The notes under the pieces: generated by a model
What the model was told of the DNA's origin: nothing
Seen by the model: the letters and a program-made list of their open reading frames with translations, nothing else
The model's database searches: none
Translations under genes and position numbers: made by a program
Shown here: piece after piece, positions 1 through 64,000 of the stretch
How the letters are laid out: each line of letters starts with the position of its first letter
How positions within the stretch are numbered: position 1 is the first letter of the stretch
Source of the DNA: Cyanidioschyzon merolae
Lineage: Eukaryota
DNA: 64,000 bases
Direction: 5' to 3' (one strand)
Assembly (NCBI GenBank): GCA_000091205.1
Contig: AP006497.2

Positions 1-570
1 CGATTCGAGAACATACCGTGGGCCATATCGTTGCAGTGTCGACTGGCATCGTCATCGCCGCCTCTAGCGCCTGAGTCCTCAGAGCGCTGCACCAACATGC
101 CGCAGCTGGCTGGCGGCGGCCCAGTACCCTCTGTTGTTGAAGAGTTGCTTGTGTCGAGTTTTGGGCCTGATCCCGAAAGCGGTACGCGAAACGGTCCGCT
201 CTTCATTGGATTCAACTGCTGTCCTCCGTGGTTGATCCGCCCGATACTTGAAAGCCTCCAGCGGTGTCGTCATCCGCTGGCGCGACAGTGTGCTATCTTG
301 TCCCGGACTTTGGAACGAACCGAGGTCAGGTCCGCTGACAAATGGGCAAACTTCGCCGGTTGGGCCGTGTACCCAAACTCGGGGGAAATGTGGGACCCCG
401 GAACCCAGACTTGGGGACGCCCATCGGCCTCGACGCTGGATCCCGAAAACGACGCGTTTTGGCAGTATCACGTACCCGTGTGGAGCGCTCTTGGCGCTAC
501 GATCATCGGTGGCTGCTGTAGAATCGGACCCCAGGGCATTTCAGCGTTGGCGCGTGTCGTTCTTGGATAG
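1..570 (+). CDS. Homocysteine S-methyltransferase (Pfam S-methyl_trans family), C-terminal part. The 5' end lies outside the window.
   Basis: Frame 1 is open from nt 1 with no upstream stop. The translation ends ...AVYPNSGEMWD...TIIGGCCRIGPQGISALARVV, matching the conserved C-terminal YPNSGE-WD and IGGCCR(T)TP motifs of MmuM/HMT-type homocysteine methyltransferases. Stop at 568-570. Confidence 0.55.
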   Translation, partial: RFENIPWAISLQCRLASSSPPLAPESSERCTNMPQLAGGGPVPSVVEELLVSSFGPDPESGTRNGPLFIGFNCCPPWLIRPILESLQRCRHPLARQCAILSRTLERTEVRSADKWANFAGWAVYPNSGEMWDPGTQTWGRPSASTLDPENDAFWQYHVPVWSALGATIIGGCCRIGPQGISALARVVLG

Positions 571-1270
571 ACGCAAGGTGTTGCGACTTCAGAATCGCGC
601 TATTGTCTTCCATGAGCGGGTCTGTCGACCGCCGTAGATGCCGGGTGTAGCGACGGATCATTTGCGACTGGTCTGGTGCGTGCCAGCGTTCGTGCTGCGG
701 GCCCTGCATCCTCGTTACCTGCAAAGCGACGCAGCATCTCTGGCCTCAGTACAAAGACGCCTTTCGAGAGCGTAATGGCATCAGGATGAGCTATGATCGC
801 AACATGAGCCGGTAGCCTTTCCGCCTGCAAAGACTCGGAGCAACACGAACGCGGTGCGACGGTTCAGCCCAGGGGCGCCGACGATTGCAGCGATCTGCGA
901 GCGACTCTTGCCTCTAGCATCTCAAGACGGAGACGTTTTCACACTGATGTCAGAGGAATGTTGCACGGGCGCGAGGAGAACCCGTACACGCCTGCGAAAA
1001 ACCCGAATGTCTATCTCGGGGGAACCGAACTTTCTCCCGTATCCACGTGTAATTCGTTCGATACATCGCCTGTGTTCATAAAAGATATCGTCATCTGCAG
1101 AGCGCACCTCCGCAGACGCCGCGGCAATTACATATCCCTCTGATCGTATGAGCACCGTACATGGATGAACCTCTTCGGCACCGGTGCCTATGAACAGCGC
1201 GTGCCCACGAGCTCTATGGCTACGCAGAACACGTGGCAGTGCCTGGTGGTGGCGACTTCGAGGGCCCTCC

Positions 1271-2270
1271 GGATACATTTGAAGGACTCGAAGGATCTCG
1301 ACTTTTATGGACGTGTTAGATCTAGGAGGACAGATCGACAGCTGTGCGCTGCTGGCGCGCGCCACGCGCTGGATACATATGCGGGACTGGAAGGAGCTCT
1401 ACGTTTATGGACAAGTTAGATCTAGGCGGCCAGATCGACAGCTATGCACTGCTGGCGCGCGCCACGCGCTGGATACATATGCGGGACTGGAAGGAGCTCT
1501 ACGTTTATGGACAAGTTAGATCTAGGCGGCCAGATCGACAGCTGTGCACTGCTGGCGCGCGCCACGCGCTGGATACATATGCGGGACTGGAAGGAGCTCG
1601 ACTTTTATAGACAAGTTAGATCTAGGCGGACAGATCGACAGCTGTGCACTGCTGGCGCGCGCCACGCGCTGGATACATATGCGGGACTGGAAGGAGCTCT
1701 ACTTTTATGGACGTGTTAGATCTAGGCGGACAGATCGACAGCTGTGCACTGCTGGCGCGCGCCACGCGCTGGATACATATGCGGGACTGGAAGGAGCTCT
1801 ACGTTTATGGACAAGTTAGATCTAGGCGGACAGATCGACAGCTGTGCACTGCTGGCGCGCGCCACGCGCTGGATACATATGCGGGACTGGAAGGAGCTCT
1901 ACTTTTATGGACGTGTTAGATCTAGGCGGACAGATCGACAGCTGTGCACTGCTGGCGCGCGCCACGCGCTGGATACATATGCGGGACTGGAAGGAGCTCT
2001 ACGTTTATGGACAAGTTAGATCTAGGCGGACAGATCGACAGCTGTGCACTGCTGGCGCGCGCCACGCGCTGGATACATATGCGGGACTGGAAGGAGCTCT
2101 ACTTTTATGGACGTGTTAGATCTAGGCGGACAGATCGACAGCTGTGCACTGCTGGCGCGCGCCACGCGCTGGATACATATGCGGGACTGGAAGGAGCTCT
2201 ACGTTTATGGACAAGTTAGATCTAGGCGGACAGATCGACAGCTGTGCACTGCTGGCGCGCGCCACGCGAT
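1271..2270. repeat. 100-bp minisatellite, 10 tandem copies, organised as a 200-bp higher-order dimer
   Basis: The unit ggatacatatgcgggactggaaggagctct(acgtttatggacaag / acttttatggacgtg)ttagatctaggcggacagatcgacagctgtgcactgctggcgcgcgccacgcgct repeats head to tail with period exactly 100. Two variants alternate strictly (ACGT..CAAG / ACTT..CGTG); the first copy (1271-1370) is degenerate. This produces the ladder of overlapping 91-aa ORFs in the six-frame track. Confidence 0.95.
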
Positions 2271-2328
2271 TCTCCATTGCATTATTTTGTTTTCCCGGCA
2301 AGGTGCCGTGTGTTGCAGCGTCTCTGCA

Positions 2329-3789
2329 ATGGAAACAGCAACGAGTTCACCGGAGCGAATGCTGGTGGGTTCTCTTATCCAGCTCATCCAAGCAGAGACA
2401 CGCCTGATTATGCTAGGATGGAAAGCGTCTGACCAAAATCAGCCGACGCTCCGAACCCAGCCCTTGCCGTGGTCGCCGAGGTCCGCTGCAGACGAGTTTG
2501 CGGAGCCGCTGCAGGCATACTTCGTCCTCGGCTGCGGGGGCGAACTGCGTGCGCCCGCTGCATGTGGCCGAGTCGTCGGCATCTACCACAGAGGCTTCGT
2601 GCGCTCCGTTCATGATAACGACGAGGTGCTCTATGCGGATGTGCGGCTCGTCGTTGTCCGTGAAGCCGGAAGCGCCCTCACCCCTGCCCTGGAACGAGCC
2701 TGGCTGCGTCTGGAAAACTGGGTTTCGCTCACAATAAAACAACAGAACGACCTCAACGCAGATGCGTCAACTGATGGCTGGCGGCGACGCTCAGAGTATT
2801 TTGAACGGATATGCCGAGACTTGACTCACCTTGCGCGAGAGCGAGACCGGCTTTTGAATCAGACCAGGGAGCGCTTGAACGTTGCGCGTCGATCACAGAT
2901 GCACCTGCGACGCGTCTTCGTCGAGGCCTTCGCTGGACACCTGCTCTGTTTCGAGTCATCTAGGCCGGATCAGGGTTTCGAAGGCGCATCTAGCGAAGCC
3001 GGTGCGAGTAAGTGCGATGCTGCATCCGCGTCTGAACCGGTGTTTTTTACTGGCCAACCGCTCGTGCTCTTGAACGACGCTCTCCCGAATGACCTGCCTG
3101 CTGATGGTGATGAGAAAGAGCATCATTCATGGCGTTGGCTCACGCACGATCTCTTTGGACGCTTTCGCATTCCATTGGGTAGACCGCCGGCGATCCAGTC
3201 GCTGGGCTGGCTCTATATTCCTGTGGTCGACGACGTCGGCAACGCGATTCGCGTTGAGGAGATTATTGAGGGGGATCCACCCACAACTGATCCGAAAACG
3301 AAGCGTTATTTGCATACGAAACCCATTCGTCTCGCACCGGACGTTGAGCGAGAGGTTCAGTTCCGGTTGACAGCAGCGAAACGCTGCTGCACGTGTATCC
3401 GCGAAACCGCGTGTGCCGGAGCGCCTGTGCAGCCGGATGCGAGCGGTACAGATGCCAGGTCTGCAAACCGACATGCCCTGCATTCCTGTGTAACATGCAG
3501 CGCGTGGGCACTAACCTGGCCCGGTGTCTTCGAAGTGACCAGTGATATGCTTCGAGGGTGGTCAAACTGGCAGGTCCACCAGAATCGTTCCGATGAGAAT
3601 ACGTTTACGTTTGCAGTGGACGGCACGGAGCGCGTGTATCGCGCTTGGTCGCGGCATGAACGCGATGTCATTGTGGCTTGTCTGCGCCACTGGCAAGAGG
3701 AGGCTCGCGCTGGTGCCCATGATCCGGGAGCCGCGTTGCCCGCAAGTGGAGTGCCCCTCAGCACTGGTTCAATGTTCCAAGACAAGTGA
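2329..3789 (+). CDS. Hypothetical protein (486 aa), no family recognised
   Basis: Long ORF continuing out of the minisatellite. The first ATG downstream of the repeat array (2329, METATSSPERMLVGSLIQLIQ...) gives a protein-like, non-repetitive sequence. No conserved motif identified. Confidence 0.45.
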   Translation: METATSSPERMLVGSLIQLIQAETRLIMLGWKASDQNQPTLRTQPLPWSPRSAADEFAEPLQAYFVLGCGGELRAPAACGRVVGIYHRGFVRSVHDNDEVLYADVRLVVVREAGSALTPALERAWLRLENWVSLTIKQQNDLNADASTDGWRRRSEYFERICRDLTHLARERDRLLNQTRERLNVARRSQMHLRRVFVEAFAGHLLCFESSRPDQGFEGASSEAGASKCDAASASEPVFFTGQPLVLLNDALPNDLPADGDEKEHHSWRWLTHDLFGRFRIPLGRPPAIQSLGWLYIPVVDDVGNAIRVEEIIEGDPPTTDPKTKRYLHTKPIRLAPDVEREVQFRLTAAKRCCTCIRETACAGAPVQPDASGTDARSANRHALHSCVTCSAWALTWPGVFEVTSDMLRGWSNWQVHQNRSDENTFTFAVDGTERVYRAWSRHERDVIVACLRHWQEEARAGAHDPGAALPASGVPLSTGSMFQDK

Positions 3790-4299
3790 GCATTTTCCAA
3801 AGACACTTGGTTGCGAATGCCTTTCGTGCGGAGATCATACCAGTAGAATACGGGAACGATCGGAGCCTTCAGCGCATGAGCGTGTTCGTGTATGATCCGT
3901 GTCTCCGGGAAAATGAAAAGTTTTGCGTCCAACAGCGTTGGCTTCCAGCTGTGCTTGGTTGGCAGGAAAGCCGCCGAGCGGTAGAATGCTGGACCCCAAA
4001 ACCCACGCGGGGCGGACAAGTGCACTCACCAGGCTCGCCATGCGATGCCTTTTCGAAAAGCACGTATTTACGCGATGGCATGATTTCTTTGGTCGCATTC
4101 GCCAAAATCTAGGTGTATCGTCCTCGGCGCTTTGTTGGTCTCAGAAGGCGCAGCACCAAGGCGTGCCTTGTCGGACTGCTAACCTGCAACCGAGTCGGTT
4201 TCGTATTCATCACTCGGACCGACAGACGTTGGACGCCTGGTACCAGCTTCCGTTAGCGCCAGTGCCTCCCACAGAGACTCTACCAGATAAGCAGCTCGT

Positions 4300-5034
4300 C
4301 TAGTTCATTTGCCGGATGAGTCTGTTGATGAGTTCTTCGCGATTTCCATGGGAACCTCCCTCCACGAAATGGCGGAGCTTGCCGCGGCGCCCATATCCAC
4401 CACGCGGTGACGATAACTTGAACGGCCACAGCGCCTGGTTCACAATCTTAAACTTGGGCCCACAGGTGAATAGCTCGTGAATGATGTCTTCCACGCAAAT
4501 GATACCGTGCTTGCCCAAAACCCGCTCCACGAGGTCGTTGCTCGTAATTCCGATGCGGCTCCAACCGCCGGGTTTCCCTACTTTCAAAAAACCCCGTTTA
4601 TAGACGAGCTCTCGTACAGATTTGAGGTTCGGATAGCCATACGCTATATAGGGCTCGATGAGCTGCAGCATGCGCAAGGTAGCGTAGTTGATCCGCACAA
4701 ACACACCGTTGTGGATCTGTCGAAGTCGGAACAGTTGCAAGATCTTTCTCTGCTTCGGTGGAACGCCACGAATACCTCGAATCCGAACTACGAAAGCTAC
4801 CTTTGCTCCTTCGGGAACATAAAACTTGCCCTCTGCACGCGCTGCACGCCGAGCGTGGATGACGGCACGCTCTTTCGCGAGGTACTCGGCGACGTACGAC
4901 TCCGCTCGACGAATAGCTTCTTCCTTGCTCTTTTTCCGCTTCTCCCGCTGCGCTTTGAGCTTAGCCAAGTGAGCAGCCTTCGACTTCTCTTCACTGACCC
5001 TTTTCTTCAACACACTTTCTGGTACCTGCTCCAT
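4300..5034 (-). CDS. RPL7: 60S ribosomal protein L7 (uL30)
   Basis: The translation (…[26 protein letters not shown]…[36 protein letters not shown]…[24 protein letters not shown]…[21 protein letters not shown]…) is collinear with the whole of eukaryotic RPL7, about 244 aa. The start is assigned to the ATG at 5034 ([12 protein letters not shown]); the ORF extends 7 codons further, to 5055. Confidence 0.9.
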
Positions 5035-5402
5035 TGTGGCTTCCAGTGCGCACAAACCGATACCTTTTACGCTTATCCGTCGTGTAGGGTGCGCGTGGAC
5101 GACGCCTCCGACGCGGCGGCGTCTTACAATATCGACATTAAGGAATCAATCTGTATTTTCCTGGACATCGATCTAGAGTGCCATGCGCGCTGCGCTTTCA
5201 GCCACAGCAGCTGCAGCCGCAGCAGCCTTGGGCCTCGACGCGTGACCCATGATGGAGCGACAGCGCGTGCCCCAAGGATGCCTGCTCCCGTTCGGAAACG
5301 TTTCCATGGCTGCTGCTCACGAGCATCCTTTACGTGATATGTAAAGAGCGCACTCAGGCCGTCAGTGATCGGGGTATGGGCGCTTTGTTTCCGGTCGTTG
5401 GT

Positions 5403-5439
5403 ACACAGAGACACACACACACACACAGAGAGAGAGAGA
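5403..5439. repeat. (AC)n(AG)n compound microsatellite in the RPL7/TIM23 divergent promoter region
   Basis: acacagagacacacacacacacacagagagagagagag. Confidence 0.9.
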
Positions 5440-6186
5440 CCTGTTGCAGTGGCGTTGCCCTCGTGGGATGTCCTCTGCACGGCGCTTGCATGCGCATGCT
5501 CCCAGAGCGACCTCCATCGAGCGTCTGATTGCCATGCGACGGCATTGGTATGCAATGCGACTCCAGCGGGACACTTGTCCCTCAGAGCACGAATGCATGC
5601 GCTTGAACAATGCATGCATGTTGTGCACTGATCACTTTAGGCAATATGCAGTGATATGCCTCCAGCTCGTCGATCATTCGCCTCTATCCGAGGAGCGTCG
5701 GAAATTCGCCGCACCGCCCGTGACTTGTTCCGAGAGCGCCAGCATTCAGCGTCCAGTCGAAGACGCATGAACTAGATGCAAAGTAGGCCGGATTTGTTCG
5801 GGTTCCCATACACGCGAGCACTCGACAGAGACAGCAGTAGCGTCGTCGTCGTTGTCGTCGCATGCAAGAAAACTGGGTATCCTTTTTGCCGTGCGATTTC
5901 CAGGCACGGCGAGTGCCCGGAGCTTGCGTTCCGGCACATGGGTTTCTGCGTATCAGGTTATCGAGAAACCAGAAGAAATCTACTGAGTGTACTGGTGCAA
6001 GCTTCACGGAGAGGAATGTGCTGTTTCGAGCACTCGCATGCTCAGTTGAGCGTAGGTGCGCAACGCCGTTGCCGAGGCCGCTGGCGTTGCGCGGCGCAGC
6101 GCAGCGTTCATCCGCCATGCTGTTCGACGCTACGAAGACGCGGAGCAAGTATCGTTTTGGTGAGCACGGCAGCTGAGCGCGTCATC

Positions 6187-7014
6187 ATGAGCAGCATCTG
6201 GTCACGTTTGACAGATAAGCGAAGATCGAACAAACCAGACGACGCTTCCGGTGAGAAGTCGGATATTCTTGGAGCTGGAACCTCGTTAGACTCACGAGCG
6301 GACCCGGCACCGGACCACTTGTGGGCACAGGTCGACCAAGTTGACAGCGTCCCCGATATCGAAGAAGAGAACGGACCCCGAGTGGATTTTTCGAACTTGG
6401 ACAGAATACAAGCGGAGACTGTGGCTCCAGCGTTGGGCATTTATGCGACGCCGCGGGGCAAGTCCGGCGAAGTGGATTACTTGTTCGCGGAGGAGTATCA
6501 CGAGTATCGCCATAAGAGCTGGGGCGAGCAACTCACCTTCTGGGCAGGGGTGAGTTATTTAGGCGGTGCGATAATTGGAGGCTCGTTAGGGTTTCGTGAA
6601 GGCATCCAGAAAGGAAACGAAATGGTCGCGGAGCTTGTGTCGCCAGTGACAGGAGCTGGCGGCGGCCCCAAAGCCGCAACTTCGCTGTCAGTCTCGCATG
6701 TATCCAAGGCAAAGCTTCGACTCAACGCACTGCTCAATGCAGTAGGTCGACGCGGCGGTCGCATGGGTAATGCTGCAGGCGTCTTAGCGATCATGTTCTC
6801 GGGATTTGAGTCGTTTCTGCACTGGCTCCGCGATGACGTCGACGACTCGTGGAATTACATTGGTGCCGGAGCGCTGACTGGCGCGCTCTACAAGTCCACC
6901 GCAGGTCTACGGGCAGTGTCTATGTGGAGCGCAGGGCTGGCGACTGTCGGCCTCGTTGGCCTGTACGGAGCCAGACGAGGGGTCTACGGCCGGCGGTTAC
7001 GGCAACTGCTCTAA
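6187..7014 (+). CDS. TIM23: Mitochondrial import inner membrane translocase subunit Tim23 (Tim17/Tim22/Tim23 family)
   Basis: The C-terminal 200 aa of ORF 5776-7014 align with Tim23: GVSYLGGAIIGGSLGFREGI…RLRLNALLNAVGRRGGRMGNAAGVLAIMFSGFES…GAGALTGALYKSTAGLRA. The ATG at 6187 (MSSIWSRLTDKRRS) gives a 276-aa protein with a hydrophilic N-terminal domain, as in Tim23. The upstream part of the ORF is low complexity and probably untranslated. Confidence 0.8.
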   Translation: MSSIWSRLTDKRRSNKPDDASGEKSDILGAGTSLDSRADPAPDHLWAQVDQVDSVPDIEEENGPRVDFSNLDRIQAETVAPALGIYATPRGKSGEVDYLFAEEYHEYRHKSWGEQLTFWAGVSYLGGAIIGGSLGFREGIQKGNEMVAELVSPVTGAGGGPKAATSLSVSHVSKAKLRLNALLNAVGRRGGRMGNAAGVLAIMFSGFESFLHWLRDDVDDSWNYIGAGALTGALYKSTAGLRAVSMWSAGLATVGLVGLYGARRGVYGRRLRQLL

Positions 7015-7081
7015 GCAGGTAGGCGGTGGTGTTGGGCGTCACGTAGACGGGCACAGCTCGGGAACGCCGCAACCTACGCTC

Positions 7082-7125
7082 ATGGTGGTGATGGTGATGG
7101 TGCTGATGGTGGTGCTGGCGGCCGC
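7082..7125. repeat. (GGT/GAT)n trinucleotide microsatellite in the convergent 3' region between TIM23 and CLP1
   Basis: atggtggtgatggtgatggtgctgatggtggtgctggcggccgcc. It would code poly-His on the minus strand, but that ORF has no other coding features. Confidence 0.85.
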
Positions 7126-8187
7126 CTCTATCGTTGGCATGTTGCGCGATGGCTTGCTCTGAGAAGCGCGCAACTCCTTCGATGGATCCAGACTCGGGCG
7201 ATGTGCGCTGCGCGCAAGCCCTGGGTACGCCCGCGCAAAGCCTCGTATTGCTGGCGACAAGTACCCGATTTCCATACATTGTACTATGCTCGGCTTTCGG
7301 TTGAAAACGGAGACACGCGCGTTGCCCTGTGTACAGCGCAGCATGCGCAGCAGCGCGAAAGCAGTAGCAGCTTCCGGCATGAGCACTGGACGCAGGTCAA
7401 GCTTCGTCAAGCCTCAGATGCTTCAATGGACCAGGCTCGATGTCAACGAGTCCAAGGCACGATCCACATGACAGGTTGGCACCTGGGGATCCCCGAGGGA
7501 ATGCAGCGCAGATGCTGTATCAGAGAAGTTCATTGACGGATCCGAATATTTTCGTTCACACTTGAAGCAGAGAGACAAGCACCGCTCTGTTTGAGGCTGT
7601 TGAGCTGCCGTTGAATAGGAAAATTCGTGAAGATACGATCGTCGTGTAGTGAGCCCCTGGGCTGCAACTCCGCTCCCTGAGCGAATCAGTTCGTTCGCCT
7701 GCTCGGACGGACCTGGGGTCGGATGTTCCAGGCCTCAGCTCAAACGCTAAAGGACCTTTGCTCCCTTGCTCTTGCACAGCCGCGGGCACACGCTGGTGAT
7801 GCAGTGAGCTCTTGAGTCGCATATCGATCCCAAATGCGAATCAAGGCGTTTACATGCTCGGACGGCGCTGGGGTGTGCTGTTCCAGGCGCCCGGCATACC
7901 GATAAAGGCACCTCACTCCGTGGTGATGCTGTTGTCGCTTCCCCATCGAGTCTACCAAGTTGGAGAGGCGGCAATGCCGGCGTGCACAGCTGCTCGCTGG
8001 CACCGCGGCTTCCCTGCCGTTTCCGACCGACCAGCATATTATCGTTTCCGATCGCAACGCTTGGACTCGTAAAAGCGAGCCAGTGCTCCAGCAACCTGCT
8101 TCACCGTTTTGAGTGAAACTGCTTCCTACTGAAGCCTGCCGCAGGCGTCGGCATTGCCACATGGAGCCGCTCGTGCCCGCGCGTGCT

Positions 8188-9750
8188 TCACTCGATCCAA
8201 CGGAGATCCGTCGAGACTTGGAGTAGTTTCGATGGCAGCTTGCCCGGTGACGGGGACAGAATTCGCAGACGACCTCGAAACCGATCCACCGCCGTTATCT
8301 GTACGAAACCGAAAACCGGAGTGCCCACCATACGAGTAACGATGGTCGGATCATCCAAGTGAGGCCGCTCCCAGACGGTGCTCGGCGCGTCAATATGGCT
8401 GGACGCCTCGGCCGCTGGGGGCGCTGCGGAGGCCCCGGATATCACGTTTGGTAATCTCGCGGCCAGCTCTTGCTCTGAGGCCTGACTCACCGCACCCACC
8501 GTATGCAGCATCTCCTCTTGAAGCTCTGTAAGGAACTCGATTTCTAGGGATTCTTGGTCCGGAAACGTTTCGCCTAGCGGTAACGCCGTCAGAGGCGCGA
8601 GCGCTCGCTCACAGATTCGATAGAGTAGGATGTCTGCGGTCGGAAGCCATAGCGGGTGGGGATGAAGCTCCCCGTGAAGACCATAAAAGTAGGATCGAAA
8701 GCGCTTCGCACGCTCTGCTCGACGGATGGATGTATCCCGAGGCACGACGCCACCGCTCTTGGGAATTCGAACGAGATCCACGCGTTGTTTCGTATCGGTG
8801 TTCACCCGATCGTCATATGATTGACGGAGTAGCGCATACAAACGTTCCGATTCAAGAACAACGACACAAGTGGGTGATAGTTCATGAAGCGCATCGGCGA
8901 GCAGATCGAAACTCTCGCGAGTCTCTGTCCATGCGGGCAGTACTGCAATGCAACCGGCGTTGTAGAGCAGAGGTGCCTCGGTGTCAGCTCCCTGATCACC
9001 CGCTTTTGCCGCTTTTGCGTCTACTTCCGTCATCCACGCGTCCAGCTGACGTCTGATGGCTCCAATGAGCGTCAAATAGGACTTGGCGTTATCATGTGGA
9101 TAGAAATGCCCAAAGTACCAACAGATTGGCCGTTCAAATGCCGCCGCATCTTCCAGCGCAAGCAGCGGCCGATGCAGCGACATCATCACCAGGGCGCCGG
9201 GAACCGCCGTTAGTCGGCTGCACGGCCCGAAGCCAGCGCCAGGGTCCAAGTCTAGCCACGCAAGTCGAGCACCGAGGTGCCGCAGTGCGTAGGCTGCCAG
9301 AGTTGCCGCCACCGTCAGCTTGCCGCTGTCATGGGGGCCCACGACGGCCACCCGCGGTGTCTTATTCGAGCGACCGTCGCGTCCAGTGCGAAAGCTTTGC
9401 TCACGTTGCCGCTGGAGCACTGCATGAATGTTCATCACAAGTGGGTTTGGTGTTTCCTCTGCAATATACGGCGGCACATGGAACGATCCGCGAACCTCGA
9501 CACGACATCCATGCCACGTGAAGACGCCCAAACGACTTCCAGGCCGCAGATCAAAGCTCTGATGAAGCGCCAGCTCCCGTCCGAGGACTTCCGCAGTGCC
9601 ACGCAATAAGCGCAGCTGTGCGGTCGACTGTGTGTCGTCGGAAACCTCAAGTCGTAACTCGTTCTCGGCTCTCAAGTCAAAAACTCGCCAGGCATCTGCG
9701 TTGTGTCCGGTACCCAGGCCTGAACTGTGCGAACTTAGGGTATCGGCCAT
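8188..9750 (-). CDS. CLP1: Pre-mRNA cleavage complex II protein Clp1 (polynucleotide 5'-hydroxyl kinase)
   Basis: N-terminal domain (WRVFDLRAENELRLEV…), P-loop TPRVAVVGPHDSGKLTVAATLAAYALR, and Clp1 central and C-terminal domains all present in one ORF. Start assigned to the ATG at 9748-9750 (MADTLSSHSS), 521 aa; the ORF extends to 9888. Confidence 0.85.
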   Translation of the reverse strand: MADTLSSHSSGLGTGHNADAWRVFDLRAENELRLEVSDDTQSTAQLRLLRGTAEVLGRELALHQSFDLRPGSRLGVFTWHGCRVEVRGSFHVPPYIAEETPNPLVMNIHAVLQRQREQSFRTGRDGRSNKTPRVAVVGPHDSGKLTVAATLAAYALRHLGARLAWLDLDPGAGFGPCSRLTAVPGALVMMSLHRPLLALEDAAAFERPICWYFGHFYPHDNAKSYLTLIGAIRRQLDAWMTEVDAKAAKAGDQGADTEAPLLYNAGCIAVLPAWTETRESFDLLADALHELSPTCVVVLESERLYALLRQSYDDRVNTDTKQRVDLVRIPKSGGVVPRDTSIRRAERAKRFRSYFYGLHGELHPHPLWLPTADILLYRICERALAPLTALPLGETFPDQESLEIEFLTELQEEMLHTVGAVSQASEQELAARLPNVISGASAAPPAAEASSHIDAPSTVWERPHLDDPTIVTRMVGTPVFGFVQITAVDRFRGRLRILSPSPGKLPSKLLQVSTDLRWIE

Positions 9751-9970
9751 GGCAGAGTCTTCCTCCGCAAAGTGGTTGCCGAATGGACGTCCGATCCGGT
9801 GAACGCTCGCACTGCTACGAATTCGGCACAAAAACACCACAACAGTGTGTTCTCTGGCAAGCGCAGCAGCAAGCGTATACCGCAGCAACGCCTATCATCA
9901 GCTGTGGGGAAAACACCCCTGCGAGTCTCCCGTTCAAGGTACTGCTGATCAAGCCGACTGCTGTTGCGAG

Positions 9971-9999
9971 TCTCTCTGTCTCTCTCTGTCTCTATCTCA
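9971..9999. repeat. (CT)n-rich microsatellite in the CLP1/primase divergent promoter
   Basis: tctctctgtctctctctgtctctatctc. Confidence 0.8.
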
Positions 10000-10383
10000 G
10001 CGGTCCGGTTTTCGGTGATAGGTGTACCCAGTCACTCGGTGGTGTTGCAGCCGTAGAACCCTCGGGGCACCTTCCGTAGCAACTTCCGCTGATCCGTTCG
10101 AACTGCTTGTGCGAGTGTCTATTTCAGTCACCCTGTTTCCGGTGATATGTTAACCAGCCACTCAGACCGCTAGCAGTACTTGATCTTTGGGAGTTTCTCG
10201 TAATAGTTCGTGAAGATCAGTCCGAATCGCTTGCACGAGTCACTCAGGATGCTTCCAGTACTAGACTAGAGGACGTTCGTATCCGTCTGGCGGTCGAGAT
10301 TCGTCTAGCCCAGCAGGGTCGCGGCGAGTCGCTACTGGGAGGACGCGCTGCAGACTGCGCGGGAAAGCCATGAACAGGAGGCG

Positions 10384-11760
10384 TTGACCGAGCCTACACG
10401 TGTACCTGTATTAGACTTGTCGCCACGTTCTATGCGAAAACGAGTTATCGCTGAGACCGCTCCTGGAGAAGAGGAGCTGGCGGATCAGGTCATTCGTATA
10501 AAAGCGAATGATGTCGATTCGGGGCTCGCTGCACTCAAAAGCTGTGCGCTCCCTGCACTGAGTCGGGCGGAAAGTCTCCAGCGTTATTACGCAGAGTGGT
10601 TCCCGGCTACGGTTTTGGCACAGTGGCTTGCTGGCCGTCCAGGGGCTGAAGGCGAAGACCTACTTTCACGTCGGGAGTTCAGTTGCGAGGCGGATGACGG
10701 AAGCGGAGGCGAGAAGAGGATTCGCTACCTTGCCTATCAGGATGCTGCTGGACTGCGTGCCGAATTCTTGCGACTGCTTCCGCTCCGGTACGATATAGGA
10801 CCTGTGTATGATGCGAGTCCCAGAGATAGGTACCGACGTATAAATAAACTGGAACCCGTAGAGCGCGAACTGGTCTTCGACGTGGATCTCGATGTGTACG
10901 AGTCTGTCAGTGCGCTAGGTCAGTCAGAGCCGGCAGGTGCCGCTGCGAACTTTGCTGACGACCCTCTGCGGGCGTGTGCCGATAACTGGCTATTTGTTGA
11001 GGCGGCTGTGACGGTTATGGAACAAGCGCTTCGCGAAGACTTCGGATATGAACACGTTCTTTGGGTTTTTTCGGGACGGCGTGGTGTCCACGCCTGGGTG
11101 TGCGATACGCGGGCCCGGCAGCTGACCGATGAAGCTCGTGCCGCTATCGTGGAATACCTACAGTATCGCGGGATATCCGCCGTTTCGAACCGCTCGTCTC
11201 TATCATCTACCTTCAACAGAACTGCGACAACATTCCTGCACCCGGCGCTTCGGAGGGCTGCAACAATCCTGCTACCATTCATGGACAGGTTTCTTGAAGA
11301 GCGGCCGTCGATTTGGGCGGACGAAGGCGCCATGGACACTGTCTTGGGCATGTGTCCCGATGCTCAGGTACGAGAGACGCTCCGTCGCTTTATTCAGCGT
11401 TCCCATACGAGAGAATCTGCTGCCGCCGTCTGGCGCCTGGCGTTGGAGCAACTCGACAGCAAGCGCCTGGATACGGATGCCGCCATGCATATCGTGCTAG
11501 GATTGCTCTACCCACGCCTGGATGTGAACGTAACCCGACAACGAAATCATCTGCTCAAAGGCCCGTTTAGTATCCATCCGAAAACGAACGCGATTTGTGT
11601 CCCGTTCAGAGCCGACCAGGTCTCCAAGTTCCGACCAGAACGTGATGTGCCGCGGCTTGTACCCCTGGTGACGGGCGACGCGAAAGCGCAGAAACAGCTA
11701 CGCGCCGCCCTGGATATCATGGAAGCCTTTGTAACGGAGTTATACCGCGCTGATACGTAA
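10384..11760 (+). CDS. PRI1: DNA primase small (catalytic) subunit, Prim1/Pri1 type
   Basis: LQRYYAEWFP…WL at the N-terminus, catalytic LVFDVDLD, and SGRRGVHAWVCD motifs of eukaryotic/archaeal PriS. 458 aa, single ORF. Confidence 0.85.
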   Translation: MTEPTRVPVLDLSPRSMRKRVIAETAPGEEELADQVIRIKANDVDSGLAALKSCALPALSRAESLQRYYAEWFPATVLAQWLAGRPGAEGEDLLSRREFSCEADDGSGGEKRIRYLAYQDAAGLRAEFLRLLPLRYDIGPVYDASPRDRYRRINKLEPVERELVFDVDLDVYESVSALGQSEPAGAAANFADDPLRACADNWLFVEAAVTVMEQALREDFGYEHVLWVFSGRRGVHAWVCDTRARQLTDEARAAIVEYLQYRGISAVSNRSSLSSTFNRTATTFLHPALRRAATILLPFMDRFLEERPSIWADEGAMDTVLGMCPDAQVRETLRRFIQRSHTRESAAAVWRLALEQLDSKRLDTDAAMHIVLGLLYPRLDVNVTRQRNHLLKGPFSIHPKTNAICVPFRADQVSKFRPERDVPRLVPLVTGDAKAQKQLRAALDIMEAFVTELYRADT

Positions 11761-11812
11761 GATCCCTCTATCCTACTCTATAGACCTTGGGGTGCGCACC
11801 TGGACATCCGCC

Positions 11813-13126
11813 TCAGACGTTTTCCGGATGAAATTTGAGCAGCACGCCATCAGCACCCAAGACAAATCCTCGCTGCGAGCCGAAAAATTTGATCTTATAA
11901 AGATTGGCGCCTACTTTGCTCACAAGCGGATCGCGTCGCCATGTTTTGCCGCCATCATCGCTGCGGTACATGCTTCCACCACCAACCGCTGCCCAGACGT
12001 GCCGATCGTCCTGAAAAGCGACATCCAGGATACCGTAGCCACCAGTCTTAGAATCGACCATATCGAAGGCAATCGTCTCAGTTGAATTCAGGTTCACGTT
12101 CGGCTTGGTGAACCCCAGACCGCCGCCCCTGATCGTTTCCCAAATACCTTTGGTAGCGTCATTCTGAATGAAGCCGATTGCGCTGATGCGTCGCGAAGTG
12201 GATCGAGCGTGAGGCGTCCAAAAATCGGATCCCGGCACCCAGGTGAGGAAAAAGTTACCCCTTGAAGGTATCGCGATATAATTCCCGTGAACATCGCGCG
12301 ACACGGAAACGATGCTGCCGGTGAAATAGCTCGCTCCGGTGATACCAGAGGAGATCGTTCGATTCAAGGTAGCATCAATAGTCTCCCGTACCAGCGCCTT
12401 CCAATTGATACCACCATTTTCCGTCACGTAGATGGCACCCGAGCTGGTCACCATTTCAGCGCAGTTCGGACCGAGCGCAGTAACCAGCAGTGGCTCTCCG
12501 GGTAGCTTTGGAGAGAGGAGAATACGTGACCAGTTTTTGCCCCCGTCGGTCGAACGCAACATAACCGGAGGCTTACCTATGACCCAGGCCTCATCTCCAC
12601 TGAAACTCACGTTCGAGAAACGGTAGTTCAGCTCCTCCTCACGCTCGACGTCCTCGAAAGCGCGCGGTTCCCAGGTCTCGCCTCCGTCACGCGTTTCGAG
12701 GACCAGGCCACGAGTCCCTACAAGCCAGCCGTGATTAGGATCCTTCTGGCTGAAGTCTATGTCGAAGAGCACACTCTCCGTCGGCAGCGGCACCTGTTTC
12801 CAGGCGGCGCCTCGCACGGTCTCAGCGAGCGGTGCCGCAACTAGCGCTCCGCTGCGCGGCAAAGCAACAGCTAGCGCGCCAAGAGCTAGGTGATGCAAAA
12901 GTGCTCGTCGCGAAACGCTGAATCCAAGCTGAGACTCAACAACAGTTTCCGTATAGGCGTGTACGCGCTCGCCGTCGCTCATGCAGATACGCCACCGCTG
13001 ACGGTCCCCGCTAGCTCTCTCTGCTGCTGACCTGCTTCGCAGTACCTCCGCGTTACGACACCTGCTTTTGCTGCCGTGTGCCAGCAAGCCAGCAACGTTC
13101 GTGAACGCTACAGATACTGACGTCAT
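11813..13126 (-). CDS. HCF136: Photosystem II stability/assembly factor HCF136 (Ycf48), plastid-targeted
   Basis: The mature part (WKQVPLPTESVLFDIDF…DPNHGWLVGTRGLVLETRDGGETW… repeated DGG(K/E)TW/NW β-propeller blades …GVLLKF) matches Ycf48/HCF136 across the full length. It is preceded by an RR-containing hydrophobic lumen-targeting signal (SRRALLHHLALGALAVALP…A) and an S/T/R-rich transit-like region. The start is tentatively the ATG at 13124-13126 (MTSVSVAF…); the ORF runs to 13345. Confidence 0.8.
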   Translation of the reverse strand: MTSVSVAFTNVAGLLAHGSKSRCRNAEVLRSRSAAERASGDRQRWRICMSDGERVHAYTETVVESQLGFSVSRRALLHHLALGALAVALPRSGALVAAPLAETVRGAAWKQVPLPTESVLFDIDFSQKDPNHGWLVGTRGLVLETRDGGETWEPRAFEDVEREEELNYRFSNVSFSGDEAWVIGKPPVMLRSTDGGKNWSRILLSPKLPGEPLLVTALGPNCAEMVTSSGAIYVTENGGINWKALVRETIDATLNRTISSGITGASYFTGSIVSVSRDVHGNYIAIPSRGNFFLTWVPGSDFWTPHARSTSRRISAIGFIQNDATKGIWETIRGGGLGFTKPNVNLNSTETIAFDMVDSKTGGYGILDVAFQDDRHVWAAVGGGSMYRSDDGGKTWRRDPLVSKVGANLYKIKFFGSQRGFVLGADGVLLKFHPENV

Positions 13127-13990
13127 CGCCCAATATATCCTGATCAGAGGCCCTTCTAACCACTCACCACCACCGTCCCCTAGGTCGCACAGTGCTTCTA
13201 GTGATGCGATGCAGTACAAGATGCTGGCAGCGATGTGGGCGTGAGCGCTGCGGCTTCGCAGATCGCCGCCGCTGTCGCCGCGGATGCAGCGCATCGAGGA
13301 GCCTCTGCGGCGGTGCGTTGCTAAAGTGTGAAGCGACCTGTGCATCGTCGGAGTAGGTGCAGGAGTAGGTATAGGTGTAGAGGTAGGGGGTAGGAGTCAG
13401 TTGCGTCTGGGATAGACTTGACGACATCCACTGCGTCGCTGGATCTAGCCATTATGTCTGCGAGGAACTCTTCTCTGGGATATTGAGATGCACAGGCGCG
13501 TTTCTGGGGCGATCCAAGTCTCTTTCCAGCTCTGCTGAGGCAGCGGATGCACCTCGCGGCGGTATCTGGTTCGATGCATCGATCTGACGGCATGGGAAGA
13601 CTTGCGTGGCCGGTGTCTGCTGAGCCTCGGAATTTTTGGCGGGTCTCGGGGCCAACGTTGCCTCCTGCATGGTTTGGAATCGAAGGTAATTGCGACGCTT
13701 TGCGCATGGTCACGTGGATTAGTTCGCTGGGGCATGGCTATTGCCTCTCGTTCAGACACGCGTATATGGACCGCTTTGCAGGGTGTGCCTGCGTGAAGTA
13801 GACGCTGGACCAATCGGGGGATCCTCCAAGCGTCGAGCCTCTGATATTCGCAGCTGTACTGGCGCTTATGGGGCGTCGACTCGCTTCAAGCTATTGGATC
13901 CGATTTTTCTCCCGAGCGATCGGATGATTGATACTTCCTGTCAGACACACTCGAGTACGCAAATGCTACCAGTAACCGGGACGTCAGCGC

Positions 13991-14220
13991 CCATTCCCCC
14001 AGGGAGAGAGGCTCTCACGCTGGACCAGTCCCAGTCCAGCTTGCTCGTATGAAGTAGAGGTATGACTCTTCCCGTCTACATGACGCTCGACCAGTAACCA
14101 GAGCCTCAACGTCCATTTCCCCAGAGAGGGAGGGAGAGACTCTGACGCTGGACCAGTCCCAGTCCAGCATGCTCGTATGAAGTAGAGATATGACCGTTCC
14201 CGTCGACACGACGCTCGACT
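13991..14220. repeat. Tandem duplication, two copies of about 120 bp, in the HCF136/Mg-transporter intergenic region
   Basis: ccccagggagagaggctctcacgctggaccagtcccagtccagcttgctcgtatgaagtagaggtatgac… is repeated about 122 bp downstream with roughly 90 % identity. Confidence 0.85.
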
Positions 14221-14506
14221 TGCTGCCTGCTGACGCTTCCTGCTGTATATGATGCGAACGCATCTCGGAGGCGACATCGCATTTAGCACCCAATTTTGGC
14301 GAACGGAGCATCGCGGCGGAATGCACGCTGCGCTCTCACCAGCCCTGCTCTAGCCGTACGTGTGGGGCGGCGAGGTGTCGAACGCTGTGACGTGGAGAGC
14401 GCTGGGCATATCGCTTGATAGGGCGTCATATCCGGAAAAGCGATGCGGTTGCTGTACAGTGGCTTTGTGTAAACGCTTGATAGCGTTGTTTCTTGCTGGA
14501 AGTACA

Positions 14507-14532
14507 GCTTGCTTGCTTGCTTGCTTGCTTGC
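14507..14532. repeat. (GCTT)n microsatellite
   Basis: gcttgcttgcttgcttgcttgcttgcc. Confidence 0.9.
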
Positions 14533-14847
14533 CTGCAGGTGCTCCACGAGAGACTGAGCACGCTCACGTCGTTACCCGGGTATAGCGTTGCGGTAGCTGC
14601 TGACTTTGTCCTGGAAGCCTGGATTTTGTGCGCGTTTCTAGTGATCGCGCGCTCGTTGGTACAGAAATCTTGTCAATCTGTGCTGTCTAAGTGTGCATTA
14701 ATCACGCCTTGGTCGCAAGGGTTTGGGCTTGAACAAGGAAGCGCGGACGCTGGGGTTTGCGCCACAGTTCTCGGTGGGGGACACGCTTGCGGTGCTTGAC
14801 AGCCGCACCTACACAGTAGAGAAGCGATTGATGCTCTTTCGCCGAAC

Positions 14848-16215
14848 ATGGCCGCTTACGTTTGGCGCTGTAAATTTGAGAGGTTTCCGTTTCGGAGCCT
14901 TCGGGAATGCCTCGATGAGGACAGCGGGAGCTGTACGTGTTGCTTTCGACGCTGGAGCTCGAGTGCTGAGTACTCGAGCGGCAGAGAGAGTTTTTCGGAA
15001 GATTGGAAAGACCGTACACGTGATGCATCGGAGTTGACGGGAAAGCGGAAGTACCCACGCGAGGCGCAGCCTGTTCGGATATGGACCAATCCCCGAGAAT
15101 ACGCGTTTTCAGAGTCATGGCTATCCAGCGATAGTGCCTTCGACTTGATTGCTATGGATGCGCAAGGGCGCCTAAGCACGTACCACTGGCACCGACGTCG
15201 GCTCCTACATGAGCTAAGTACGAACAGCTCAAGCACGCGACGAGCATCATTTACTGAAGCCGATTCCCGCAGCTCACCGGTACCGCATTCACAGTCGGAC
15301 TGGGAAAGCAGAGCCGCAATCTTGCAGTCACGTGATTTGCGGTTGCTGAATCCGATCTATCGAGACCAACCCGTATTTTTGATGCGTTCTGACCTGATTT
15401 TAGCTGCACTAGATCGTCATGTGTTGGCAATCATGCAACCAGGCAGACTTTTCCTGCAGCAACTAGCGTGCCCCGAATCGAAGTCTCTGAATGACCGCCT
15501 GATTCAGTGGATCCGCGTACGGCTGAGTGAGCACGGCAATGCATTCGAAGTGGTCGCTCTCGAAGCTCTGTTGGTGCTTGCCCACGAAACCCTCGCGCGA
15601 CGAGCGAATGTGGTCAAACTGGCACTTGAGGAGCGTCTTGCACCGTTCGCGAGTCACCCGAACAAGCGCTTACTCGAGGAAATCCGCGTGTTGAAACGTG
15701 AACTCGCCTCTGTGGCTACCGAGGCGCAAAACTACAGTGCCGCGTTGGAACGCGTGCTCGGTGACGATTTGCCGTGGCATATCGCTGAAATGACGCTTGT
15801 AGTGGCGTCATCTGGCGATATGCTGACAACGAGTAGCGATCTGGAATCGCTTTTGGAGAGCAGTATGCAAAAGTTTCGGGGCTGGAGCCGCCTCGCAAAC
15901 GAGTTATGCCATCGGGTCGGGAATGCGGAGCAGATTATTGAGTTGAGTTTAGCAGTCACGCAGATGCGCCTATGGTCGTTCGATGCCCTACTTCACCTCG
16001 TTACCGTGTCAGCGTTCCTGATAATGATTCCACCCGATTATTTCGGGATGAGCATCTGGATTCCGGTCTATGATCGTGTAGATATCTACTGGCCGTGGCT
16101 TCTTACTACGTTCCTTTTAATGTTGCTCAGTTTCGGATTCCTCGGGACTGGAATTTGGATACTTCGCAGAAAGAAGCTCCTGTTCCCTTTATTTAAATCG
16201 CGGGTAGATCATTAG
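14848..16215 (+). CDS. CorA/Mrs2-family magnesium channel with a GMS selectivity motif in place of GMN
   Basis: The C-terminus has the family architecture: an amphipathic helix, then TM1 ending …IMIPPDYFGMSIWIPVYD, a short loop, TM2 (WLLTTFLLMLLSFGFLGTGIWIL), and a basic tail RRKKLL. Compare plant MGT/Mrs2 …FGMNIPY. The Ser codon is AGC at 16051-16053. The N-terminal boundary is uncertain. Confidence 0.6.
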   Translation: MAAYVWRCKFERFPFRSLRECLDEDSGSCTCCFRRWSSSAEYSSGRESFSEDWKDRTRDASELTGKRKYPREAQPVRIWTNPREYAFSESWLSSDSAFDLIAMDAQGRLSTYHWHRRRLLHELSTNSSSTRRASFTEADSRSSPVPHSQSDWESRAAILQSRDLRLLNPIYRDQPVFLMRSDLILAALDRHVLAIMQPGRLFLQQLACPESKSLNDRLIQWIRVRLSEHGNAFEVVALEALLVLAHETLARRANVVKLALEERLAPFASHPNKRLLEEIRVLKRELASVATEAQNYSAALERVLGDDLPWHIAEMTLVVASSGDMLTTSSDLESLLESSMQKFRGWSRLANELCHRVGNAEQIIELSLAVTQMRLWSFDALLHLVTVSAFLIMIPPDYFGMSIWIPVYDRVDIYWPWLLTTFLLMLLSFGFLGTGIWILRRKKLLFPLFKSRVDH

Positions 16216-17319
16216 GGTTCAGGGTTGATCGCAGCGCCGAGACGCTGTTGACGTAAAGCGCGTAGCAACTGGCTGCGGTGCATTGCACGAAACCTGGAGA
16301 TTGATATCAAGTGCGTATCATCTGGGTGCTGTGTTCGCTTGAAACCGATCCCGCTACGCTGGAGCGCTCACCGTCGGGACGTTAGGCTCTCCAGGATATG
16401 CACATCACAGATCTCGTGGCCTGATAGCGATCGCTTTCACAAGTGGTGGCGCGCACCAGCCGACCATTTTCTTCGGTGTAAGATCCAAAAACCAAACCGG
16501 GATCTCCCCGAATGCACCACAGCATTCGCCAATGCGGGAATCGAACATCGCTCCACTCCATATAGCGTTATGTTTCAGAAAGCCCGGACCGGCTTTCACA
16601 AATCCATACCCCAAAGGAAGTTGCACTAGGGCGACACTGCGGCGACCGAGTACCTGGCGCGTCATCTTTATTCATGAGGTCGCAGCGTGCCATCGGACGG
16701 TTGCGTGTGGGTGATCCCGCTGACCTCTCATTGCAGTTTGCGTATGCGAGAAAGTCGCTTTCTGGAGTTGACCGCATACCCCTTGCAGGATGATGCGCCG
16801 CATCATCAACATATGGGGCTGGTTCCGCGGTGCAATGATGACTCGAAACCTATCGAGTAGGGCAGGAGGTATGCCCACCAGCCCCAGAAACAAGCCAGTA
16901 TGCCACATGCATGTTCTCTCCAGCGAATAGATCCCTTGCTGGAAAGTCGCCAGATAAGGATACGGCAAAGCCAAGGTTGCTTGTGGAGGCAGCGCACCAT
17001 TTCCAAACTTCTCGAGCAGAAGAGCGGTGGCGGACCTCGTCCATGCGTCCACGGTAACTTATGCTGTATCGCATTCGATGCTCTGAACGAGCGGACCAGT
17101 TTGACCAGTGGGAGCACTCCAGCTCCAAATGAATGCAGATAGTGTTTTGGCCCCGTGGCCTGGCATCACCACACGCGGACTTCATCAAGACACGGCACAA
17201 ACGAGCGGCAACATCCAGAACAATGCATTTCCGCTCCGGAATGCTGGTGAGAAACCGCCATGACGGACAATCGAAAGCCCGACATTCTATTGCGTCTAAC
17301 ACATTTACGATCATGCGCC

Positions 17320-17670
17320 ACCCAAGTACGCGCACAGTCGTCCATGCAGTGTTCAGCACCTGGAGCGAACGCAGCAAATGAGACTCCAGCGCAAGTCACA
17401 TACACTAGTACGCGCACAGTGGTCCATGCAGTGTTCAGCGCTTGGAGCGAACGCAGCAAATGAGACTCCTGCGCAAGTCACATACACTAGTACGCGCACA
17501 GTGGTCCATGCAGTGTTCAGCGCTTGGAGCGAACGCAGCAAATGAGACTCCTGCGCAAGTCACATACACCAGTACGCGCACAGTGGTCCATGCAGTGTTC
17601 AGCGCTTGGAGCGAACGCAGCAAATGAGACTCCTGCGCAAGTCAGATACACAAGTAGGCACATGTAAGCG
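17320..17670. repeat. 82-bp minisatellite, about 4.3 copies
   Basis: The unit agtacgcgcacagtggtccatgcagtgttcagcgcttggagcgaacgcagcaaatgagactcctgcgcaagtcacatacact repeats with period 82, with starts near 17325, 17407, 17489 and 17571. The last copy is degenerate. This explains the repeated MLRSLQALNTAW… antisense ORFs. Confidence 0.9.
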
Positions 17671-17998
17671 CGCGTCCATCGGATCGCTTGACGCGTTATG
17701 GGCGCACCCTGCCGTTCCGTCCGCATAGACACGTTCATGATCTCGACGTTGGAGATAAGTTGAACAAAGGCCCATATTTCTGGACTATCCCCACGGCGCC
17801 TACTCCAGATCTTGCAAAGCACACGGGCGCGAGGGTCTCGGGTTCCGCGCAGTGCACCCGGCGACGCGGGGGTTGCATGTCCATCGAGACATATTTGTAC
17901 AACTGTGGAGGTGCATCCCAGCGCCTCGATGGGCGCACGCTGTATCGAGTCAACAGGCTTTTATTCTCTAGTATTGGTGTGCGCTACCGCGTGCCCTT

Positions 17999-20716
17999 GT
18001 GCAAACGCGCACGTTGGTGAACACTATGGAAAAATTTGCGGATAATATTCCTGAAGAGGACCTGTCAGCCCTGGTGGAACTGGTTGAGGAGGGTGAAATC
18101 ACGTCGGAGGAGTTGGTGCAGCAACTGCAGCGCGCAGACTTGGGTGACCTCTCAGCGGAAGACGTCTACGAGCGCGTTTCGCGCTGGTTGGAGCGCCAGG
18201 ATCTCGCCGAAAACGTGCACGAATCTGTGGGTAGCGATGAGCCGGTTGAAGCACAGCCAGCTCCACAGATCGAGACTGACGTCAGGTCGGGTGAGGCACC
18301 GCGTGCCGTGACATCGAGTGCAACTAGTGACGCGCTGCTCGTGAGCCTTCTCCAAAAGGTACGCCAGCGACAACGCTTCTACGCTTCGCAGGCGGAACGG
18401 GTTGGTGCGGAGCTCAAACGCCTGCGCCGCCTTCTCCTCGACGAGCTGCGGCCGGGTTTGGAGGCGATTCACTCGGAAGCTCTAGATCGCCTTACAGAGT
18501 TGGCTGGTGATATCGGGGAACTTCGCTCGATACGCGATGAACTGCTCCAGCGTCGGGAAGAACGTTTACGAGAGCAGCTTGCAAGCGCTTCTGCAATGGC
18601 GAATACGCTCGAGAATGAACTGACCGAAGCGCTTAAGGAGGACGACGGCGAACGTGCTGCAAATTGCATGCTGCGTATCGAGGCGCTGTCGCAGGAAATC
18701 GAGGAGACACTAGGGCTGTCGCCTGGACAGATTGCAAAGGCCCGGCGGATGGCTCTCGAGCGCTACCGCACCTGGGTCTATAAGAGATGTGGAGCGTACC
18801 TCAATCGTCTGGGTCCGTGGCCGTCTAATCCGGACGCTGCTTTTTTGCGCAGACTGGAGGCGAGTGAGATCGCTGCTCGAATTCGAGCTTTAGCACAGCA
18901 GTCTGTGCGCGTGTTCCGGGGTCCAGATGCTGCCGGTTTCTACGGAGGCACGCTTAACGAAGAGGATGACCGCCGGAGTGCAACTAGTGAGTACAGTGGT
19001 TCCACCGCACATCGAGCTTCTGGACGCGATCGTCGCTACTTCGAGCACTGCTTCCTGCAGACCCAGGTAGCTGCGTTTGAAAAGGCGTTTCGCGAGGCCA
19101 TTCGCGCACCACCCGTACAAGCGAGCTCGGAGTCCAAGTTGTCTGTTGAGCAAGGAGCCCAGAAAGTTTCAAGCCAAGTCAGCGAGACAACGCCCAGCAG
19201 AGCAGTAATCGATTTCGCTGTTCACTATTTGAAAGAGTTTGCTGAGCGTTATCGACCGCTTTTGCGAGTCGTGTTTGATGGCATGGACGAAGACGTAGAT
19301 TTATTGGTCGAGTCCATGGTTCATGAGTTCATGGCGACCATCGCTGAAGTTGTATTTGCAGAGTTGGAGAACCGTTACAGTTTCGGTGAGGCCGAAGAGG
19401 ATAACGCGCGCCCAGCTTCAGGAATCTCGCACCTCTACGCGCATACATTGCAGCTGGTTGACGCGTTGGTAACGTTTGATCGAGATATGGCGTTGATAAT
19501 TGTCTCGGAGAATCACTCCTTAATGCATTCCTGGATGGAGGCGGAATTCCAAAGCGCGCTAAACAGGTTCGAAACCGCGCTGCGAACTCCTGGCGCTCTC
19601 GGTATCGTGATCCCCGGAACTGCAGCCTCCAGCGACCAACTTGACCTGCTCACCAAGGGTCGAGCCATTCTGGATTCATTTGCAGGTCATCAAAACCGCG
19701 CAACGACCGCTGCAGCGCTGCAGCTGGATGCCCTTCAACAGGCATCTCTAATCGGAGAAACGCTGCATTCCTTGGCGACCAGATGTCGAGCATTACCGCC
19801 ACATCCTCACCGTGCCCGTTACCGTTTTGCACAGTCTGTGATCGCTCCTCTTATCGGGTGGATCATGGCACAAATTCATTACCTGATGACCGAGACTGAA
19901 GCGCAATGTGCGACAAGTCTTCAAGCATCCATGCATGCAAGCGGGGCGCCCTCGGCGGAACGCTTCAAAGACTGTTACCTTTTGAGTGCGGATGCCTTGT
20001 ATCGGACGCTTTCCTATGCGGCGGCTGCCTACTTGCTTGCCGAGGATATTCGCCAACGAGTCGAAATATACCTCTACGAATTGGAGTTCAGCAACGCACC
20101 CGATCAAGGACCCGACAGCGAGCTCGAGTCCGAGAATGAGCAGAGCGCGCGCAGTGACGTGGTTGGCGCAGGCAATCCCTACGACGCCATCACCGCTGAG
20201 GTGACTGCTTTGCGCAAACTCTCAAGCAAAGCACTCGCTTCGTATGCTGACACGGTCACTGATATGCTAGCACCGTGCTTCCTTGAAGCTGACGCCGATG
20301 CGTCTCTAGCGACGCCGGCGCTGGTTGCGGCAGCGATGAGTACCATCCAGGATCTTGTTGCTTTGAGCGAGCTTCTCCTGCGTGGACACAGAACGCTGCT
20401 TCTCTGGCTATGGGCACCGTTCTTCCTTCAGCTCGATGCGAAATTGGCGATGTTCATTGCCCAGTGGCGACAGCAGCTGCAGGAGGCGAACGAAGCATCG
20501 CAGCCATTGCACAGCGCACGCGCGCACCACGAGTCAGAGGCACGTTCCATGCAGCAGAGTTTTGGCGCCTCCAAGCATACAGCACTTCCTATCCAAGCGG
20601 GTACTGTGCAGCAGCTTGCTGATTTTGCTGCTGCACATTTCCAGCTACGCCACACGCCACTGCATCAGACCCGCTTGGCACTTGAGCATATGCTCCAGTT
20701 CAGCGCTTCGGAGTGA
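17999..20716 (+). CDS. Large coiled-coil/α-helical hypothetical protein (905 aa); possibly a vesicle-tethering (CATCHR-like) complex subunit, not assignable
   Basis: Uninterrupted 2.7-kb ORF with protein-like composition, an acidic N-terminus, and predicted coiled-coil stretches (…RRLLLDELRPGLEAIHSEALDRLTELAGDIGELRSIRDELLQRREERLREQL…). It ends at a TGA that is followed in frame by another 172 protein-like codons (see findings). Confidence 0.55.
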   Translation: MQTRTLVNTMEKFADNIPEEDLSALVELVEEGEITSEELVQQLQRADLGDLSAEDVYERVSRWLERQDLAENVHESVGSDEPVEAQPAPQIETDVRSGEAPRAVTSSATSDALLVSLLQKVRQRQRFYASQAERVGAELKRLRRLLLDELRPGLEAIHSEALDRLTELAGDIGELRSIRDELLQRREERLREQLASASAMANTLENELTEALKEDDGERAANCMLRIEALSQEIEETLGLSPGQIAKARRMALERYRTWVYKRCGAYLNRLGPWPSNPDAAFLRRLEASEIAARIRALAQQSVRVFRGPDAAGFYGGTLNEEDDRRSATSEYSGSTAHRASGRDRRYFEHCFLQTQVAAFEKAFREAIRAPPVQASSESKLSVEQGAQKVSSQVSETTPSRAVIDFAVHYLKEFAERYRPLLRVVFDGMDEDVDLLVESMVHEFMATIAEVVFAELENRYSFGEAEEDNARPASGISHLYAHTLQLVDALVTFDRDMALIIVSENHSLMHSWMEAEFQSALNRFETALRTPGALGIVIPGTAASSDQLDLLTKGRAILDSFAGHQNRATTAAALQLDALQQASLIGETLHSLATRCRALPPHPHRARYRFAQSVIAPLIGWIMAQIHYLMTETEAQCATSLQASMHASGAPSAERFKDCYLLSADALYRTLSYAAAAYLLAEDIRQRVEIYLYELEFSNAPDQGPDSELESENEQSARSDVVGAGNPYDAITAEVTALRKLSSKALASYADTVTDMLAPCFLEADADASLATPALVAAAMSTIQDLVALSELLLRGHRTLLLWLWAPFFLQLDAKLAMFIAQWRQQLQEANEASQPLHSARAHHESEARSMQQSFGASKHTALPIQAGTVQQLADFAAAHFQLRHTPLHQTRLALEHMLQFSASE

Positions 20717-21435
20717 TTGCGGGAAACGAAAGATGTATCGCCGTCGCAGTGCGGATTTTTTGATGCGCTTGCCGCAGATGATTCATATGCTGTATCTGAA
20801 TATCATGCGCAGACCGTTCAGCGACTAGCATTTCGTGCCTTGACCCAAACGAGACAAACCTTGGGAGTTCTAGATGCCAACGTCTTAGACGCGGCGTGTT
20901 GCTCACTCCTGCAACCTGTTCAGCGCACGAGAAAGGCGCTGGATCACACCAGTCGCCTTAGGTCTGTCCTTGACTTGGTATTTATGTCGGGAATTTCAGA
21001 CCCTGTTCGCCTCGTTTCATACCTGCTACTCGTCGAAGAAGAATTCGAAGCACTCCATTCGGGGTCATGTCCAACGAACACAGCGCTCAGTGTCGCCTTT
21101 CTCCTATTCGTGTCGTGCTCTAAAGCATCCTCGCCAGCGGGCAAGGTACTGTTTTTGTCTCCTGCAGATTCCTCATCCTTCGCGGACATCGTGTCTGAGC
21201 AACTCGTTCTCGTGCACGTCAAGCTCTTTGCCTGATGTCTTTTTTCGTGTCTAGCATCGACGATTGACATCAGGTCTTCCCGAATGCACTCACAGCTACA
21301 GCCGGTAGCCAGGTGCAAGAACTTTGCCGCCAATGGAGAAACTCCCGGTACACGGAGGCATCTTGCACGCGGAGTTGTTCCACGGACAAACATGCGCAGT
21401 GAGCAGGTCGCTGATGCACCACGGCGACGCGTTTA

Positions 21436-22605
21436 CTAGTCAGCTGGATCGGTGCGATAGCGTGCGGCTTCCGTGTCGTACCACGGAAAACCGACAATAT
21501 CCCGAACCTGTTCGAAATCCATCAGATGCGGAGCGACTTTCTCGGGATTCCCGGACTGCAACGCTGACAAGGCAGCTTGCATGGCTTTCATGGAAGCCGC
21601 CAGGAGCGTCAGCGGATAAGCAGCGATTCGATAACCCATGCTTTCGAGCGTTTTCGCTGGGAGCATCGGGGTCATCCCATTCTCCAGCATATTCGCCAAC
21701 ATGGGAACACCGGCGAACGTTTTCGTGAAGCGCTCCATATCTGCCACGGAGCGCGGTGCCTCTAAAAAAAGCACGTCGGCGCCAAGCTCCAGAGCCTTGT
21801 CTAGTCGCCAGAGAGCCTCATCGAGTCCGTGGGTGGCTATCGCATCGGTACGCGCGACAATGACGATGTCCTCGAACTCGTTGCGAGCATCGATGGCTGC
21901 CCGCCAGCGCTGCACCGCCTCGCTGCGTTCAACCACGGCTTTGCCGCGCGTGTGTCCACAGCGCTTCGGATTGACTTGATCTTCAATCAGGATACCAGCC
22001 AGACCGGCCAGAGCGAATCCTCTAACGGTACGCTTGACGCTCACCGGGTTTCCGTAACCAGTGTCGCCGTCGCCAATGACTGGATAGCTTGCGGGGAGCA
22101 CTTCCATGATGGAGGCCGCGCGGTCGCGAATCTCACCAAAGGACAGCAAGCCTGTGTCTGGAAGCCCAAAGCTCGCAGCGACCCCGAATCCGGTCATGAA
22201 ACTCAGCGGAAATGCTGCAGAGCAGATCATTTTCGCAGAGAGCCCATCGAAGCAGCAAGGCATAAGATGCAGTTTCGGCGTTTGAAGCAGGAGACGCAAG
22301 CGCTCCACCGCTTCCATTCGTCCCGAACGAGCAGTGCGTTCGAGCTGGCTGGGATGCAAGCTCTCTCCGGCAGCATCTGCAACAGCCACAAGCCGCCCTC
22401 GTCGCCACGAGTGAGACGATCGCTCGAACAGCGCCAGAGCGCTCCTCAGGCCCGCTGAGGGAAGGAGCGTACGCGGGCCCTTTCTGGTGCGCCGCTGACC
22501 CCACAATGAATTGTAGTCTACGACATGTCCCGAGATCGTGAACATGTTTTCTCGTGCAGGTGGTAAACGGCGTTCCAAGCGAGCTAGCCTCTGCAGTGCG
22601 AACAC
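21436..22605 (-). CDS. Isocitrate-lyase/PEP-mutase superfamily enzyme (2-methylisocitrate lyase / carboxyvinyl-carboxyphosphonate phosphorylmutase-like)
   Basis: Signature motifs GDGDTGYGN and EDQVNPKRCGH(T), plus …IVARTDA… and collinearity with PrpB/CPPM proteins (LHLMPCCFDGLSAKM… to …AAYPLTLLAASMKAM). Arg-rich N-terminal extension (MFALQRLARLERRL…) suggests an organellar presequence. Confidence 0.8.
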   Translation of the reverse strand: MFALQRLARLERRLPPARENMFTISGHVVDYNSLWGQRRTRKGPRTLLPSAGLRSALALFERSSHSWRRGRLVAVADAAGESLHPSQLERTARSGRMEAVERLRLLLQTPKLHLMPCCFDGLSAKMICSAAFPLSFMTGFGVAASFGLPDTGLLSFGEIRDRAASIMEVLPASYPVIGDGDTGYGNPVSVKRTVRGFALAGLAGILIEDQVNPKRCGHTRGKAVVERSEAVQRWRAAIDARNEFEDIVIVARTDAIATHGLDEALWRLDKALELGADVLFLEAPRSVADMERFTKTFAGVPMLANMLENGMTPMLPAKTLESMGYRIAAYPLTLLAASMKAMQAALSALQSGNPEKVAPHLMDFEQVRDIVGFPWYDTEAARYRTDPAD

Positions 22606-22717
22606 GCCTGAGGAGGGCGCATCGACACTGTGCCCGTTCAGACGAGCGCATCTGCCGCATGCCTCGTCAGCGTGGTGCTCTAGGGTGGTTTACGATCATC
22701 ACGCTTTCAGCGTTCCG

Positions 22718-23383
22718 ATGATAACACTCCACTATTTGAACCAGTCGAGGGCGCTGAGAGTTTGGTGGCTACTAGAAGAACTTGAGGTTCCGTACGACGT
22801 CAAACGTTATCAACGCGATGAGACGACTATGCTTGCGCCCGCAGAGTTGAAGCGGGTTCACCCGCTTGGCAAGTCACCGGTCATAGAAGACGACGGGCAG
22901 GTGATCGCAGAGTCCGGTGCTATCATAGAGTACTTGACGGGAAAGTACGATAAGAAAGGTCTGGTTCCGCCGGCCGGAACACCTGAGCGGCTGAGGTACA
23001 CTTTCTGGTTACACTACGCAGAGGGGTCACTGATGCCGCCGCTGTTGCTCAAGCTGGTTTTTAACCGGCTGGCTACTGGCCCTTCACCGTGGATAGTGCG
23101 TCCTCTATTGCGCGTTATCTCGAGGCGTGTGCAGGAGAGCTTTGTGGACCCCCAGGTGCAACTGCACCTGGGTTACGTAGAACAGGAGCTTACCCGCTAT
23201 CGTTGGTTTGCAGGTGACCAGTTCACTGCTGCGGATATACAGATGGGCTTTCCTTTACTGGTGGCAAAGTCACAGAAAGCACTGGACGATCGCTATCCGC
23301 ATATTATGGATTTTCTAAAACGTATGCGGGAGCGTCCTGCATACCAAAGGGCGCTTGAAAAGAGCGGTGGCGATGAAATTTGA
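22718..23383 (+). CDS. Glutathione S-transferase (thioredoxin-fold N-domain + α-helical C-domain)
   Basis: MITLHYLNQSRALRVWWLLEELEVPYDVKRY…HPLGKSPVIEDDGQVIAESGAIIEYL… is a GST N-terminal domain with the cis-Pro/ESxAI motif, followed by a GST C-domain. The ATG at 22718 is chosen because the longer ORF start (22538) would overlap the divergent upstream gene. Confidence 0.8.
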   Translation: MITLHYLNQSRALRVWWLLEELEVPYDVKRYQRDETTMLAPAELKRVHPLGKSPVIEDDGQVIAESGAIIEYLTGKYDKKGLVPPAGTPERLRYTFWLHYAEGSLMPPLLLKLVFNRLATGPSPWIVRPLLRVISRRVQESFVDPQVQLHLGYVEQELTRYRWFAGDQFTAADIQMGFPLLVAKSQKALDDRYPHIMDFLKRMRERPAYQRALEKSGGDEI

Positions 23384-24282
23384 AACGGGTAGGTAAGAAA
23401 GTACAGAATGCCCAAGTCCCGAGGTCTCGGCATATCCAGGCTAACGAGGACGCATCCATGCATACACGATGGCATGGAAGTACCTGCATAAGATGCTCGG
23501 CTTTCGAGTGTCTGGGAGTAAGTCGCTTTTTGAGGCGCGCGTGCATAGACTAGCTTGTACGTGTTTTCGAGTTCAGCCTTGGAAATCAATGCTTTCGACT
23601 GCGATTGCGCTTCTTTCTGGGCAAGTACATCATAGTCGAGTGGCTCTTGCATGATGGCGCTGTTGCATCGTTGCGAGGCTGGGTTTCTGCACCATCAAGT
23701 AGGTGTTTTCGCTTTTCAGCATGAATCTTCACCAACGGTGGTAAATGGGAAAAGCGAGCCAGCCTCTTGGCATAAGATCATTGAACAAAGACTGACGGGC
23801 GCGAGCGCCTCAGCTCAAAGGCACTCCATGAGCCTATCTTGGATGGAATTTGATTTCAGGTCTCTGTTTATGGTATGAGATAGTTGGACGGAGCGCTCAC
23901 CGGCATTAGTAGGTCGCACATGTCATTCACTCTACCTCCCGCATTCTTGCTCGGGAGCTATTCACGTTTTCGGGTTCACCAGAAGCGGCTTTCCGTGCGT
24001 CCAGAACCCAGCACCACGTTTGGCGATGCAGCTCTGGAGAGTGGAACTTCATCAGGATAGCCATGGGCAACTTTGGGAAGTTCCCTCCGCAACTTCGCTG
24101 GCATCGCAGTGCTTGGGTCTACCAGAGTGCGCGCTCGACTGGACGACACCAAGTACCGTTCTGCTCAGATGCAGAGCGTGCTTGCGAGAGCGTCACAGCA
24201 CTGCAGAGCATCCTGAGCAGAGCAGGTGCTACTGCAGCTCATCCGAAAACATCAGGGGACCTCGATTGCCACCGAGGGCTGA

Positions 24283-25983
24283 TCAGTCACGCTTTTCTCC
24301 TGATAAAGAATTCCAGATTAAAGAAAAATTGCGCACAAAGGCCTCCTGTGCCATACCACCGCCGTCACTGGAGTAGAGACTCTCGCGTGAGAGCGCCTCA
24401 TCCACGCTGGTTCCCTGTGTGATCCGCCAGCAGGCAATCATTGTGCCAGTACGTCCTATACCTGCTTTGCAGGATACATACAACGGCCAGTTGCTGGGTT
24501 CATTTACAAGTTGCACAAACTGCATAACTTGTTCCAACGTTGGCGCGCTGAAATCTTCAATATGGAAGCGTATCATGCGAACATCACCCCACGCCTCCTC
24601 GTGTGGCGCATTCCACTGGTTGCCTCGGTCGGTGCCACGCAAGTCGATGGTCACACGAACCCCGTAATCTCGAAGCCACTGGATACCTGCCGAGGTCGGT
24701 TGGCCGCCTCTCAATAAGCGGCGCGGAAGAACAACTTCGAAATTCGGAATGTCCGACGGACGCGGTCGCAGCAGCATCGACTCACCGTGCAGCGCTGGAG
24801 CCCGCTCCGGAATGAGCGTCGCGTAAGCCATGTCCTCCTCGAGCGCCTCCTGCAGCATGTCCAATGAATGCCGCACTGTAGATGGGGTCGGCAAACCGCT
24901 CGAGCGTTCTAGTTCTCCAAGATAATGCGCGAATGAACGAGCTGCCTGGAGCAGCCGAGACCTTCCCCGAACTCGATAGGTACCCAAATGCAACTGCGTG
25001 GCCGCGTCACGCAGCTCACACAAGTACCTCTTTGCGTTTTCATCTTGCTGGACCCAGTCCCACGATGCGCAGCTTAACTGGACCTCGTGCTGCAAAATTC
25101 GTAGCGAGAGCAACTCTAGCATGAGAAAGTTGTCCTGGACCAATAGTTGCAATGCGAAGAGCACAGTCTGATCCTGCTCCCTGAGGCGTGGTTGCACGTC
25201 ACCAGGTTCGGCGCCGGGGGATCCCCCAAGGGCGAGGCTCTCAAATCTATTGTCCATGAGGCAAGAACGCAGCTGCTCGACAAGCATCTGGAGCACTCTC
25301 GGCGGATTGTTCGGCTCAAGCAAGCACCGCAGTTGCCATAGCTTCTCCCTCATAGCCGACTTTGTTTGCGGAATACCGGCGCGAAAGCCAGGATTTTTGG
25401 AATACTCCTGCAAAAGCTGTGCGTCTCGCTTGAGCGCTTCGAGCAGAGGTTCCAACTGCTCAAGGACCTCGTCTCCCACGGGAACTCTGCACTCGTTACG
25501 AAGCCGACTAACCAAGTCCTCCGTCAAGAGTCGTAACAGCTGAACCTTGGCCTGCAAGACCTTAGCAGCAAGCTCTTCTTCTTTATCGGAACTATGATGT
25601 TTCGCCCGAAGCAGCTCGCCTGCAACGTGCTCCAGCTCCTGGCGCAGCGGCAGTAGTTGTGACGTGGGCGCTACCAGCCAGCGTGCCTCAGCTTCCTGGG
25701 CCATATAGACCCTGGCTCGCGGGAGCGGGCGCGAATCCCGAAAGCGGCTCCCTTGTACTGCTCTTCGCTGCCGTTTTCTCACAACATACGAGTCAGGTGC
25801 CGGTTCCGGGCAACACTCAGTTGAAACAGGCAACTTCTGCAGTGCAGTGCGTGCCGATGGTGCCTCCACGAGCTCGGGCCCGAAGCAGGAAGCCGCTCGA
25901 GCAACTCCACGTAACGAGCTTACTGGTTTCCAAGCAAAAACAGGCACAGCGAACATGCAGCAGACGGTGGCCCGATTCAGCAC
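24283..25983 (-). CDS. Protein tyrosine/dual-specificity phosphatase-like protein (CX5R catalytic loop) with a long N-terminal coiled-coil region
   Basis: C-terminal approximately 170 aa, NFEVVLPRRLLRGGQP…VRVTIDLRG…HIEDFSAPTLEQVMQFVQLV…PLYVSCKAGIGRTGTMIACWRI. The CKAGIGRTG motif is a P-loop of the PTP superfamily (Y_phosphatase2/3-like fold). The N-terminal approximately 390 aa are helical and Leu/Gln/Glu-rich. Confidence 0.65.
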   Translation of the reverse strand: MLNRATVCCMFAVPVFAWKPVSSLRGVARAASCFGPELVEAPSARTALQKLPVSTECCPEPAPDSYVVRKRQRRAVQGSRFRDSRPLPRARVYMAQEAEARWLVAPTSQLLPLRQELEHVAGELLRAKHHSSDKEEELAAKVLQAKVQLLRLLTEDLVSRLRNECRVPVGDEVLEQLEPLLEALKRDAQLLQEYSKNPGFRAGIPQTKSAMREKLWQLRCLLEPNNPPRVLQMLVEQLRSCLMDNRFESLALGGSPGAEPGDVQPRLREQDQTVLFALQLLVQDNFLMLELLSLRILQHEVQLSCASWDWVQQDENAKRYLCELRDAATQLHLGTYRVRGRSRLLQAARSFAHYLGELERSSGLPTPSTVRHSLDMLQEALEEDMAYATLIPERAPALHGESMLLRPRPSDIPNFEVVLPRRLLRGGQPTSAGIQWLRDYGVRVTIDLRGTDRGNQWNAPHEEAWGDVRMIRFHIEDFSAPTLEQVMQFVQLVNEPSNWPLYVSCKAGIGRTGTMIACWRITQGTSVDEALSRESLYSSDGGGMAQEAFVRNFSLIWNSLSGEKRD

Positions 25984-26119
25984 GTGATTTATGCTACACA
26001 GGTTTCACTTGCGGTTGGTTGTTTCCACGGACGCGGCAGAGTAGATTTACGAGATTGCTTCAATTGTTCGCGAGTCGCCATCTGTCGCTACGCGATTCAC
26101 CGGCAGCATCGCGGAAAGT

Positions 26120-26460
26120 GTCCATATATGCTTGCAAGGAGGAACGCACACGCCGACATCGCGGATCGATGCTTTTGACGCCGTATCGATCGCGATGGTG
26201 ATGCGTCTTTCTGTGTGGAACATGTCCATATATGCTTGCAAGGAGGAACGTACACGCCGACATCGCGGATCGATGCTTTTGACGCCGTATCGATCGCGAT
26301 GGTGATGCGTCTTTCTGTGTGGAACATGTCCATATATGCTTGCAAGGAGGAACGTACACCCCGACATCGCGGATCGATGCTTTTGACGCCGTATCGATCG
26401 CGATGGTGATGCGTCTTTCTGTGTGGAACATGTCTTTGTATGCTTACAAGGAGTAGTGCA
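26120..26460. repeat. 104-bp minisatellite, about 3.3 copies, upstream of the phosphatase gene
   Basis: gtccatatatgcttgcaaggaggaacg(c/t)acacgccgacatcgcggatcgatgcttttgacgccgtatcgatcgcgatggtgatgcgtctttctgtgtggaacat occurs at 26120, 26224 and 26328, with a diverged partial copy at 26432. Confidence 0.9.
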
Positions 26461-27436
26461 GACCCAGGCATTTTAAAGAAATCCAGTGAGCATTCGACAA
26501 AAGACTCACATTCATAATAGCTCGATTCGTGTCTTGCGCTCCTTTCGATGAAATTGAACCTCTTCGCAAGATCGCCGTCTCTTTTCGAGAATGATTTTGA
26601 GTCGACCACCCCGGAGCTTTTCGATTAAAGCCTATTGCTACCCTGGTGCGCCTATTTACTGCATCGATTGCACAGGCATCCGAATAATCTCTAGCTCCGG
26701 AGAAGCGCACAGACTCGTGGACTCTGTAGAGACGACACCGCCTATGCAAGACTTGACCATATTTCAGATTATCTGACGTGCATCGCAGCAGCTCGAATAG
26801 CCGTGATTCAGCGACGTTGCAAATTCATGGCTCCCGTGGTATCACGAGGTGGGTTCCAGGACACACGTGCGCCCAAAAATGTTTACAACTCTCGTCAGCT
26901 GCTAGCCGCACTATTGCAGACAACTTGCCAGGGGCATCGCCCTCTCGCGGAATCAATCAGCCAACAGTCGTCCGCGTTCGCTGGATTATACTCTGGTAGG
27001 TCAAGGCGATTCGGTTTGTTTCGACTGGAATTGAACGCAATCCATATAAGTTCCCCATCGGATTTCCTGGGATTTGCACGCTGAAGAAAACATAGCGTGC
27101 GAAGCATCCGTCGATCATTAGCGTCATGGCGGCAAACTGTATCGCCCATGTCAAATCTGGCGCAAGGCGCGCTTCGTCTTGCTGCTCATGTTGCTACAGT
27201 CGCAAGTAGACACATCCCAGAACTTAAACCATATGAGCGAACGAGGTATACGTTCCTGGTTACCGCACAGCAGCACTGGTACAAGATCGCTTGTCATCTG
27301 CAAAAAGCGCTGGCTGGCGCGCCGGAGTCCTCTCTGCGCCTGGCCAGGGCGACGACACGACACGTTGCCCAGAGACTGCACAGCATAACAACGCAATAAC
27401 GCATTTTGAGGATTGATGTTGCACCTTGTAACAATC

Positions 27437-29629
27437 TCACGGCTCGTCTCGTGCTCGAAACTGACGAAACGCATCCAGTTCCCTGCAGCACAGTAGGAGC
27501 GCATGATCAGTCGAGCGTCCATCTTCCGTTATCGAGTCAAGGCATTGTCCACGACGCCGGCTCGAACGGGTTTCAGAATTCGTCGGAGAATCCATCGCAA
27601 ACGTGGTCGAGTCTTGCCGAACAGGTATGGAGGCAGCGGTGTAGGCCAAGAAACTCCGCTCGCCTAAAATAGCAAGGGCGCGGCGTTTGTCTGTCTCACG
27701 AAAGCGAACGATACCACGAACCTGATCGATGGTCGGAGTGCATTCCGCCAAACCTAGCAGTGACTGGTCAAGCTGGACGCTCTTTTCGGCAAATGCTCCA
27801 AACTGCTTTCGTTCAAGCATGCGGGTCAACACTTGTTCGACATCGATGCCCTCCACGATGTTTCGCTGTTCTCCGTCTTGATTTGCTGGTGCGTCCTTTG
27901 TGGACAGAGCCCCGCAACAAGCGTCAATTCTCGGTATAGGTGGCGAAACAAGACACCTCAAATCCTCTATATGGAGAGCATCACAGTGCTGTGCGAGTGC
28001 GTGTAGGTTGTGTTCCGCTATAGCCTGGTAGAAATGGTGACCACGCTGATGGGGCCGCAGATACTCGTTCGCCACGTAGCAATAGTCTTCGAGCCATTGT
28101 GGCACTTGTTGCGAAGAGCGTAAGACGTCGTCCGGATTTCCTGCTCTCACAAGGGGCCACCGAATCGTCCGGCCTGCAAGTAGATGATCGAGCAGAGCGA
28201 ACGGAGCGCGATATAGGTAGGCGTCGTACGCGCGCTCTACCCGCATATGTGAGACCCAAAGCGAGGCAGTAGCACTACGAAAAGCACATTTTTGAAGATA
28301 CCTCAAGAGTCTATGGCGCAGCGCATCAGCAGGGCTGAGAACACACGAGCAAAATGCCCTTCGAAATACGCTCGCAAATAGAATCTCGACTGCTTCAGCG
28401 TCCGTGATCCGATGAAAACGCGCTCCGAAAGGCGCACCATTCCTGCCGCGTAAAGTTCCTGCCTCCGGTTCAGAGCTGGCAAGCGATGACAACACCCTGG
28501 ACGCCGCTGGGGCCCGTGCAATCGCAGTGACCGCAGACGGCCCCGGTTTTTCAACCCAAACCTGACTGCCGGTTCCGTCGTGTGCCCTGCATCCGTTCGC
28601 AGTTTCCTGTAGGCGCAGCAGAAAAGCATCGAGACCGAAGACCACTGCGACGTACTGAAGTGCCGCACGGCTGTACTGGGCCCTGGCTTCTGCGATACGT
28701 CCCTGGCAAAGGCTCTGGGCCAAAACGAAACCGATATCCTCCCAGGTTTCCAGCGTGAGCCCCTGGACACCTAGGTAACGACCAATACAGCGTGGAGAAC
28801 TGAGCGGTGCTCCTGTGGCAACGAGTTCACTAAGCGCCGTCGACAGCTTCGACACCTCTTCGTGACGCCCCTTAGCAAGCTCGCTCTCCGCGAGTTGGGT
28901 GAACGACTCGCTTCTCGGTACCGATGCCGGAAACGAGAAATCATTCCGCTCCTGCAGCTTCTCCCATAGATTTAGGAATAGTAGTGCTCTGATAATTCGT
29001 ATCCGGTATGGATCCGCAATAACCTTCCAGAGCGCGTGTACGTGGGAGATCTCACCAGATTTCGGGTAAGGTTCAAGCATCGACAACGCAGAACTCCATC
29101 TCTGTTCCCTGTTCGTGGAGCGTGGTCTGTTTTGCCTGCAGAATACATGCCGTCGAAAGGCCAGAACATCATCCATCACATCCAATGACTGTTGCCAGCA
29201 TCCATTTTCCGCGTACCGCTCGACAAGGTACAGTTTGAGCACCTGAGTTACAAGTGTCACATCAGAAGAAAACCTCGTGTCCAAGGTTTGCTCTAGTTCA
29301 TGAACAAGCTGTTCAAGGGATGATGCGGAAAACGCACCGGTGGTGTTTATTCCGTCAAAGGTCGCATCAGAGCCGCACAGAACGCCAAGCCAGCCTGCTG
29401 GAGGCAGCTCCTGCAGCAGCCGTTCCGCAAAGTGGCCAGCAATGCCACCTGCACAGCTTTGATTAGGTTCCGCCACTTCCAGAGCCTTTCTCAGTAGGTT
29501 TATCAGCGGTTTCCATAGGGTATCCAAATAATCAACTTCGGTACTCTCTTCTCCATTTCGGAAGCGCCTAAGAAGTGAAGAAAGCTCATCAAGGTTGCGC
29601 GACACAGATAGTTCAGGCTCCACGTCCAT
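27437..29629 (-). CDS. Hypothetical α-helical protein (730 aa), no family recognised
   Basis: 2.2-kb ORF with no competing gene on the opposite strand. Protein-like composition; predicted all-α (possible HEAT/TPR-like solenoid). Confidence 0.5.
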   Translation of the reverse strand: MDVEPELSVSRNLDELSSLLRRFRNGEESTEVDYLDTLWKPLINLLRKALEVAEPNQSCAGGIAGHFAERLLQELPPAGWLGVLCGSDATFDGINTTGAFSASSLEQLVHELEQTLDTRFSSDVTLVTQVLKLYLVERYAENGCWQQSLDVMDDVLAFRRHVFCRQNRPRSTNREQRWSSALSMLEPYPKSGEISHVHALWKVIADPYRIRIIRALLFLNLWEKLQERNDFSFPASVPRSESFTQLAESELAKGRHEEVSKLSTALSELVATGAPLSSPRCIGRYLGVQGLTLETWEDIGFVLAQSLCQGRIAEARAQYSRAALQYVAVVFGLDAFLLRLQETANGCRAHDGTGSQVWVEKPGPSAVTAIARAPAASRVLSSLASSEPEAGTLRGRNGAPFGARFHRITDAEAVEILFASVFRRAFCSCVLSPADALRHRLLRYLQKCAFRSATASLWVSHMRVERAYDAYLYRAPFALLDHLLAGRTIRWPLVRAGNPDDVLRSSQQVPQWLEDYCYVANEYLRPHQRGHHFYQAIAEHNLHALAQHCDALHIEDLRCLVSPPIPRIDACCGALSTKDAPANQDGEQRNIVEGIDVEQVLTRMLERKQFGAFAEKSVQLDQSLLGLAECTPTIDQVRGIVRFRETDKRRALAILGERSFLAYTAASIPVRQDSTTFAMDSPTNSETRSSRRRGQCLDSITEDGRSTDHALLLCCRELDAFRQFRARDEP

Positions 29630-29983
29630 ATTCTATTTCAAAACAAACAGAAGTTCACACCCGTACAGATGGGCGTTCACTAGCAATACTCCGCCTGCTA
29701 TTCCTGTCGGACGCCAGGCCCCGAAACAAGGATGAGTCCTTGGGATTCTTCGGCAGCTTTTCCGAAGCTGCCACCAGCCTCTGGGACCCTGAGACGCGTG
29801 CCGGGTTGGCACTCACTCCACCACGGTTCGCTGCCTCTATTGCCTGCTTGTCGAAAGCCTGCCTGGGGATACGGCAAAAGCTGCTACACAACTCTAGAGC
29901 CTGCGTTGTCTTCGGCCCACTGGGTCAGTCGCTGCAGAACATTGCAAAGCAGCTGAAAGCGGACGCAGTGCACCCAGGAAGCT

Positions 29984-31654
29984 GTGGGCGAGCTGCACGC
30001 TTCAATCCAATCTGAAACCGTTGACGCGGGCGATAGCTGTAAACGCCCGACTAGAGCGACTTGGACTGCCATGGTTTACGCTCCGCTACCGCAGATTCTG
30101 CGGCGAGCAGTGGTTTGCAAACAGGAAACGTGTTTGAGTGTACTGCAGGGGTTTCGCAGCTTTAAGCGTGGACAGCATCTTTTGCTTGCGGAGACACGGT
30201 TCCGACCGGGGTTCCGACCGGCCTCGCACAAGCTCGAATCAGCTCAAAAGTTGCGGAACGAGATGAACTGGTTGCAACGCCCCAAAGGACAGGGACAGAT
30301 GTTTTGCACCGAAGCCGCCTCGAGTTCGCAGGAGAGTTCAGCCGCGAACTCGATGATTCCGCGAGTCTCCATCGCGGACTACTCTTACGAACTTCCTCCG
30401 GAGCGGATCGCCCAGTACCCGTTACCACTGCGCGATCATGCCCGCTTATTCGTGTTTGATCCTCAGCAAGGCATGCAGCATCGATTCTTTTACGACTTAC
30501 CGAGCCTGCTGCCACCCGAGAGTGTGCTCGTTGGGAACGACTCACGCGTCATCGCTGCGCGGCTACTGCTTCGTCGTGCTCCGCCCCAGACAGACTCATC
30601 TCCGCAGGCGCCCTGTGCGGCGCGTCTCGTTGAAGTTCTGTGCTTGGAACCCATCGTACCCAGCACTGACCCTGCCGTTGTCCTCAGCTGTCGCGAGCCA
30701 CCGGTGGAATGGGCATGTTGGATCGGCGGCAGGCGTGTGTTCCCCGGACTCGAGTTGCGGGGTGAGCATTTGAGAGCTCGAATTCTAGAGCGAGCAGGTC
30801 AGGAGGGCACTGTTCGTTTCGATTGGGAGCCAACGACAGCGTGTTTGAGTTTCGGTGAGCTCCTCGAGCGTGAAGGTCGGACACCGCTCCCTCCGTATCT
30901 GAACAGGGATGACACTCCGCGGGATCGCAGCGACTACCAGACCGTGTTTGCCCGGGAATCGGGGTCAGTCGCTGCACCGACTGCTGGACTGCACTTCAGC
31001 GAGGAGCTGATCAAGAAGCACTTTGAAAAACGATTCATCCGGTTTACGCTTCATGTAGGTGCGGGGACGTTTGCACCGGTAAAAGCGGCTGATATTGGTG
31101 ACCATATCATGCACCGTGAGCGAATCATTGTCCGGCGGGAGCAGCTCGTACAGCTCATTCGGGCTGTGGAGAGCGCGTCCCCGTTGGTGGCTGTCGGCAC
31201 GACCACGGTACGCATCTTGGAGAGCCTCTACTGGTACGGGTCCGCTCTATGTCGGCCAGGTGCGAAGCGAGCGCACCGAGGCGCGGCGGCTGCATTTGAC
31301 GAGCATTTGAGCTTTGTGGTCGAGCAGTGGGACCCCTATGTCCGCTCCGGTGACGTTCCCGTGGAGCATGCGTTGAGCGCTGTTCTCGACGTACTGGAGA
31401 GGAATCGCGCTTCTGAGATTCATGGATACACGAGTCTCATCATTGTTCCTGGCTATTCATTCCGGGTGGTTGATGCGCTGATCACCAACTTTCACCAACC
31501 GCGATCTACACTGCTGTTGCTCGTGGCTGCATTCTTACCGGGCGGCCGCGAAACACTCTTCCGCATCTACCACGAGGCACTGGCGCGATCCTATCGTTTC
31601 CTTTCCTATGGTGACGCCTCGTTGCTATGGAGGAAATCCGTTCAAGGCAGATAG
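29984..31654 (+). CDS. queA: S-adenosylmethionine:tRNA ribosyltransferase-isomerase (QueA), bacterial/organellar type, with an N-terminal extension of about 115 aa
   Basis: Conserved QueA blocks in order: DYSYELPPERIAQYPL…R…ARL, …GLHFSEELI…, …VAVGTTTVRILESL…, ITNFHQPRSTLLLLVAAF, RFLSYGDASLL. The catalytic core is about 440 aa and is preceded by a non-conserved leader. Confidence 0.85.
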   Translation: MGELHASIQSETVDAGDSCKRPTRATWTAMVYAPLPQILRRAVVCKQETCLSVLQGFRSFKRGQHLLLAETRFRPGFRPASHKLESAQKLRNEMNWLQRPKGQGQMFCTEAASSSQESSAANSMIPRVSIADYSYELPPERIAQYPLPLRDHARLFVFDPQQGMQHRFFYDLPSLLPPESVLVGNDSRVIAARLLLRRAPPQTDSSPQAPCAARLVEVLCLEPIVPSTDPAVVLSCREPPVEWACWIGGRRVFPGLELRGEHLRARILERAGQEGTVRFDWEPTTACLSFGELLEREGRTPLPPYLNRDDTPRDRSDYQTVFARESGSVAAPTAGLHFSEELIKKHFEKRFIRFTLHVGAGTFAPVKAADIGDHIMHRERIIVRREQLVQLIRAVESASPLVAVGTTTVRILESLYWYGSALCRPGAKRAHRGAAAAFDEHLSFVVEQWDPYVRSGDVPVEHALSAVLDVLERNRASEIHGYTSLIIVPGYSFRVVDALITNFHQPRSTLLLLVAAFLPGGRETLFRIYHEALARSYRFLSYGDASLLWRKSVQGR

Positions 31655-32425
31655 CGGCAGCGAAGCGAAGCAATTGTCGTCCGGGGAGATCTGACTTGCT
31701 ATCTTGATAGATCAGGTGGCGCTGCAGACATGCAGGGTTCCGGCAGCCGCTGCGCAGCACAATGCCAGAGTAGATTTTTTGGTAACACCAGAGTGAAACT
31801 AGCGAGCACCACACATCTGCAGGAAGCGAAACAGGTGTGCATGTTTTTGAGACAAGGGCGATATCTAGAGCGCCCTCTCGGTGCTGCCTGCTGGCGCTAC
31901 TCGTATCTGGAGCACGTCAACCGGCACCAGCATCGCAATGCACCCCAGAGAAGCGAGCTTCCAGCGACGGCTCGCTTCTGGACCCCTGTGACAGATTAGA
32001 CGCTCTGAAAACGCTCAGACCGAATTGCAAATGAACGATAGTTCCCGTTCTTGCTCGCATGCATCTACCAATGATTCGTATCAAAAGGCTCGGGTAAAAG
32101 GGGGACGCTTCGAGCTCACCTTTTAACAAGGATGACTAGACTTTGCAAGGCACCGGCTCTTCCGGCCTGCTCTGTTTCTCACCAAACGGGATTTCGATTC
32201 GAGCGTACCGCCACCGAGCACCACCCGTAGTGCCGCGAGATAACGTGGGTGCTGCCTCACGTGAAGTCTTCCGTCCATGGGCAGTCTAGACACCCAAATG
32301 GAGTTTGCTTGATAACATAGGAAAGCAAAGATTCGAATTCGGGATCTGTTCGCTCTACTTGAATCTGTGCGCGCGAGCCCTTCACGCGCACGCATCTTGA
32401 CACGCTGGTTGGTGCGTGTCTCGCC

Positions 32426-32462
32426 GCACGCATGCACGCACGCATGCATGCATGCGTGCACC
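32426..32462. repeat. Alternating purine-pyrimidine (GCAYGC)n tract, Z-DNA-prone and quasi-palindromic
   Basis: cgcacgcatgcacgcacgcatgcatgcatgcgtgcac. Confidence 0.85.
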
Positions 32463-32598
32463 GATCATCGCATATTAGCCGCCATGCATCAAATCATGTC
32501 GATTTTCGCAGCGCTTTTGGAGTTCTTCACACTGCTTTCGCTCGTCGAGTGCGAGGGTCATCTGGGGAAGGGTCCATGAACAGAGAACGGCCAGCTGG

Positions 32599-34623
32599 AT
32601 GCAAATCGATGCTGAGAGATACAAGGTGACTCTTACGAGCCCGAGGTCCCTCTTATCACCACAAAACATCAAGCTGGCGTTCACACTCCCTGAACAGCAC
32701 GCTGCTGAGCATTCCTGTTCTCGCTCAGTAATCGCGCGCCACCGTTATTACGCTTTGACTGCGAATGGGGGAGCTGCGGACCAAAACATCGGCGATTCCG
32801 AGGACACACGCAAGGTGGGTGACGCTGTGCCTGACGTCGCAAATATCACCGGTGCACTGGCCTCTGGCGGTACGGCTCACGCTCGCGAGCGCTGCTACCA
32901 TGTAGCGTCTGCGATGCGGATACCCGCTAGACCAGATAAATCCGTCGTGTTATTCCGCGATCGATACGTCACACAGGACTCGTGGAAGATCTTCAACTGG
33001 GCGCCTCCATTGGCGAGCTCGTCCAAGTTTCATCTCTATACGCGAGCATCTCCTCTTCACGCAAAGCAAGTATGGACTGCGTCAGCATCCCGTCTCGGAA
33101 TGCATTGGAACGAGAACGACCCACCAGTGAGCCGCACACCGGCACCGCCCGATGCACACGAGCGCCGATCTCAAATTACCCAGGTTCTGGCGGCCGCGAA
33201 GTCGAGCCGCAGCCCCGCAAAACCTCATCCGGAGCCACCTGCGAGCGATCTTCGCTCGCCAGAATGCAGAGCGGGTGCCTTCGCAAACGCCGCGGAGCCG
33301 TTGTGGGACCAGGATGCTCGGATAAGCGCTGGTTCGAACCACGATCACATGTCACCATCCCAGGAAAGTGAGGGCATGCACGCCACGCATCCCATGGGAA
33401 CCGATGAACATATCGAGAAAGGCGCTGATCCGCTGCTTTTGGCTATGCCCATGACTCGCGCCGTCGCGAAACAGCGTCGAGCTGCGTCTCCAATGCGCGC
33501 TGAGAACGCTCGTCAGCGTGCGAATCGACTATGGGTTCCAGCGAGAATATCGCACAAGGCTTCGAAGCGGCGATCCAGTGCGGATTCGAGACAGAGGAAC
33601 GGACCTGGTTTTTCTCAAACTCGACCTGCTGAGCTGCTGATCCCCGTTGGAAAATTGCGGCCCGAATCGGAGCACCACGAAGATCCAGGACGTGTCATCA
33701 AGCCGGAAGAAATGGCTCGTATGGGTAGAGTTTTTCGGGAGCGCTTTCCAGAGCCTCCATCCGCCTTGAGCAGCATCCCATCGAGTGGCTGGTGTCTAGA
33801 GCGCATTACTGAAGAAGCAAGCGCTTGGTGGCGGCGCAACTACAGCGAGCAATCCGAGACGTGGTTCCAGCGCTGGCATGCGTACGTGCGTTTCGTGCGG
33901 CAGCGTCTCAGTCGGAGCAGGTCGAAAACCGCTCGAATTTCTGCTGGGTGCGCCCGCCGCTGGCTGGCTCAATTCCTTCGATCGAACGTCGCGGTGGATG
34001 CACACAGCGCGCCATCGAGCTCGTACACCGATCAGTCGGATGCCGCCGCTGAACGGCCAGCACAGACGCACCCAGTACCACTATCCGTGCGCAACGGTTC
34101 CATGATGAAGCGCTCGTTTGCGACGTACCCAAGTTATACACCGCAAACCAGAGCGCGATACCGCCGCTACCAGTACAGAGAATGCGATATGATCTCGCTG
34201 CCGGTGGGTTGCGATGCACGCACACTGCTGCGCTGCTTCAGCGAGGACGCACCTTTGCGCCAGGCACAGGCACTGCCTGCCAAAGAACCAGTGTGGATAC
34301 GAGGTCTGCCGGGCCAGGGCACACGACGATGGCCGGGTTACATGCTGGGCACACTGGACAGACGCCTCATTGATGTCGATGCAGGCGTTTCGCTGGTTGC
34401 AGTGCAAGCCGCTGACGGGAATCCAGAGTACGTCGCAAATGCGCAGATGTACGTTCTGCCGCAGCACCAAATAGAACCATTTCGTGCCTCCGAAGTGAAG
34501 GCAACGTTTGCAGCAGAGCTTGCTCTTCGACGGCCAGCGTCCCGCCAGAGCGCTCGATTCGAACATGCGTTCAGCGAGGTGTACGCTTTGTTTCTGCAAA
34601 ATGCTGGTTCACAATGCGTGTGA
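32599..34623 (+). CDS. Hypothetical low-complexity protein (674 aa) with a possible PWWP/Tudor-like fold near the C-terminus
   Basis: 2-kb ORF with only short antisense ORFs opposite. Ala/Arg/Ser-rich. The C-terminal segment PVWIRGLPGQGTRRWPGYMLGTLD…AQMYVLPQHQIEPF loosely resembles PWWP/Tudor-type reader modules. Weak. Confidence 0.4.
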   Translation: MQIDAERYKVTLTSPRSLLSPQNIKLAFTLPEQHAAEHSCSRSVIARHRYYALTANGGAADQNIGDSEDTRKVGDAVPDVANITGALASGGTAHARERCYHVASAMRIPARPDKSVVLFRDRYVTQDSWKIFNWAPPLASSSKFHLYTRASPLHAKQVWTASASRLGMHWNENDPPVSRTPAPPDAHERRSQITQVLAAAKSSRSPAKPHPEPPASDLRSPECRAGAFANAAEPLWDQDARISAGSNHDHMSPSQESEGMHATHPMGTDEHIEKGADPLLLAMPMTRAVAKQRRAASPMRAENARQRANRLWVPARISHKASKRRSSADSRQRNGPGFSQTRPAELLIPVGKLRPESEHHEDPGRVIKPEEMARMGRVFRERFPEPPSALSSIPSSGWCLERITEEASAWWRRNYSEQSETWFQRWHAYVRFVRQRLSRSRSKTARISAGCARRWLAQFLRSNVAVDAHSAPSSSYTDQSDAAAERPAQTHPVPLSVRNGSMMKRSFATYPSYTPQTRARYRRYQYRECDMISLPVGCDARTLLRCFSEDAPLRQAQALPAKEPVWIRGLPGQGTRRWPGYMLGTLDRRLIDVDAGVSLVAVQAADGNPEYVANAQMYVLPQHQIEPFRASEVKATFAAELALRRPASRQSARFEHAFSEVYALFLQNAGSQCV

Positions 34624-34842
34624 ACCGCATGCAAACCCTCCCGATACTGCGAAATGCGATCAAGGTCTCCGCTGGGTAGCCAGCAGCATCATTCAGCAAA
34701 ATTCGATCGATGTGGTTCGCTGCTTCTCAGCTATACAATGCTTTGCTATCCGATTCGACACAGCAATAACATCTACAGGATACTAGATGCCGCAAACATC
34801 CGTCCCTCATCACGCTGCTCGGAAATAAGTCGAGCGCTGCAA

Positions 34843-37239
34843 CTAGGGCGCTGGACATGGCCCGGCTTCACACGGAAATGCCTCTACGATTTCGACCGAT
34901 TCCGCCTGCAGTGCCTCCCTGATGGATTCAATGACTGATCTGGCCTTCAAAAGGGTTTCTTCGTACTCGTCTTGGGGGTCGCTGTGTGCAACAATAGCGC
35001 CGCCAACTCCGATGCTGACGCCCCAGGAGTCTTCTGGCGCATCCACACCATTGGCGTTCCGACGGCGTTCCCATACTGCAGTGCGGATGATGACGTTCCA
35101 GTCCGCATGTTGGCCGTTTGCTGAGACGTAGCCGATGCTACCACTGTAGATGCCCCGGGGCCTCTTCTCCAGCGCCTCGAGAATTTCCAGGGTTCGTTGC
35201 TTTGGCGCCCCCGTCATGGATCCCATGGGAAAACAAGCTCGAAGGACGCGCCCCAGAGGTGCAGCCCAGGTGTTATGTGGGCCCGTGTTGCGCATGGGAG
35301 ACGGCAAACGTCCCTGCACGATACTGACCAGTTGATGCACGCTAGCGAAGGTTTCGAGCCGCATGAGTTGCGGCACTTGAACGGTACCAGGTTTGCATAA
35401 TCGACCAAAGTCGTTGCGAACCAGGTCGACGATCATCAGATTCTCCGCTCGATCTTTCCGGCTGGTGCTAAGTTGGAATGCGAGGCGCGCATCCTCAGCT
35501 GGGTCAGCGCTGCGTTGTATGGTCCCCTTGATGGGTCTCGACTCCAGCATTGTTCCGTTGCGTAATAGTAAGAAACGCTCCGGCGACGCGCTGCAGATGA
35601 CTGTATCGGGGCCGAGCTGCAAGTACGCAGCGAATGGCGCCGCGTTCACACGACGTAATACCAAGTAATGGGTTAGAGGATGAAACTTGGGAGGCAGCTT
35701 CGTTGGTCGTAGTCGAAGAAGATTGGTGAGGCAGATTTCGTAGCTCTCGCCATTACGAATATATTCCAGACACGTTCGAATATCTTTGAGATACTGATCA
35801 CGAGAGCGACTCCATTCGAACTGGATAATCTTCTGGGGTGCATTCGATGACTGATCACATGGAGCATTCCTTGGTGTCTCCTGATTCCTGATTCGATCTG
35901 ATACCTGAAGATCAACCCGATTTGGCGCAGAATCCGGTGTCGTTAGGGCGCATTCGACTCGTTCTATCCACATGGCGGCGTCGCTCGGATCTGCGGAAGC
36001 CGCATCATTCGTGACGAGCAGCACCGAACCCGTCTGATGATCAAAGATCGCAAGTCGATGCACCCAACCTAGAAAAGCATCAGCCGGGTTTCGACGCCCG
36101 CTCTGACCTCCATGGGGAGCATCGAAGCTCTCCCTCTTCAGTTCGAATCCAAGATATCCAAGGTAACCTCCAATGAAAGGCGGCAGCTCATCGGATGTTT
36201 CCAGCTCCGGCCACGAAGCGGCACTGGTCGAGAGCTCTTTGTCAAGCGCTTCCCAAAACGGAAAACGAGACCCGTCCAGTGCATGACTTGACTCCCATTC
36301 GCCGATCATGCTCCAGCGCACTGCCGGCCAGCGTTCTTGTCGATACTCGTAACAAGAATCCAACCAGAACACTTGCCGATTGGGATCATTTCCATACAGA
36401 CGCAAAAACGCTTGTGCCGGTTGCGCACAGACTCGTTTTGCCTCCAGACGGTGCATCTGAACGCAACGCTGCGGTCGATGAAGCTTACCCATGACTTCTT
36501 CGTATACTGCTTGGAAACGACCTGCGTTTCCAGGGTCAGTGCTGTGGGGCACGCGCGGCGCGAGGCGCTCTACTGGGTATCCACGCTCGAGGCGATACCT
36601 CTGGGCGATACGCAGAAAATTGCGAAGGATCTGGTCACCATATTCAGTGCCTGCAGATTCTATATGAAACTGGACGCCGAAAATCGGAAACTTTTGATGC
36701 CGCACAGCCATAAGGATGCGCTCTTGCGTGTCGACATCCGTGCACCAGGCCAGTGGCTCGAGGCAGGACGGCAACGAGGCCGTCTCCGCAACCAGGGAGT
36801 GGTAGCGCACGGCGCGGAAACGAGTCGATGGAAGACCAGAAAACAGGGCCTTCTGGCTTGAGCGCTGCTCGGTTTTCTCAACGATGGCGACCTCTCCGTG
36901 AACGGGTCGCTGGGCGTGAACAACACGCCCCCCGAACGCGTGCACGATGCCCTGGTGGCCGAGACAAACGCCCAAGATGGGCGTCTGATGAAGAGAAAAA
37001 CATTCGATGACTTTGCAACAGAAGCCAAAGTCGTTCACGCGTTCAGGACGGCCTGGGCCCGGTGAAACGATGATGGCGTCAAACGGACTGGGTCCCTGTT
37101 CGCAGGTCGTAATCGACGCCAGCACCGTAGCGTCGTCGTGCCGAACGACAACTGGAAGTTGGCCTCCATCTACAATGCCGACTAACTGGCACAAGTTGTA
37201 GGTATAAGAGTCGTAGTTATCAATTATAAGAACGCGCAT
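34843..37239 (-). CDS. Bifunctional aminodeoxychorismate synthase (PabA glutamine amidotransferase fused to PabB chorismate-binding domain), folate biosynthesis
   Basis: N-terminal MRVLIIDNYDSYTYNL…GVCLGHQ…FGVQFHIES is a class-I GATase with a Cys-His catalytic dyad context. C-terminal …PMGSMTGAPKQRTLEILEALE…RGIYSGSIGY…GVGGAIVAHSDPQDEYEETLLKA is a chorismate-utilising enzyme domain. 798 aa in one ORF. Confidence 0.9.
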   Translation of the reverse strand: MRVLIIDNYDSYTYNLCQLVGIVDGGQLPVVVRHDDATVLASITTCEQGPSPFDAIIVSPGPGRPERVNDFGFCCKVIECFSLHQTPILGVCLGHQGIVHAFGGRVVHAQRPVHGEVAIVEKTEQRSSQKALFSGLPSTRFRAVRYHSLVAETASLPSCLEPLAWCTDVDTQERILMAVRHQKFPIFGVQFHIESAGTEYGDQILRNFLRIAQRYRLERGYPVERLAPRVPHSTDPGNAGRFQAVYEEVMGKLHRPQRCVQMHRLEAKRVCAQPAQAFLRLYGNDPNRQVFWLDSCYEYRQERWPAVRWSMIGEWESSHALDGSRFPFWEALDKELSTSAASWPELETSDELPPFIGGYLGYLGFELKRESFDAPHGGQSGRRNPADAFLGWVHRLAIFDHQTGSVLLVTNDAASADPSDAAMWIERVECALTTPDSAPNRVDLQVSDRIRNQETPRNAPCDQSSNAPQKIIQFEWSRSRDQYLKDIRTCLEYIRNGESYEICLTNLLRLRPTKLPPKFHPLTHYLVLRRVNAAPFAAYLQLGPDTVICSASPERFLLLRNGTMLESRPIKGTIQRSADPAEDARLAFQLSTSRKDRAENLMIVDLVRNDFGRLCKPGTVQVPQLMRLETFASVHQLVSIVQGRLPSPMRNTGPHNTWAAPLGRVLRACFPMGSMTGAPKQRTLEILEALEKRPRGIYSGSIGYVSANGQHADWNVIIRTAVWERRRNANGVDAPEDSWGVSIGVGGAIVAHSDPQDEYEETLLKARSVIESIREALQAESVEIVEAFPCEAGPCPAP

Positions 37240-37655
37240 GTTTTCGTGAATCGGGCTCGAGGTTCCTCGTCATTGTCCGTGGGGGGCGCGTTCGTGTTCA
37301 CCGCGGGTCTCTTTCAGACAGCCTTGGCTCAAATGTTGGTGAAGCGCAGCCAGTATAAGAAGCCTGGCTTGCGGTCGCCCTTCAATCCCGATAGTGAACT
37401 GCCTCGGCAACTGATCCCGACAAGTGAAGGCTCCGGTGCTGCACCAGCTCAGGTGAAGCGCTGCGACTCGAATGCCGCAGGCGCCGCATCCACTGCCCCG
37501 CGCGTGGCGTTTCGTTGCTGGCGGCAATCTGCGCTGCGGCACGGCGCAACGACTCTACAGACTAGGTGCTTCGCTCTGCACACGGCAGCCTGCGGGTTTG
37601 GCCTGCGCTAGGCTAACTTGGGCTAGCCAGCTCTACAACCGCTCCACCGCGTCTC

Positions 37656-38825
37656 ATGGTAGGTCAAACAGAGCTGGAAGTGCTCGCCGCAGAGCGTCAG
37701 CGCAAGGCGCTCCGACGAACACCCAAGCTCCGAGCGCGGTCTCACGCAGTGCTGGCCAGCACTGGCTCTGTTCAAGGTCATGCCACCGACACTACGACTT
37801 TCGGGACTCTCTATGGAGTGCTGGTTGACTTTGGTAGCACCGTATCCGCGAGTTGTGAGAAGATTGCGTCGGTTTGCAGTGCGCTGCCTGGCTTCCGGTC
37901 GGATAGTCTGGGATCGGAGGAGCTCGCGTCGAGCAACGCCCTGGAGCACGTGCGGGATAGTTTGCAGTCCTTGTTGCGATCATTGGCGAAACTTTTCGCT
38001 AACCTACGAGATGCACAAGTTCGTCATCGACTTGATTCCGTGGAGCTTCCTGCTTGCATCGTTTCGGATATGCGACAGATCCAGAATAATTGGCTCGATC
38101 TGAGTTGCCGCATCGCAGCCAGCATTGTTTGTGTGCAGCAAGCAAACCAGTGTATCGGGGACCCGCAGAGCCAGAGCTTCACAGCTCTCCATAGCGTACT
38201 ACAGAAACATCTCTACCTCTGTCGCAGAGAATGCATGCTTCTGGAAAGAATTCGTACCATTCAAAAGGAGTTGCGGCTGCGGGAAGCCCGCATCGACGCC
38301 CCCAACCGCCGAGAGGCGCCTGCCCCCGAAGCGTTTCAAGGATGCAGCGGCGTGCTCCGGCAGATTAGGTCGATGCAGAACGAAGAGCGAACCTCCAAGA
38401 GCCCGAAGAGATGCGCTGTGAGAACCAGGCTTGAAATTAGCGCACCTACGACACCGAACTTGCCAACTGCGGGACGCGAGGCGTTTTTTGTCGGCGCTGT
38501 AAATGAAGCCGCTTCTCGTTCGCGTTGTTCGGAAGCGCTTGCTCCAACGCCGTGCCTTTTTCGTCTGTTCGAGCGCAGCAGCGCCACTCGACAACATCCT
38601 GGAAGCGTTGGCGAACACTTGGACGGATCGCGATGGACGTCGCTACTCCATCATTCAGCATTGAGTAGCCAGTGGCAAATATTGCGTTTCCGGTCAGAAG
38701 GTTTCCACGATGAGGGTAGTTTGCAATGCTCGCATGGATCAGGTAGCCTTCGTGTCCTCGCAGACTCATTGCGTACGGATGCCTATCATTACGCGGCAAA
38801 CTTTGTGGGCTCACCGTGCTCGTAA
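37656..38825 (+). CDS. Hypothetical protein (389 aa), doubtful
   Basis: ORF divergent from the ADCS gene. The first half is protein-like (…LEHVRDSLQSLLRSLAKLFANLRDAQVRHRLDSVELPACIVSDMRQIQNNWLDL…) and the second half is low complexity. Confidence 0.3.
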   Translation: MVGQTELEVLAAERQRKALRRTPKLRARSHAVLASTGSVQGHATDTTTFGTLYGVLVDFGSTVSASCEKIASVCSALPGFRSDSLGSEELASSNALEHVRDSLQSLLRSLAKLFANLRDAQVRHRLDSVELPACIVSDMRQIQNNWLDLSCRIAASIVCVQQANQCIGDPQSQSFTALHSVLQKHLYLCRRECMLLERIRTIQKELRLREARIDAPNRREAPAPEAFQGCSGVLRQIRSMQNEERTSKSPKRCAVRTRLEISAPTTPNLPTAGREAFFVGAVNEAASRSRCSEALAPTPCLFRLFERSSATRQHPGSVGEHLDGSRWTSLLHHSALSSQWQILRFRSEGFHDEGSLQCSHGSGSLRVLADSLRTDAYHYAANFVGSPCS

Positions 38826-39789
38826 GCATTCGCAGACGCAATGGAATGCTTTCCATTGTACGTATTTCTCATCGAATACCGGTATGATGTCCATAACAGT
38901 TGTGCGCTCGTGGATTGCAACTCTTGAATGAGCAAATTCTCCATAGAAATCAATTTACAGGTCTGATTTTTTGCCTCGTAGCTTGGCACTGCATAGCGTC
39001 TATCGGCATGACGCAAGGAGGATGCGTCGTTCGGCGTGATGAAGCCTCGGATAATCGCCGTGTGCTGGTTGAGTATTCGAATCGAGTATGCGCTGGTAAC
39101 CTTGAATGGGTAGTTCCATCGTATCACTGCAAACGACTCTCCGTGCAGCTCTGGTTATATGGTATCGCAAGCAACCGGCATTCGACCAGGTATCTCAGAG
39201 TACACAGCGGCTGCCTGCACAGAATCCCGAGACGTTACGGAACGCTTTCCCCAGGTGTGATCTTTTGTGCCTGATCCATGCGATACTGGGTAGCGCTGGC
39301 TGGCGCTCAAAGCACGAAACTGCATCGATAATGACGATTCCCTTCACTTGATCCATATGGTGCAATGCCCTGATGATTTGCGCCCAAGGTACGAATCTGC
39401 TTGTCATGTAAGCCTTGATGGATGTACATGAGCAGATGCGACACCTGTTCGAGGCAGGTTCTCCATCGAGCGCTCGAGAACACGAGCGGGTCAAGGCGCA
39501 CTCTGGTCGGCAATGGAAACGACCCGAAGGGTTCGCTCAATGCTGGACCCTTCTTGAATCCGACATGACTTGTAGATCATGGATACGGTATACGGAATTG
39601 CACAAGGTACCACATTGCGTGGCGCAAACGTCAGATTCTTCAACTTATGAGCATATCGTCATTACTGCCCTTCTGCGTTGGCACGCTGAGCATAAAGTCG
39701 TATTGAGCACGCGTGCCACGACGCCTGTGCACTGCTTGGTCGGTAGATCCGGCTCGTTCAAGGACGCGTGTATCGACATCAGGCGCTCT

Positions 39790-40956
39790 TCAAATAGCCC
39801 GAGATAAATACCGCAAAAACTCCTTGAGCATTTTGCGCTCGCCGAACGTTAGCCGCGGTTGCACCGTCGATACCAGTTCTTGCTGCTCAGTCTCGGTTAG
39901 GGCCAATACAACGCGACCGTCGACGAGCTCGCGTGCTAGCCACTTGCATACTCGAGGAGGCAGACCAAAGCTTTTCGCCGCCTCAGCTACATCACGCTCG
40001 GTCCATCGCTCGACCTCCTTTCGCGAGACACCCCAAATCTTCTTAGGGGACTCCTGTGCCAGGCGCAAGGGAAACGGTAACTTGGTATTCTCCCGTGTTT
40101 CCGTCAGCATGTCAGGAGCGCTTGCTCCATATAAGCGCGCATCGAATTGGGCCAAGTCTTCCCGGACGCGCTGCAGATAGGATTCCTCGGGTGAGGTCTC
40201 GCCAGGAGTGGGTAGCTGAATGTCGTCTGCGGCTTGCAGATCCACACGCTGTCTGCGTCGGCGTGAAAACAGCCAGTATGTGCCTACAGACGCGATGCAG
40301 AGCGCTGGCCATGCCAGCACTGAAACCGACCCACTCAGGGCCAGCACCGGCATCACGACCGCTCCGGTAAGAGCGACTCCACTGATACAGAGCAGTCCAC
40401 CCAAGCCGAGGAACGATACAGCACCGAGCAGGAACACTGGAACGCCAACCACCAGTGCAAGCATCATGAGCTGCGATGCCACTGCAAGCAAAACAAGAAA
40501 AATTGGAATGACCAGCGCCATAATTGCAATCAAAAACAAACCAAGGATAGCAGTGGAAGTAGGAGGATGTCGCACTCCTGTTGTCGACCAGGCAAAGTAC
40601 TCGTCTTGGAACAGAGTTCTGAACGGCTGCTGCCATAACCGTTGCCAGCGCGCGCGAGTCTCTACTCGATTCCTGAACAAGTCGTCAGCAGGCCCTTCGG
40701 AACCTCTGCCTGAACCCGAACCCGGACCATTTCTGCTACCACCTCCCCAAGCGCAAGAGATGTCGCATAATCGCCGCGTGCTACCCCAGTGCACTATTCG
40801 AGAGCGTTTCTGGAGCGCAGCGCCGGTCTTCGACCACGAGGTGCCCCGGTTACAGTGCCCAACAAGTTTGCCGCTAACCCGACTACCATACCTGCACCGA
40901 CAATGCAACCACTGTACTGGAGTGCCAATCCAGCACAACCGTGCGAAACTACTCAT
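39790..40956 (-). CDS. Polytopic membrane protein with a C-terminal SAM (sterile-α-motif)-like domain
   Basis: Four or five hydrophobic helices (ILGLFLIAIMALVIPIFLVLLAVASQLMMLALVVGVPVFLLGAVSFLGLGGLL…) are followed by …WTERDVAEAAKSFGLPPRVCKWLARELVDGRVVLALTETEQQELVSTVQPRLTFGERKMLKEFL, which has the SAM-domain spacing. The start is uncertain; the N-terminal 100 aa are Gly/Ser/Arg-rich. Confidence 0.55.
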   Translation of the reverse strand: MSSFARLCWIGTPVQWLHCRCRYGSRVSGKLVGHCNRGTSWSKTGAALQKRSRIVHWGSTRRLCDISCAWGGGSRNGPGSGSGRGSEGPADDLFRNRVETRARWQRLWQQPFRTLFQDEYFAWSTTGVRHPPTSTAILGLFLIAIMALVIPIFLVLLAVASQLMMLALVVGVPVFLLGAVSFLGLGGLLCISGVALTGAVVMPVLALSGSVSVLAWPALCIASVGTYWLFSRRRRQRVDLQAADDIQLPTPGETSPEESYLQRVREDLAQFDARLYGASAPDMLTETRENTKLPFPLRLAQESPKKIWGVSRKEVERWTERDVAEAAKSFGLPPRVCKWLARELVDGRVVLALTETEQQELVSTVQPRLTFGERKMLKEFLRYLSRAI

Positions 40957-42021
40957 ATCAAGTTAAAGAGCCGCAACGCGGGGCTCGTCAGCGCGAAGGC
41001 AAGTCCGTAAAGTGACGAATCTGGCCGCACGATATCGTTGCGCGACTTGCTGGCGACACACCTGGGCATAGAGACGCTGTCACTGGGTGTAGGATATACG
41101 GTGCTTCCACTGCAACAACTGTAAACGAGGCTCACTGTATGAATGGGTCGATAAACCGAGGCAAAAGGTTGTCCCTGTGCGATTGTAGTTTCCAGCTTGG
41201 TAGGAGAAGGGAACTCGGCGCTAAAATCTTGAAGCAGCCTCAGCCACTGCATGAACCTGTCAGGATGCGTTCCTGCGGGCTCCAGGAGCAGTGCACGTCG
41301 GTCGACCCAGCAGCGCCTAGACTTCCAGGCGGCAACGCGTTTGTGCATGAGGCATGCACCCGATCTGTTTGGGGCACTCAAAGCTCTGATATTTCGAGTA
41401 GCTGCTCCGAAGCTTCCAGAGTGGCCGTGTTCCGCACGAGACGTGGATCAACCTTTTCCGCACCTGTAACAAAGAGAGAGAGATTCTCGGGTAGAGAATC
41501 CCGCGAAGCGCGGCGCATCCTCGCCTGTATATCCTTAGCGCCACGGGTTTCGGACAGCTGAGTCGCCTACGGTTATTGGTGTACGACGCAAAAGCCAGTA
41601 GTGTGGAAGAAGCTCATGCGAGATGTTGCCCGCTACAACGGCACCTTGCTGAGCCAATTACCGCCTTGTCGGCTCCGAGGTAACAAAGCATGCCGTTTGG
41701 ATGCATAAGTATTTCGGTTGCTGGCGTCGCTCTTATGCGCTGTCATCTGTTCACGCTTGTGGTACATCGTTCTATGACGTACCGCATGGGCATCTTCAGT
41801 CGATGTGCACGCTTGCAAACACGCACCTGAAGCCCTAAAGACAGTATCCAAGCCAGTGCCGCATCGGATACACTTTGAAATATCAAATAAGGGAGCATCG
41901 TTGTCGTGCACCAGGTGCCAGGGACACCTCTCCCTGGTGTACATACGAGACGCTCTAGCTCTCCTGAATGGCTGCACAATGCGATACGCCTGCTGCGCTC
42001 CCGGAGGAAACCGAATGCCCC

Positions 42022-42330
42022 GCACGCTTCCGGTTTTTTTTTTCATTGGCGAAACGTTTACGTAGGCCAGCGCTCTCTGATTCTGCGCTTTTTCTCTTCT
42101 TTTTGGGTTTTTTTTTCAGTGCGCGTTGAAGAATCCATCAACCCCCTACCTCCAAGTTACATGACCTATACTTCTTCTCGGGTCTTCTGGTCGTTTCATA
42201 CGTCTGGTCGTGTGTCAAGCCTGATGAAAGCGACAGCAATAGCGTCTTTACCGTTGGTACTGTTGCATCACGGAGACAGAACGGCGTTGCCGTACCACAG
42301 AGGGCGTCCGCTCGAGGCACGCTCTCGGTT
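42022..42330 (+). repeat. Dispersed element copy A (about 295 bp), bounded by 14-bp imperfect direct repeats
   Basis: Shares about 80 % identity over about 290 bp with 50267-50593. Flanked by gcacgcttccggtt (42022-42035) and gcacgctctcggtt (42317-42330). Internal T-rich tracts followed by cagtgcgcg. See findings. Confidence 0.8.
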
Positions 42331-42918
42331 CATGAGTATTTTCTCATCAAAAGTCCTCAGCTGTTCCGCAAAATACCCACACTGAGCACCAAACGATTCC
42401 TTCGAAAATTCGCTCAGTACAAAGCCGCTCGAGGCCCAGAAGCACAGGGGCATTCCGAATGTTGATCGAAGGGGTAAAGTCTTGGCGCAGCGCCTGTCTG
42501 CGCCTATGTTTGCCGGTGGAAATACGCCATGTAAAGCCTCTGACATTTGATTAGCTCGCCGTCCGACGTTCGCTCACCTAACCATACAACGTCTTGTGCA
42601 TCCCGCCCGATTTCACGCACATTCTCCATTCCTGTTACAGCGTGCTCCCGCGCGCTACGAAGCCACCTGTTGCCGCCACACACGCACCTGTCCTCTACGT
42701 GGCCATGGATGGCCATGCTTCACAGCGACGGCATTGCGGCGGTTCCAGCGAGTTATGAGCGACGCACTGGAGCGACCCTGCTGGTCGCAGCCTACCGTCT
42801 CGATCAACGCAACCCTCGACCAGAATGCGAAACAAGGCGGTGCTTCTGGAATCGTTTCCTACAGTCGCAAGCAAGCGCTTGCGCAGCTAAAGCGCATACA
42901 GGATTCTGCAGGCATGCT

Positions 42919-44433
42919 TTACGAACGATGGACGAATGGTACCAAAAGCGTGCTTAATCCGACCATGATCGCGCCCGAGGTGAGTACCCGATTATGCTGG
43001 ACTGCGACGGAAGCGTGGCGCCCCAATACTGGGCTCAGTAGAGCAACTGCAATCTCGGGGAAACACTGACTCGCGTTGAAGAGCGTCGCAAATGTACCAG
43101 CAGCGTCTCGTGCATTGCTATTCGCAACGGATGCACCGACAAGGGCCCAGGGAATCGTGATGCTCGTTGCCCACGAGATACCAAGGACAGCCTGCAGGCA
43201 CACCGCGAGTACCACATTCCGAGCGCCAATGGTTGCCAGCGCGAGTAAAACGGTGGCCTGTACCACCAGAGAGAACCCGTACTTCACCTGCATTGGTGAG
43301 AGTCGCCAAACTCGATACTGGATCTGCGGCATGAGCATGGCGTACAAGAATGCGATGATGCTCTGCAGCGCTAGAGCGACATTCGCGTGACGTATTCCCG
43401 CTTCGTAGCGTTCCCTCGCGATGCTCCCCGCGAGGGCATGCGGATCACCACCGAAAACATTGACCCCGAACCAGGAGCTACCGAAAACGAACAACGAGAA
43501 CCATCCGTACCATGTACCGAGTTGTATCAGGAAAACAACCCAAAATGTCGTGGACGCAGTCTTCAGTGCTCTCCGGCAGTGCTGCACAAGGCTCAGCAAC
43601 TGGCTCGCCACTGGCTTTAGCGTCAGTCCAGTCGCGCGCATCATTCCGGGCGATCGAGAGGCGAGTTCGCGGCAGTTATCGCTTTCCGCTTCGTCCATTG
43701 ATTCGGTATCAGGTATCGGTAGGCGTACGTTATCACTTTCGGGTACGGTCCATGGTGTCGTCTGGGCTGGGCAGGAACGGTTGCGTGCTAGCGGCGCGCT
43801 GGCGACCCAACAGACTGCTGCAGTTCCGAGAACAAGCACAGCACCGATAGTGTACAGCGCTTCTGTATCAGTCGAGAATACATGCCGCAAAAATGTGTCT
43901 CTAGTTAATGCCGCACCTGCCATAGCACTGCCAACGAGGTTTCCTATCGCAATGTAGACCGCTATGGCCACATTACCGCGTTCCTGCTCAGCGGCTTCGA
44001 CGTGGTCGAAAATCAAGGCTCTCAAAGGCCCTTGCATGGCATTTATTGAAAAGTCTAAGCACCAGAAAGCGGAAACAGCAACAAAAAGCGGCGTCAAGAA
44101 GCGAGAGCGGCGCGCTATCGGCACCGCGTAGGCGAATGCAAGTAGCGAGGCTGACGTGAGCACCGCACCGACCGCTACAAACGGCCTGCGTTTTCCGTGC
44201 CGACTGGAGCTCCTGTCCGAGAGCAGGCCTACGAGCGGCTGTACAACTAGGCCTGCAATTGGTCCTGCCAACCACGCCAGTGAGACCCAACGTGCAGTCA
44301 TGCCAAGTTCCAGAAGTACCGCCGTCGTCACCCCGACTTGCACCGCCCACGCGTACTGGATGCCTAGCATGGCCGATGTCACCAGGTATAGACGTAGGGT
44401 ACTGAGTTTAGCGGCTTGTTCCTCCATGCTCAA
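42919..44433 (-). CDS. Sucrose/H+ symporter-like transporter (GPH / SUC-SLC45 family, MFS fold)
   Basis: N-terminal signature LGMTARWVSLAWLAGPIAGLVVQPLVGLLSDRSSSRHGKRRPF matches plant SUT (LGIPH.WAS.IWLCGPISG..VQP.VG..SDR..SRFGRRRPF). About 12 TM segments, 504 aa. Confidence 0.85.
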   Translation of the reverse strand: MSMEEQAAKLSTLRLYLVTSAMLGIQYAWAVQVGVTTAVLLELGMTARWVSLAWLAGPIAGLVVQPLVGLLSDRSSSRHGKRRPFVAVGAVLTSASLLAFAYAVPIARRSRFLTPLFVAVSAFWCLDFSINAMQGPLRALIFDHVEAAEQERGNVAIAVYIAIGNLVGSAMAGAALTRDTFLRHVFSTDTEALYTIGAVLVLGTAAVCWVASAPLARNRSCPAQTTPWTVPESDNVRLPIPDTESMDEAESDNCRELASRSPGMMRATGLTLKPVASQLLSLVQHCRRALKTASTTFWVVFLIQLGTWYGWFSLFVFGSSWFGVNVFGGDPHALAGSIARERYEAGIRHANVALALQSIIAFLYAMLMPQIQYRVWRLSPMQVKYGFSLVVQATVLLALATIGARNVVLAVCLQAVLGISWATSITIPWALVGASVANSNARDAAGTFATLFNASQCFPEIAVALLSPVLGRHASVAVQHNRVLTSGAIMVGLSTLLVPFVHRS

Positions 44434-46491
44434 GAATATACGGTTCCTATTGCAATCTAGTCCTAGATGTTGGCACCATAGCCTCTGTGACTCGCGATAG
44501 TCGCGTTGGAGTGCAGCTCCCTACTCCGGCTGCGTTCCGCGAAGCACAATGTTGAGCGGCAAGACGGTGCTGACGCCCGCAGCTGCGGCATGGAGCGCGC
44601 TGCAACAGAGGCGAACTGTGGAGAAAAGAACAGAAACGAAGCTCAAACGACCAACGAAATAGTACGGTCTATCGTCGTCTAGGGTCAACGGTAAGAGCGG
44701 GAAAGCTTTGCTTATCGTCGAAAGTTTACTTTATAGGCGGAAGGTCCCGCGAGTCCGACGAGTCTGCAGGGCACACGCTCTGTGCGACTCTGCAGTGTTT
44801 GTCGGGGTGCTTTAGTGAGAGAGCTACGCAGCTCGTCCGCAACGCGCTTTATCCTGGGACGACGAGCGGGTACGCTGCAACTAGGCATCATGCTGGTCAC
44901 CGGTTTATTCTAGTATGTCGCTTCGCGGTGCCACGGTGAGTACGTTCGTCTGCGCATCTTGCTGGCTCCTTCAACGATGATGGACTCCGATTCCATACTG
45001 AATGAACCACGCATCGAGCCGACGCACTCACTGGTATGGCAAAGCCGTTCTGTCCCTGCGATGCATCCGTACCAGCGCTATAAGCGTTACGGTGGGTACT
45101 CGAGGCACGCTCTCTGCGAACGATAGAACGTACGGAACGACCAGTACATCAGAAAGGAACTATAAGTTATAGAACCTGGAGACAGGGTGCAACAGCATGA
45201 TGGACGCTTTTTCGATCAACAATATCCACCCATCCGGCAATCTGCGATCCACGGTGAATGGGAATGTTTTGTCAGACCAGAAAAATCGTCCACCGGCACT
45301 GGAACCGGGCGCAGGGGCATATGCTCCGAGCCAGTGTTCAGTTCTCGAAGCGCTTCTGAACACGAACGTGAAGCGTTCTCAATAGAACTCTGGCGTTCAA
45401 ATGAATAGGTTCAATCAACGCAACGTCCGTGCACGACGGATCTTGCACGGCGACTCAGAATGATGACGACACAGGCCCGACGGTTCCTGCGAACCGGGCC
45501 GGGCACGAGCATGAGCACCCCACGTCCGTCGTCACTGAGCCCCGTTTGTTGTAGGGCATCGTATTCCAAGAGCGCCAGCCAAGAACGCTTTGCAGCACCT
45601 CTATCCAACCGGGGTATACCGGAAGCTGCTGCCGCAAACTGGTTGTTATGAATGAGGCACCATGGGGGAACAGGTCTCCGTCATACGCGTTATGGACTGA
45701 CGCGTCGGGTTCAATACGCGACTCGCGCTTCGATCCGAGAGCGCATACTGGCATCGGATAGCAGATGTGGAAGCGATTTGCTTTTTCATTCAGTAGAAAT
45801 GTATCTGTTTACGTGAAACGATGAGAGGAGGCGGCAAGAAGCGATCCAACTGGACATACGTGCCTGGTACCATTTTTGGCACAAATGTCCAACAGATGTC
45901 CTCGCGCAACGCACGCATCCATGGAGACACGTGTACCTTTCCGTGTGATTCTCATTGATTTCGAGATGGTGTTCATGCTTCTCGTTGGAAGCGTTGAATT
46001 CTCGTGTAAGTGATAGCGTGGCTGGCTATGCTTCGGCGTTTCAACCAGCCAGTAGTTATGGTTTAGCTTTCGTGCGCAGGTTCTAGCGGCGATCTCTGCA
46101 CATCGGAAAGCTCTGCGCTCCTCCAGCGAGAACCATGTACGGATTCAAGTCGCACTGTCTCGAGTCGGAACGCATGTTTCGTTACAGCAGGCGACGCAGG
46201 GCCAGGCCTAGCTCTCGCGGTTGCTTTGGTTGCGATATACATAGCGAGAAGTGCGCTGGTGTGTCGGTAAGTCTAAACCAGTAGGGGCTCTATCCGCGAA
46301 CGCATCTTTTCTTGGAGCATGCGTCGACCAGCGCATACTTACCGGAGAAGCGCGCGGGTCTTCTCGCGGCCCGTACTCGCACCCATCAGGTCGAAATCGT
46401 GTTACTGGGGCAGGATTCTGCGCCTGCGCAGCACCGTACAGATCCGGTGTTCTGAGTTCCCTCGTCAGGCTCTATGCGGTGCATACGGATG

Positions 46492-49485
46492 CTATGCTGC
46501 AGCGTTTGCAGTCGGTGCCTGCGGTGTCCCAGTGCCCGTCACAGACGCCGAATCCACATTCTGGTCGGTTTCAGCGCGCGTATCGCGCAACAGTGCCCGG
46601 TACAGGCGCCAGAGCGGATACCACCAGTCTGATTCGTCTGGGCTGGAGATATCAACGCCACGAGCTTCCAGGCGACTATACAAACGGGTTGCCGCTCCGA
46701 CACAAACCTCCGGTTTCAGACGGCTCGTGAGAGCCATCCCGGCAGCTTCGGCGAGCGCTGGATTCGCTGGAATATCAGCACGGAAGCCGAGCGCCGCGTC
46801 GATGACGGCATCAAGCAATGCCTCCACACCGTCGCCGGATGTAGCGAAAGCGTATCGAGCGGACAATGCGCTTGCCACCCGGCGAGCGCCATCGTGGCCG
46901 TCTACATCAAACGACATCTGGAGCGCAGCGAGCTCCACCGCAACCCGCTGGCTCAGCGTGCGACGCTCGCGGATGCGCTGATGCACCCAGCGTGCCGCGA
47001 CCGCGAGAATGTCGTTGCCAGTCGACCGGGGCTGGAGGAAAAGGAGAGGAATGGCTTCCATGGCCACTGAGGCTGGTCCAATTAGGATGCGTTGGCAAAG
47101 CGCAAGCACGGCATTATCGCAGACAGCGCGTGCGCGAAGCAGATCCCGGAACAGGTCGCGAACACTGATGCTGAGTGTCTCTTCGGTTTCCATGCCGAAT
47201 GCCCAGCCGCGCCCGAACGCGATGCTCCACAGTGAAAGCAGCACTTCGAGGCCGGTCGTCACGATTTGGGCGTCCTCGTCATGCTGCGCAACATGCCATA
47301 TTGATCGAAACGCTAGATCCCAATGCTCATATGCCGATTGCGGTTCATTGTCAGCGGAGGCGTCGTTTGAATAGCTCGCATGCCACAATACATCGAGAAA
47401 AAGAATTCGACAAACGAGCGACGCCACGGTGGCGGGAATTTTCGCTGACCCAGCTTGGCGCTGGGCCAAGACGATGTAGAGGACCCGTCGCAGGCCATCC
47501 ATCGAAGCGGAGTCTTTCGGCGATATCCACTCGAGCGCGGCGAGCAACTGGTTGCAGCGAGTTTCTGTGCACACGTCTAAAGTGTGCATGCAGCATGTAC
47601 TGAGGAGTTCCTGCAACCGGATAGGGATGCTGTCGCTGTCGTTTTCCGTCCTGTTCTCGAGCGCGTAGAGCGCCCGAACGATCGCCCGCATCGCTTCTAG
47701 GCTCTGGGCATGACGGTGGAACGCGTCCATAAGGAGCGGCTCGATGACCTCTTCATGAGCGTGGAAAGCGTCACTGCAGAGCCGAACAAGCTGTGCGAGG
47801 GCGGCAACAAGCGCCGGATCTGACTGGAACCTGCGCATGAGGCGCGGAAGCGCTTCGCGACATGCTGCAATCAGGAGCGTGCTTGCGACAGCAGGCTGGA
47901 AGGTCCCCTCTGGATTCGTTGAACACCGCGCGCTGGACTCTTCCAGGCACTGGACGCGCTCCGCCACAGCGACCCAGAGACGAATCAGCGCCAGCCGGTC
48001 AGCATCGGTCAACGGCTCCGACCCATCATCTGGTTCTCCTTCCTCCAGTAGTTCCACGTATGCGTTCCAGGTGCAGAGCGCCGTGATGGCTGCATCGTGC
48101 CAGAGCGCCTCACAGACTCGTGTGTAGGAGTTTTGATTTGCCGTCAAGATTAGAAAAACGATTTCTCGTAGCATCGCTTTGGGGGCATGTTCTACCCCGA
48201 ATCGCTGAATATAGGCGCTATTGGCGAGCTCTATGTAGGTGATGGAGAGAGCGCCAGCAGCAGCTCGGACGGGTGCTCTCGGATCCTCGGTAATGAGGTC
48301 TAGTACGCCTTCGAGCTCGGCCTTGCCCAGCCAGTCCGCAGGGAGCAGCGTCTGTGCGAGTCGAATGGCTTGAATTGCAATCTGCTCCTCGCGGTCGCGA
48401 GTCATTTCTACGAGTCGCACACGAAAACGTTGCAAAAACGCCTGCATCGGTACCACATAATTCGGATTGGATACGAGCTGTAAGATAGCATCCAAGGCAG
48501 CGTGCCGAACCTTGCTGTCCTTGTCGTAAATCATCCATCCGAGATACTTGAGAAAGCGATCTTCAAGAAATCGAGCAGGAGCGGAGCGAATCCAGCGGCC
48601 CAGGGCGCTAATGCAATGGAAGCGGATGTCAGCGAAAACGTCACGGTAGCGCTTTGCAAATACCGTCTGAACAAGGTGCTTCACCAGATCCTGCGTGTCA
48701 CTGGTTTGGAGCCGGATTTTCTCGAGTGCTGATCGATTCCGCACGACATTCCGTTGCACGGCAGCAGCCTGATCCTGTAGCGCTCGTTCTACAGCGAGCA
48801 ACCCGTCCACCGTATGGAGCGCTGCAACGACCGCGGCGAGCCGCACCGCTCGCAGACGACTCTCTGTCAGGTAGGCCAGCCATGAGACCCAGGCATCGAT
48901 CAAATCGGAGTCCATCCAGACGGACTCTGGGCAAGTCTGCACAAGCTGCTGGAAACAGGTCTCATATTTTTGCGTAAAGCGACGAGCATCCCGCGTTGTT
49001 GCACTTAGCGGTGGGATGAGAGCTGCACGTCCGAGTTCGCTCTCCGAAATGCGCGGCAAGATCGCCGTACTAAGGGCATCCACGAGTACTTTGGCGTTCT
49101 CGGGGGTAGCTACCCGATCGGGGCCCTCGATGACGCTATCGGCCAACAGTTGAAGAATCTCCGAGCGGCAGCTTGGCTCTTCGGCAAGCGTCACTGGATG
49201 CGCGGCGAGCACAACCAACTCTAACAGTTCGCAAATCGTCCACTTGAAATCCGTACTCGCTCTGCTCCAGAACTCACTCAGTGGCCGACTCAAGTCCGCG
49301 GAACGGAGTCTCAACGCATCGTAGAGGAAACCGCCGCCCGAGTGCACCTGATGGGTGAATGAAGCAGAGCGCGGGCTGCACGGGCTTGTTGTCAGGTCCG
49401 GGACGCGCGTCTGCTCAATAGGTTCTTCATCAGTACGAAGTTGGTGTACCGGATCGACGAGAGCAGCCTCCATCCGTTTCAACAA
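46492..49485 (-). CDS. SCC3: Cohesin subunit SA / Scc3 / STAG (stromalin)
   Basis: Stromalin conservative domain VFAKRYRDVFADIRFHCISALGRWI (consensus FRhRYRDV.p.IR..Ci..LG.Wi) embedded in a 997-aa HEAT-like helical repeat protein. STAG N-domain-like start. Confidence 0.85.
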   Translation of the reverse strand: MLKRMEAALVDPVHQLRTDEEPIEQTRVPDLTTSPCSPRSASFTHQVHSGGGFLYDALRLRSADLSRPLSEFWSRASTDFKWTICELLELVVLAAHPVTLAEEPSCRSEILQLLADSVIEGPDRVATPENAKVLVDALSTAILPRISESELGRAALIPPLSATTRDARRFTQKYETCFQQLVQTCPESVWMDSDLIDAWVSWLAYLTESRLRAVRLAAVVAALHTVDGLLAVERALQDQAAAVQRNVVRNRSALEKIRLQTSDTQDLVKHLVQTVFAKRYRDVFADIRFHCISALGRWIRSAPARFLEDRFLKYLGWMIYDKDSKVRHAALDAILQLVSNPNYVVPMQAFLQRFRVRLVEMTRDREEQIAIQAIRLAQTLLPADWLGKAELEGVLDLITEDPRAPVRAAAGALSITYIELANSAYIQRFGVEHAPKAMLREIVFLILTANQNSYTRVCEALWHDAAITALCTWNAYVELLEEGEPDDGSEPLTDADRLALIRLWVAVAERVQCLEESSARCSTNPEGTFQPAVASTLLIAACREALPRLMRRFQSDPALVAALAQLVRLCSDAFHAHEEVIEPLLMDAFHRHAQSLEAMRAIVRALYALENRTENDSDSIPIRLQELLSTCCMHTLDVCTETRCNQLLAALEWISPKDSASMDGLRRVLYIVLAQRQAGSAKIPATVASLVCRILFLDVLWHASYSNDASADNEPQSAYEHWDLAFRSIWHVAQHDEDAQIVTTGLEVLLSLWSIAFGRGWAFGMETEETLSISVRDLFRDLLRARAVCDNAVLALCQRILIGPASVAMEAIPLLFLQPRSTGNDILAVAARWVHQRIRERRTLSQRVAVELAALQMSFDVDGHDGARRVASALSARYAFATSGDGVEALLDAVIDAALGFRADIPANPALAEAAGMALTSRLKPEVCVGAATRLYSRLEARGVDISSPDESDWWYPLWRLYRALLRDTRAETDQNVDSASVTGTGTPQAPTANAAA

Positions 49486-50266
49486 GCTCCCAGAAACGGA
49501 GTTATGCTTGCCAAGGAAACCCCGAAAGTCGCAGGCACTGCGGGACGTCTAGAGTTCCAGGAATCAACCGCGCGTTCAACGACTTGTTCTTCTCAAAGTA
49601 GATTGCTTGCGTATACAAGTGTGCTGCCGCACCGTTTCTGTTCGAGAAGCAAAGTCGCGTCCACAACACGCCTCTATGTACGGCCAGTGAGCACCGTTCG
49701 AACAGGAGGCGCGCAACCTCGTTGCTGTGAAACGCAAGGCAGTACCGAGGCGCTCGATCCTCAAGTCACATTGGCGCCAAATTCGTAGCGGGCAGCATCA
49801 GGATCGTTTTGTTCAGAATTCCGCGTTGATGGATCGATGTTGCTTCGTGAACGCTGTGGAATCTCCGAGTGTCCATACTTTCTCATTCGATTCTTTATGT
49901 ACGTTTCGCGACCTCCGGACCAGTACCGGCCGTGGAATGCCTGGGACTCCGGGTGCGTGCATGGATGCTGTGTCCATGAGCGGCGGGATGACCGCGTGTC
50001 ATCTAGGCTGCATGGGCATCTCACGATCTGGGCAATGGTGTGCGTTTTTCGCTGTCTGCAGCACATGACCCCCTTTGGCGACCACGTTCTGTTCGGGCAA
50101 ACTGCTCGCCGCAACGCAAGGCCATCGCGTGCGCCACGTGCGTTCTCTGGCGGAGAGCTCACTAGCAACGGGTGCTTTGCATGAACAGACTGTTTCGTTG
50201 GGCACTCGAATGCGAATCCAGCCGCTCTTGCGCGATGGATGAAAGCAGAGGCGTCCGACGATGTCT

Positions 50267-50593
50267 GCGTGCGCTCGTTGCCGGATTGCTTTTCTTTTTC
50301 ACTGACGAAACGTTTCCATAGGCCAGCGTTCTCCGATTATGCGCATTTTTCTTTTCTTACTTTTTTTTGTGTTTTTTTCAGTGCGCGGTGAGGTATCCAT
50401 CAAACGCCCTGCCTCCAAGTCACATTACCTATACTTCATCTCGGATATTCTGGTCGTTTCATACGCCCTATCGTGTGTGCCAAGTACCTGCCGAAAGCGA
50501 CAGCAATAGCGCCTACAGCGTCGGTGCGATCGCTGCACGGAGACAGAACGGCGTTGCCGTACCACAACGGGCGTGCGCTCGTTGCCGGATTGC
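50267..50593 (+). repeat. Dispersed element copy B (about 300 bp), bounded by a perfect 23-bp direct repeat
   Basis: gcgtgcgctcgttgccggattgc occurs at 50267-50289 and again at 50571-50593. The interior is homologous to 42036-42316. Confidence 0.85.
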
Positions 50594-51346
50594 ATGCCGA
50601 TGCCGTTCGTCGCCGAACACGGCAACAGAAGCCGCAGCGAGATCGGAACAAAGCTGCTGTGGGAGCGTTAGCGGAGGCGTACCCGTCTCAAAAGTTTTGA
50701 CATCAGTGGTTTCACGACTGCTCACCCGGAAGAAGCAACTTCCAATTGGTCCGAAAGCTTTTTCGGTACGAATGCTTCCTTTGCTTTGCGGGACGGATCG
50801 AGTTAAATATCAAAGCATGTTTTTGTTCTGATCACGAGGCGGGAGTGTCTGACAAGAGGTACCTGCTTGAGTCGTCTTGCAGCGTGCTTGGAATCGTCCA
50901 AATCTTCACCTATACTCGGTAAGAATCATCGTCGTCACTTGCTTGCCGTAAAACTTGACACAAAACAGGGGTTTCGCTGGCGTCCACAACGGTGCTCCTT
51001 CTCCTGCCGTGGCATCAGAAACGGCGATTATCGCAACCAGTTCCATGCTGCTGGCCGAAGCCCCAAACTGAGCCACTCGGTCGCGAGACGCGAAGCCTCA
51101 GTAGTGGCATCCTGGTTCCACGCTCGGTGGAGTGCTGTCTGGGAGCGCCCTGCACAAGGGAAAGACGCCCAGCGCAGCTCGGATGCAGCCAAACCGTTAA
51201 TGCGTCGACCTCCGAGTGCTTACAGTCTCTAGATGAGGCTCGGTGGAGCGCGGGGCATTCTAAACCCGTGACCCACTCCAGCGTTCCTGTTGTCAGCGGT
51301 GATGGTGAACGCTTCCGATGTCGAGTGCTTCAAAGCACAGCTATAT

Positions 51347-52177
51347 TTATGGAGGAAAGCGAAGTATTGGCGGTTCAAGTCTAGCAAGACCTGAACCCGA
51401 CCGTCCGGGTGACAGGTGCGCCTTTTCAGTCACCGGCAAGTGATCCTCCTCCGGGAAAGGCTCCTCGTCAAATGGCATGAGAAGTGGTGTTTTCTCGCGC
51501 GGCAGACCGCTTGGAGATAGCGAGCACAGCATCCCATGGACCAGGCGGTGCTCTCTACTTGGATCCAGATCTATATCCTGTTCGGCGAACGAAACAAGCG
51601 GCTCGTAGAAGAGCGGATCCGTTTCTGGCACGGAGATGGCATTCGGAACGATCTCTGGTTCCGGAATACCGTCGTCGTGATCCAGTAGCCTCGCATCCAG
51701 AGCCACGACATCCGGTGAAGCGAGTTGCGCATCCAGGTGCCTCCGCGAGGCATCGCTGGCAAACTGCGAAAGCGGTTCATAGAAAGCTACCTCCGCAGCA
51801 CCGGGCGGCGGTTGCGTGGCGAGACCCCAGGATGTCCTGCTCGTCGGCGTCGCCTTTCGACCAGTTTCTGGAGACTTTTCACGCGCTCTCCGGCCTCGCG
51901 GTGTCCGGTGCACATAGTGCTTCTTCTGCTGAACTTGCCCATCGATTCGTGGAATATTCGCAGCGTCACCCAGGGGTCGACGCCGCGCTCTGACCTCCGA
52001 GGCTGCCGCTACGTTCTGCCCGAGCTTGCTGGTCGCTACCTGTTGCCAGTTTTCTTTTTCCGTCGCCTCTCTTTCTCGAGAAAGGTGTGTGTCACTATCA
52101 GAACTCCAAACTGCAGCGCTTGCTGGTCGTTCCCTCATGCGCGCAGTCTTCCCCGTACCCTGAACACACACACACAC
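51347..52177 (-). CDS. Hypothetical, probably disordered protein with a duplicated FYEPL(S/V)xFA short motif; very uncertain
   Basis: 276-aa ORF. Hydrophilic, with two copies of (A/L)FYEPL(S/V)(Q/S)FA about 50 aa apart. No family recognised. Could be non-coding. Confidence 0.25.
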   Translation of the reverse strand: MCVCVQGTGKTARMRERPASAAVWSSDSDTHLSREREATEKENWQQVATSKLGQNVAAASEVRARRRPLGDAANIPRIDGQVQQKKHYVHRTPRGRRAREKSPETGRKATPTSRTSWGLATQPPPGAAEVAFYEPLSQFASDASRRHLDAQLASPDVVALDARLLDHDDGIPEPEIVPNAISVPETDPLFYEPLVSFAEQDIDLDPSREHRLVHGMLCSLSPSGLPREKTPLLMPFDEEPFPEEDHLPVTEKAHLSPGRSGSGLARLEPPILRFPP

Positions 52178-52181
52178 ACAC
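52164..52181. repeat. (CA)n microsatellite
   Basis: acacacacacacacacac. Confidence 0.9.
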
Positions 52182-52350
52182 GCAAGTCACCACTGCTTCA
52201 GGTGACTACTTGACGCAGTCGCAGTTCCAAGAGCGCTGCCCACAAGGATGCGGCCCGTAAAACGCCGCGCGATACACGAGCAGGCGTCTCGTGCTCGGCC
52301 GCCGCGTCACCACCGAGCGCTCGCTGCAGAATACAGGGCTCCTGGATCTG

Positions 52351-52391
52351 CCGCTGCGGCTGCTGCGGCTGCTGCGGCTGCGGCTGCGGCC
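52351..52391. repeat. (GCTGCG/GCT)n microsatellite
   Basis: ccgctgcggctgctgcggctgctgcggctgcggctgcggcc. Confidence 0.9.
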
Positions 52392-53689
52392 GTCCGTTTC
52401 AGCATTCCGCCACCGTTACGAATGATCGCGATGCCGCGCTGGCATTCGTGGCGATTTGAATTTGGAAAGCACGGGACCAAGATAGTACAATAATGAATTA
52501 TAAGGTACAGTTATATACCTGTTCAAGGTGAGCGCTTGCGATCGGACAGTATCCAGGCGGCAGCCATGTGTGCGTCCACGAAACGGTCGCCGCAAGCAAG
52601 CTGCAAACACTTTGCTGTGCCTAACTTGCCGCAGTTCCGCGTTGTGCGACGACGTCTTGCGATAGACTAGTGCTTCATCAGGCTGCACTAGGTCTTGCAG
52701 TTGGCGAACAAGCAAACGAAGCGCTGCTTTCCAGAACGAACAATACTACATTGCAAGTCGACTCCTGGTGTGGAACGGCTCGGAGCGGACGCTCGAGTCG
52801 CGGGCGGCCTTAGTGTGTTGGAGTGCAGGTCCGAGTTGCTGCGCATAGCACTGACCGAACGTACTTACGTATTGCGCATCGGTTCAGCGGGAATCTCTTG
52901 GTGGTCGCACTGCACTCGAGCCGCTTCTCACAACCGTTAGCGCACCTGCTTTGACGCACAGAGTCTGCGCAGGTGCCGAGTGCCCGCGTACGACTCGACG
53001 TGCACTGTTGTCAACCGGCAGGCTGCATTTCTCGCAGCATCAACGTGCCATTTCAGGACGGTCAGAAATTCCAACGGACTAGACGGAACGTTGGCACTGC
53101 ACCGCCACGTGGTTGCTTGCAGCTGATACGCACTGGCACACAGCGGCCTTCTCGCAGGCCTCGTTTTCGGTCGCTTCCGTCGAGAACACTCAGACTGGAG
53201 GCTGGGTGTGATTCTTCCGATTCCTCGTTTGCTCATTCTAGCTTGCTACTAATGCTTGGGAACACAAGACGCTCGCGAGGTTCGTTCTCTATACAGATTC
53301 CACCTTACATGCAGCAGTTCCCGCTCTGGTGGTTATGCAGTCTCGCCAGCGGATACCCCGAATGCCCAGAGAATCCAGGGTCCAGCCTCCAATACCTCTG
53401 GCATCGTGTGCAGCTCTCCGCTGCACCATGGAACCAGTTCATGCAGCAGCAACTCTGTGCGCTGCAGGACTCGTGGATATTTTCGACGCTGCAAGCCACC
53501 GGCGATAGCTTCTCGAATCCCCCAGCGGTATCCTGGCCACTAGCTCGAGGTTTGAGCGTTGCGCTCGACTCCCAGTGGACTCAAATTCGAAAACGAATCA
53601 CCGAATACGTCAAGCCGTTGACGCTGGAGTCGATACCCACCCGCGTGCCGTACTTGGCGTCGCTTGAGGAGCGCCTCCGTCCTTCTCGT

Positions 53690-54832
53690 ATGCTCGAGTG
53701 CCAAAAGCATCTCTGGGGACGGATTCAGTCAAGATCCGCGCAGTCTAACTCGGAGTCGCGGAGTTCCGTGCGAGCCACCTCGGACAACAGCAACCGCTAC
53801 AGCGAGTGGCTTGCCATCGTGTTGACCATCGGTGCTACCGCGCTCTTTCTCCGCTGGATCTACATGGGTGTGCATCGATATCCAACCGCCGCGCATCTGC
53901 CTCCTCATTATCTGGCACTGCGAAATCCCCGAACCGGGAAAATCGATGCGGGTCGACAGCTTCATGGTCTCGTCGTGCATGTTGGTGATGGAGACAACTT
54001 TCGCGTACTGCATACACCGTGGCTTCTGCGTTGGTGGATCCGTCTGCGTTGGCGTCTGAGTGGCGGGCAGCTGCCCTACAAGGGGAATCTCTCGAGTCAG
54101 ACTATTCATGTTCGCCTCGCTGGAGTTGACGCACCAGAGTGCGCTCACTTTGGGCTTGCTGGACAGCGGTTCGGACCTCAGGCACGAGCATGGCTACAAC
54201 GCACCCTATTAAACCAGCCGGTGAAGCTCTTGCTGTACCAGCGCGATCGGTATGGACGAATCGTTGCGCACGTCTGGCGTCCGCGACGCATACCGCTGCT
54301 CGGGCCGTTGTTGCCCGGACTTAACGTCAGTCTCGAAATGGTTCGTGCCGGCTACGCGGAAGTTTATCGGGGAGCTGGCGCCTGCTACGGTCATCTCCGG
54401 GAAGCGCTCGAGTTGGCTGAGCGGCAGGCCCAAAAACGTCGTCTGGGCATGTGGGCGCGCTCGGGTAGCCATTTTCTCTCGTGTGCTGGTCACGTTGCCA
54501 TCCAGAGTACGCGGAAACTACGTAGCTCGCCATGGCAGCAGCTCATGGGCGCCCTCACTCGACCCAGTGCGTACAAACGACTCGTACAGGTAGTCAAACA
54601 ACCGTGCGGCTCTTCCCCGGACTGGAAAACAGCCCCGGCATCTCGAGTGGCAACTGCGATTGCCGTATCTGCGTCTCGCACTCCACACCAGCAGGGGCGA
54701 CTCTTGGCGAGTAGAATCCCCCCGAAAACGACCTCCTCATCAGTCCTTCAGATCAGGCCGCGTCTGCTGCTTCGAGCGCTCAGCACCGCGCTGTGTCAAC
54801 GATCAAGAAAGCGCCACATCCTCGGATCCTAG
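53690..54832 (+). CDS. LCL3-like membrane-anchored staphylococcal-nuclease (SNase/thermonuclease)-fold endonuclease
   Basis: TM helix WLAIVLTIGATALFLRWIYMGV, then an SNase-like domain: VVHVGDGDNFRVLH…VRLAGVDAPE…GQRFGPQARAWLQ…LLLYQRDRYGRIVAHV…NVSLEMVRAGYAEVYRG…AQKRRLGMW. Same order as yeast Lcl3. The ORF actually opens at 52973; the ATG at 53690 is the last one before the TM helix. The C-terminal tail of about 120 aa is low complexity. Confidence 0.65.
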   Translation: MLECQKHLWGRIQSRSAQSNSESRSSVRATSDNSNRYSEWLAIVLTIGATALFLRWIYMGVHRYPTAAHLPPHYLALRNPRTGKIDAGRQLHGLVVHVGDGDNFRVLHTPWLLRWWIRLRWRLSGGQLPYKGNLSSQTIHVRLAGVDAPECAHFGLAGQRFGPQARAWLQRTLLNQPVKLLLYQRDRYGRIVAHVWRPRRIPLLGPLLPGLNVSLEMVRAGYAEVYRGAGACYGHLREALELAERQAQKRRLGMWARSGSHFLSCAGHVAIQSTRKLRSSPWQQLMGALTRPSAYKRLVQVVKQPCGSSPDWKTAPASRVATAIAVSASRTPHQQGRLLASRIPPKTTSSSVLQIRPRLLLRALSTALCQRSRKRHILGS

Positions 54833-55166
54833 TCGCTTTTCGGGCATCGCAAGCACGTCATGAGCGTCGATGCGCATTGGGTCTCATGAGCGCATTCGCT
54901 GCCGCATGTACGCATCTGTGCATCTGCGTATACGAAAGCACCCCAGCACACACGCAAGTGCACAGGGTACTCGCGTGCAACCAGCCGTGCAGTATAGGGC
55001 TTTCCTCGGCACATAAACACGCACAAGTGCTGGAGACTTTCCAGCTGTCGTTGCTGCCGCCTTCGCTTGGGGATTGCATCGGCTCCGCGTGTCGAATGAC
55101 GCGCACTTCGCTGAAGACGCACACCTGGGGCATGGTTCATCCCTGGTTTCCCGTCCATGGAACGTC

Positions 55167-56936
55167 CTAGGGCACCGCCGTCTCAGCGTCGCCGGTGCCC
55201 GAGTCTGCAGCTGGAACGGTTGTACGCGATGGATTCGGCGCCTGCAAAAGCTGTTCGCTGCGCTCGGCAACGCGGAAGAGACGAGCCGCCAAATCCTCAT
55301 GCGCTCGCTGATAGTGCGGTGGCGCCTCTTCGTAGAACACCTCCGGGGAAGAGGCAGCGGCCGCACTCGGAAACATGCGGTCTGTCTTGCGGAGCACCAG
55401 GAGGTACCGTCGTAAATCGCCCCGCATGCGCTGACAACAGGGTACTCCGATGTACTCGAACGATGCATGGCGTGGGAGGTCGTATGCCGTTAGCGCCGCT
55501 ACCGCCGGTAACCAGAAAACCAGGCGACCTCCTGGACAGAGCACTCGCGCTGCCAACCTGAAAAGTGCTTCTAGATGGGCAGCAAAAGGCGCCCGACGCC
55601 GTCTCATGGTTCGGGAGGTGCGCTCCTCGTCGGAGTCGCCAGCACACGCTCGCGATGCCTGCCGAGTGCCCTCGCGGATACCGTACGGAGGATCACACAC
55701 GATCGCATCACACCAGCCGAAGCGTTCCGGACGTGCCGGGTCCGGGACTGCCCAGGCGGGCTCCAGCAAGTCCATGCGCACGAGCTCCGGCCACTGATGC
55801 CGTGGAATCCCATAAAAGCGAAAGTTGTCCAGGATATGGTATCGTTGAGCGATGTTCCGATCATGCGTACGAGCCTCTAGAGCGTGCACACGATTCGTTG
55901 CGTTTGCTGGATGCTCTTCGATGGTACTGGTGGTGCAGGTTCGCCCCGGAGACGCCCGCAGCAGCGTTATCTGCGAGTCGGATTTTGTCTGGGATTCTCG
56001 CCCAGCAGTACCGTTCCTATGCCTTCGTCGTGCCGTATGACTGGTGCCGTACAGCACCCAGCGATCGAGGTCGGAGCCGAGGACCTGGCTCGCACCCAGT
56101 ACTGCACTAGCAATCAGGATAGAGCCGGTTCCCACGTACGGGTCCAGAACCGTCTGACCGGGTCCAATGCCAGCCACATTGGCCATGAGAAACGCTAATT
56201 CTGCGTCCATGGACGTCGTTCCGATAAACGGTCTCGCCGACAAGCGGTATCGATGAACGGGGCAGAGCTGGCCGCCGGGGGCGAGTCGGCGTCCCACAAG
56301 GACGCGAGCTCCACAGTCGGCAGCCAGCTCGTGATCCTCCAAGAGTGCAATGCGCTCAACGTCGTCTCCAGAGAGTTGAATAGTCCTCTGTTCCACAGTT
56401 GTCCAGTGGTCAAGCAGCTTTGCGTATATCTGAAGGTTTCGTTGCTGCTGTGTCATGGAAAGACGCTTCCCATGGCTCGCCTGCTCGAAGCGAAAATAAG
56501 ACGCGTCTTTCGGCAATGCATATTTAAGACCGCCCGCTTTACAAAGAGAATCGAGAAGTGCAGCGCAGTCCGCATGCGACGTGCCACTGCACCATAGGCG
56601 ATAAACTGCGTGCACGAGAACAGCTCGACGGGCCACTGCTCGAGCTTCTGCGTCTGTGAGACCGAGACTCACAGCGAATGCGCTTTGTTGATGTCGATGT
56701 AATATGCACTGCTCCGTAACACCGAATACGCGGTGACTGAGGTCTCCACCGGAGTGCTCTGGCGAGCTGCTAGCCGCGGAGGCGTCCAGGGCTTCCGGTG
56801 CGCGCACCGTGTCGAACAGGCACTGGAGCTCGAGATCCGCAAACGTTTTCGGGTGGTTTGAACGACGCCACCATATGTGGTACGTCCTAACATTATCATT
56901 GGTGTCCAGATCGCCCCGGCGAAAGCAGTTGCACAT
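55167..56936 (-). CDS. TRM11: tRNA (guanine10-N2)-methyltransferase catalytic subunit Trm11 (THUMP + class-I MTase)
   Basis: FIGTTSMDAELAFLMANVAGIGPGQTVLDPYVGTGSILIASA…G.DLD and DAIVCDPPYGIREG (the DPPY methyltransferase motif), with an N-terminal THUMP-like region. Contains a lineage-specific insertion of about 90 aa between MTase motifs. Confidence 0.85.
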   Translation of the reverse strand: MCNCFRRGDLDTNDNVRTYHIWWRRSNHPKTFADLELQCLFDTVRAPEALDASAASSSPEHSGGDLSHRVFGVTEQCILHRHQQSAFAVSLGLTDAEARAVARRAVLVHAVYRLWCSGTSHADCAALLDSLCKAGGLKYALPKDASYFRFEQASHGKRLSMTQQQRNLQIYAKLLDHWTTVEQRTIQLSGDDVERIALLEDHELAADCGARVLVGRRLAPGGQLCPVHRYRLSARPFIGTTSMDAELAFLMANVAGIGPGQTVLDPYVGTGSILIASAVLGASQVLGSDLDRWVLYGTSHTARRRHRNGTAGRESQTKSDSQITLLRASPGRTCTTSTIEEHPANATNRVHALEARTHDRNIAQRYHILDNFRFYGIPRHQWPELVRMDLLEPAWAVPDPARPERFGWCDAIVCDPPYGIREGTRQASRACAGDSDEERTSRTMRRRRAPFAAHLEALFRLAARVLCPGGRLVFWLPAVAALTAYDLPRHASFEYIGVPCCQRMRGDLRRYLLVLRKTDRMFPSAAAASSPEVFYEEAPPHYQRAHEDLAARLFRVAERSEQLLQAPNPSRTTVPAADSGTGDAETAVP

Positions 56937-57149
56937 GAACAGAATGGAGCACGGTGGATACCGTTCCCAGCGGGCACGCAGACGGGTTGGTGTGGCGGGT
57001 GTGCGCTGCCGACTTGAGTGGAAAAGCTGCAGTGGCCGTTTTGTTTGAATTGTCGCATAAGTAACGCTCGCGCTTATGGCCGATCATCTGCAGGCGTCGT
57101 CTCAGCGCTACAACGGTCTCGTGCAGCGCTGCCGAAACCCCGCTTCCAC

Positions 57150-57430
57150 GTGCTGCAAGTTGCGCTTTGCGTGCTTGATACTGGTGTGTTGGCTCGATTG
57201 CGGTATTCTGGGTGCTGTTCCTGTGTCCGAAATACGATTTGCGAGGCGGCAGTCTATCGTCGGGTTTGTTCCGCTGGCCCATCTATAACGCTAGCGAGCT
57301 GAGCACCGTGTAGCGCCGGTGTACCGCGTGCCCCAGTAACGTGCAACGCGATTGCTCCTGGTGCGTCCTGATAGACGCTTGGGTACTGGGTTCGATTACG
57401 GTATCTCCTGTGTACTCGCAGTAGTGGCTC
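57150..57430. promoter_or_regulatory. Divergent TRM11 / RRM-protein promoter region containing an internally duplicated segment of about 70 bp
   Basis: cttgatactggtgtgttggctcgattgcggtattctgggtgctgttcctgtgt (57166-57218) reappears as cttgggtactgggttcgattacggtatctcctgtgtact (57369-57407). Both lie between two divergently transcribed genes 585 bp apart. Confidence 0.4.
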
Positions 57431-57520
57431 AAATCGTAATCAGCTGAAAATTCGAAAGTGAAGTGGCTTGCCGCGCAGGTGCACGCCTATTCTTGGTACT
57501 TTTGTTCGTGATCCTCGACC

Positions 57521-58741
57521 ATGGTTGGTGTCGTCAATAGGAGCATCACATCGCAACCGTCCCTGATGCACGCTGAGGCGGGAGACGCGTCGCCGGATGC
57601 TGATGGGAGTTCTAGTACGCCGGACGCGACGGTAACGGATACACTGCGACGGACGGTGTTCGTTGGCAACGTTCCAGCTACCATACGCAGACGCAAACTG
57701 GAGGCGCTGTTTCGTTCCTGTGGCAAAATTGTTTCATCCCGTCTCCGGTCGTTCACACCTGCAAAGCCGAACCTGCCTCGAAAGGCGGCCATGAATCAAG
57801 GCGCCATCCATCCTACCAGGCGAACATGCAACGCGTTTTTAGTTTTCGAGGATGATGTTGCGGTGGAACGTGCCTTGCTCCTGAATGGTACCCCACTCGA
57901 GACAGACGATGGTAGTCAAGTGCACATGCGCGTTGATCGTTGTTACCTTGCCCCGCAAAAGATGCGTGAACAGCGTACGACACGAGCGGATACCGGCACC
58001 GGCGATGCCGCGGCACCATCGTACACGTCGCCAGACGCTCTGAGTGCGAAAATCGCCTGGGATCATCGACATTCTATCTTCATCGGAAACGTACCATTTA
58101 CTGCAAACGAAGAAGAGATTCGGAGCGTTTTCAGTGACTGTGGTGCAATTTTGAACGTGCGCATTGTTCGAGATGCCCAGACTGGAATGGGAAAAGGTTT
58201 CGCATATGTGACGTTTGCCCCAGAGGCCAATATGGACCTTGCTCTGAGTCGTCACGAGACTGTGCAGCTGCACGGACGCCTTCTTCGGGTAGAGCGTTCC
58301 GTTGAGCGTCTGGCGAATCGACGTGCGCAGCATGGCAAAACCGACAGCCGCAGCAATGCAGGAAACGGCGCTAGAACGGCTGATTCGCGACGGAAACAAA
58401 CGCCGCGTCATAAGGGTAGAGGAGCTGCTCGCGATTCGCAGACTACCTCGAAGCGTGCGAAGCGGGAGCGATCAGCGAAACGGGCTATGATACCGAAAGC
58501 AGGTCGACGCAAGGGCGCCAAGCGTCGCGCTGGGTCTAACTTGGGTTCACCAGTGAAAGAAGTCGCCGCAGATGCGCTGCCGCCCTTTGCTGGCCGGGTT
58601 GCTGATCCGAGTACCACACCCTTCTCGCGACCGAAGCACCGACGCCGAAAACGGGGCCCGGGAGTCTCAGGCAATGCAGGTGTCTCGAAGCGTGTGCGAA
58701 AACAAAGCAAAATAGGCAAGCCGAGGAAGCGGGTGCGCTAG
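57521..58741 (+). CDS. Nucleolar RNA-binding protein with two RRMs and a basic C-terminus (RBM34 / Nop12-like)
   Basis: RRM1 has RNP2 VFVGNV and RNP1-like CNAFLVF. RRM2 has RNP2 IFIGNVPF and RNP1 KGFAYVTF. They are followed by a Lys/Arg-rich tail (…KGRGAARDSQTTSKRAKRERSAKRA…KRRKRG…KPRKRVR). Confidence 0.75.
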   Translation: MVGVVNRSITSQPSLMHAEAGDASPDADGSSSTPDATVTDTLRRTVFVGNVPATIRRRKLEALFRSCGKIVSSRLRSFTPAKPNLPRKAAMNQGAIHPTRRTCNAFLVFEDDVAVERALLLNGTPLETDDGSQVHMRVDRCYLAPQKMREQRTTRADTGTGDAAAPSYTSPDALSAKIAWDHRHSIFIGNVPFTANEEEIRSVFSDCGAILNVRIVRDAQTGMGKGFAYVTFAPEANMDLALSRHETVQLHGRLLRVERSVERLANRRAQHGKTDSRSNAGNGARTADSRRKQTPRHKGRGAARDSQTTSKRAKRERSAKRAMIPKAGRRKGAKRRAGSNLGSPVKEVAADALPPFAGRVADPSTTPFSRPKHRRRKRGPGVSGNAGVSKRVRKQSKIGKPRKRVR

Positions 58742-60547
58742 CTTGCAATGGCCCTTCAGAAGGACGTCATCCTTGTGTGTGCACAGATGCTCGGCGTGCT
58801 GGAGATGCAAATCACCAGGGTGGAAGCACCCGGTGACTTGCAGCCAGATCCAGTGATGAATCCATAGGTCATACGAGAAATCGATCTGCACAGCTATAAC
58901 GCTCATTCGACTCGCAACTTGTCAGTGATTCTTTCGAAAGCGTCCCAGGAAAACGTGGACATGGAGTCGAAACCGCATGATACCCCAAAAACAAATCCGT
59001 TTCATAACACCAGACCTCTAGATCCATGGCGTGTCTGTGTCCGTCATCGATGCACTCAGCGACGAAGGATCGTTCAAAACTGGTCCGCGAAAAACGCTAC
59101 CGACGATTGTTCTAATTCACAGACGGAGACCCACTCATGTCCGATTGAGTGCGAGGTCCCTTGCTTGACCTCAGATTCGTGTGTCTCACGCGTGAACGCC
59201 AAGAAATACCCTGGTCAGGGGGCACCCCAAAGGCACGTGCAATCTGCATGGTGCACTTGTTGTAACGCTAGCGAAATCGTCGCTGGGATGCTTTCATGAT
59301 GTAGCCAGCGGTTCGTTGCCTTGTCTCTGAAGCGTTCTCGAGAAAGCTCCCGACGCTTTGTCCTTGGGTCTGATGGCTCGCATGCTTCGAGTATTCATTC
59401 TCGCTGGTGTGGAGCACCAAGCCGAATGGCATTTCGGTGCGAAGGGCCAGCATGATTCGAGCGTTTGTGCCGCTGCGCAGTATCAGCGGCAGAGGCAGTG
59501 TCCTCTGGAGGCCAGCACCTATCCGGCAACGAAGAATGCCACACAAGTGAATGACAGCACTTGATCGTATTCCAAGATATGCTTTCGTGCGCTCTGGGTG
59601 AACCGTGCGCCGCCCAGGGAGAACGCTCATGACGCGCGTACTCGCTCCCTCGCTCACGACAATTCTGGAGGCCGATGCTTGCTGATCGGAGGCGAGGCGC
59701 CCGCTGCGTCTCGACAAGTGCCAAAACCTTGGGTCGTAGGCTGCACAGGGAAACATATTGAGGTTCGCTTGGCGCCGCTTCAAACGGAAACGGCACGTCT
59801 AGTGCGTTGAAATATGTGCAAGGAGCTTGGTGCTTCTGAAAAGACGCGAACTCGATTGCGCTTTGTACTGTCGCTGGTGCTCAGCGCAAACGGGAGCACG
59901 TAGCATACGCAGCATATTGTTGCAAGATGAGGGTGCTCGGCACAGGTCTATGGCGGGTTCGGGAACGGCCACCATGCTGTGGTGACCAAACTCATGACGA
60001 GGCGTTCTGTTGAGGCTTGTAGACTTGGCTGGCCTCCTTGAAATGTTTTTTCCTTCCTGCGATTCTCTACAATATCGAATTATGGAATACCATGATGCCT
60101 CATAGATTGTCCGGGAAAATCGGAACCATCATCAGACATATGGATATATGCAGCGCTCCAGCTGCTCTGCAAGTGCTGAACCGTACCGTCGCAGTGCCTT
60201 GCAGCACCAAGCACGAGTCGAAACCTGCTTCCAATGGTCACTGTCCTTTTTCCAGTTTACGACTGCAACGATTTACGATCATGTCCACATTGAGTACGAA
60301 AGCATTCCCGCCGAACGTTCGCTGGATGCAAAGCTGTTGGACGCTCCGAGAGCACGGGAACTTTCCATATCTTGATCGGGGCGCTGAGCGCTCGGTGCAG
60401 AGACAGCAAGCGCACGTGTTTGCTGGTTGAATCGCACCGCGGAAAGCCTCTCACCTTGCATTGCCTCGCTATCTGAGGTTCGTTCAGCTCACCGTGCACC
60501 ATCTCTTGCATCCGTCACTGTTTCATACGCTTTGCTCAACCGGTTTC

Positions 60548-60566
60548 AGTGTGTGTGTGTGTGTGT
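60548..60566. repeat. (GT)n microsatellite
   Basis: gtgtgtgtgtgtgtgtgtc. Confidence 0.85.
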
Positions 60567-63242
60567 CTTGTCTTGAACCCAGCGTTGGGTATCGCACGGA
60601 ATCGATTCCTGCATTCATTGTATGCGCTTGTCAAAGGCAGAGGAGTGCAGTCCTCACGTTGGATCGTACGTCCAAGGAAATCGACAACCAGGAGAGACGG
60701 CACGACTTGTTAGTCATCTCTTTTTTCAACGCATGGGACAAGGTAGCGAATGCGTGCTGCTTGCCACAGTAGAATCGCGGTCATTGGCGAACCTTGCGCT
60801 GTCTCATGTACGACCGGCCAAGATCGTCCACATGAGTCATGTAGATGCTCGTGCACGCTCGGAACGAAGCGTATTTTGCATCCCGCCTCTGCTCGATACG
60901 CTACGCAGAGCGTCGAGATACCTCCTCACGCCAGCACTCGTCTTGTACGCTCGCCTCTGGGCGCTCATCATGTATGGTGCCCAATGATGCAGGACCCTGG
61001 ATTCATTGTACAGCTTCATCTGCTTTCTTTTTCATCCATTCGGCTGCGGTCTCTTGATTTAGAGGTACGGCATCGGGCGTGACGCACATGAGCTGGGGAT
61101 CCACGCCCCCAGCAAAGTCTCCCTCTTTATCTACCTTGAACAGTTTAGAAAAAGCTACGTTGCCTGACTGAGGTCGAGGTTTCACAAGAATGCCTGCAGA
61201 TGCATCGTCCTTCCGTATCTATCGTCACTGTGAACCGCTTTCCAATTCAGTCCGCGAACGAGAAAACCTGGCATGAGCTCCGCCAATGTCTTTTGCGAGC
61301 TTGTTCGAAGGCTCCTCGCTTGTTCGTGCGGACGAGCCGCCGCCATGACGGAGGCCATTCACTACATTCCACAGGTATCCATTGGATTACAAAAGGACTT
61401 GATGTGGCATACAGAGACCGTCTCGAATAGACGCTTGGAGAAGCTGTGGCACTCGCACTGGGTAAGCGAGTCTGCGTTGCTCTAAAGGGATCTGTACGAG
61501 ACAAAATTGCAGCGCAAGACTGAAGCAGGCTAGGCATCACGCTCCAATGATCCTTCGCGTAAGACGTCCGTCTGTCCGAAGCCCACACCAACACCATGAG
61601 CTCGGACGATCTGAAGCAACGCTCGCTCTCGTTGCAACATCTGTGCTGAACTCGTTACCACGCCGAGCTCTTCCTGCATCAGCTCCTCATTTGTGTCCAT
61701 CGACACGCTGAGGGTGCCTTGTAGCAGTGCCCCCGTTCTGTGCCAGTGCGTTGAGCAACGCTCGGGTACACCGCTCACGGGGCATACCGCATGAAGCGCA
61801 CGAGACTGACCCTCGATATCGTTTACGAGGTTGGTTTCTTGTTGCTGGCGCCTGCGCTTTCCAAGTCCTGACCGGTGACGTGCGCCACGACGACGCGTCA
61901 CCGTATTCCAGGAAGCTTCTGCGCGAATCTCTGATCCTATCATGAGGCTGTATTGCGTCTCCTGCTCCCAAGCATCGGTGTATGAACGACGTTTGGATTG
62001 CATTATGCCAAACGAATGAGGATAGCTAAGAGCCTTACGGCGGTACCTCGTACAAACAGTTGGTTGATGAGATGCTTCGATTCGAGGGAAGCGAAGCGAG
62101 AATTCCTCGATTAGGAAGCGATCCAAATCCTGATTGCGTGCTGCATGTTTCGTTATCACGTGTGCGAACGACTCTTCTCTTGATCACTGGGCGAAAGCAT
62201 CACGTGCGGCCATAGAGAATACGACTTTGACCGGACTGAACCTGGAGCCTGAAGGCGCCATACAGGGCAGCTCGACGCTCATCACAGCTTCGTGCTCCAT
62301 GACGGCTTTTGAGTGATAAAAAGCGACGTAATCCAAGAGCGAACCAGATGAATGTGGGAATCAGAAGCCGCGAAGAGTACCTCGACGAACCGCGAGCTCT
62401 TGATCGCTGCTACCCGAACGGTAATTTGGATACATCCACCCGATAGAATCGCCAGTCGCGTTGATCTTGTCGTCAATACCGCGTTTCGCTTCGTAACGAC
62501 CAAATACTTGTCCCGCTTTGAGTCCTCGTGTTCGGCTCTAGCGTTCCTCCCCAATAAACTACCATTGGCTGAGACGAACCTCCGTCCATACTGCCAAAAG
62601 CGTTCGCAGTCCATTTCGAAATCGATTGTAGGCTGAGCAACGCACGACGGTCTCCGACAGAAACACCCGTTTTTGTCTGTCCATCGGTGTTTCTTCATCG
62701 CCGCTGGTATCAAAGGGAGAAAGCTTTACATGATGTGGCTGTTTTGTTCGTATTTTTAACAAGAAAACGTATGCAGTGGAATGGATTCACGACGAGGCAG
62801 CCGTTCAGATTCCGTTTGTAAAGTTCTGTTTTGCGTAAGCGCCCTTCGGGGTAACGACAAAGAGACGATTGGTTCATCCACCTGCTAACCATCGAATGTC
62901 TGAGTCGCAGAACCCAAGAGGCTTTTCTCGCAAGCTACCAATGACATTGTAACGTACTTCACCGACTCTTCTGTAAATCCACGGACATGCCTTCCATGCT
63001 GCACAGGAGAGAATCCAGTGAAAGCCGAGAATCACCAGCTGCTACAAGCATTCCAAAGTGCACCTCTCACAGAGCACCGTTGTGGGACGACCACCAGTAC
63101 CAACAACAGCTCTTTCCGCCAAGCGCTACGAGCACGTTTCCCGAGCTTCACTCCGAACTTTGGACAGGGTTTTTGCGGTGCTCGCGTATCAGGCGCTCAC
63201 TCTAGTACATCGACCAGTTCGCGTCTAATACCGAGTACCTCC

Positions 63243-63268
63243 TGTGTGTGTGTGTGTGTGTGCGCGCG
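63243..63268. repeat. (TG)n(CG)n microsatellite just upstream of the J-protein gene
   Basis: tgtgtgtgtgtgtgtgtgtgcgcgcg. Confidence 0.9.
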
Positions 63269-63641
63269 CCATGGAGCGCCCATACCTACCAGCTGGCTTG
63301 GAAGACGCCAAGTCCAACCAATGCTCAGGTTGCGGGCAGCGCCTTCCGTGCCTGTGCCCAGCACGTCCAATACCACCTCAACCTGTAGCTGCACACGAAA
63401 GTCTGCCAAAGCCCCTGGACGACAACTGCAGGTTCCAGGCGTTTCACGGGTTCAATGTAGCGACGTTCACGCCTGGAGATCGTATGTCCGACACTTGCTG
63501 AACGTGTGTCTCAACTGGAGTTAGCCATAGCTCCGAACCCCCCAGCGCTCGCTGCTGGACGCCGTGGGTTCCGGCGCTATCGACGCCGCCTCCGTCGCCC
63601 TTCGAGGCCTGCGACTGGCCTCGTTGACGGTTTCACATGCC

Positions 63642-64000
63642 ATGGATGAGGAGCAACAAGGTCAATCGAGCGCTGTTGTCGATGAACACCCCGAGCTACA
63701 ATATTACACTGTGCTAAACCTTTCGCCTGACGCTAGTCGTGAAGATGTGCGTGCTGCATATCTGCGTCTGAGTCAGCTGTACCATCCGGATCGCCAACCG
63801 GACCCGGTGCTCAAACAGCGGGCAACAGAGCTCTTCACTCGCATCAGGGAGGCCTACGAAGTGTTATCGCATCCTCTGAAACGCCAGGTCTATGATGCGT
63901 ACGGCACGGAGGGCCTTCGCTTCCTCGAGTCCACACAAGTTACCACTTACGCCGCAGTACGTGCGTACTTTGGTGAGCGAGGCAGCCAGCCCCAGCGGCG
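63642..64000 (+). CDS. DnaJ/Hsp40 J-domain protein, N-terminal part. The 3' end lies outside the window.
   Basis: Own translation from the ATG at 63642: MDEEQQGQSSAVVDEHPELQYYTVLNLSPDASREDVRAAYLRLSQLYHPDRQ…LFTRIREAYEVLSHPLKRQVYDAYG. This is a canonical J domain with the HPD tripeptide. It is absent from the ORF track because no stop occurs before the window end. The frame is also open upstream, so the true start may be earlier. Confidence 0.7.
   Translation, partial: MDEEQQGQSSAVVDEHPELQYYTVLNLSPDASREDVRAAYLRLSQLYHPDRQPDPVLKQRATELFTRIREAYEVLSHPLKRQVYDAYGTEGLRFLESTQVTTYAAVRAYFGERGSQPQR

Follow-up and report, generated by a model that had tools for sequence, protein, structure and literature searches.

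Gly-Met-Ser replaces the Gly-Met-Asn pore motif in a putative mitochondrial-type Mrs2 channel paralog of the red alga Cyanidioschyzon merolae

The window, a stretch of 64,000 nucleotides, contains an Mrs2-like coding sequence at positions 14848..16215; this and all features described below lie on the plus strand. The gene is complete and intronless and encodes 455 amino acids followed by a stop, as established from the open reading frame list, an exact-sequence look-up and Pfam. Its product matches C. merolae 10D BAM81644.1 / XP_005537680.1 at every residue, a protein that carries the database annotation "similar to mitochondrial magnesium transporter Mrs2p". The first-pass annotation had assigned the protein to the CorA/Mrs2 type, and family, profile and fold searches bore this out. 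Pfam returned a match to PF22099 (MRS2-like) over residues 158-369 (55.8 bits, cutoff 27, E=5.2e-15) and to no other family; CorA (PF01544) was not matched, and an NCBIfam search gave no match. Compared alone with PDB sequences by phmmer, the protein gave nothing but noise, and a profile of the cyanidiophyte clade was required to reach the Mrs2 structures, with E=1.2e-35 for the CtMrs2 protein and E=1.6e-21 for human MRS2 (hMRS2). An AF2 monomer model generated from a 79-sequence alignment had a pLDDT of 79; a 3-sequence alignment had yielded an unusable model (pLDDT 48). Foldseek superposed the usable model on CtMrs2 and human MRS2 with a TM-score to target of 0.80-0.85 (rmsd 3.3-3.8), compared to only 0.43-0.62 for CorA chains, indicating that the fold is nearer to Mrs2 than to prokaryotic CorA.

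Hydropathy and the AF2 model both gave the layout of the superfamily, in which a large soluble domain precedes two C-terminal transmembrane (TM) helices joined by a short loop. The N-terminal extension (residues 1-92, 14848..15123) is weakly conserved, with about 20% identity among orthologs and pN similar to pS, and is predicted to be disordered (AF2 pLDDT <50). The first 95 residues hold 17 K+R and 16 D+E, a net charge near zero, and the extension could be a targeting region, though it has no obvious presequence. Residues 93-375 (15124..15972; AF2 pLDDT mostly >90) are predicted to form the Mrs2-type soluble domain, with its alpha/beta subdomain and helical bundle, and the stalk helix that leads into TM1. 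The RDLR motif is retained as R162-D163-L164-R165 (15331..15342), and neither D163 nor R165 varies across the 79 aligned sequences; this Mrs2 motif is specific to eukaryotes, and in CtMrs2 it stabilises the open state (PMC11919701). The pore-lining TM1 spans residues 376-399 (15973..16044; hydropathy peak about 375-399, AF2 helix 322-402). The 12-residue TM1-TM2 loop, IWIPVYDRVDIY (16054..16089), contains W404 and the acidic residues D409 and D412. It is 3 residues longer than the CtMrs2 loop with its E449/E450, and the alignment around D409 and D412 is gapped. TM2 covers approximately residues 415-441 (16090..16170; AF2 helix 415-441, hydropathy peak about 411-440), and a basic cluster, R440-R441-K442-K443 (16165..16176), lies at its cytosolic or matrix end. 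Both arginines are unchanged in an alignment of 3 sequences, and R441 is nearly invariant across 11 cyanidiophyte sequences. The C-terminal topology originally proposed for this protein, TM1 with its signature loop, TM2 and a basic tail, was thus found.

The Asn of the GMN motif gives the 2-TM-GxN superfamily (CorA/Mrs2/Alr1) its name and is taken to be its selectivity filter. At the end of TM1, in the context PPDYFGMSIWIPVYD, the protein reads G400-M401-S402 (GGG ATG AGC, 16045..16053); Gly and Met of the signature are kept, and the third residue (16051-16053) is Ser where GMN has Asn. In an HMM alignment with 150 remote homologs, S402 fell in the Asn column of GMN. This column contained 124 GMN, 15 GMS, every one of which came from the orthogroup of this protein, and 1 GMT, and Asn was present in 128 of 130 homologs from outside the cyanidiophytes. 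The register was unchanged relative to CtMrs2 (8Q8P/8Q8Q) and human MRS2 (8IP3/8TUL), with TM1 ungapped. The codons and the homolog and structure alignments therefore agree with the initial description of Gly-Met-Ser at the GMN position. The protein is a member of CorA/Mrs2/Alr1 (2-TM-GxN, MIT) by descent and a non-member by motif definition.

A single transition separates AGC from the Asn codon AAC, and a base-call error had been raised at the outset; alternatively, a misalignment could hide the true GMN elsewhere in the protein. Both forms of artefact were contradicted by the data. The codon is AGC in the 10D reference, as well as in four contigs of independent assembly that were read directly, and GMS is present in 12 of 12 near-identical members of the 90% cluster. 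Two orthologs, from Cyanidiococcus and from an uncultured relative (P0015), also encode GMS with AGC, and the Cyanidium caldarium ortholog encodes GMT, in which the codon is ACG (Thr). The recurrence of AGC in assemblies made independently, and in orthologs with an overall identity of only 42-44%, excludes a base-call error. Elsewhere in the protein, no TM segment ends in a GxN motif, and three independent profile/structure alignments concurred on the register of S402. The artefact explanation, to which we assign a negligible probability, is already refuted.

The orthologs from Cyanidiococcus, P0015 and Cyanidium (the last organism assigned from RPL7, 99% identical) are syntenic with the C. 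merolae gene, and share with it the gene neighbourhood Tim17-Clp1-...-Mrs2-like-~900-aa ORF-PEP mutase/ICL-PTP, the locus being flanked by Clp1/Ycf48 and the PEP mutase/ICL gene. A hydroxyl side chain, Ser or Thr, is kept at the filter position across genera. Synonymous differences between genera were saturated (pS 0.7-0.8), such that only contrasts of pN/pS between regions are meaningful. The N-terminal 152 residues were nearly neutral. In TM1-loop-TM2, pN was 0.10 between Cyanidiococcus and P0015, and 0.24-0.27 between C. merolae and those two. That this region changes little while synonymous sites are saturated indicated that the pore module is under purifying selection. Within the species, 3-4 differences were synonymous and 4 were non-synonymous, which is not enough for a dN/dS test. 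Judged from these comparisons, the replacement of Asn is old, conserved and under selection, and appears to predate the divergence of Cyanidium and Cyanidioschyzon.

The filter is not the only remodelled part of the putative pore. A369 (GCA, 15952..15954) stands where other Mrs2 proteins have the Asp of the inner pore ring ('site 2'; CtMrs2 D410, human MRS2 D329). Asp was found in this column in 110 of 142 homologs, and the four orthologs carry A/S/S/A; the alignment with human and Ct Mrs2 has no gap here. The neighbouring position of CtMrs2 N414 holds M373 (15964..15966); 140 of 141 homologs have Asn there, and the three GMS orthologs have M, L or I, whereas the Cyanidium GMT ortholog keeps N. 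Both the inner Asp ring and the adjacent N414, features of the Mrs2 subfamily, are thus missing from the GMS protein. W376 is at the gate position (CtMrs2 M417 / hMRS2 M336), and D379 is at the position of CtMrs2 D420; among environmental variants, this residue can be either D or N. W404, two residues past S402, is Trp in all four orthologs compared to 1 of about 111 other homologs.

C. merolae also encodes two paralogs with the canonical filter, BAM80057.1 (536 aa) and CMN319C / BAM81388.1 (519 aa). A search for GMN-bearing copies in the genome, suggested in the first-pass annotation, was thus positive. The GMN paralogs are 22-27% identical to the GMS protein and group with it in one cyanidiophyte-specific Mrs2-like clade (88% bootstrap, NJ tree), of which they share the signatures Q372, R374, W376, IP.D.FGM and WPW. 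The clade branch is long; the NJ tree did not resolve the relationships among the cyanidiophyte paralogs or the order of duplication. BAM80057.1, unlike the GMS protein, retains the D410-equivalent Asp and the N414-equivalent Asn, and with its GMN looks like a canonical channel. CMN319C keeps GMN and has lost the D410 and N414 equivalents. Since both paralogs carry GMN, Mg2+ uptake need not depend on the GMS copy.

The presence of two GMN paralogs of the same clade in one genome raises the prospect that the GMS protein is a modulatory subunit. It would co-assemble with one or both paralogs into heteropentamers and tune conductance or Mg2+ affinity through the replacement of one or more Asn/Asp side chains of the rings, by analogy with the action of Lpe10p on Mrs2p. 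The arrangement recurs in Cyanidium caldarium, where the GMT copy is accompanied by the GMN paralogs P0018 (assigned to the assembly of the GMT copy, with coverage of 129x vs 130x) and P0023 (from a sequence named C. caldarium). TM1, loop and TM2 are close enough to those of the paralogs for packing, with RLWSF, IP.D.FGM and WPW in common, and hetero-oligomers have been reported in the family (PMC6972854); the work on Lpe10p is cited in PMC9276622. Against co-assembly, the N-terminal regions differ greatly between the paralogs, which may consequently reach different compartments. The analogy also leaves the loss of Asn unexplained, since Lpe10p itself keeps GMN. We consider a modulatory role unlikely, if worth entertaining.

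On what the filter Asn does, the published evidence is divided. It had been asserted that Asn substitutions abolish Mg2+ transport in CorA and Mrs2 proteins. This stands for growth and uptake assays, in which mutation of yeast Mrs2 GMN to AAA impairs complementation and D410A, the equivalent of A369, abolishes yeast growth (PMC11919701). As a general statement it is overstated, as TmCorA N314A retains microampere currents that Mg2+ blocks less strongly, and the loss in human MRS2 N362A amounts to only about half of the current (PMC10462007). Literature searches brought up no description of a GMS variant in the family.

The growth phenotypes leave room for a non-conducting derivative, in which transport would have been lost and the membrane domain would be constrained by another role, such as that of a Mg2+ sensor, a scaffold or a dominant-negative regulator. 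Both cation sites of the human MRS2 pore are altered in the algal protein, site 1 from Asn to Ser/Thr and site 2 from Asp to Ala/Ser, the N414 equivalent is lost in the GMS trio, and the clade branch is long. However, purifying selection is strongest exactly on the pore module with its GM[ST]-x-W-x-P loop (pN 0.10 vs pS 0.75), which is hard to reconcile with an irrelevant pore. D379 and the loop acids D409 and D412 remain, and the continued conduction of the Ala mutants of the filter Asn in both CorA and hMRS2 likewise argues against an obligatory loss of function. A derivative without transport is, in our estimation, quite improbable.

The explanation that we favour, with a probability of about one half, is that the GMS protein is a functional cyanidialean Mrs2 paralog, shared by Cyanidioschyzon, Cyanidiococcus and Cyanidium, with a remodelled cation pathway. 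The best reading of the sequence is an Mrs2-derived pentameric cation channel or channel subunit in which Mg2+ binding or selectivity is weakened at the pore mouth. The Mrs2 architecture appears whole, from the RDLR regulatory domain and the stalk helix-TM1 to the short acidic loop, TM2 and the basic tail. Within it, the filter Asn ring would have become a hydroxyl ring, formed by Ser in Cyanidioschyzon and Cyanidiococcus and by Thr in Cyanidium; the inner Asp ring would have become Ala or Ser, and a Trp would stand two residues after the Ser. Such a protein would probably still build a pentameric cation pore. At the entrance of this pore, hydrated Mg2+ would be bound less tightly than by a GMN ring, since the Ser side chain is shorter and lacks the amide. 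Selectivity or conductance would then be expected to differ from that of the canonical paralogs, whether the protein acts as a homopentamer or mixed with them. Altered ion selectivity and a regulatory paralog, the two functional readings of the first-pass annotation, are both plausible. Conduction without the filter Asn is plausible by analogy with TmCorA N314A and hMRS2 N362A. The observations on which this explanation is founded are the identity and fold of the protein, the register of its motif, the age of the replacement, purifying selection and co-existence with two GMN paralogs. The additional loss of the N414 equivalent in the three Ser-bearing orthologs would count against it.

A more far-reaching version of the remodelled-pathway explanation is that this is the first natural 2-TM-GxN member with a conserved Ser/Thr ring, a lost inner Asp and a gained mouth Trp. 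Its pore would differ genuinely in permeant ion or selectivity profile, and would have arisen in the ancestor shared by Cyanidium and Cyanidioschyzon. We hold this version tentatively, as possible and on balance doubtful. If true, it could involve relaxed divalent/monovalent selectivity or another metal, and might be tied to acidic, metal-rich hot springs.

Recent electrophysiology has questioned how essential the filter Asn is for permeation. Here, Asn has been swapped naturally for Ser or Thr in a pore module under strong purifying selection, with canonical GMN copies in the same cell. Being old, conserved and subject to selection, the replacement makes the GMS protein a natural test of the Asn ring. 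S402 and the Asn of the paralogs constitute a natural allele pair with which the contribution of the ring to Mg2+ selectivity, block and conductance could be probed, and C. merolae is genetically tractable, with homologous recombination at hand. The case also calls for caution in annotation, in that the label 'magnesium transporter Mrs2p-like' may misstate the real substrate of the protein.

The closest known systems are the solved Mrs2 structures, namely CtMrs2, human MRS2 and the N-terminal domain of yeast Mrs2p (3RKG). The algal protein resembles them in domain order, fold, RDLR motif and a stalk helix continuous with TM1, as well as in the Gly and Met of the filter, TM2 and the basic tail; the TM1-TM2 loop also carries acidic residues, in a gapped stretch of the alignment. 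Compared with Ct and human Mrs2, it has Ser for the filter Asn (N443/N362), Ala for the inner Asp (D410/D329), Gln for the gate Arg (R413/R332) and Trp for the gate Met (M417/M336), together with Met for N414 and a Trp at N+2. Sequence identity to the solved Mrs2 proteins is only about 18-19%.

ZntB is a bacterial Zn2+ transporter of the 2-TM-GxN superfamily with GVN or GIN, in which the middle residue varies and Asn is kept. It resembles the GMS protein in having a varied filter triplet, and illustrates that in the superfamily such variation can accompany a changed substrate or transport mode. The earlier suggestion of a ZntB-like variant did not hold and was rejected: the algal protein keeps Met in the middle and lacks Asn, and unlike the bacterial, CorA-like ZntB it is Mrs2-like in sequence and fold. 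ZntB was absent from the PDB sequence matches and from the best 50 fold matches listed.

Yeast Lpe10p is, like the algal GMS copy, a second Mrs2-family member in one organism, but it has no specific relationship to the algal protein and retains GMN where the latter has GMS. Lpe10p, a paralog of Mrs2p, modulates the Mrs2p channel and sets a precedent for paralogs that act together in hetero-oligomers. Among plant MRS2/MGT members, rice offers natural non-canonical triplets beside GMN copies, as does C. merolae, in OsMRS2-4 and -5 (AMN) and OsMRS2-8 (GIN). For OsMRS2-4, -5 and -8 no transport activity is reported; Mg2+ complementation is described for OsMRS2-1, -3, -6 and -9 only (PMC4613352). 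The rice variants alter Gly or Met and keep Asn, whereas the algal GMS protein replaces the Asn itself.

An uninterrupted open reading frame at 14848-16215 (+) encodes a 455-aa Mrs2-like protein in which GGG ATG AGC at 16045-16053 specifies G400-M401-S402, within the context ...FLIMIPPDYFGMSIWIPVYDRVDIYWPWLL.... The hydrophobic segment at approximately residues 376-399 ends with this GMS triplet, which is followed by a 12-residue loop, a second hydrophobic segment (approximately residues 415-441) and a basic RRKK cluster at 440-443. The protein keeps the RDLR motif (R162-R165) and the basic tail, and its loop has the acidic residues D409 and D412; the N-terminal 92 residues are predicted to be disordered, with no obvious presequence. 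The protein is identical at every residue to C. merolae 10D BAM81644.1 / XP_005537680.1, encoded on a 902,900-bp chromosome and already annotated as "similar to mitochondrial magnesium transporter Mrs2p"; a literature search found no paper on its deviant GMS motif. The window is accordingly nuclear DNA of a red alga. A (GCTT)7.5 microsatellite lies at 14507-14536, approximately 310 bp upstream of the start codon.

In Pfam, the soluble part of the protein scored 55.8 bits for the MRS2-like family (PF22099; cutoff 27). When 1.84 billion representative proteins were searched with a profile, 343 matched at E ≤ 0.001, and the listed proteins were then HMM-aligned. Among the matches listed, the aligned stretches read GMN in 124 cases, GMS in 15 (all of the same orthogroup) and GMT in one, and the third motif column was Asn in 128 of 130 non-cyanidiophyte homologs. 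A cyanidiophyte-clade profile matched Chaetomium thermophilum Mrs2 (CtMrs2; 8Q8P/8Q8Q) at E = 1.2e-35 and human MRS2 at 1.6e-21, with TM1 aligned without gaps and GM[N/S] in register in both. The AlphaFold2 model, built from 79 sequences, had a mean pLDDT of 79, with most of residues 93-445 far exceeding 70 and residues 1-92 disordered, and gave target-normalised TM-scores of 0.80-0.85 to CtMrs2 and human MRS2, compared with 0.43-0.62 for bacterial CorA chains. The first-pass annotation had proposed a CorA/Mrs2-type protein with Ser at the GMN position, and both parts are borne out: Pfam, HMM columns, structure-profile alignment and AlphaFold2 concur that Ser402 occupies the position of the GMN Asn, and descent and fold place the protein within the CorA/Mrs2/Alr1 superfamily, in its eukaryotic Mrs2 branch.

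A misreading of AAC as AGC had also been raised as a possibility. GMS was present in 12/12 members of the 90%-identity cluster, which takes in the 10D reference and JGI metagenome, ENA and Logan run assembly sequences. The Ser402 codon was AGC in four contigs read directly, from which the window differs at 7-8 other codons. The orthologs from Cyanidiococcus yangmingshanensis (51% identical in local alignment, 44% overall) and an uncultured relative (P0015, 42% identical overall) both carry GMSIWIPVYD with codon AGC. With the alignments above, these results rule out a base-call error or misalignment, and the chance that such an artefact explains GMS is negligible.

The gene order in the window (block 5776-25983) is Tim17, Clp1, DNA primase small subunit, Ycf48/HCF136, Mrs2-like, an ORF of approximately 900 aa, a PEP mutase/isocitrate lyase-family gene, GST and a DSP phosphatase, and it recurs in Cyanidiococcus and around P0015. 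A 48-kb ENA contig, whose ribosomal protein L7 gene is 99% identical to that of Cyanidium caldarium, has the matching order Tim17, Clp1, Mrs2-like (P0019), 952-aa ORF, PEP mutase/ICL and phosphatase; no primase, Ycf48 or GST gene was called in this block. P0019 reads GMTLWLPIFN, with codon ACG. GMS is thus present in Cyanidiococcus and P0015 and GMT in Cyanidium, and since these are syntenic orthologs, loss of the Asn is common to three genera, all of which keep Ser or Thr, and with it a side-chain hydroxyl, at this position. AGC and ACC are each one step from AAC. The loss may have had a single origin with later Ser/Thr interchange, or two independent origins.

Within this neighbourhood, the 905-aa ORF downstream of the Mrs2-like gene (17999-20716, +) gave no match in a Pfam search; its positional counterparts in the other three cyanidiophyte loci are 821-952 aa long. 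A tandem repeat at 17325-17656 (82-bp unit, 4.0 copies, 97% matches) lies between this ORF and the Mrs2-like gene, and translated ORFs suggest that related copies may start upstream of it, from approximately 17100. The photosystem II assembly factor Ycf48/HCF136 (11813-13345, -; PSII_BNR, E = 1e-116) carries an N-terminal extension of 170 aa. Its gene and the Mrs2-like gene are transcribed in opposite directions, away from 1.5 kb of intergenic DNA between them.

The first-pass annotation had proposed a check for a canonical GMN paralog, and two other C. merolae proteins do belong to the same clade and carry GMN: BAM80057.1 (536 aa, ADFFGMNLQIP) and CMN319C / BAM81388.1 (519 aa, ADFFGMNIAIP; P0187), the latter on a long branch. 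Cyanidium also has GMN copies, P0018 and P0023 (C. caldarium), and P0018 and the GMT gene P0019 come from one assembly at essentially equal coverage. In a neighbour-joining tree, 11 cyanidiophyte sequences formed a clade (88% bootstrap) and the three GMS sequences grouped together (99%); this tree did not recover the duplication order or the placement of P0019, which was assigned to the orthogroup by synteny. CMN319C and P0020 keep GMN and have replaced the inner Asp with A or T and a 99%-conserved Asn with T or I, so pore remodelling is not limited to the GMS copy. That the GMS protein joins the GMN paralogs in heteropentamers and modulates them as a subunit, by an Lpe10-like logic, is conceivable though unlikely.

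Synonymous differences between genera were saturated (pS 0.63-0.84), and pN varied strongly by region. In TM1-loop-TM2, pN was 0.10 between Cyanidiococcus and P0015 (88% amino-acid identity) and 0.24-0.27 between C. merolae and these two, compared with approximately 0.58, near pS, in the first 152 residues. This contrast indicated that no other part of the protein is under as much constraint as the pore module, which counts against a decaying pseudogene and against an irrelevant pore.

Pore positions were mapped onto CtMrs2 and human MRS2, for which residue roles have been described (PMC11919701, PMC10462007), and the four orthologs were compared with other homologs. Besides the Asn, two more pore residues that are strongly conserved elsewhere are missing from the GMS protein. 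A369 corresponds to D410 / D329 of the inner divalent site ("site 2"), which is Asp in 110/142 other homologs and A/S/S/A in the orthologs; M373 corresponds to N414 of CtMrs2, which is Asn in 140/141 and is M/L/I in the GMS trio and N in Cyanidium. The gate Arg (R413 / R332; R 98, Q 39 in other homologs) is Gln (Q372) throughout the cyanidiophyte clade, and the gate Met (M417 / M336; L 111, I 15, M 9, W 1) is Trp (W376), also in the paralogs except P0022/P0023. W404, at position N+2, is Trp in all four orthologs and in 1 of approximately 111 other homologs. D379 (D420 / N339; D 63, E 39, N 16) is Asp in 10D, Cyanidiococcus and P0015 and Ser in Cyanidium. At this pore-lining residue (15982-15984), environmental C. 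merolae-like contigs (L001-L004) have AAT (Asn) for GAT (Asp). They differ from 10D at just three more residues (D55E, Y85C and W152C), all in the poorly conserved N-terminal region. The changes at the Asn and the inner Asp, common to the four orthologs, fall on both of the cation sites that have been described in the human MRS2 pore, and the loss of the inner Asp extends to the paralogs P0018 and CMN319C. D410A abolishes yeast growth (PMC11919701), and D329S/R drastically lowers human MRS2 currents (PMC10462007). With the pore module constrained as it is, a non-conducting derivative retained for another role is improbable.

The GMS protein is established as Mrs2-derived: its Mrs2 fold is intact, and its pore, though remodelled, has been maintained by selection. 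Published data on mutants of related channels point both ways. The first-pass annotation held that Asn substitutions abolish transport; the GMN motif, like D410, does matter in growth assays (PMC11919701), yet the statement is too strong for direct recordings, in which microampere currents persist in TmCorA N314A with Mg2+ block compromised, and human MRS2 N362A loses approximately half of its current and no more (PMC10462007). On these data the favored reading, which we put at roughly even odds (about 0.5), is that the protein still assembles as a pentameric cation pore, in which the Ser/Thr ring would bind hydrated Mg2+ with lower affinity than an Asn ring does and selectivity or conductance would consequently differ from the GMN paralogs.

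The GMS protein departs from the superfamily signature G-x-N at the Asn. The ZntB motif, GVN or GIN, keeps this residue. The SMN, TMN, HMN, AMN, GVN, GTN and GFN variants among the listed homologs all have Asn as well; six unrelated eukaryotic Mrs2-like proteins (P0035, P0039, P0040, P0044, P0075 and P0076) depart from GMN at the first position (SMN, HMN, TMN, AMN), and two of these look like tandem double-domain proteins. The rice MRS2 variants AMN and GIN likewise retain Asn (PMC4613352). Natural motif variants described so far thus keep the Asn, whereas in the GMS protein the Asn itself is replaced, which makes it neither a new system nor a plain new member. It is a single paralog, known from sequence, yet at the residue that defines the family it is a clear natural exception, one that is conserved and that occurs in an alga amenable to genetics.

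What the first reader, a model, noticed from the sequence alone, without database searches (positions are those of the whole stretch)
29984..31654. Bacterial-type queuosine-biosynthesis enzyme QueA encoded in a eukaryotic nuclear context, with a ~115-aa leader
Eukaryotes generally do not make queuosine de novo; they salvage queuine and insert it with TGT. A full-length, intact QueA with all conserved blocks in a eukaryotic chromosome implies an organellar, plastid-type de novo or finishing pathway. The non-conserved N-terminal extension (MGELHASIQ…MFCTEAASSSQESSAANSMIPR) would fit a transit peptide. Alongside the HCF136 gene, this points to a plastid-bearing host.
Basis: partly seen in the sequence, partly recalled or inferred. 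Interest (0 to 1): 0.5.

Follow-up and report, generated by a model that had tools for sequence, protein, structure and literature searches.

The report
Red-alga nuclear QueA gene, already annotated
The finding is real but already known: it is the annotated nuclear gene of the red alga Cyanidioschyzon merolae for a bacterial-type queuosine (tRNA modification) enzyme with an organelle-targeting leader, more likely mitochondrial than plastid and not of cyanobacterial origin.

Summary
The ORF is real and intact. From its first ATG (30071, not the GTG at 29984) it encodes 527 aa that are 100% identical to C. merolae 10D XP_005537686.1/BAM81650.1, "similar to S-adenosylmethionine tRNA ribosyltransferase". 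The window is clearly a eukaryotic, plastid-bearing nuclear chromosome, and the gene is syntenic in two other Cyanidiales genomes, so it is not contamination.

The core is QueA by Pfam, by predicted fold, and by 44 of 49 residues that are invariant in canonical QueAs. A leader of about 94 aa is basic, disordered and fast-evolving. Its reading frame stays open in all three species.

The plastid/cyanobacterial reading is not supported:
- The nearest relatives are a "long-type" QueA subfamily of Bacteroidota, Kapabacteria, Ignavibacteria and Chlorobi.
- In Bacteroidales this subfamily coexists with canonical queA.
- The leader lacks the red-algal Phe motif and is poor in Ser/Thr.
- Orthologues in Porphyridium, Cyanidium and Galdieria carry mitochondrial-looking presequences.
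- A 2025 paper already describes mitochondrial BL-TGT/QueA/QueG in Chloropicon and red algae.

Published predictions for the partner TGT disagree (plastid versus mitochondrion), so the compartment is unresolved. I could not search for partner genes in this genome. Interest is low to moderate. The untested function of the long-type subfamily is the only open angle.

The parts
30071..31654 (+). Single-exon coding sequence (stop codon included) of the C. merolae 10D QueA-family protein, 527 aa
   Evidence: The translation is 527/527 identical to BAM81650.1/XP_005537686.1. Pfam PF02547 matches at E=7.8e-92. The AlphaFold2 core has pLDDT >90, and Foldseek matches only the QueA structures 1VKY/1YY3/1WDI at E about 1e-22 to 1e-24.
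29984..30070 (+). It is most likely 5' UTR.
   Evidence: The ORF tool starts at a GTG. The annotated protein and metagenomic orthologues start at MVYAPL. The ATG at 30071 sits in the context GCCATGG.
30071..30352 (+). N-terminal leader (aa 1-94), a presumed organelle-targeting presequence
   Evidence: There is no homology to bacterial QueA. pLDDT is below 50 for residues 1-87. The first 40 aa carry a net charge of +5 with only one acidic residue. Only this frame is free of stops, in all three Cyanidiales species, with an upstream in-frame Met 96, 87 and 97 aa before the core. Four of the six amino-acid differences from a 99.5%-identical metagenomic strain fall in the leader.
30198..30221 (+). 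12-nt tandem repeat (GGTTCCGACCGG x2, encoding FRPGFRPG) inside the leader
   Evidence: Tandem Repeats Finder. Metagenomic variants P0275 and P0283 carry a third copy, in frame.
30353..31651 (+). Conserved QueA catalytic core (aa 95-527)
   Evidence: It aligns end to end with bacterial long-type QueA proteins. Of 49 residues invariant in seven canonical QueAs from five phyla, 44 are retained. NCBIfam NF001140 scores 321.9 bits against a cut-off of 324.
31229..31411 (+). Insertion of about 60 aa (aa 387-447) that defines the 'long-type' QueA subfamily. It is absent from the Thermotoga, Thermus, Bacillus and E. coli QueA proteins.
   Evidence: There is a gap in the PDB alignments between query (ORF numbering) 415 and 477. 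The insertion is shared with Bacteroidota, Kapabacteria and other eukaryote sequences, with Q419 and W420 invariant. It is modelled as helices plus a strand; confidence dips to about 58 in one 10-residue block.
30578..30625 (+). Loop specific to Cyanidioschyzon/Cyanidiococcus (aa 170-185, APPQTDSSPQAPCAAR) in the N-terminal domain
   Evidence: It is present in the window, P0002 and P0003, shorter in Cyanidium, and absent in bacteria. pLDDT dips to about 70.

Best explanation
This is the known nuclear gene of Cyanidioschyzon merolae 10D for a QueA-family S-adenosylmethionine:tRNA ribosyltransferase-isomerase.

Shown here: translation from ATG 30071 gives a 527-aa precursor. It consists of a basic, disordered, rapidly evolving leader of about 94 aa and a 433-aa catalytic core. 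The core has the QueA fold and almost all residues that are invariant in canonical QueAs. It belongs to the 'long-type' QueA subfamily, which carries an insertion of about 60 aa. Apart from other algae, its closest relatives are in Bacteroidota, Kapabacteria, Ignavibacteria and Chlorobi. The gene is old and fully domesticated: it has host-like codon usage and is syntenic across Cyanidiales.

Inferred: the leader imports the enzyme into an organelle. I favour the mitochondrion (about 0.5) over the plastid (about 0.3). There, a bacterial-type TGT of chlamydial origin first puts preQ1 at position 34 of the organelle-encoded tRNAs Asp, Asn, His and Tyr. The enzyme then transfers and isomerises the ribosyl moiety of SAM onto preQ1 to give epoxyqueuosine. 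QueG or QueH, if present, would reduce this to queuosine. preQ1 would be salvaged or made locally. This step was not tested.
For: - Identity: the product is 100% identical to XP_005537686.1.
- Family: Pfam E=7.8e-92. PDB QueA sequences match. The AF2 model has mean pLDDT 82.6 with the core above 90, and Foldseek hits only QueA structures. 44 of 49 canonical invariant residues are kept.
- Residency: eukaryotic neighbours, conserved synteny in two other genomes, and codon usage like the neighbours.
- Leader is translated: the frame is open for at least 115 codons upstream of the core in three species that are only 65% identical in the core. Chance is about 0.025 per species. The other frames contain stops.
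- Leader character: net +5 in the first 40 aa, disordered, and fastest-evolving part of the protein.
- Mitochondrial lean: Porphyridium has the leader MRVTRACASLLRLAQSLRAS. Cyanidium and Galdieria have Arg/Lys-rich leaders. Nannochloropsis and Teleaulax orthologues show no signal peptide, which a complex-plastid protein would need. Chloropicon and Galdieria QueA, BL-TGT and QueG are published as predicted mitochondrial (PMC12301720). The chlamydial TGT was called putatively mitochondrial (PMC2376095).
- Partner: a chlamydial-type TGT was reported from the C. merolae genome (PMC2530860).
Against: - No targeting predictor could be run. The leader is only moderately amphipathic (maximum hydrophobic moment 0.46) and starts with 10 uncharged residues including Tyr3, which could mimic the red-algal aromatic motif.
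- Huang & Gogarten list the C. merolae TGT as plastid.
- The deposited gene models of the two closest orthologues (P0002, P0003) start only 11-22 aa before the core, so their leaders rest on my re-reading of the DNA.
- TGT, QueG/QueH, YhhQ and QueC-F could not be searched for in this genome. None is in the window.
- The protein falls just below both NCBIfam QueA equivalog cut-offs (321.9 vs 324; 258.6 vs 267.45).
- It belongs to a subfamily that is a paralogue of canonical queA in Bacteroidales. I found no report of its activity in the searched library.
Confidence: 0.65

Rival explanations
1. One reading: the enzyme is plastid-targeted and belongs to a plastid (cyanobacterium-derived) queuosine pathway acting on plastid-encoded GUN tRNAs.
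For: The host is plastid-bearing (Ycf48/HCF136). The leader begins with about 10 uncharged residues with Tyr at position 3, close to the M-x-F motif of glaucophyte and red-algal transit peptides. Huang & Gogarten 2008 list the C. merolae chlamydial queuine tRNA-ribosyltransferase as 'Plastid'.
Against: - No cyanobacterial sequence appears among the named closest relatives.
- The leader has no Phe before residue 28, is poor in Ser/Thr (3 of the first 40) and is rich in Arg/Lys.
- Orthologues in lineages with complex red plastids lack a signal peptide.
- Porphyridium, Cyanidium and Galdieria leaders look mitochondrial.
- Published predictions for Chloropicon and Galdieria are mitochondrial.
- The same TGT clade occurs in plastid-less Dictyostelium.
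Confidence: 0.25
2. The long-type protein is not a true QueA. It would be a paralogue with a different substrate or product, and the eukaryotic copy would have inherited that different function.
For: - B. finegoldii, P. distasonis and Phocaeicola each carry both a canonical queA (in a truB-queA-folK-metK cluster) and a long-type gene elsewhere.
- The split between long-type plus eukaryotes and canonical QueA has 100% NJ bootstrap.
- NCBIfam equivalog cut-offs are narrowly missed.
- Long-type genes are not next to tgt or que genes in 80 Bacteroidota loci.
- They recur as fusions with EPSP synthase, NUDIX and HPPK.
Against: - 44 of 49 canonical invariant residues, and all SAM- and substrate-associated motifs, are kept.
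- Some long-type members are named QueA by PGAP.
- One long-type contig carries QueC and QueF 4-5 kb away.
- In Chloropicon the red-alga-like QueA lies next to the preQ0/preQ1 transporter YhhQ and co-occurs with BL-TGT and QueG.
- The algae reported so far have only this QueA.
Confidence: 0.1
3. The protein is made from a downstream ATG (Met77 'MFCTE' or Met95 'MIPRV') and has no targeting peptide. It would then act in the cytosol.
For: Deposited models of Cyanidiococcus and the third Cyanidiales genome start 11-22 aa before the core. Some metagenomic gene calls start at MFCTE (P0281).
Against: - The first ATG has the best context, GCCATGG; the later ones have C or T at -3.
- Met95 is Leu in a 99.5%-identical strain.
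- The upstream frame is kept open in all three species, with a Met at a similar distance.
- Cytosolic tRNAs of eukaryotes receive queuine directly, so no preQ1-tRNA substrate is expected there (established knowledge).
Confidence: 0.07
4. The gene is a bacterial contaminant or a recent, non-functional transfer.
For: The closest non-algal homologues are bacterial.
Against: It lies between eukaryotic genes and is syntenic in three genomes. Its codon usage is host-like. The ORF is intact and the core is conserved at 65% identity across Cyanidiales.
Confidence: 0.01

Closest known systems
Bacterial-type queuosine salvage/finishing pathway (BL-TGT, QueA, QueG, YhhQ) of Chloropicon and red algae (Genome Biol Evol 2025, PMC12301720)
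   Same: It is a nuclear-encoded QueA with an N-terminal extension. That paper states that red-algal proteins are the closest relatives of Chloropicon QueA. The expected chemistry and the organellar tRNA substrates are the same.
   Different: The paper highlights Galdieria and does not analyse C. merolae. Localisation there is predicted only. I could not show QueG or YhhQ for C. merolae. The paper does not mention that the algal QueA belongs to a paralogous long-type subfamily.
Canonical bacterial QueA (E. coli b0405; B. subtilis 1YY3; T. maritima 1VKY)
   Same: Same Pfam family, same fold and same motifs. 44 of 49 invariant residues are kept.
   Different: Identity is only about 30-33%. The window protein has an extra insertion of about 60 aa and an extra loop. 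It forms a separate clade with 100% bootstrap, scores just under the NCBIfam equivalog cut-offs, carries a eukaryotic leader, and has no adjacent tgt.
Long-type QueA-like proteins of Bacteroidota, Kapabacteria, Ignavibacteria and Chlorobi (about 400-420 aa)
   Same: Identity is 40-47% over the whole core. The insertion with invariant Q and W is shared, and the length is similar.
   Different: The bacterial proteins have no leader. In Bacteroidales they coexist with canonical queA, and some are fused to EPSP synthase, NUDIX or HPPK. The exact donor lineage is unresolved because the deep nodes of the NJ trees have no support.
Eukaryotic queuine salvage (QTRT1/QTRT2 eTGT plus QNG1)
   Same: Same end product (Q34 on GUN tRNAs).
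   Different: That route inserts the finished base queuine in one step and needs no QueA. The present enzyme implies a preQ1-tRNA intermediate, and therefore a bacterial-type TGT.

Membership tests
QueA / Pfam PF02547 Queuosine_synth | Significant full-length match to the family profile | tested here: met
   308.3 bits against a gathering score of 25, E=7.8e-92, covering profile positions 2-249 plus the C-terminal part.
QueA / Pfam PF02547 Queuosine_synth | QueA fold | tested here: met
   In the AF2 model 368 residues have pLDDT >=90 and pTM is 0.81. The only significant Foldseek PDB hits are 1VKY, 1YY3 and 1WDI, at E=7e-24 to 8e-22 with target-normalised TM 0.59-0.65.
QueA / Pfam PF02547 Queuosine_synth | Conservation of residues invariant in canonical QueAs | tested here: met
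   44 of 49 columns invariant in seven canonical QueAs from five phyla are identical in the window protein. 42 of 49 are identical in all six eukaryotic sequences.
QueA equivalog (NCBIfam NF001140 / TIGR00113) | Score at or above the curated whole-protein cut-off | tested here: not met
   321.9 vs 324 bits and 258.6 vs 267.45 bits. Both are narrow misses, caused at least in part by the insertion splitting the match.
Canonical (short) QueA clade | Groups with canonical QueA in a tree and lacks the ~60-aa insertion | tested here: not met
   The split between long-type plus eukaryotes and canonical QueA has 100% of 500 NJ bootstraps. Canonical QueA of Bacteroides falls on the other side. The insertion is present.
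QueA (functional definition, EC 2.4.99.17) | Converts preQ1(34)-tRNA plus SAM to epoxyqueuosine-tRNA | not testable with these tools
   This needs an enzyme assay or complementation of a queA mutant.
Bacterial-type Q pathway in one genome | Co-occurrence with bacterial-type TGT and QueG/QueH (and a preQ1 source) in the same genome | not testable with these tools
   No such gene is in the 64-kb window, and the whole genome could not be searched. In the literature, a chlamydial-type TGT was found in the C. merolae genome (PMC2530860). QueG is reported for Galdieria and Chloropicon, not explicitly for C. merolae.
Red-algal plastid transit peptide | Phe within the first few residues; Ser/Thr-rich and acid-poor leader | tested here: not met
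   The leader starts MVYAPLPQIL, with Tyr3 and no Phe before residue 28. Only 3 of the first 40 residues are Ser or Thr. The motif rule comes from PMC2222254. An aromatic Tyr3 leaves some room for doubt.
Plastid (cyanobacterial) ancestry | Closest bacterial relatives are cyanobacteria | tested here: not met
   Every named relative is Bacteroidota, Kapabacteria, Ignavibacteria or Chlorobi, among the best 120 hits, 150 cluster representatives and 80 GTDB genomes. No cyanobacterial sequence could be put in a tree.
Mitochondrial presequence | Basic, acid-poor, amphipathic N-terminus; orthologues likewise | tested here: inconclusive
   Net charge is +5 in the first 40 aa with one acidic residue, and the maximum hydrophobic moment is 0.46. 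Orthologue leaders in Porphyridium, Cyanidium and Galdieria are clearly basic. No dedicated predictor was available.

The most novel reading that the evidence does not exclude
The 'QueA' of red algae, Chloropicon, eustigmatophytes and cryptophytes is not canonical QueA. It is a member of a separate long-type subfamily that is a paralogue of queA in Bacteroidales, where it is unlinked to tgt and recurrently fused to EPSP synthase, NUDIX or HPPK. If that subfamily has a different substrate or product, the organellar pathway of these algae would make something other than standard queuosine. Even if it is a true QueA, the algal pathway would be a mosaic of at least two bacterial donors: an FCB-type QueA plus a chlamydial TGT.
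Probability: 0.12. Interest if true: 0.6.

Novelty: already known. Interest (0 to 1): 0.25.

Why it matters
Textbooks say eukaryotes only salvage queuine, so a nuclear QueA shows that some algae keep a bacterial-style on-tRNA finishing pathway in an organelle. That point has already been made: the gene is annotated in C. merolae 10D, and red-algal and Chloropicon QueA/BL-TGT/QueG were described in 2025.

Three things remain open. First, which organelle is involved, because published predictions conflict. Second, whether C. merolae has the reductase step and a source of preQ1. Third, whether the long-type QueA subfamily really has QueA activity. C. merolae is genetically tractable, so all three are directly testable. 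None of them would be a major surprise.

Tried and rejected
- Contamination or recent transfer: rejected on eukaryotic neighbours, three-genome synteny and host-like codon usage.
- GTG start at 29984: rejected in favour of ATG 30071.
- Cyanobacterial or alphaproteobacterial origin: no support. Sinorhizobium and Magnetococcus QueA are short-type and more distant. I could not obtain a cyanobacterial QueA sequence. The GTDB scan used patterns biased towards the long type, and PLSDB held none.
- Resolving the donor lineage and eukaryote monophyly with NJ trees: deep nodes have 0-47% bootstrap, so no conclusion.
- Sequence conservation among the three Cyanidiales leaders: none found.
- Partner Q genes in the window: none among 20 large ORFs, and no tRNA genes.
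- Finding a chlamydial Tgt seed in PLSDB to retrieve the C. merolae TGT: none present.
- Inferring the function of the long type from bacterial gene context: 80 loci gave only a weak DUF2027-Smr association and no Q genes. One contig has QueC and QueF 4-5 kb away.
- Literature on a QueA paralogue, or on QueG in algae: nothing found.
Full report
**Observation**

The window holds an uninterrupted ORF at 29984-31654 on the + strand.
- It matches Pfam PF02547 (Queuosine_synth) at E=7.8e-92.
- It matches the three solved QueA proteins (T. maritima 1VKY, T. thermophilus 1WDI, B. subtilis 1YY3) at E=2e-61 to 2e-50, with every canonical motif present.
- An AlphaFold2 model built on 65 homologues has pLDDT above 90 over most of the core. 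Foldseek against the PDB returns only those QueA structures as significant hits.

The listed start, however, is a GTG picked by bacterial ORF rules. The first ATG is at 30071, in the context GCCATGG. The 527-aa product from that ATG is 527/527 identical to BAM81650.1/XP_005537686.1, 'similar to S-adenosylmethionine tRNA ribosyltransferase' of Cyanidioschyzon merolae 10D. The window is thus C. merolae nuclear DNA, and the gene is already annotated.

**Context**

The large ORFs in the window are unmistakably eukaryotic and plastid-related:
- a Tim17/22/23-family protein;
- CLP1;
- DNA primase small subunit;
- Ycf48/HCF136;
- an MRS2-like protein;
- a PabA-PabB fusion;
- cohesin SCC3/STAG;
- an RRM protein.

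GC content is flat across the window. The GC3 and codon frequencies of QueA are like those of its neighbours. The local gene order is 730-aa gene (-), QueA (+), 674-aa gene (+), PabAB (-). It is conserved in Cyanidiococcus yangmingshanensis and in a third Cyanidiales assembly, where the QueA core is only 65-66% identical. Contamination or a recent transfer is excluded.

**The leader**

The bacterial-homologous core begins at about aa 95 (MIPRVSIADYSYELP). The 94 residues before it have no homologue in bacteria. They are modelled as disordered (pLDDT below 50 for residues 1-87). The first 40 residues carry a net charge of +5 with a single acidic residue.

The deposited models of the two closest orthologues start only 11-22 aa before the core. 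I re-read their DNA:
- The QueA frame stays open for at least 115 codons upstream of the core in all three species.
- The other two frames contain stops.
- Each species has an in-frame Met 96, 87 or 97 residues before the core, followed by an Arg-rich sequence.
- An open stretch of that length has about a 2.5% chance per species.

The three leaders share no detectable sequence similarity. Four of the six amino-acid differences between the window and a 99.5%-identical hot-spring strain fall in the leader. One of them changes Met95 to Leu, which rules out that Met as the start. A 12-nt tandem repeat (FRPGFRPG, 30198-30221) varies between two and three copies among strains. All of this is typical of a translated, weakly constrained targeting peptide.

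**Which organelle**

I had no targeting predictor, so this part is inference.

Against a plastid:
- The red-algal and glaucophyte transit-peptide rule requires a Phe in the first few residues (PMC2222254). It is not met: the leader starts MVYAPLPQIL, with Tyr3 and no Phe before residue 28.
- The leader is poor in Ser/Thr.
- Eustigmatophyte and cryptophyte orthologues have no signal peptide, which complex red plastids require.

For a mitochondrion:
- Porphyridium QueA has a short textbook presequence (MRVTRACASLLRLAQSLRAS).
- Cyanidium and both Galdieria proteins have Arg/Lys-rich leaders.
- The one paper that treats eukaryotic QueA predicts mitochondrial BL-TGT, QueA and QueG in Chloropicon and in red algae, 'most notably Galdieria' (PMC12301720).
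- Moustafa et al. call the chlamydia-derived TGT of red algae putatively mitochondrial (PMC2376095).
- Becker et al. place Dictyostelium, which has no plastid, next to the plant sequences in that TGT tree (PMC2490706).

Against that, Huang & Gogarten list the TGT found in the C. merolae genome as 'Plastid' (PMC2530860), and Tyr3 could serve as an aromatic motif. My estimate is mitochondrion about 0.5, plastid or dual about 0.3, other about 0.2.

**Origin and family placement**

The best 120 hits among 5.8 billion proteins run as follows:
- Cyanidiales (99%, 66%, 65%);
- Cyanidium (49%);
- an unnamed eukaryote-like sequence (P0005);
- bacterial proteins of 400-450 aa, whose names are all Bacteroidota, Ignavibacteria or Kapabacteria.

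A HMMER scan of 1.84 billion cluster representatives gives the same picture. The neighbours I could name are Bacteroidia, Kapabacteria, Ignavibacteria and Chlorobi. The 80 best GTDB genomes are all Bacteroidota or Kapabacteria, although the search patterns favoured this subfamily. These proteins share with the algal ones an insertion of about 60 aa after the VGTT..R.LES motif.

A tblastn search of PLSDB, which contains mislabelled chromosome pieces, showed that Bacteroides finegoldii, Parabacteroides distasonis and Phocaeicola massiliensis each carry two QueA-family genes:
- a canonical queA of about 350 aa, in a truB-queA-folK-metK cluster, 28-31% identical to the alga;
- a long-type gene of about 405 aa elsewhere, 37-41% identical to the alga.

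In a tree of 22 sequences, the split between long-type plus all six eukaryotes and canonical QueA has 100% bootstrap. The canonical side includes the Bacteroides copies and two alphaproteobacteria. The deeper order inside the long-type clade is unresolved, as is eukaryote monophyly.

The algal gene is therefore neither cyanobacterial nor alphaproteobacterial in type. It is an orthologue of a bacterial QueA paralogue. Consistent with this, it narrowly misses both NCBIfam QueA equivalog cut-offs.

**Is the long type still a QueA?**

In favour:
- Of 49 alignment columns invariant in seven canonical QueAs from five phyla, 44 are identical in C. merolae and 40 in all long-type bacteria sampled. The chemistry is very probably the same.
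- Bacterial gene context is uninformative. There are no Q genes within 3 kb in 80 loci, and only a weak DUF2027-Smr association.
- One contig with an HPPK-long-type fusion carries QueC and QueF 4-5 kb away.
- In Chloropicon the red-alga-like QueA lies next to the preQ0/preQ1 transporter YhhQ and co-occurs with BL-TGT and QueG.

Against:
- The long type coexists with canonical queA in Bacteroidales.
- It recurs as fusions with EPSP synthase, in four separate 50% clusters.

I rate a divergent function at about 0.1.

**Mechanism proposed**

Shown: the gene, its start, the precursor architecture, its family and subfamily, and its residency.

Inferred: import into an organelle and removal of the leader. 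There the enzyme would transfer and isomerise the ribosyl moiety of SAM onto the aminomethyl group of preQ1 at position 34 of organelle-encoded tRNA Asp/Asn/His/Tyr. This would give epoxyqueuosine and release adenine and methionine, which is the established QueA chemistry (summarised in PMC5699537). The step upstream would be a bacterial-type TGT of chlamydial origin. The step downstream would be QueG or QueH.

Not tested: whether C. merolae has QueG/QueH, YhhQ or QueC-F. None of these is in the window, and the tools could not search the genome.

**Comparison and novelty**

The gene is annotated in GenBank. The presence of QueA, BL-TGT and QueG in red algae was published in 2025. The finding is therefore already known. 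The only points not seen in the searched literature are:
- the long-type/paralogue placement;
- the likely N-terminal truncation of the Cyanidiococcus and GCA_041825655 gene models;
- the conflict between published localisation predictions.

Interest is low to moderate.

Noticed in passing
PLSDB loci L086-L090 (B. finegoldii, P. distasonis, P. nigrescens): Bacteroidales carry two QueA-family genes. One is canonical queA, in a truB-queA-folK-metK cluster. The other is a long-type paralogue elsewhere, often next to a DUF2027-Smr gene. Each of these records shows only one tgt.
   Followed up: partly
Proteins P0182, P0192, P0208, P0230 (811-856 aa), P0209, P0254; loci L095-L097: Long-type QueA domains occur fused to EPSP synthase (four separate 50% clusters), to NUDIX and to HPPK/FolK. 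The HPPK-fusion contig carries QueC and QueF 4-5 kb away. The organisms are unnamed metagenomic bacteria.
   Followed up: partly
L003:5773-6000 and L004:5770-6000: The deposited QueA gene models of a Cyanidiales assembly (GCA_041825655) and of Cyanidiococcus yangmingshanensis probably start too far downstream. An in-frame upstream Met adds a basic leader of 76-77 aa.
   Followed up: partly
window 11813-13345 (-): Ycf48/HCF136 (PF14870, E=1e-116) has about 177 aa ahead of the domain. This stretch includes an 'SRRALL' motif plus a hydrophobic segment that looks like a thylakoid-lumen signal. The true start may be the internal Met of 'MTSVSVAF', which fits the red-algal Phe motif.
   Followed up: no
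window 34843-37239 (-): This is a PabA-PabB fusion (GATase, anthranilate-synthase N and chorismate-binding domains), i.e. aminodeoxychorismate or anthranilate synthase type. The GATase domain starts at residue 4, so there is no targeting leader, unlike plastid ADC synthase of plants.
   Followed up: no
window 27437-29629 (-) and 32599-34623 (+): Two long ORFs (730 and 674 aa) have no Pfam match. They flank QueA and are syntenic in Cyanidiococcus and the third Cyanidiales genome, so they are lineage-specific conserved genes of unknown function.
   Followed up: no
window 5776-7014 (+): This Tim17/Tim22/Tim23-family protein has its domain only at residues 257-390. The ORF has an N-terminal extension of about 250 aa, or the true start is further downstream.
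   Followed up: no
window 32425-32461: A (GCAT)n / 12-mer microsatellite lies in the 945-bp intergenic region downstream of QueA. It produces spurious 'MHACMHAC' ORFs on both strands.
   Followed up: no
Proteins P0289, P0314-P0318, P0249, P0143, P0327: Long-type QueA is also encoded in Nannochloropsis and other probable eustigmatophytes (unnamed close relatives P0314-P0317), the cryptophyte Teleaulax amphioxeia, Porphyridium purpureum, and Galdieria partita and G. sulphuraria. The gene is therefore spread across red algae and red-plastid lineages.
   Followed up: partly
Protein P0144 (474 aa): A short-type QueA has an exact internal duplication of about 150 residues. It is probably an assembly artefact.
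   Followed up: no

Follow-up and report, generated by a model that had tools for sequence, protein, structure and literature searches.

Intergenic repeats of Cyanidioschyzon merolae as probable retrocopies of a LINE 3' tail, and their relation to a Fanzor1 element

Among SINE/LINE pairs with a common 3' tail are UnaSINE1/UnaL2 of the eel and the SINE/CR1 pair of the tortoise. Headless LINE derivatives are known from trypanosomatids (RIME/ingi, NARTc/L1Tc, and SIDER), and 5'-truncated L1 copies with microhomology junctions provide a further point of comparison. Target-site duplications (TSDs) of variable length and unrelated sequence, together with an A tail and anchored 5' truncation, form the classical signature of target-primed reverse transcription (TPRT).

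The genome of C. merolae is fully finished and comprises 16.5 Mb. Nozaki et al. (2007, PMC1955436) described 26 class I non-LTR retrotransposons in this alga, as well as a 3.2-kb element that has a WSV486-like ORF and occurs in 253 copies; their description of the LINEs comprises neither 3' UTR-only derivatives nor TSDs of such derivatives. Bao and Jurka (2013, PMC3627910) catalogued the Fanzor1 family CMe-1A (3,169 bp, ∼150 copies) and TE-N2_CMe (∼635 bp, ∼70 copies), the latter being equivalent to the 5' 635 bp of CMe-1A. CMe-1A is probably the 253-copy, 3.2-kb element of PMC1955436. Both CMe-1A and TE-N2_CMe were left without a class by Bao and Jurka, with their TSDs undetermined, and the published consensus begins after a T-run (PMC3627910). 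We note that CMe-1A makes up roughly 3 to 5% of the genome and is the most abundant C. merolae repeat family.

The DNA analyzed here is a 64,000-nucleotide stretch of C. merolae 10D, referred to below as the window, with long intron-less ORFs on both strands and a G+C content of ∼56%. The original prediction reported two look-alike intergenic segments of ∼290 bp on the same strand, and both were recovered with all of their landmark blocks at 81 to 83% identity. Specifically, copies A and B are 81.8% identical over 292 bp (BLASTN, E = 3e-76), with values of 83% in a comparison with an orthologous contig, 81% as mean column identity (MAFFT), and ∼80% in the pairwise module table. With the family model, nhmmer retrieved A at E = 2e-73 and B at E = 3e-80. 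The perfect 23-bp repeat around B and the 14-bp repeat with two mismatches around A were likewise as described. A profile built from A and B retrieved, at ∼45.0 to 45.3 kb, an additional copy, C (nhmmer, E = 3e-26), that was absent from the original prediction. The features of the three copies are as follows.

42036..42316, minus strand: copy A of clade I, a "solo" retrocopy (∼281 bp) of the 3' module of the LINE
42022..42035, no strand: TSD of copy A, tail-adjoining, GCACGCTTCCGGTT (boundary ambiguous by 2 nt, as the final two T residues are shared with the T-run)
42317..42330, no strand: TSD of copy A at the 5' end of the element, GCACGCTCTCGGTT, with 12/14 bases equal to its partner
42275..42297, minus strand: the most conserved core of the module in A, GACAGAACGGCKTTGCCRTACCA (plus-strand letters), with a small hairpin ACGGC/GCCGU
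50290..50570, minus strand: copy B of clade I, likewise a solo retrocopy (∼281 bp) of this 3' module
50267..50289, no strand: TSD of copy B, tail side, GCGTGCGCTCGTTGCCGGATTGC, 23 bp, exact
50571..50593, no strand: TSD of copy B, 5' side, GCGTGCGCTCGTTGCCGGATTGC, 23 bp, exact
44625..45288, plus strand: copy C, a diverged, full-length copy of TE-N2_CMe type, clade II of the module, inverted relative to A and B
50542-50564 (B) and 45032-45054 (C, opposite strand): the module core in the other two window copies, by pattern match

Copy A lies 589 bp from the stop of an MFS/sucrose-transporter ORF (42919) and copy B lies 782 bp from the cohesin-SA start (49485), in agreement with the ∼0.6 and ∼0.8 kb given previously. 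The ORF adjoining B, of 997 amino acids, encodes a protein with 100% identity to the cohesin subunit SA of C. merolae 10D. Copy C is found ∼190 bp upstream of the MFS/sucrose-transporter start codon, between that start and the cohesin stop; thus, three consecutive intergenic regions each carry one copy of the module. Together, the three copies span 8.6 kb of the window, and the remaining 55 kb holds none.

On the minus strand, which is the informative one and the opposite of that used in the original prediction, copy A terminates in ...CAATG-A(10) and copy B in ...CAGTG-A(5)GA(4), and each terminus directly adjoins one copy of the bracketing repeat. An A-rich end that abuts a bracket suggested a retroposon with target-site duplications. 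The terminal A-run of copy A is the complement of 42034-42043, its internal A-rich linker is the complement of 42092-42117, and its 5' end (RNA sense, minus strand) is CTCGAGCGGACGCC at 42316. The T-rich run followed by CAGTGCGCG on the plus strand is the complement of this internal linker, CGCGCACTG-A(n). Neither A nor B contains terminal inverted repeats (TIRs), and no pairs of LTRs were seen either. Family homology in copy B runs ∼11 nt into the 5'-side TSD, up to 50581. The first 11 nt of the B duplication (GCGTGCGCTCG) resemble the terminus of the element (GCGTCGGCTCG); expressed in RNA sense, the inner 11 nt of the duplication (CGAGCGCACGC) resemble the first bases of the element (consensus, CGAGCCGACGC). 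The bracket of copy A does so more weakly.

Locus by locus, the sequence left of the T-run recurs right after the other end of the copy, and this sequence differs between loci. TSDs of 9 to 23 bp were found at 12 loci, five of them with no more than one mismatch.

Copy B: 23/23 bases
L063: GCGCGGATGCAGGT, 14/14
L053 (a 774-bp copy): CGCGTGATCGAT, 12/12
L003: ACGCGCAGGC(A/G)TT, 12/13
L005/L065: CGCCATGTA, 9/9
Copy A: 12/14
Six further loci: 10 to 15 bp, with 1 to 4 mismatches

Because the brackets are locus specific in both sequence and length, they represent target-site duplications, as the original prediction had offered for one of its two options. The other option was that of terminal direct repeats or of a circular or tandem monomer present 1.08 times, and it is contradicted by brackets that differ at every locus. 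A preferred target site was also proposed, but the TSDs have no common motif. The relatedness of the A and B brackets to each other (GCRYGC..YCGG) does not extend to the family, as brackets elsewhere are unrelated sequences. Some short copies (c14 and c22) lack a tail-adjoining TSD because their tail abuts a CMe-1A fragment. At other 5' junctions, microhomologies of 2 to 5 nt are visible.

The core 23-mer GACAGAACGGCKTTGCCRTACCA matches all three window copies, with 0 matches expected by chance. A scan with this 23-mer matched 85 stretches of JGI metagenomes and no viral contig. These 85 stretches contained 116 to 119 copies by nhmmer, corresponding to ∼44 distinct loci when clustered with their flanks at 96% identity. 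The copy number and length spectrum therefore refer to metagenome contigs of the same or a closely related alga that were picked by an exact 23-mer, with the ascertainment bias that this entails. The family is thus not confined to the two segments first noticed, nor do its members belong to one larger duplicated block, as their flanks are unrelated. One metagenome contig (ENA; L001) is 99.4% identical to window positions 31910-52387 and holds A, B, and C; another metagenome locus (L070) shows the three-copy spacing of the window and is likewise orthologous. Hence, two independent assemblies of the same species both carry all three copies, and only filled alleles were retrieved. A protein-database search with a spurious ORF spanning copy A returned the orthologous contig L001 only and no paralogous copies. 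One cluster (c33) was rejected as a locus of its own, as it looks like an assembly chimera of two others (c35 and c20).

In every copy, homology begins at the same variable-length T-run (model position ∼32-40), while the opposite end varies. The lengths observed were ∼0.29, 0.5 to 0.9 (510 to 860 bp), >1.1, >1.4, >2.2, and >2.7 kb, where values of >1.1 kb and above are lower bounds set by contig ends that cut those copies. Roughly a dozen copies are solos of ∼290 to 300 bp like A and B. Pairwise identities of the module split the family into two clades that are ∼60 to 65% identical to each other. Clade I contains A, B, other solos, truncated copies, and copies bearing a reverse transcriptase (RT), with 75 to 91% identity among its members; for example, B and the module of the RT-bearing copy c36 (L060) share 88% identity. 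Clade II contains copy C, elements of ∼640 bp, elements of ∼3.1 to 3.2 kb, and two solos. Copy C is about 60% identical to A and B and belongs to a different sub-lineage. Across 35 aligned copies, a core of 23 to 31 nt is nearly invariant.

In one set of long copies (c12, c24, c36, and c38), the strand with the A tail at its end encodes an RT. The protein matches Pfam RVT_1 (E = 1.5e-18) as well as the R2 and LINE-1 ORF2p structures (E = 1e-14 to 1e-9, PDB sequences); among its features are the motifs FIDFQKAFDTVPHEA and LLADDVVLLA and, at the C terminus, a CCHC knuckle. It is 84 to 86% identical to C. merolae 10D proteins annotated as "retroelement, alive," and the RT-bearing long copies fit the 26 non-LTR retrotransposons of PMC1955436. 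The RT ORF stops ∼430 to 620 nt before the tail; the ∼285-nt unit is thus purely 3' UTR. A LINE from another metagenome (L087), with an RT identity of 51%, also carries the start of the module downstream of the RT (E = 5e-10). No intact endonuclease domain (APE or RLE) was found in the sampled LINE copies, where all that is retained is a vestigial ASWNIxGI motif at the N terminus with a K-rich stretch after it; Exo_endo_phos domains are present in distant RT homologues.

Taken together, A and B are SINE-like or 5'-truncated retrocopies of a LINE 3' UTR. Very probably, they are independent insertions of a short non-autonomous retroposon that corresponds to the final ∼285 nt of a C. merolae LINE and comprises 3' UTR sequence and the A-rich tail. 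The suggestion of a dispersed non-autonomous mobile element is upheld by the ∼44 loci, the A tails, the TSDs, and the long RT-bearing relatives. On the basis of what is established for LINEs, we infer that A and B arose by TPRT and were mobilized in trans. The RT of the LINE would bind RNA carrying the 3' module, and the target DNA would be nicked. Synthesis of cDNA would then start at the A-rich tail and end, or be joined, at a very reproducible point (CCTCGAG...), and a staggered break of the second strand 9 to 23 bp away would give rise to the flanking duplication. The 5' junction of copy B may have formed where the target by chance resembled the 5' end of the element, such that joining of the cDNA was guided by microhomology; this would account both for B having the longest TSD and for its element-like bracket.

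The 5' end of the short copies deserves separate consideration. About a dozen solos begin within ∼3 nt of CCTCGAG, a shared start that is not predicted by simple random 5' truncation. The solos fall into at least four sub-lineages (by distance clustering only, with no bootstrap), each grouped with a longer or RT-bearing relative with which it shares diagnostic variants. Solos scattered over several sub-lineages indicate that the short form was made repeatedly rather than from one SINE master. The short form may stem from a discrete RNA of ∼285 nt that is started internally or produced by processing; alternatively, it may mark a strong RT stop or a hotspot of truncation.

In a sister species whose cohesin is 59% identical, the syntenic locus has kept the gene order but is too diverged for a base-level comparison. 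None of its three spacers contains a copy of the module (best E = 0.7), and its cohesin-MFS spacer measures ∼400 bp versus 2,059 bp in the window. The absence is consistent with lineage-specific insertions. It also bears on an alternative in which retroposon-derived copies have been co-opted as promoters, terminators, or other cis-elements of the neighboring genes. The placement of C close to the MFS start codon, of A downstream of the MFS gene, and of B upstream of cohesin would suit such a role, as would the fixation of all three copies in two further assemblies. Nevertheless, the sister species has the same genes without the copies, and nothing indicates that A, B, and C are better conserved than the rest of the family. 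We therefore regard co-option as very improbable.

That A and B are genes of a small structured noncoding RNA (ncRNA) family, snRNA- or snoRNA-like or novel, is very unlikely. The nearly invariant core in 35 diverged copies is compatible with such genes, as are a few short helices with G-U or compensatory variation. In addition, the A-tail strand folds slightly better than its complement (−7.1 versus −4.7 kcal/mol overall and −19.4 versus −6.6 kcal/mol for clade II; RNAalifold). However, the consensus fold is weak in energy and contains only 20 pairs in ∼330 columns, and the core hairpin is lost in the distant LINE relative. Given the few helices and this loss, the claim of a structured RNA was dropped. 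Neither at gathering thresholds nor with a cutoff of E ≤ 10 did Rfam assign a known ncRNA, and no tRNA-like gene was predicted by ARAGORN. The same searches (ARAGORN on the window; Rfam at both settings) revealed no Pol III-type head (tRNA, 7SL, or 5S). Moreover, this sequence also forms the 3' UTR of RT-encoding elements, and the copies have TSDs and A tails and are 60 to 90% diverged, as expected of decaying repeats.

Mobility at the DNA level appears just as implausible, whether as a MITE, as a Crypton-like element bounded by terminal direct repeats, or as a monomer, rolling-circle or circular, inserted as 1.08 units. Both copies are bracketed by direct repeats, the repeat of B overlaps element-like sequence, and PMC3627910 lists the related CMe-1A and TE-N2_CMe as "classification unknown, no TIRs." Still, A and B have no TIRs, and the bracket measures 9 to 23 bp with a new sequence at every locus, unlike TSDs of fixed length. 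One end is always an A-run, the length variants are anchored at that end, and the long members encode an RT.

The possibility raised previously of an introner-like element, which would carry splice signals and make introns, has almost nothing left to commend it. The plus strand does contain a long pyrimidine run followed by CAG, but this apparent splice acceptor is the complement of the internal A-rich linker (CACTG-A(n)) and tail and is missing from clade II, including copy C. All three window copies are intergenic, none of the copies was observed in use as an intron, the 35-copy alignment contains no conserved 5' splice site or branch site, and the variable-length TSDs and RT-bearing relatives point to retroposition. 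The presence of introns in only 0.5% of C. merolae genes (PMC1955436) also counts against an introner. Finally, three copies within 8.6 kb and none in the other 55 kb might be read as the outcome of a segmental duplication on a local scale or as what is left of a larger duplicated block, but this reading is refuted by the flank comparison: similarity ends exactly at the brackets, the flanks are unrelated, and each copy has its own TSD. In addition, A, B, and C come from different sub-lineages, and the family occupies ∼44 unrelated loci. Overall, the original interpretation stands with respect to a multicopy mobile element with TSDs, and it is not supported with respect to an introner, a splice acceptor, RNA genes, terminal repeats, and a circular monomer.

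With A and B regarded as retrocopies of a LINE 3' UTR, copy C provides the connection to previously catalogued repeats. It is 75.8% identical to the published CMe-1A consensus over positions 4-636 and is, as judged by this alignment, a full TE-N2_CMe. Its tail is a short A-run at ∼45275-45288, and inspection of its flanks revealed no recognizable TSD. The CMe-1A consensus starts with CGATGACAAAACGTTT..., just past the T-run. The published CMe-1A consensus and CMe-1 protein correspond to the same element and ORF as the long clade II copies; the clade II ORF encodes the same protein as Fanzor1 "CMe-1," including ...VGADPGNTNIITIA... and ...FVNRDFNAAINI.... Pfam, NCBIfam, and PDB sequence and profile searches detected no TnpB/Fanzor homology of the long clade II ORF, and its identification as Fanzor relies on the CMe-1 protein and the CMe-1A consensus as published. 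None of the three window copies contains the Fanzor ORF. Copies A and B align to CMe-1A positions 84-256 only, at ∼78%, and cluster with LINE copies; accordingly, they are relatives rather than members of TE-N2_CMe/CMe-1A.

All clade II copies inspected have a T-run of 5 to 13 nt between the flank and consensus position 1, and a perfect TSD of 9 bp flanks one clade II solo. These two features suggest that A-tailed retroposition took place on the antisense strand with respect to Fanzor. When mapped to the full consensus, clade II lengths are discrete (∼0.26 to 0.3, 0.64, and 3.1 to 3.2 kb); an earlier reading of them as a continuous 5'-truncation series was withdrawn on the basis of this mapping. 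No clean TSDs were found around TE-N2-type copies, full-length CMe-1A copies, or composites of a LINE tail and CMe-1A. In these composites, the Fanzor core (∼640-3169) is joined, in the other orientation, to LINE-type elements of clade I. The CMe-1A position that adjoins the A tail of the LINE is ∼640-670 at five loci and 2934 at three, and the length of the LINE portion is variable. The composites could have arisen as template-switch chimeras, by 3' transduction, or by recurrent insertion. In view of the discrete clade II lengths, the lack of clean TSDs, and the composites, we treat mobilization of Fanzor1 by a LINE tail as a hypothesis.

The module that A and B share with CMe-1A hints at such LINE-tail mobilization of CMe-1A. 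An association of Fanzor1c with LINEs has been reported at the classifier level (Jiang et al. 2023, PMC10530073). A broader proposal, to which we give somewhat less than even weight, is that the ∼290-nt module acts as a portable retrotransposition tail beyond the LINE itself. TE-N2_CMe and CMe-1A would then be LINE-dependent retroposons, with the RNA-guided nuclease gene antisense to the RNA intermediate, and the CCTCGAG start would reflect an RNA processing or start site that yields a dedicated mobile RNA of ∼285 nt.

For annotation, three intergenic repeats of a model red alga can be recorded as ordinary retroposon insertions, and an introner and a new RNA gene can be removed from consideration. 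Repeats that were catalogued without a class receive one: A-tailed, TSD flanked, and derived from a LINE tail. Because CMe-1A and TE-N2_CMe start with the same kind of module, the spread of a eukaryotic TnpB-like nuclease gene becomes directly testable. What is new here is modest, as the LINEs and related repeats of this genome had already been catalogued; it consists of the class assignment and of the module common to a Fanzor1 element.

Compared with the "retroelement, alive" LINEs of C. merolae, A and B correspond to the 3'-terminal ∼285 nt; they lack coding sequence and have a reproducible internal start. With respect to CMe-1A, its first ∼290 bp represent the clade II version of the module common to A and B, whereas the versions in A and B are those of clade I, which is linked to the LINE, and have an additional A-rich linker inside. 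The position of the module differs as well, as it forms the 3' end of an RT element in the family of A and B, while in CMe-1A it lies at the 5' end and antisense to the Fanzor ORF. A and B resemble the SINE/LINE pairs in their short size, discrete 5' end, LINE-derived 3' tail, A-rich terminus, and TSDs, and presumably also in trans-mobilization by the RT of a partner LINE. In contrast to canonical SINEs, the short copies of the module have no detected Pol III head and do not form a lineage apart from the LINE copies. Like RIME/ingi, NARTc/L1Tc, SIDER, and truncated L1, they are LINE-only sequences that are non-autonomous or dead on arrival, with variable TSDs and 5' microhomologies. RIME joins both ends of its LINE, whereas A and B contain the 3' end only. 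Relative to the truncated L1/RIME group, the truncation point of the A/B type is unusually sharp, falling within ∼3 nt in roughly a dozen copies.

The original prediction held that the element was present twice in the window; a third copy, diverged and inverted, had been overlooked. This copy C lies upstream of the MFS/sucrose-transporter gene, its end ~190 bp from the start codon, and belongs to the type of TE-N2_CMe, the first ~635 bp of the published Fanzor1 element CMe-1A.

44625-45288, RNA sense +: copy C, full-length, diverged TE-N2_CMe-type element, inverted

Elsewhere in the window, at 60338-60885, translation of the minus strand gives a weak match (31-33% identity, E = 1.5e-9) to the portion of CMe-1, the Fanzor1 protein of CMe-1A, that contains RuvC; the stretch has no intact ORF. 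It probably represents an ancient Fanzor-type element, now decayed, from a family other than that of CMe-1.

The module linked to LINEs (clade I) and the CMe-1A element recur together in the metagenome stretches (L-numbers). In these composites, a clade I LINE-type element runs with its A tail directly into CMe-1A, and the junction falls at one of two positions.

Junctions between LINE tails and CMe-1A, by CMe-1A consensus position
Type a, position ~640-670: L026:1030-3650, L002:6150-8680, L080:2400-5010, L032, and L036
Type b, position 2934: L064:2680-2930, L048:6940-7175, and L078:9790-10015

The length of the LINE part differs between loci, and all composites terminate at the CMe-1A 3' terminus, GAA(A/C)GGCG. 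A search for target-site duplications around the composites found none. A Fanzor-type copy with a hybrid end was retrieved at L074:3549-6361 (cluster c17; also L020 and L061). LINE-type (clade I) sequence, with the A-rich linker, forms the outermost ~90 nt of this copy, and the remainder is CMe-1A-like with an internal deletion of ~560 bp. The Fanzor reading frame of this copy is the longest open one seen, at 513 amino acids, and comprises the C-terminal part only. The hybrid end suggests that LINE-type and CMe-1A-type elements exchange tails.

Two other metagenome copies are peculiar. Within the clade II module (linked to TE-N2_CMe/CMe-1A) at L011:2081-2391 (cluster c30), an (ATCC)n microsatellite has expanded to ~9 units at a site where other copies carry a single ATCCATCC. 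The left flank of L019 (cluster c33) is that of cluster c35 and its right flank that of cluster c20, as judged against L053 and L078; L019 is probably a metagenome assembly chimera joined through the repeat.

The window also contains three intergenic minisatellites, with unit identities of 95-97% and no period divisible by three.

1271-2268: 100 bp x 10, directly upstream of a long ORF
17325-17656: 82 bp x 4, directly upstream of a long ORF
26119-26453: 104 bp x 3.2, flanked by two ORFs

In addition, an 86-nt direct-repeat pair (14006-14091 and 14134-14219; 91% identical, 128 bp apart) lies just upstream of an ORF at 14848.

At the syntenic locus of a sister species (L088, L089, and L090), no module copies were found in the spacers. 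The order of the genes for an RRM protein, Trm11-like protein, SNase, cohesin, MFS transporter, and PABA synthase is conserved with the window, whereas the spacers are much shorter (cohesin-MFS, ~400 bp versus 2,059 bp in the window).

Turning to the LINE partner, the sampled C. merolae copies (L083:2000-2560 and protein record P0024) retain only ASWNIxGI, the first motif of the APE-type endonuclease; next come a lysine-rich stretch and, after it, the reverse transcriptase (RT). The endonuclease domain seems to have been deleted in this lineage. A distant LINE from another metagenome (L087:12330-12608), with an RT identity of only 51%, carries the start of the 3' module ~0.8 kb downstream of its RT, so that the module is old. 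The small core hairpin of the module is not conserved in this LINE.
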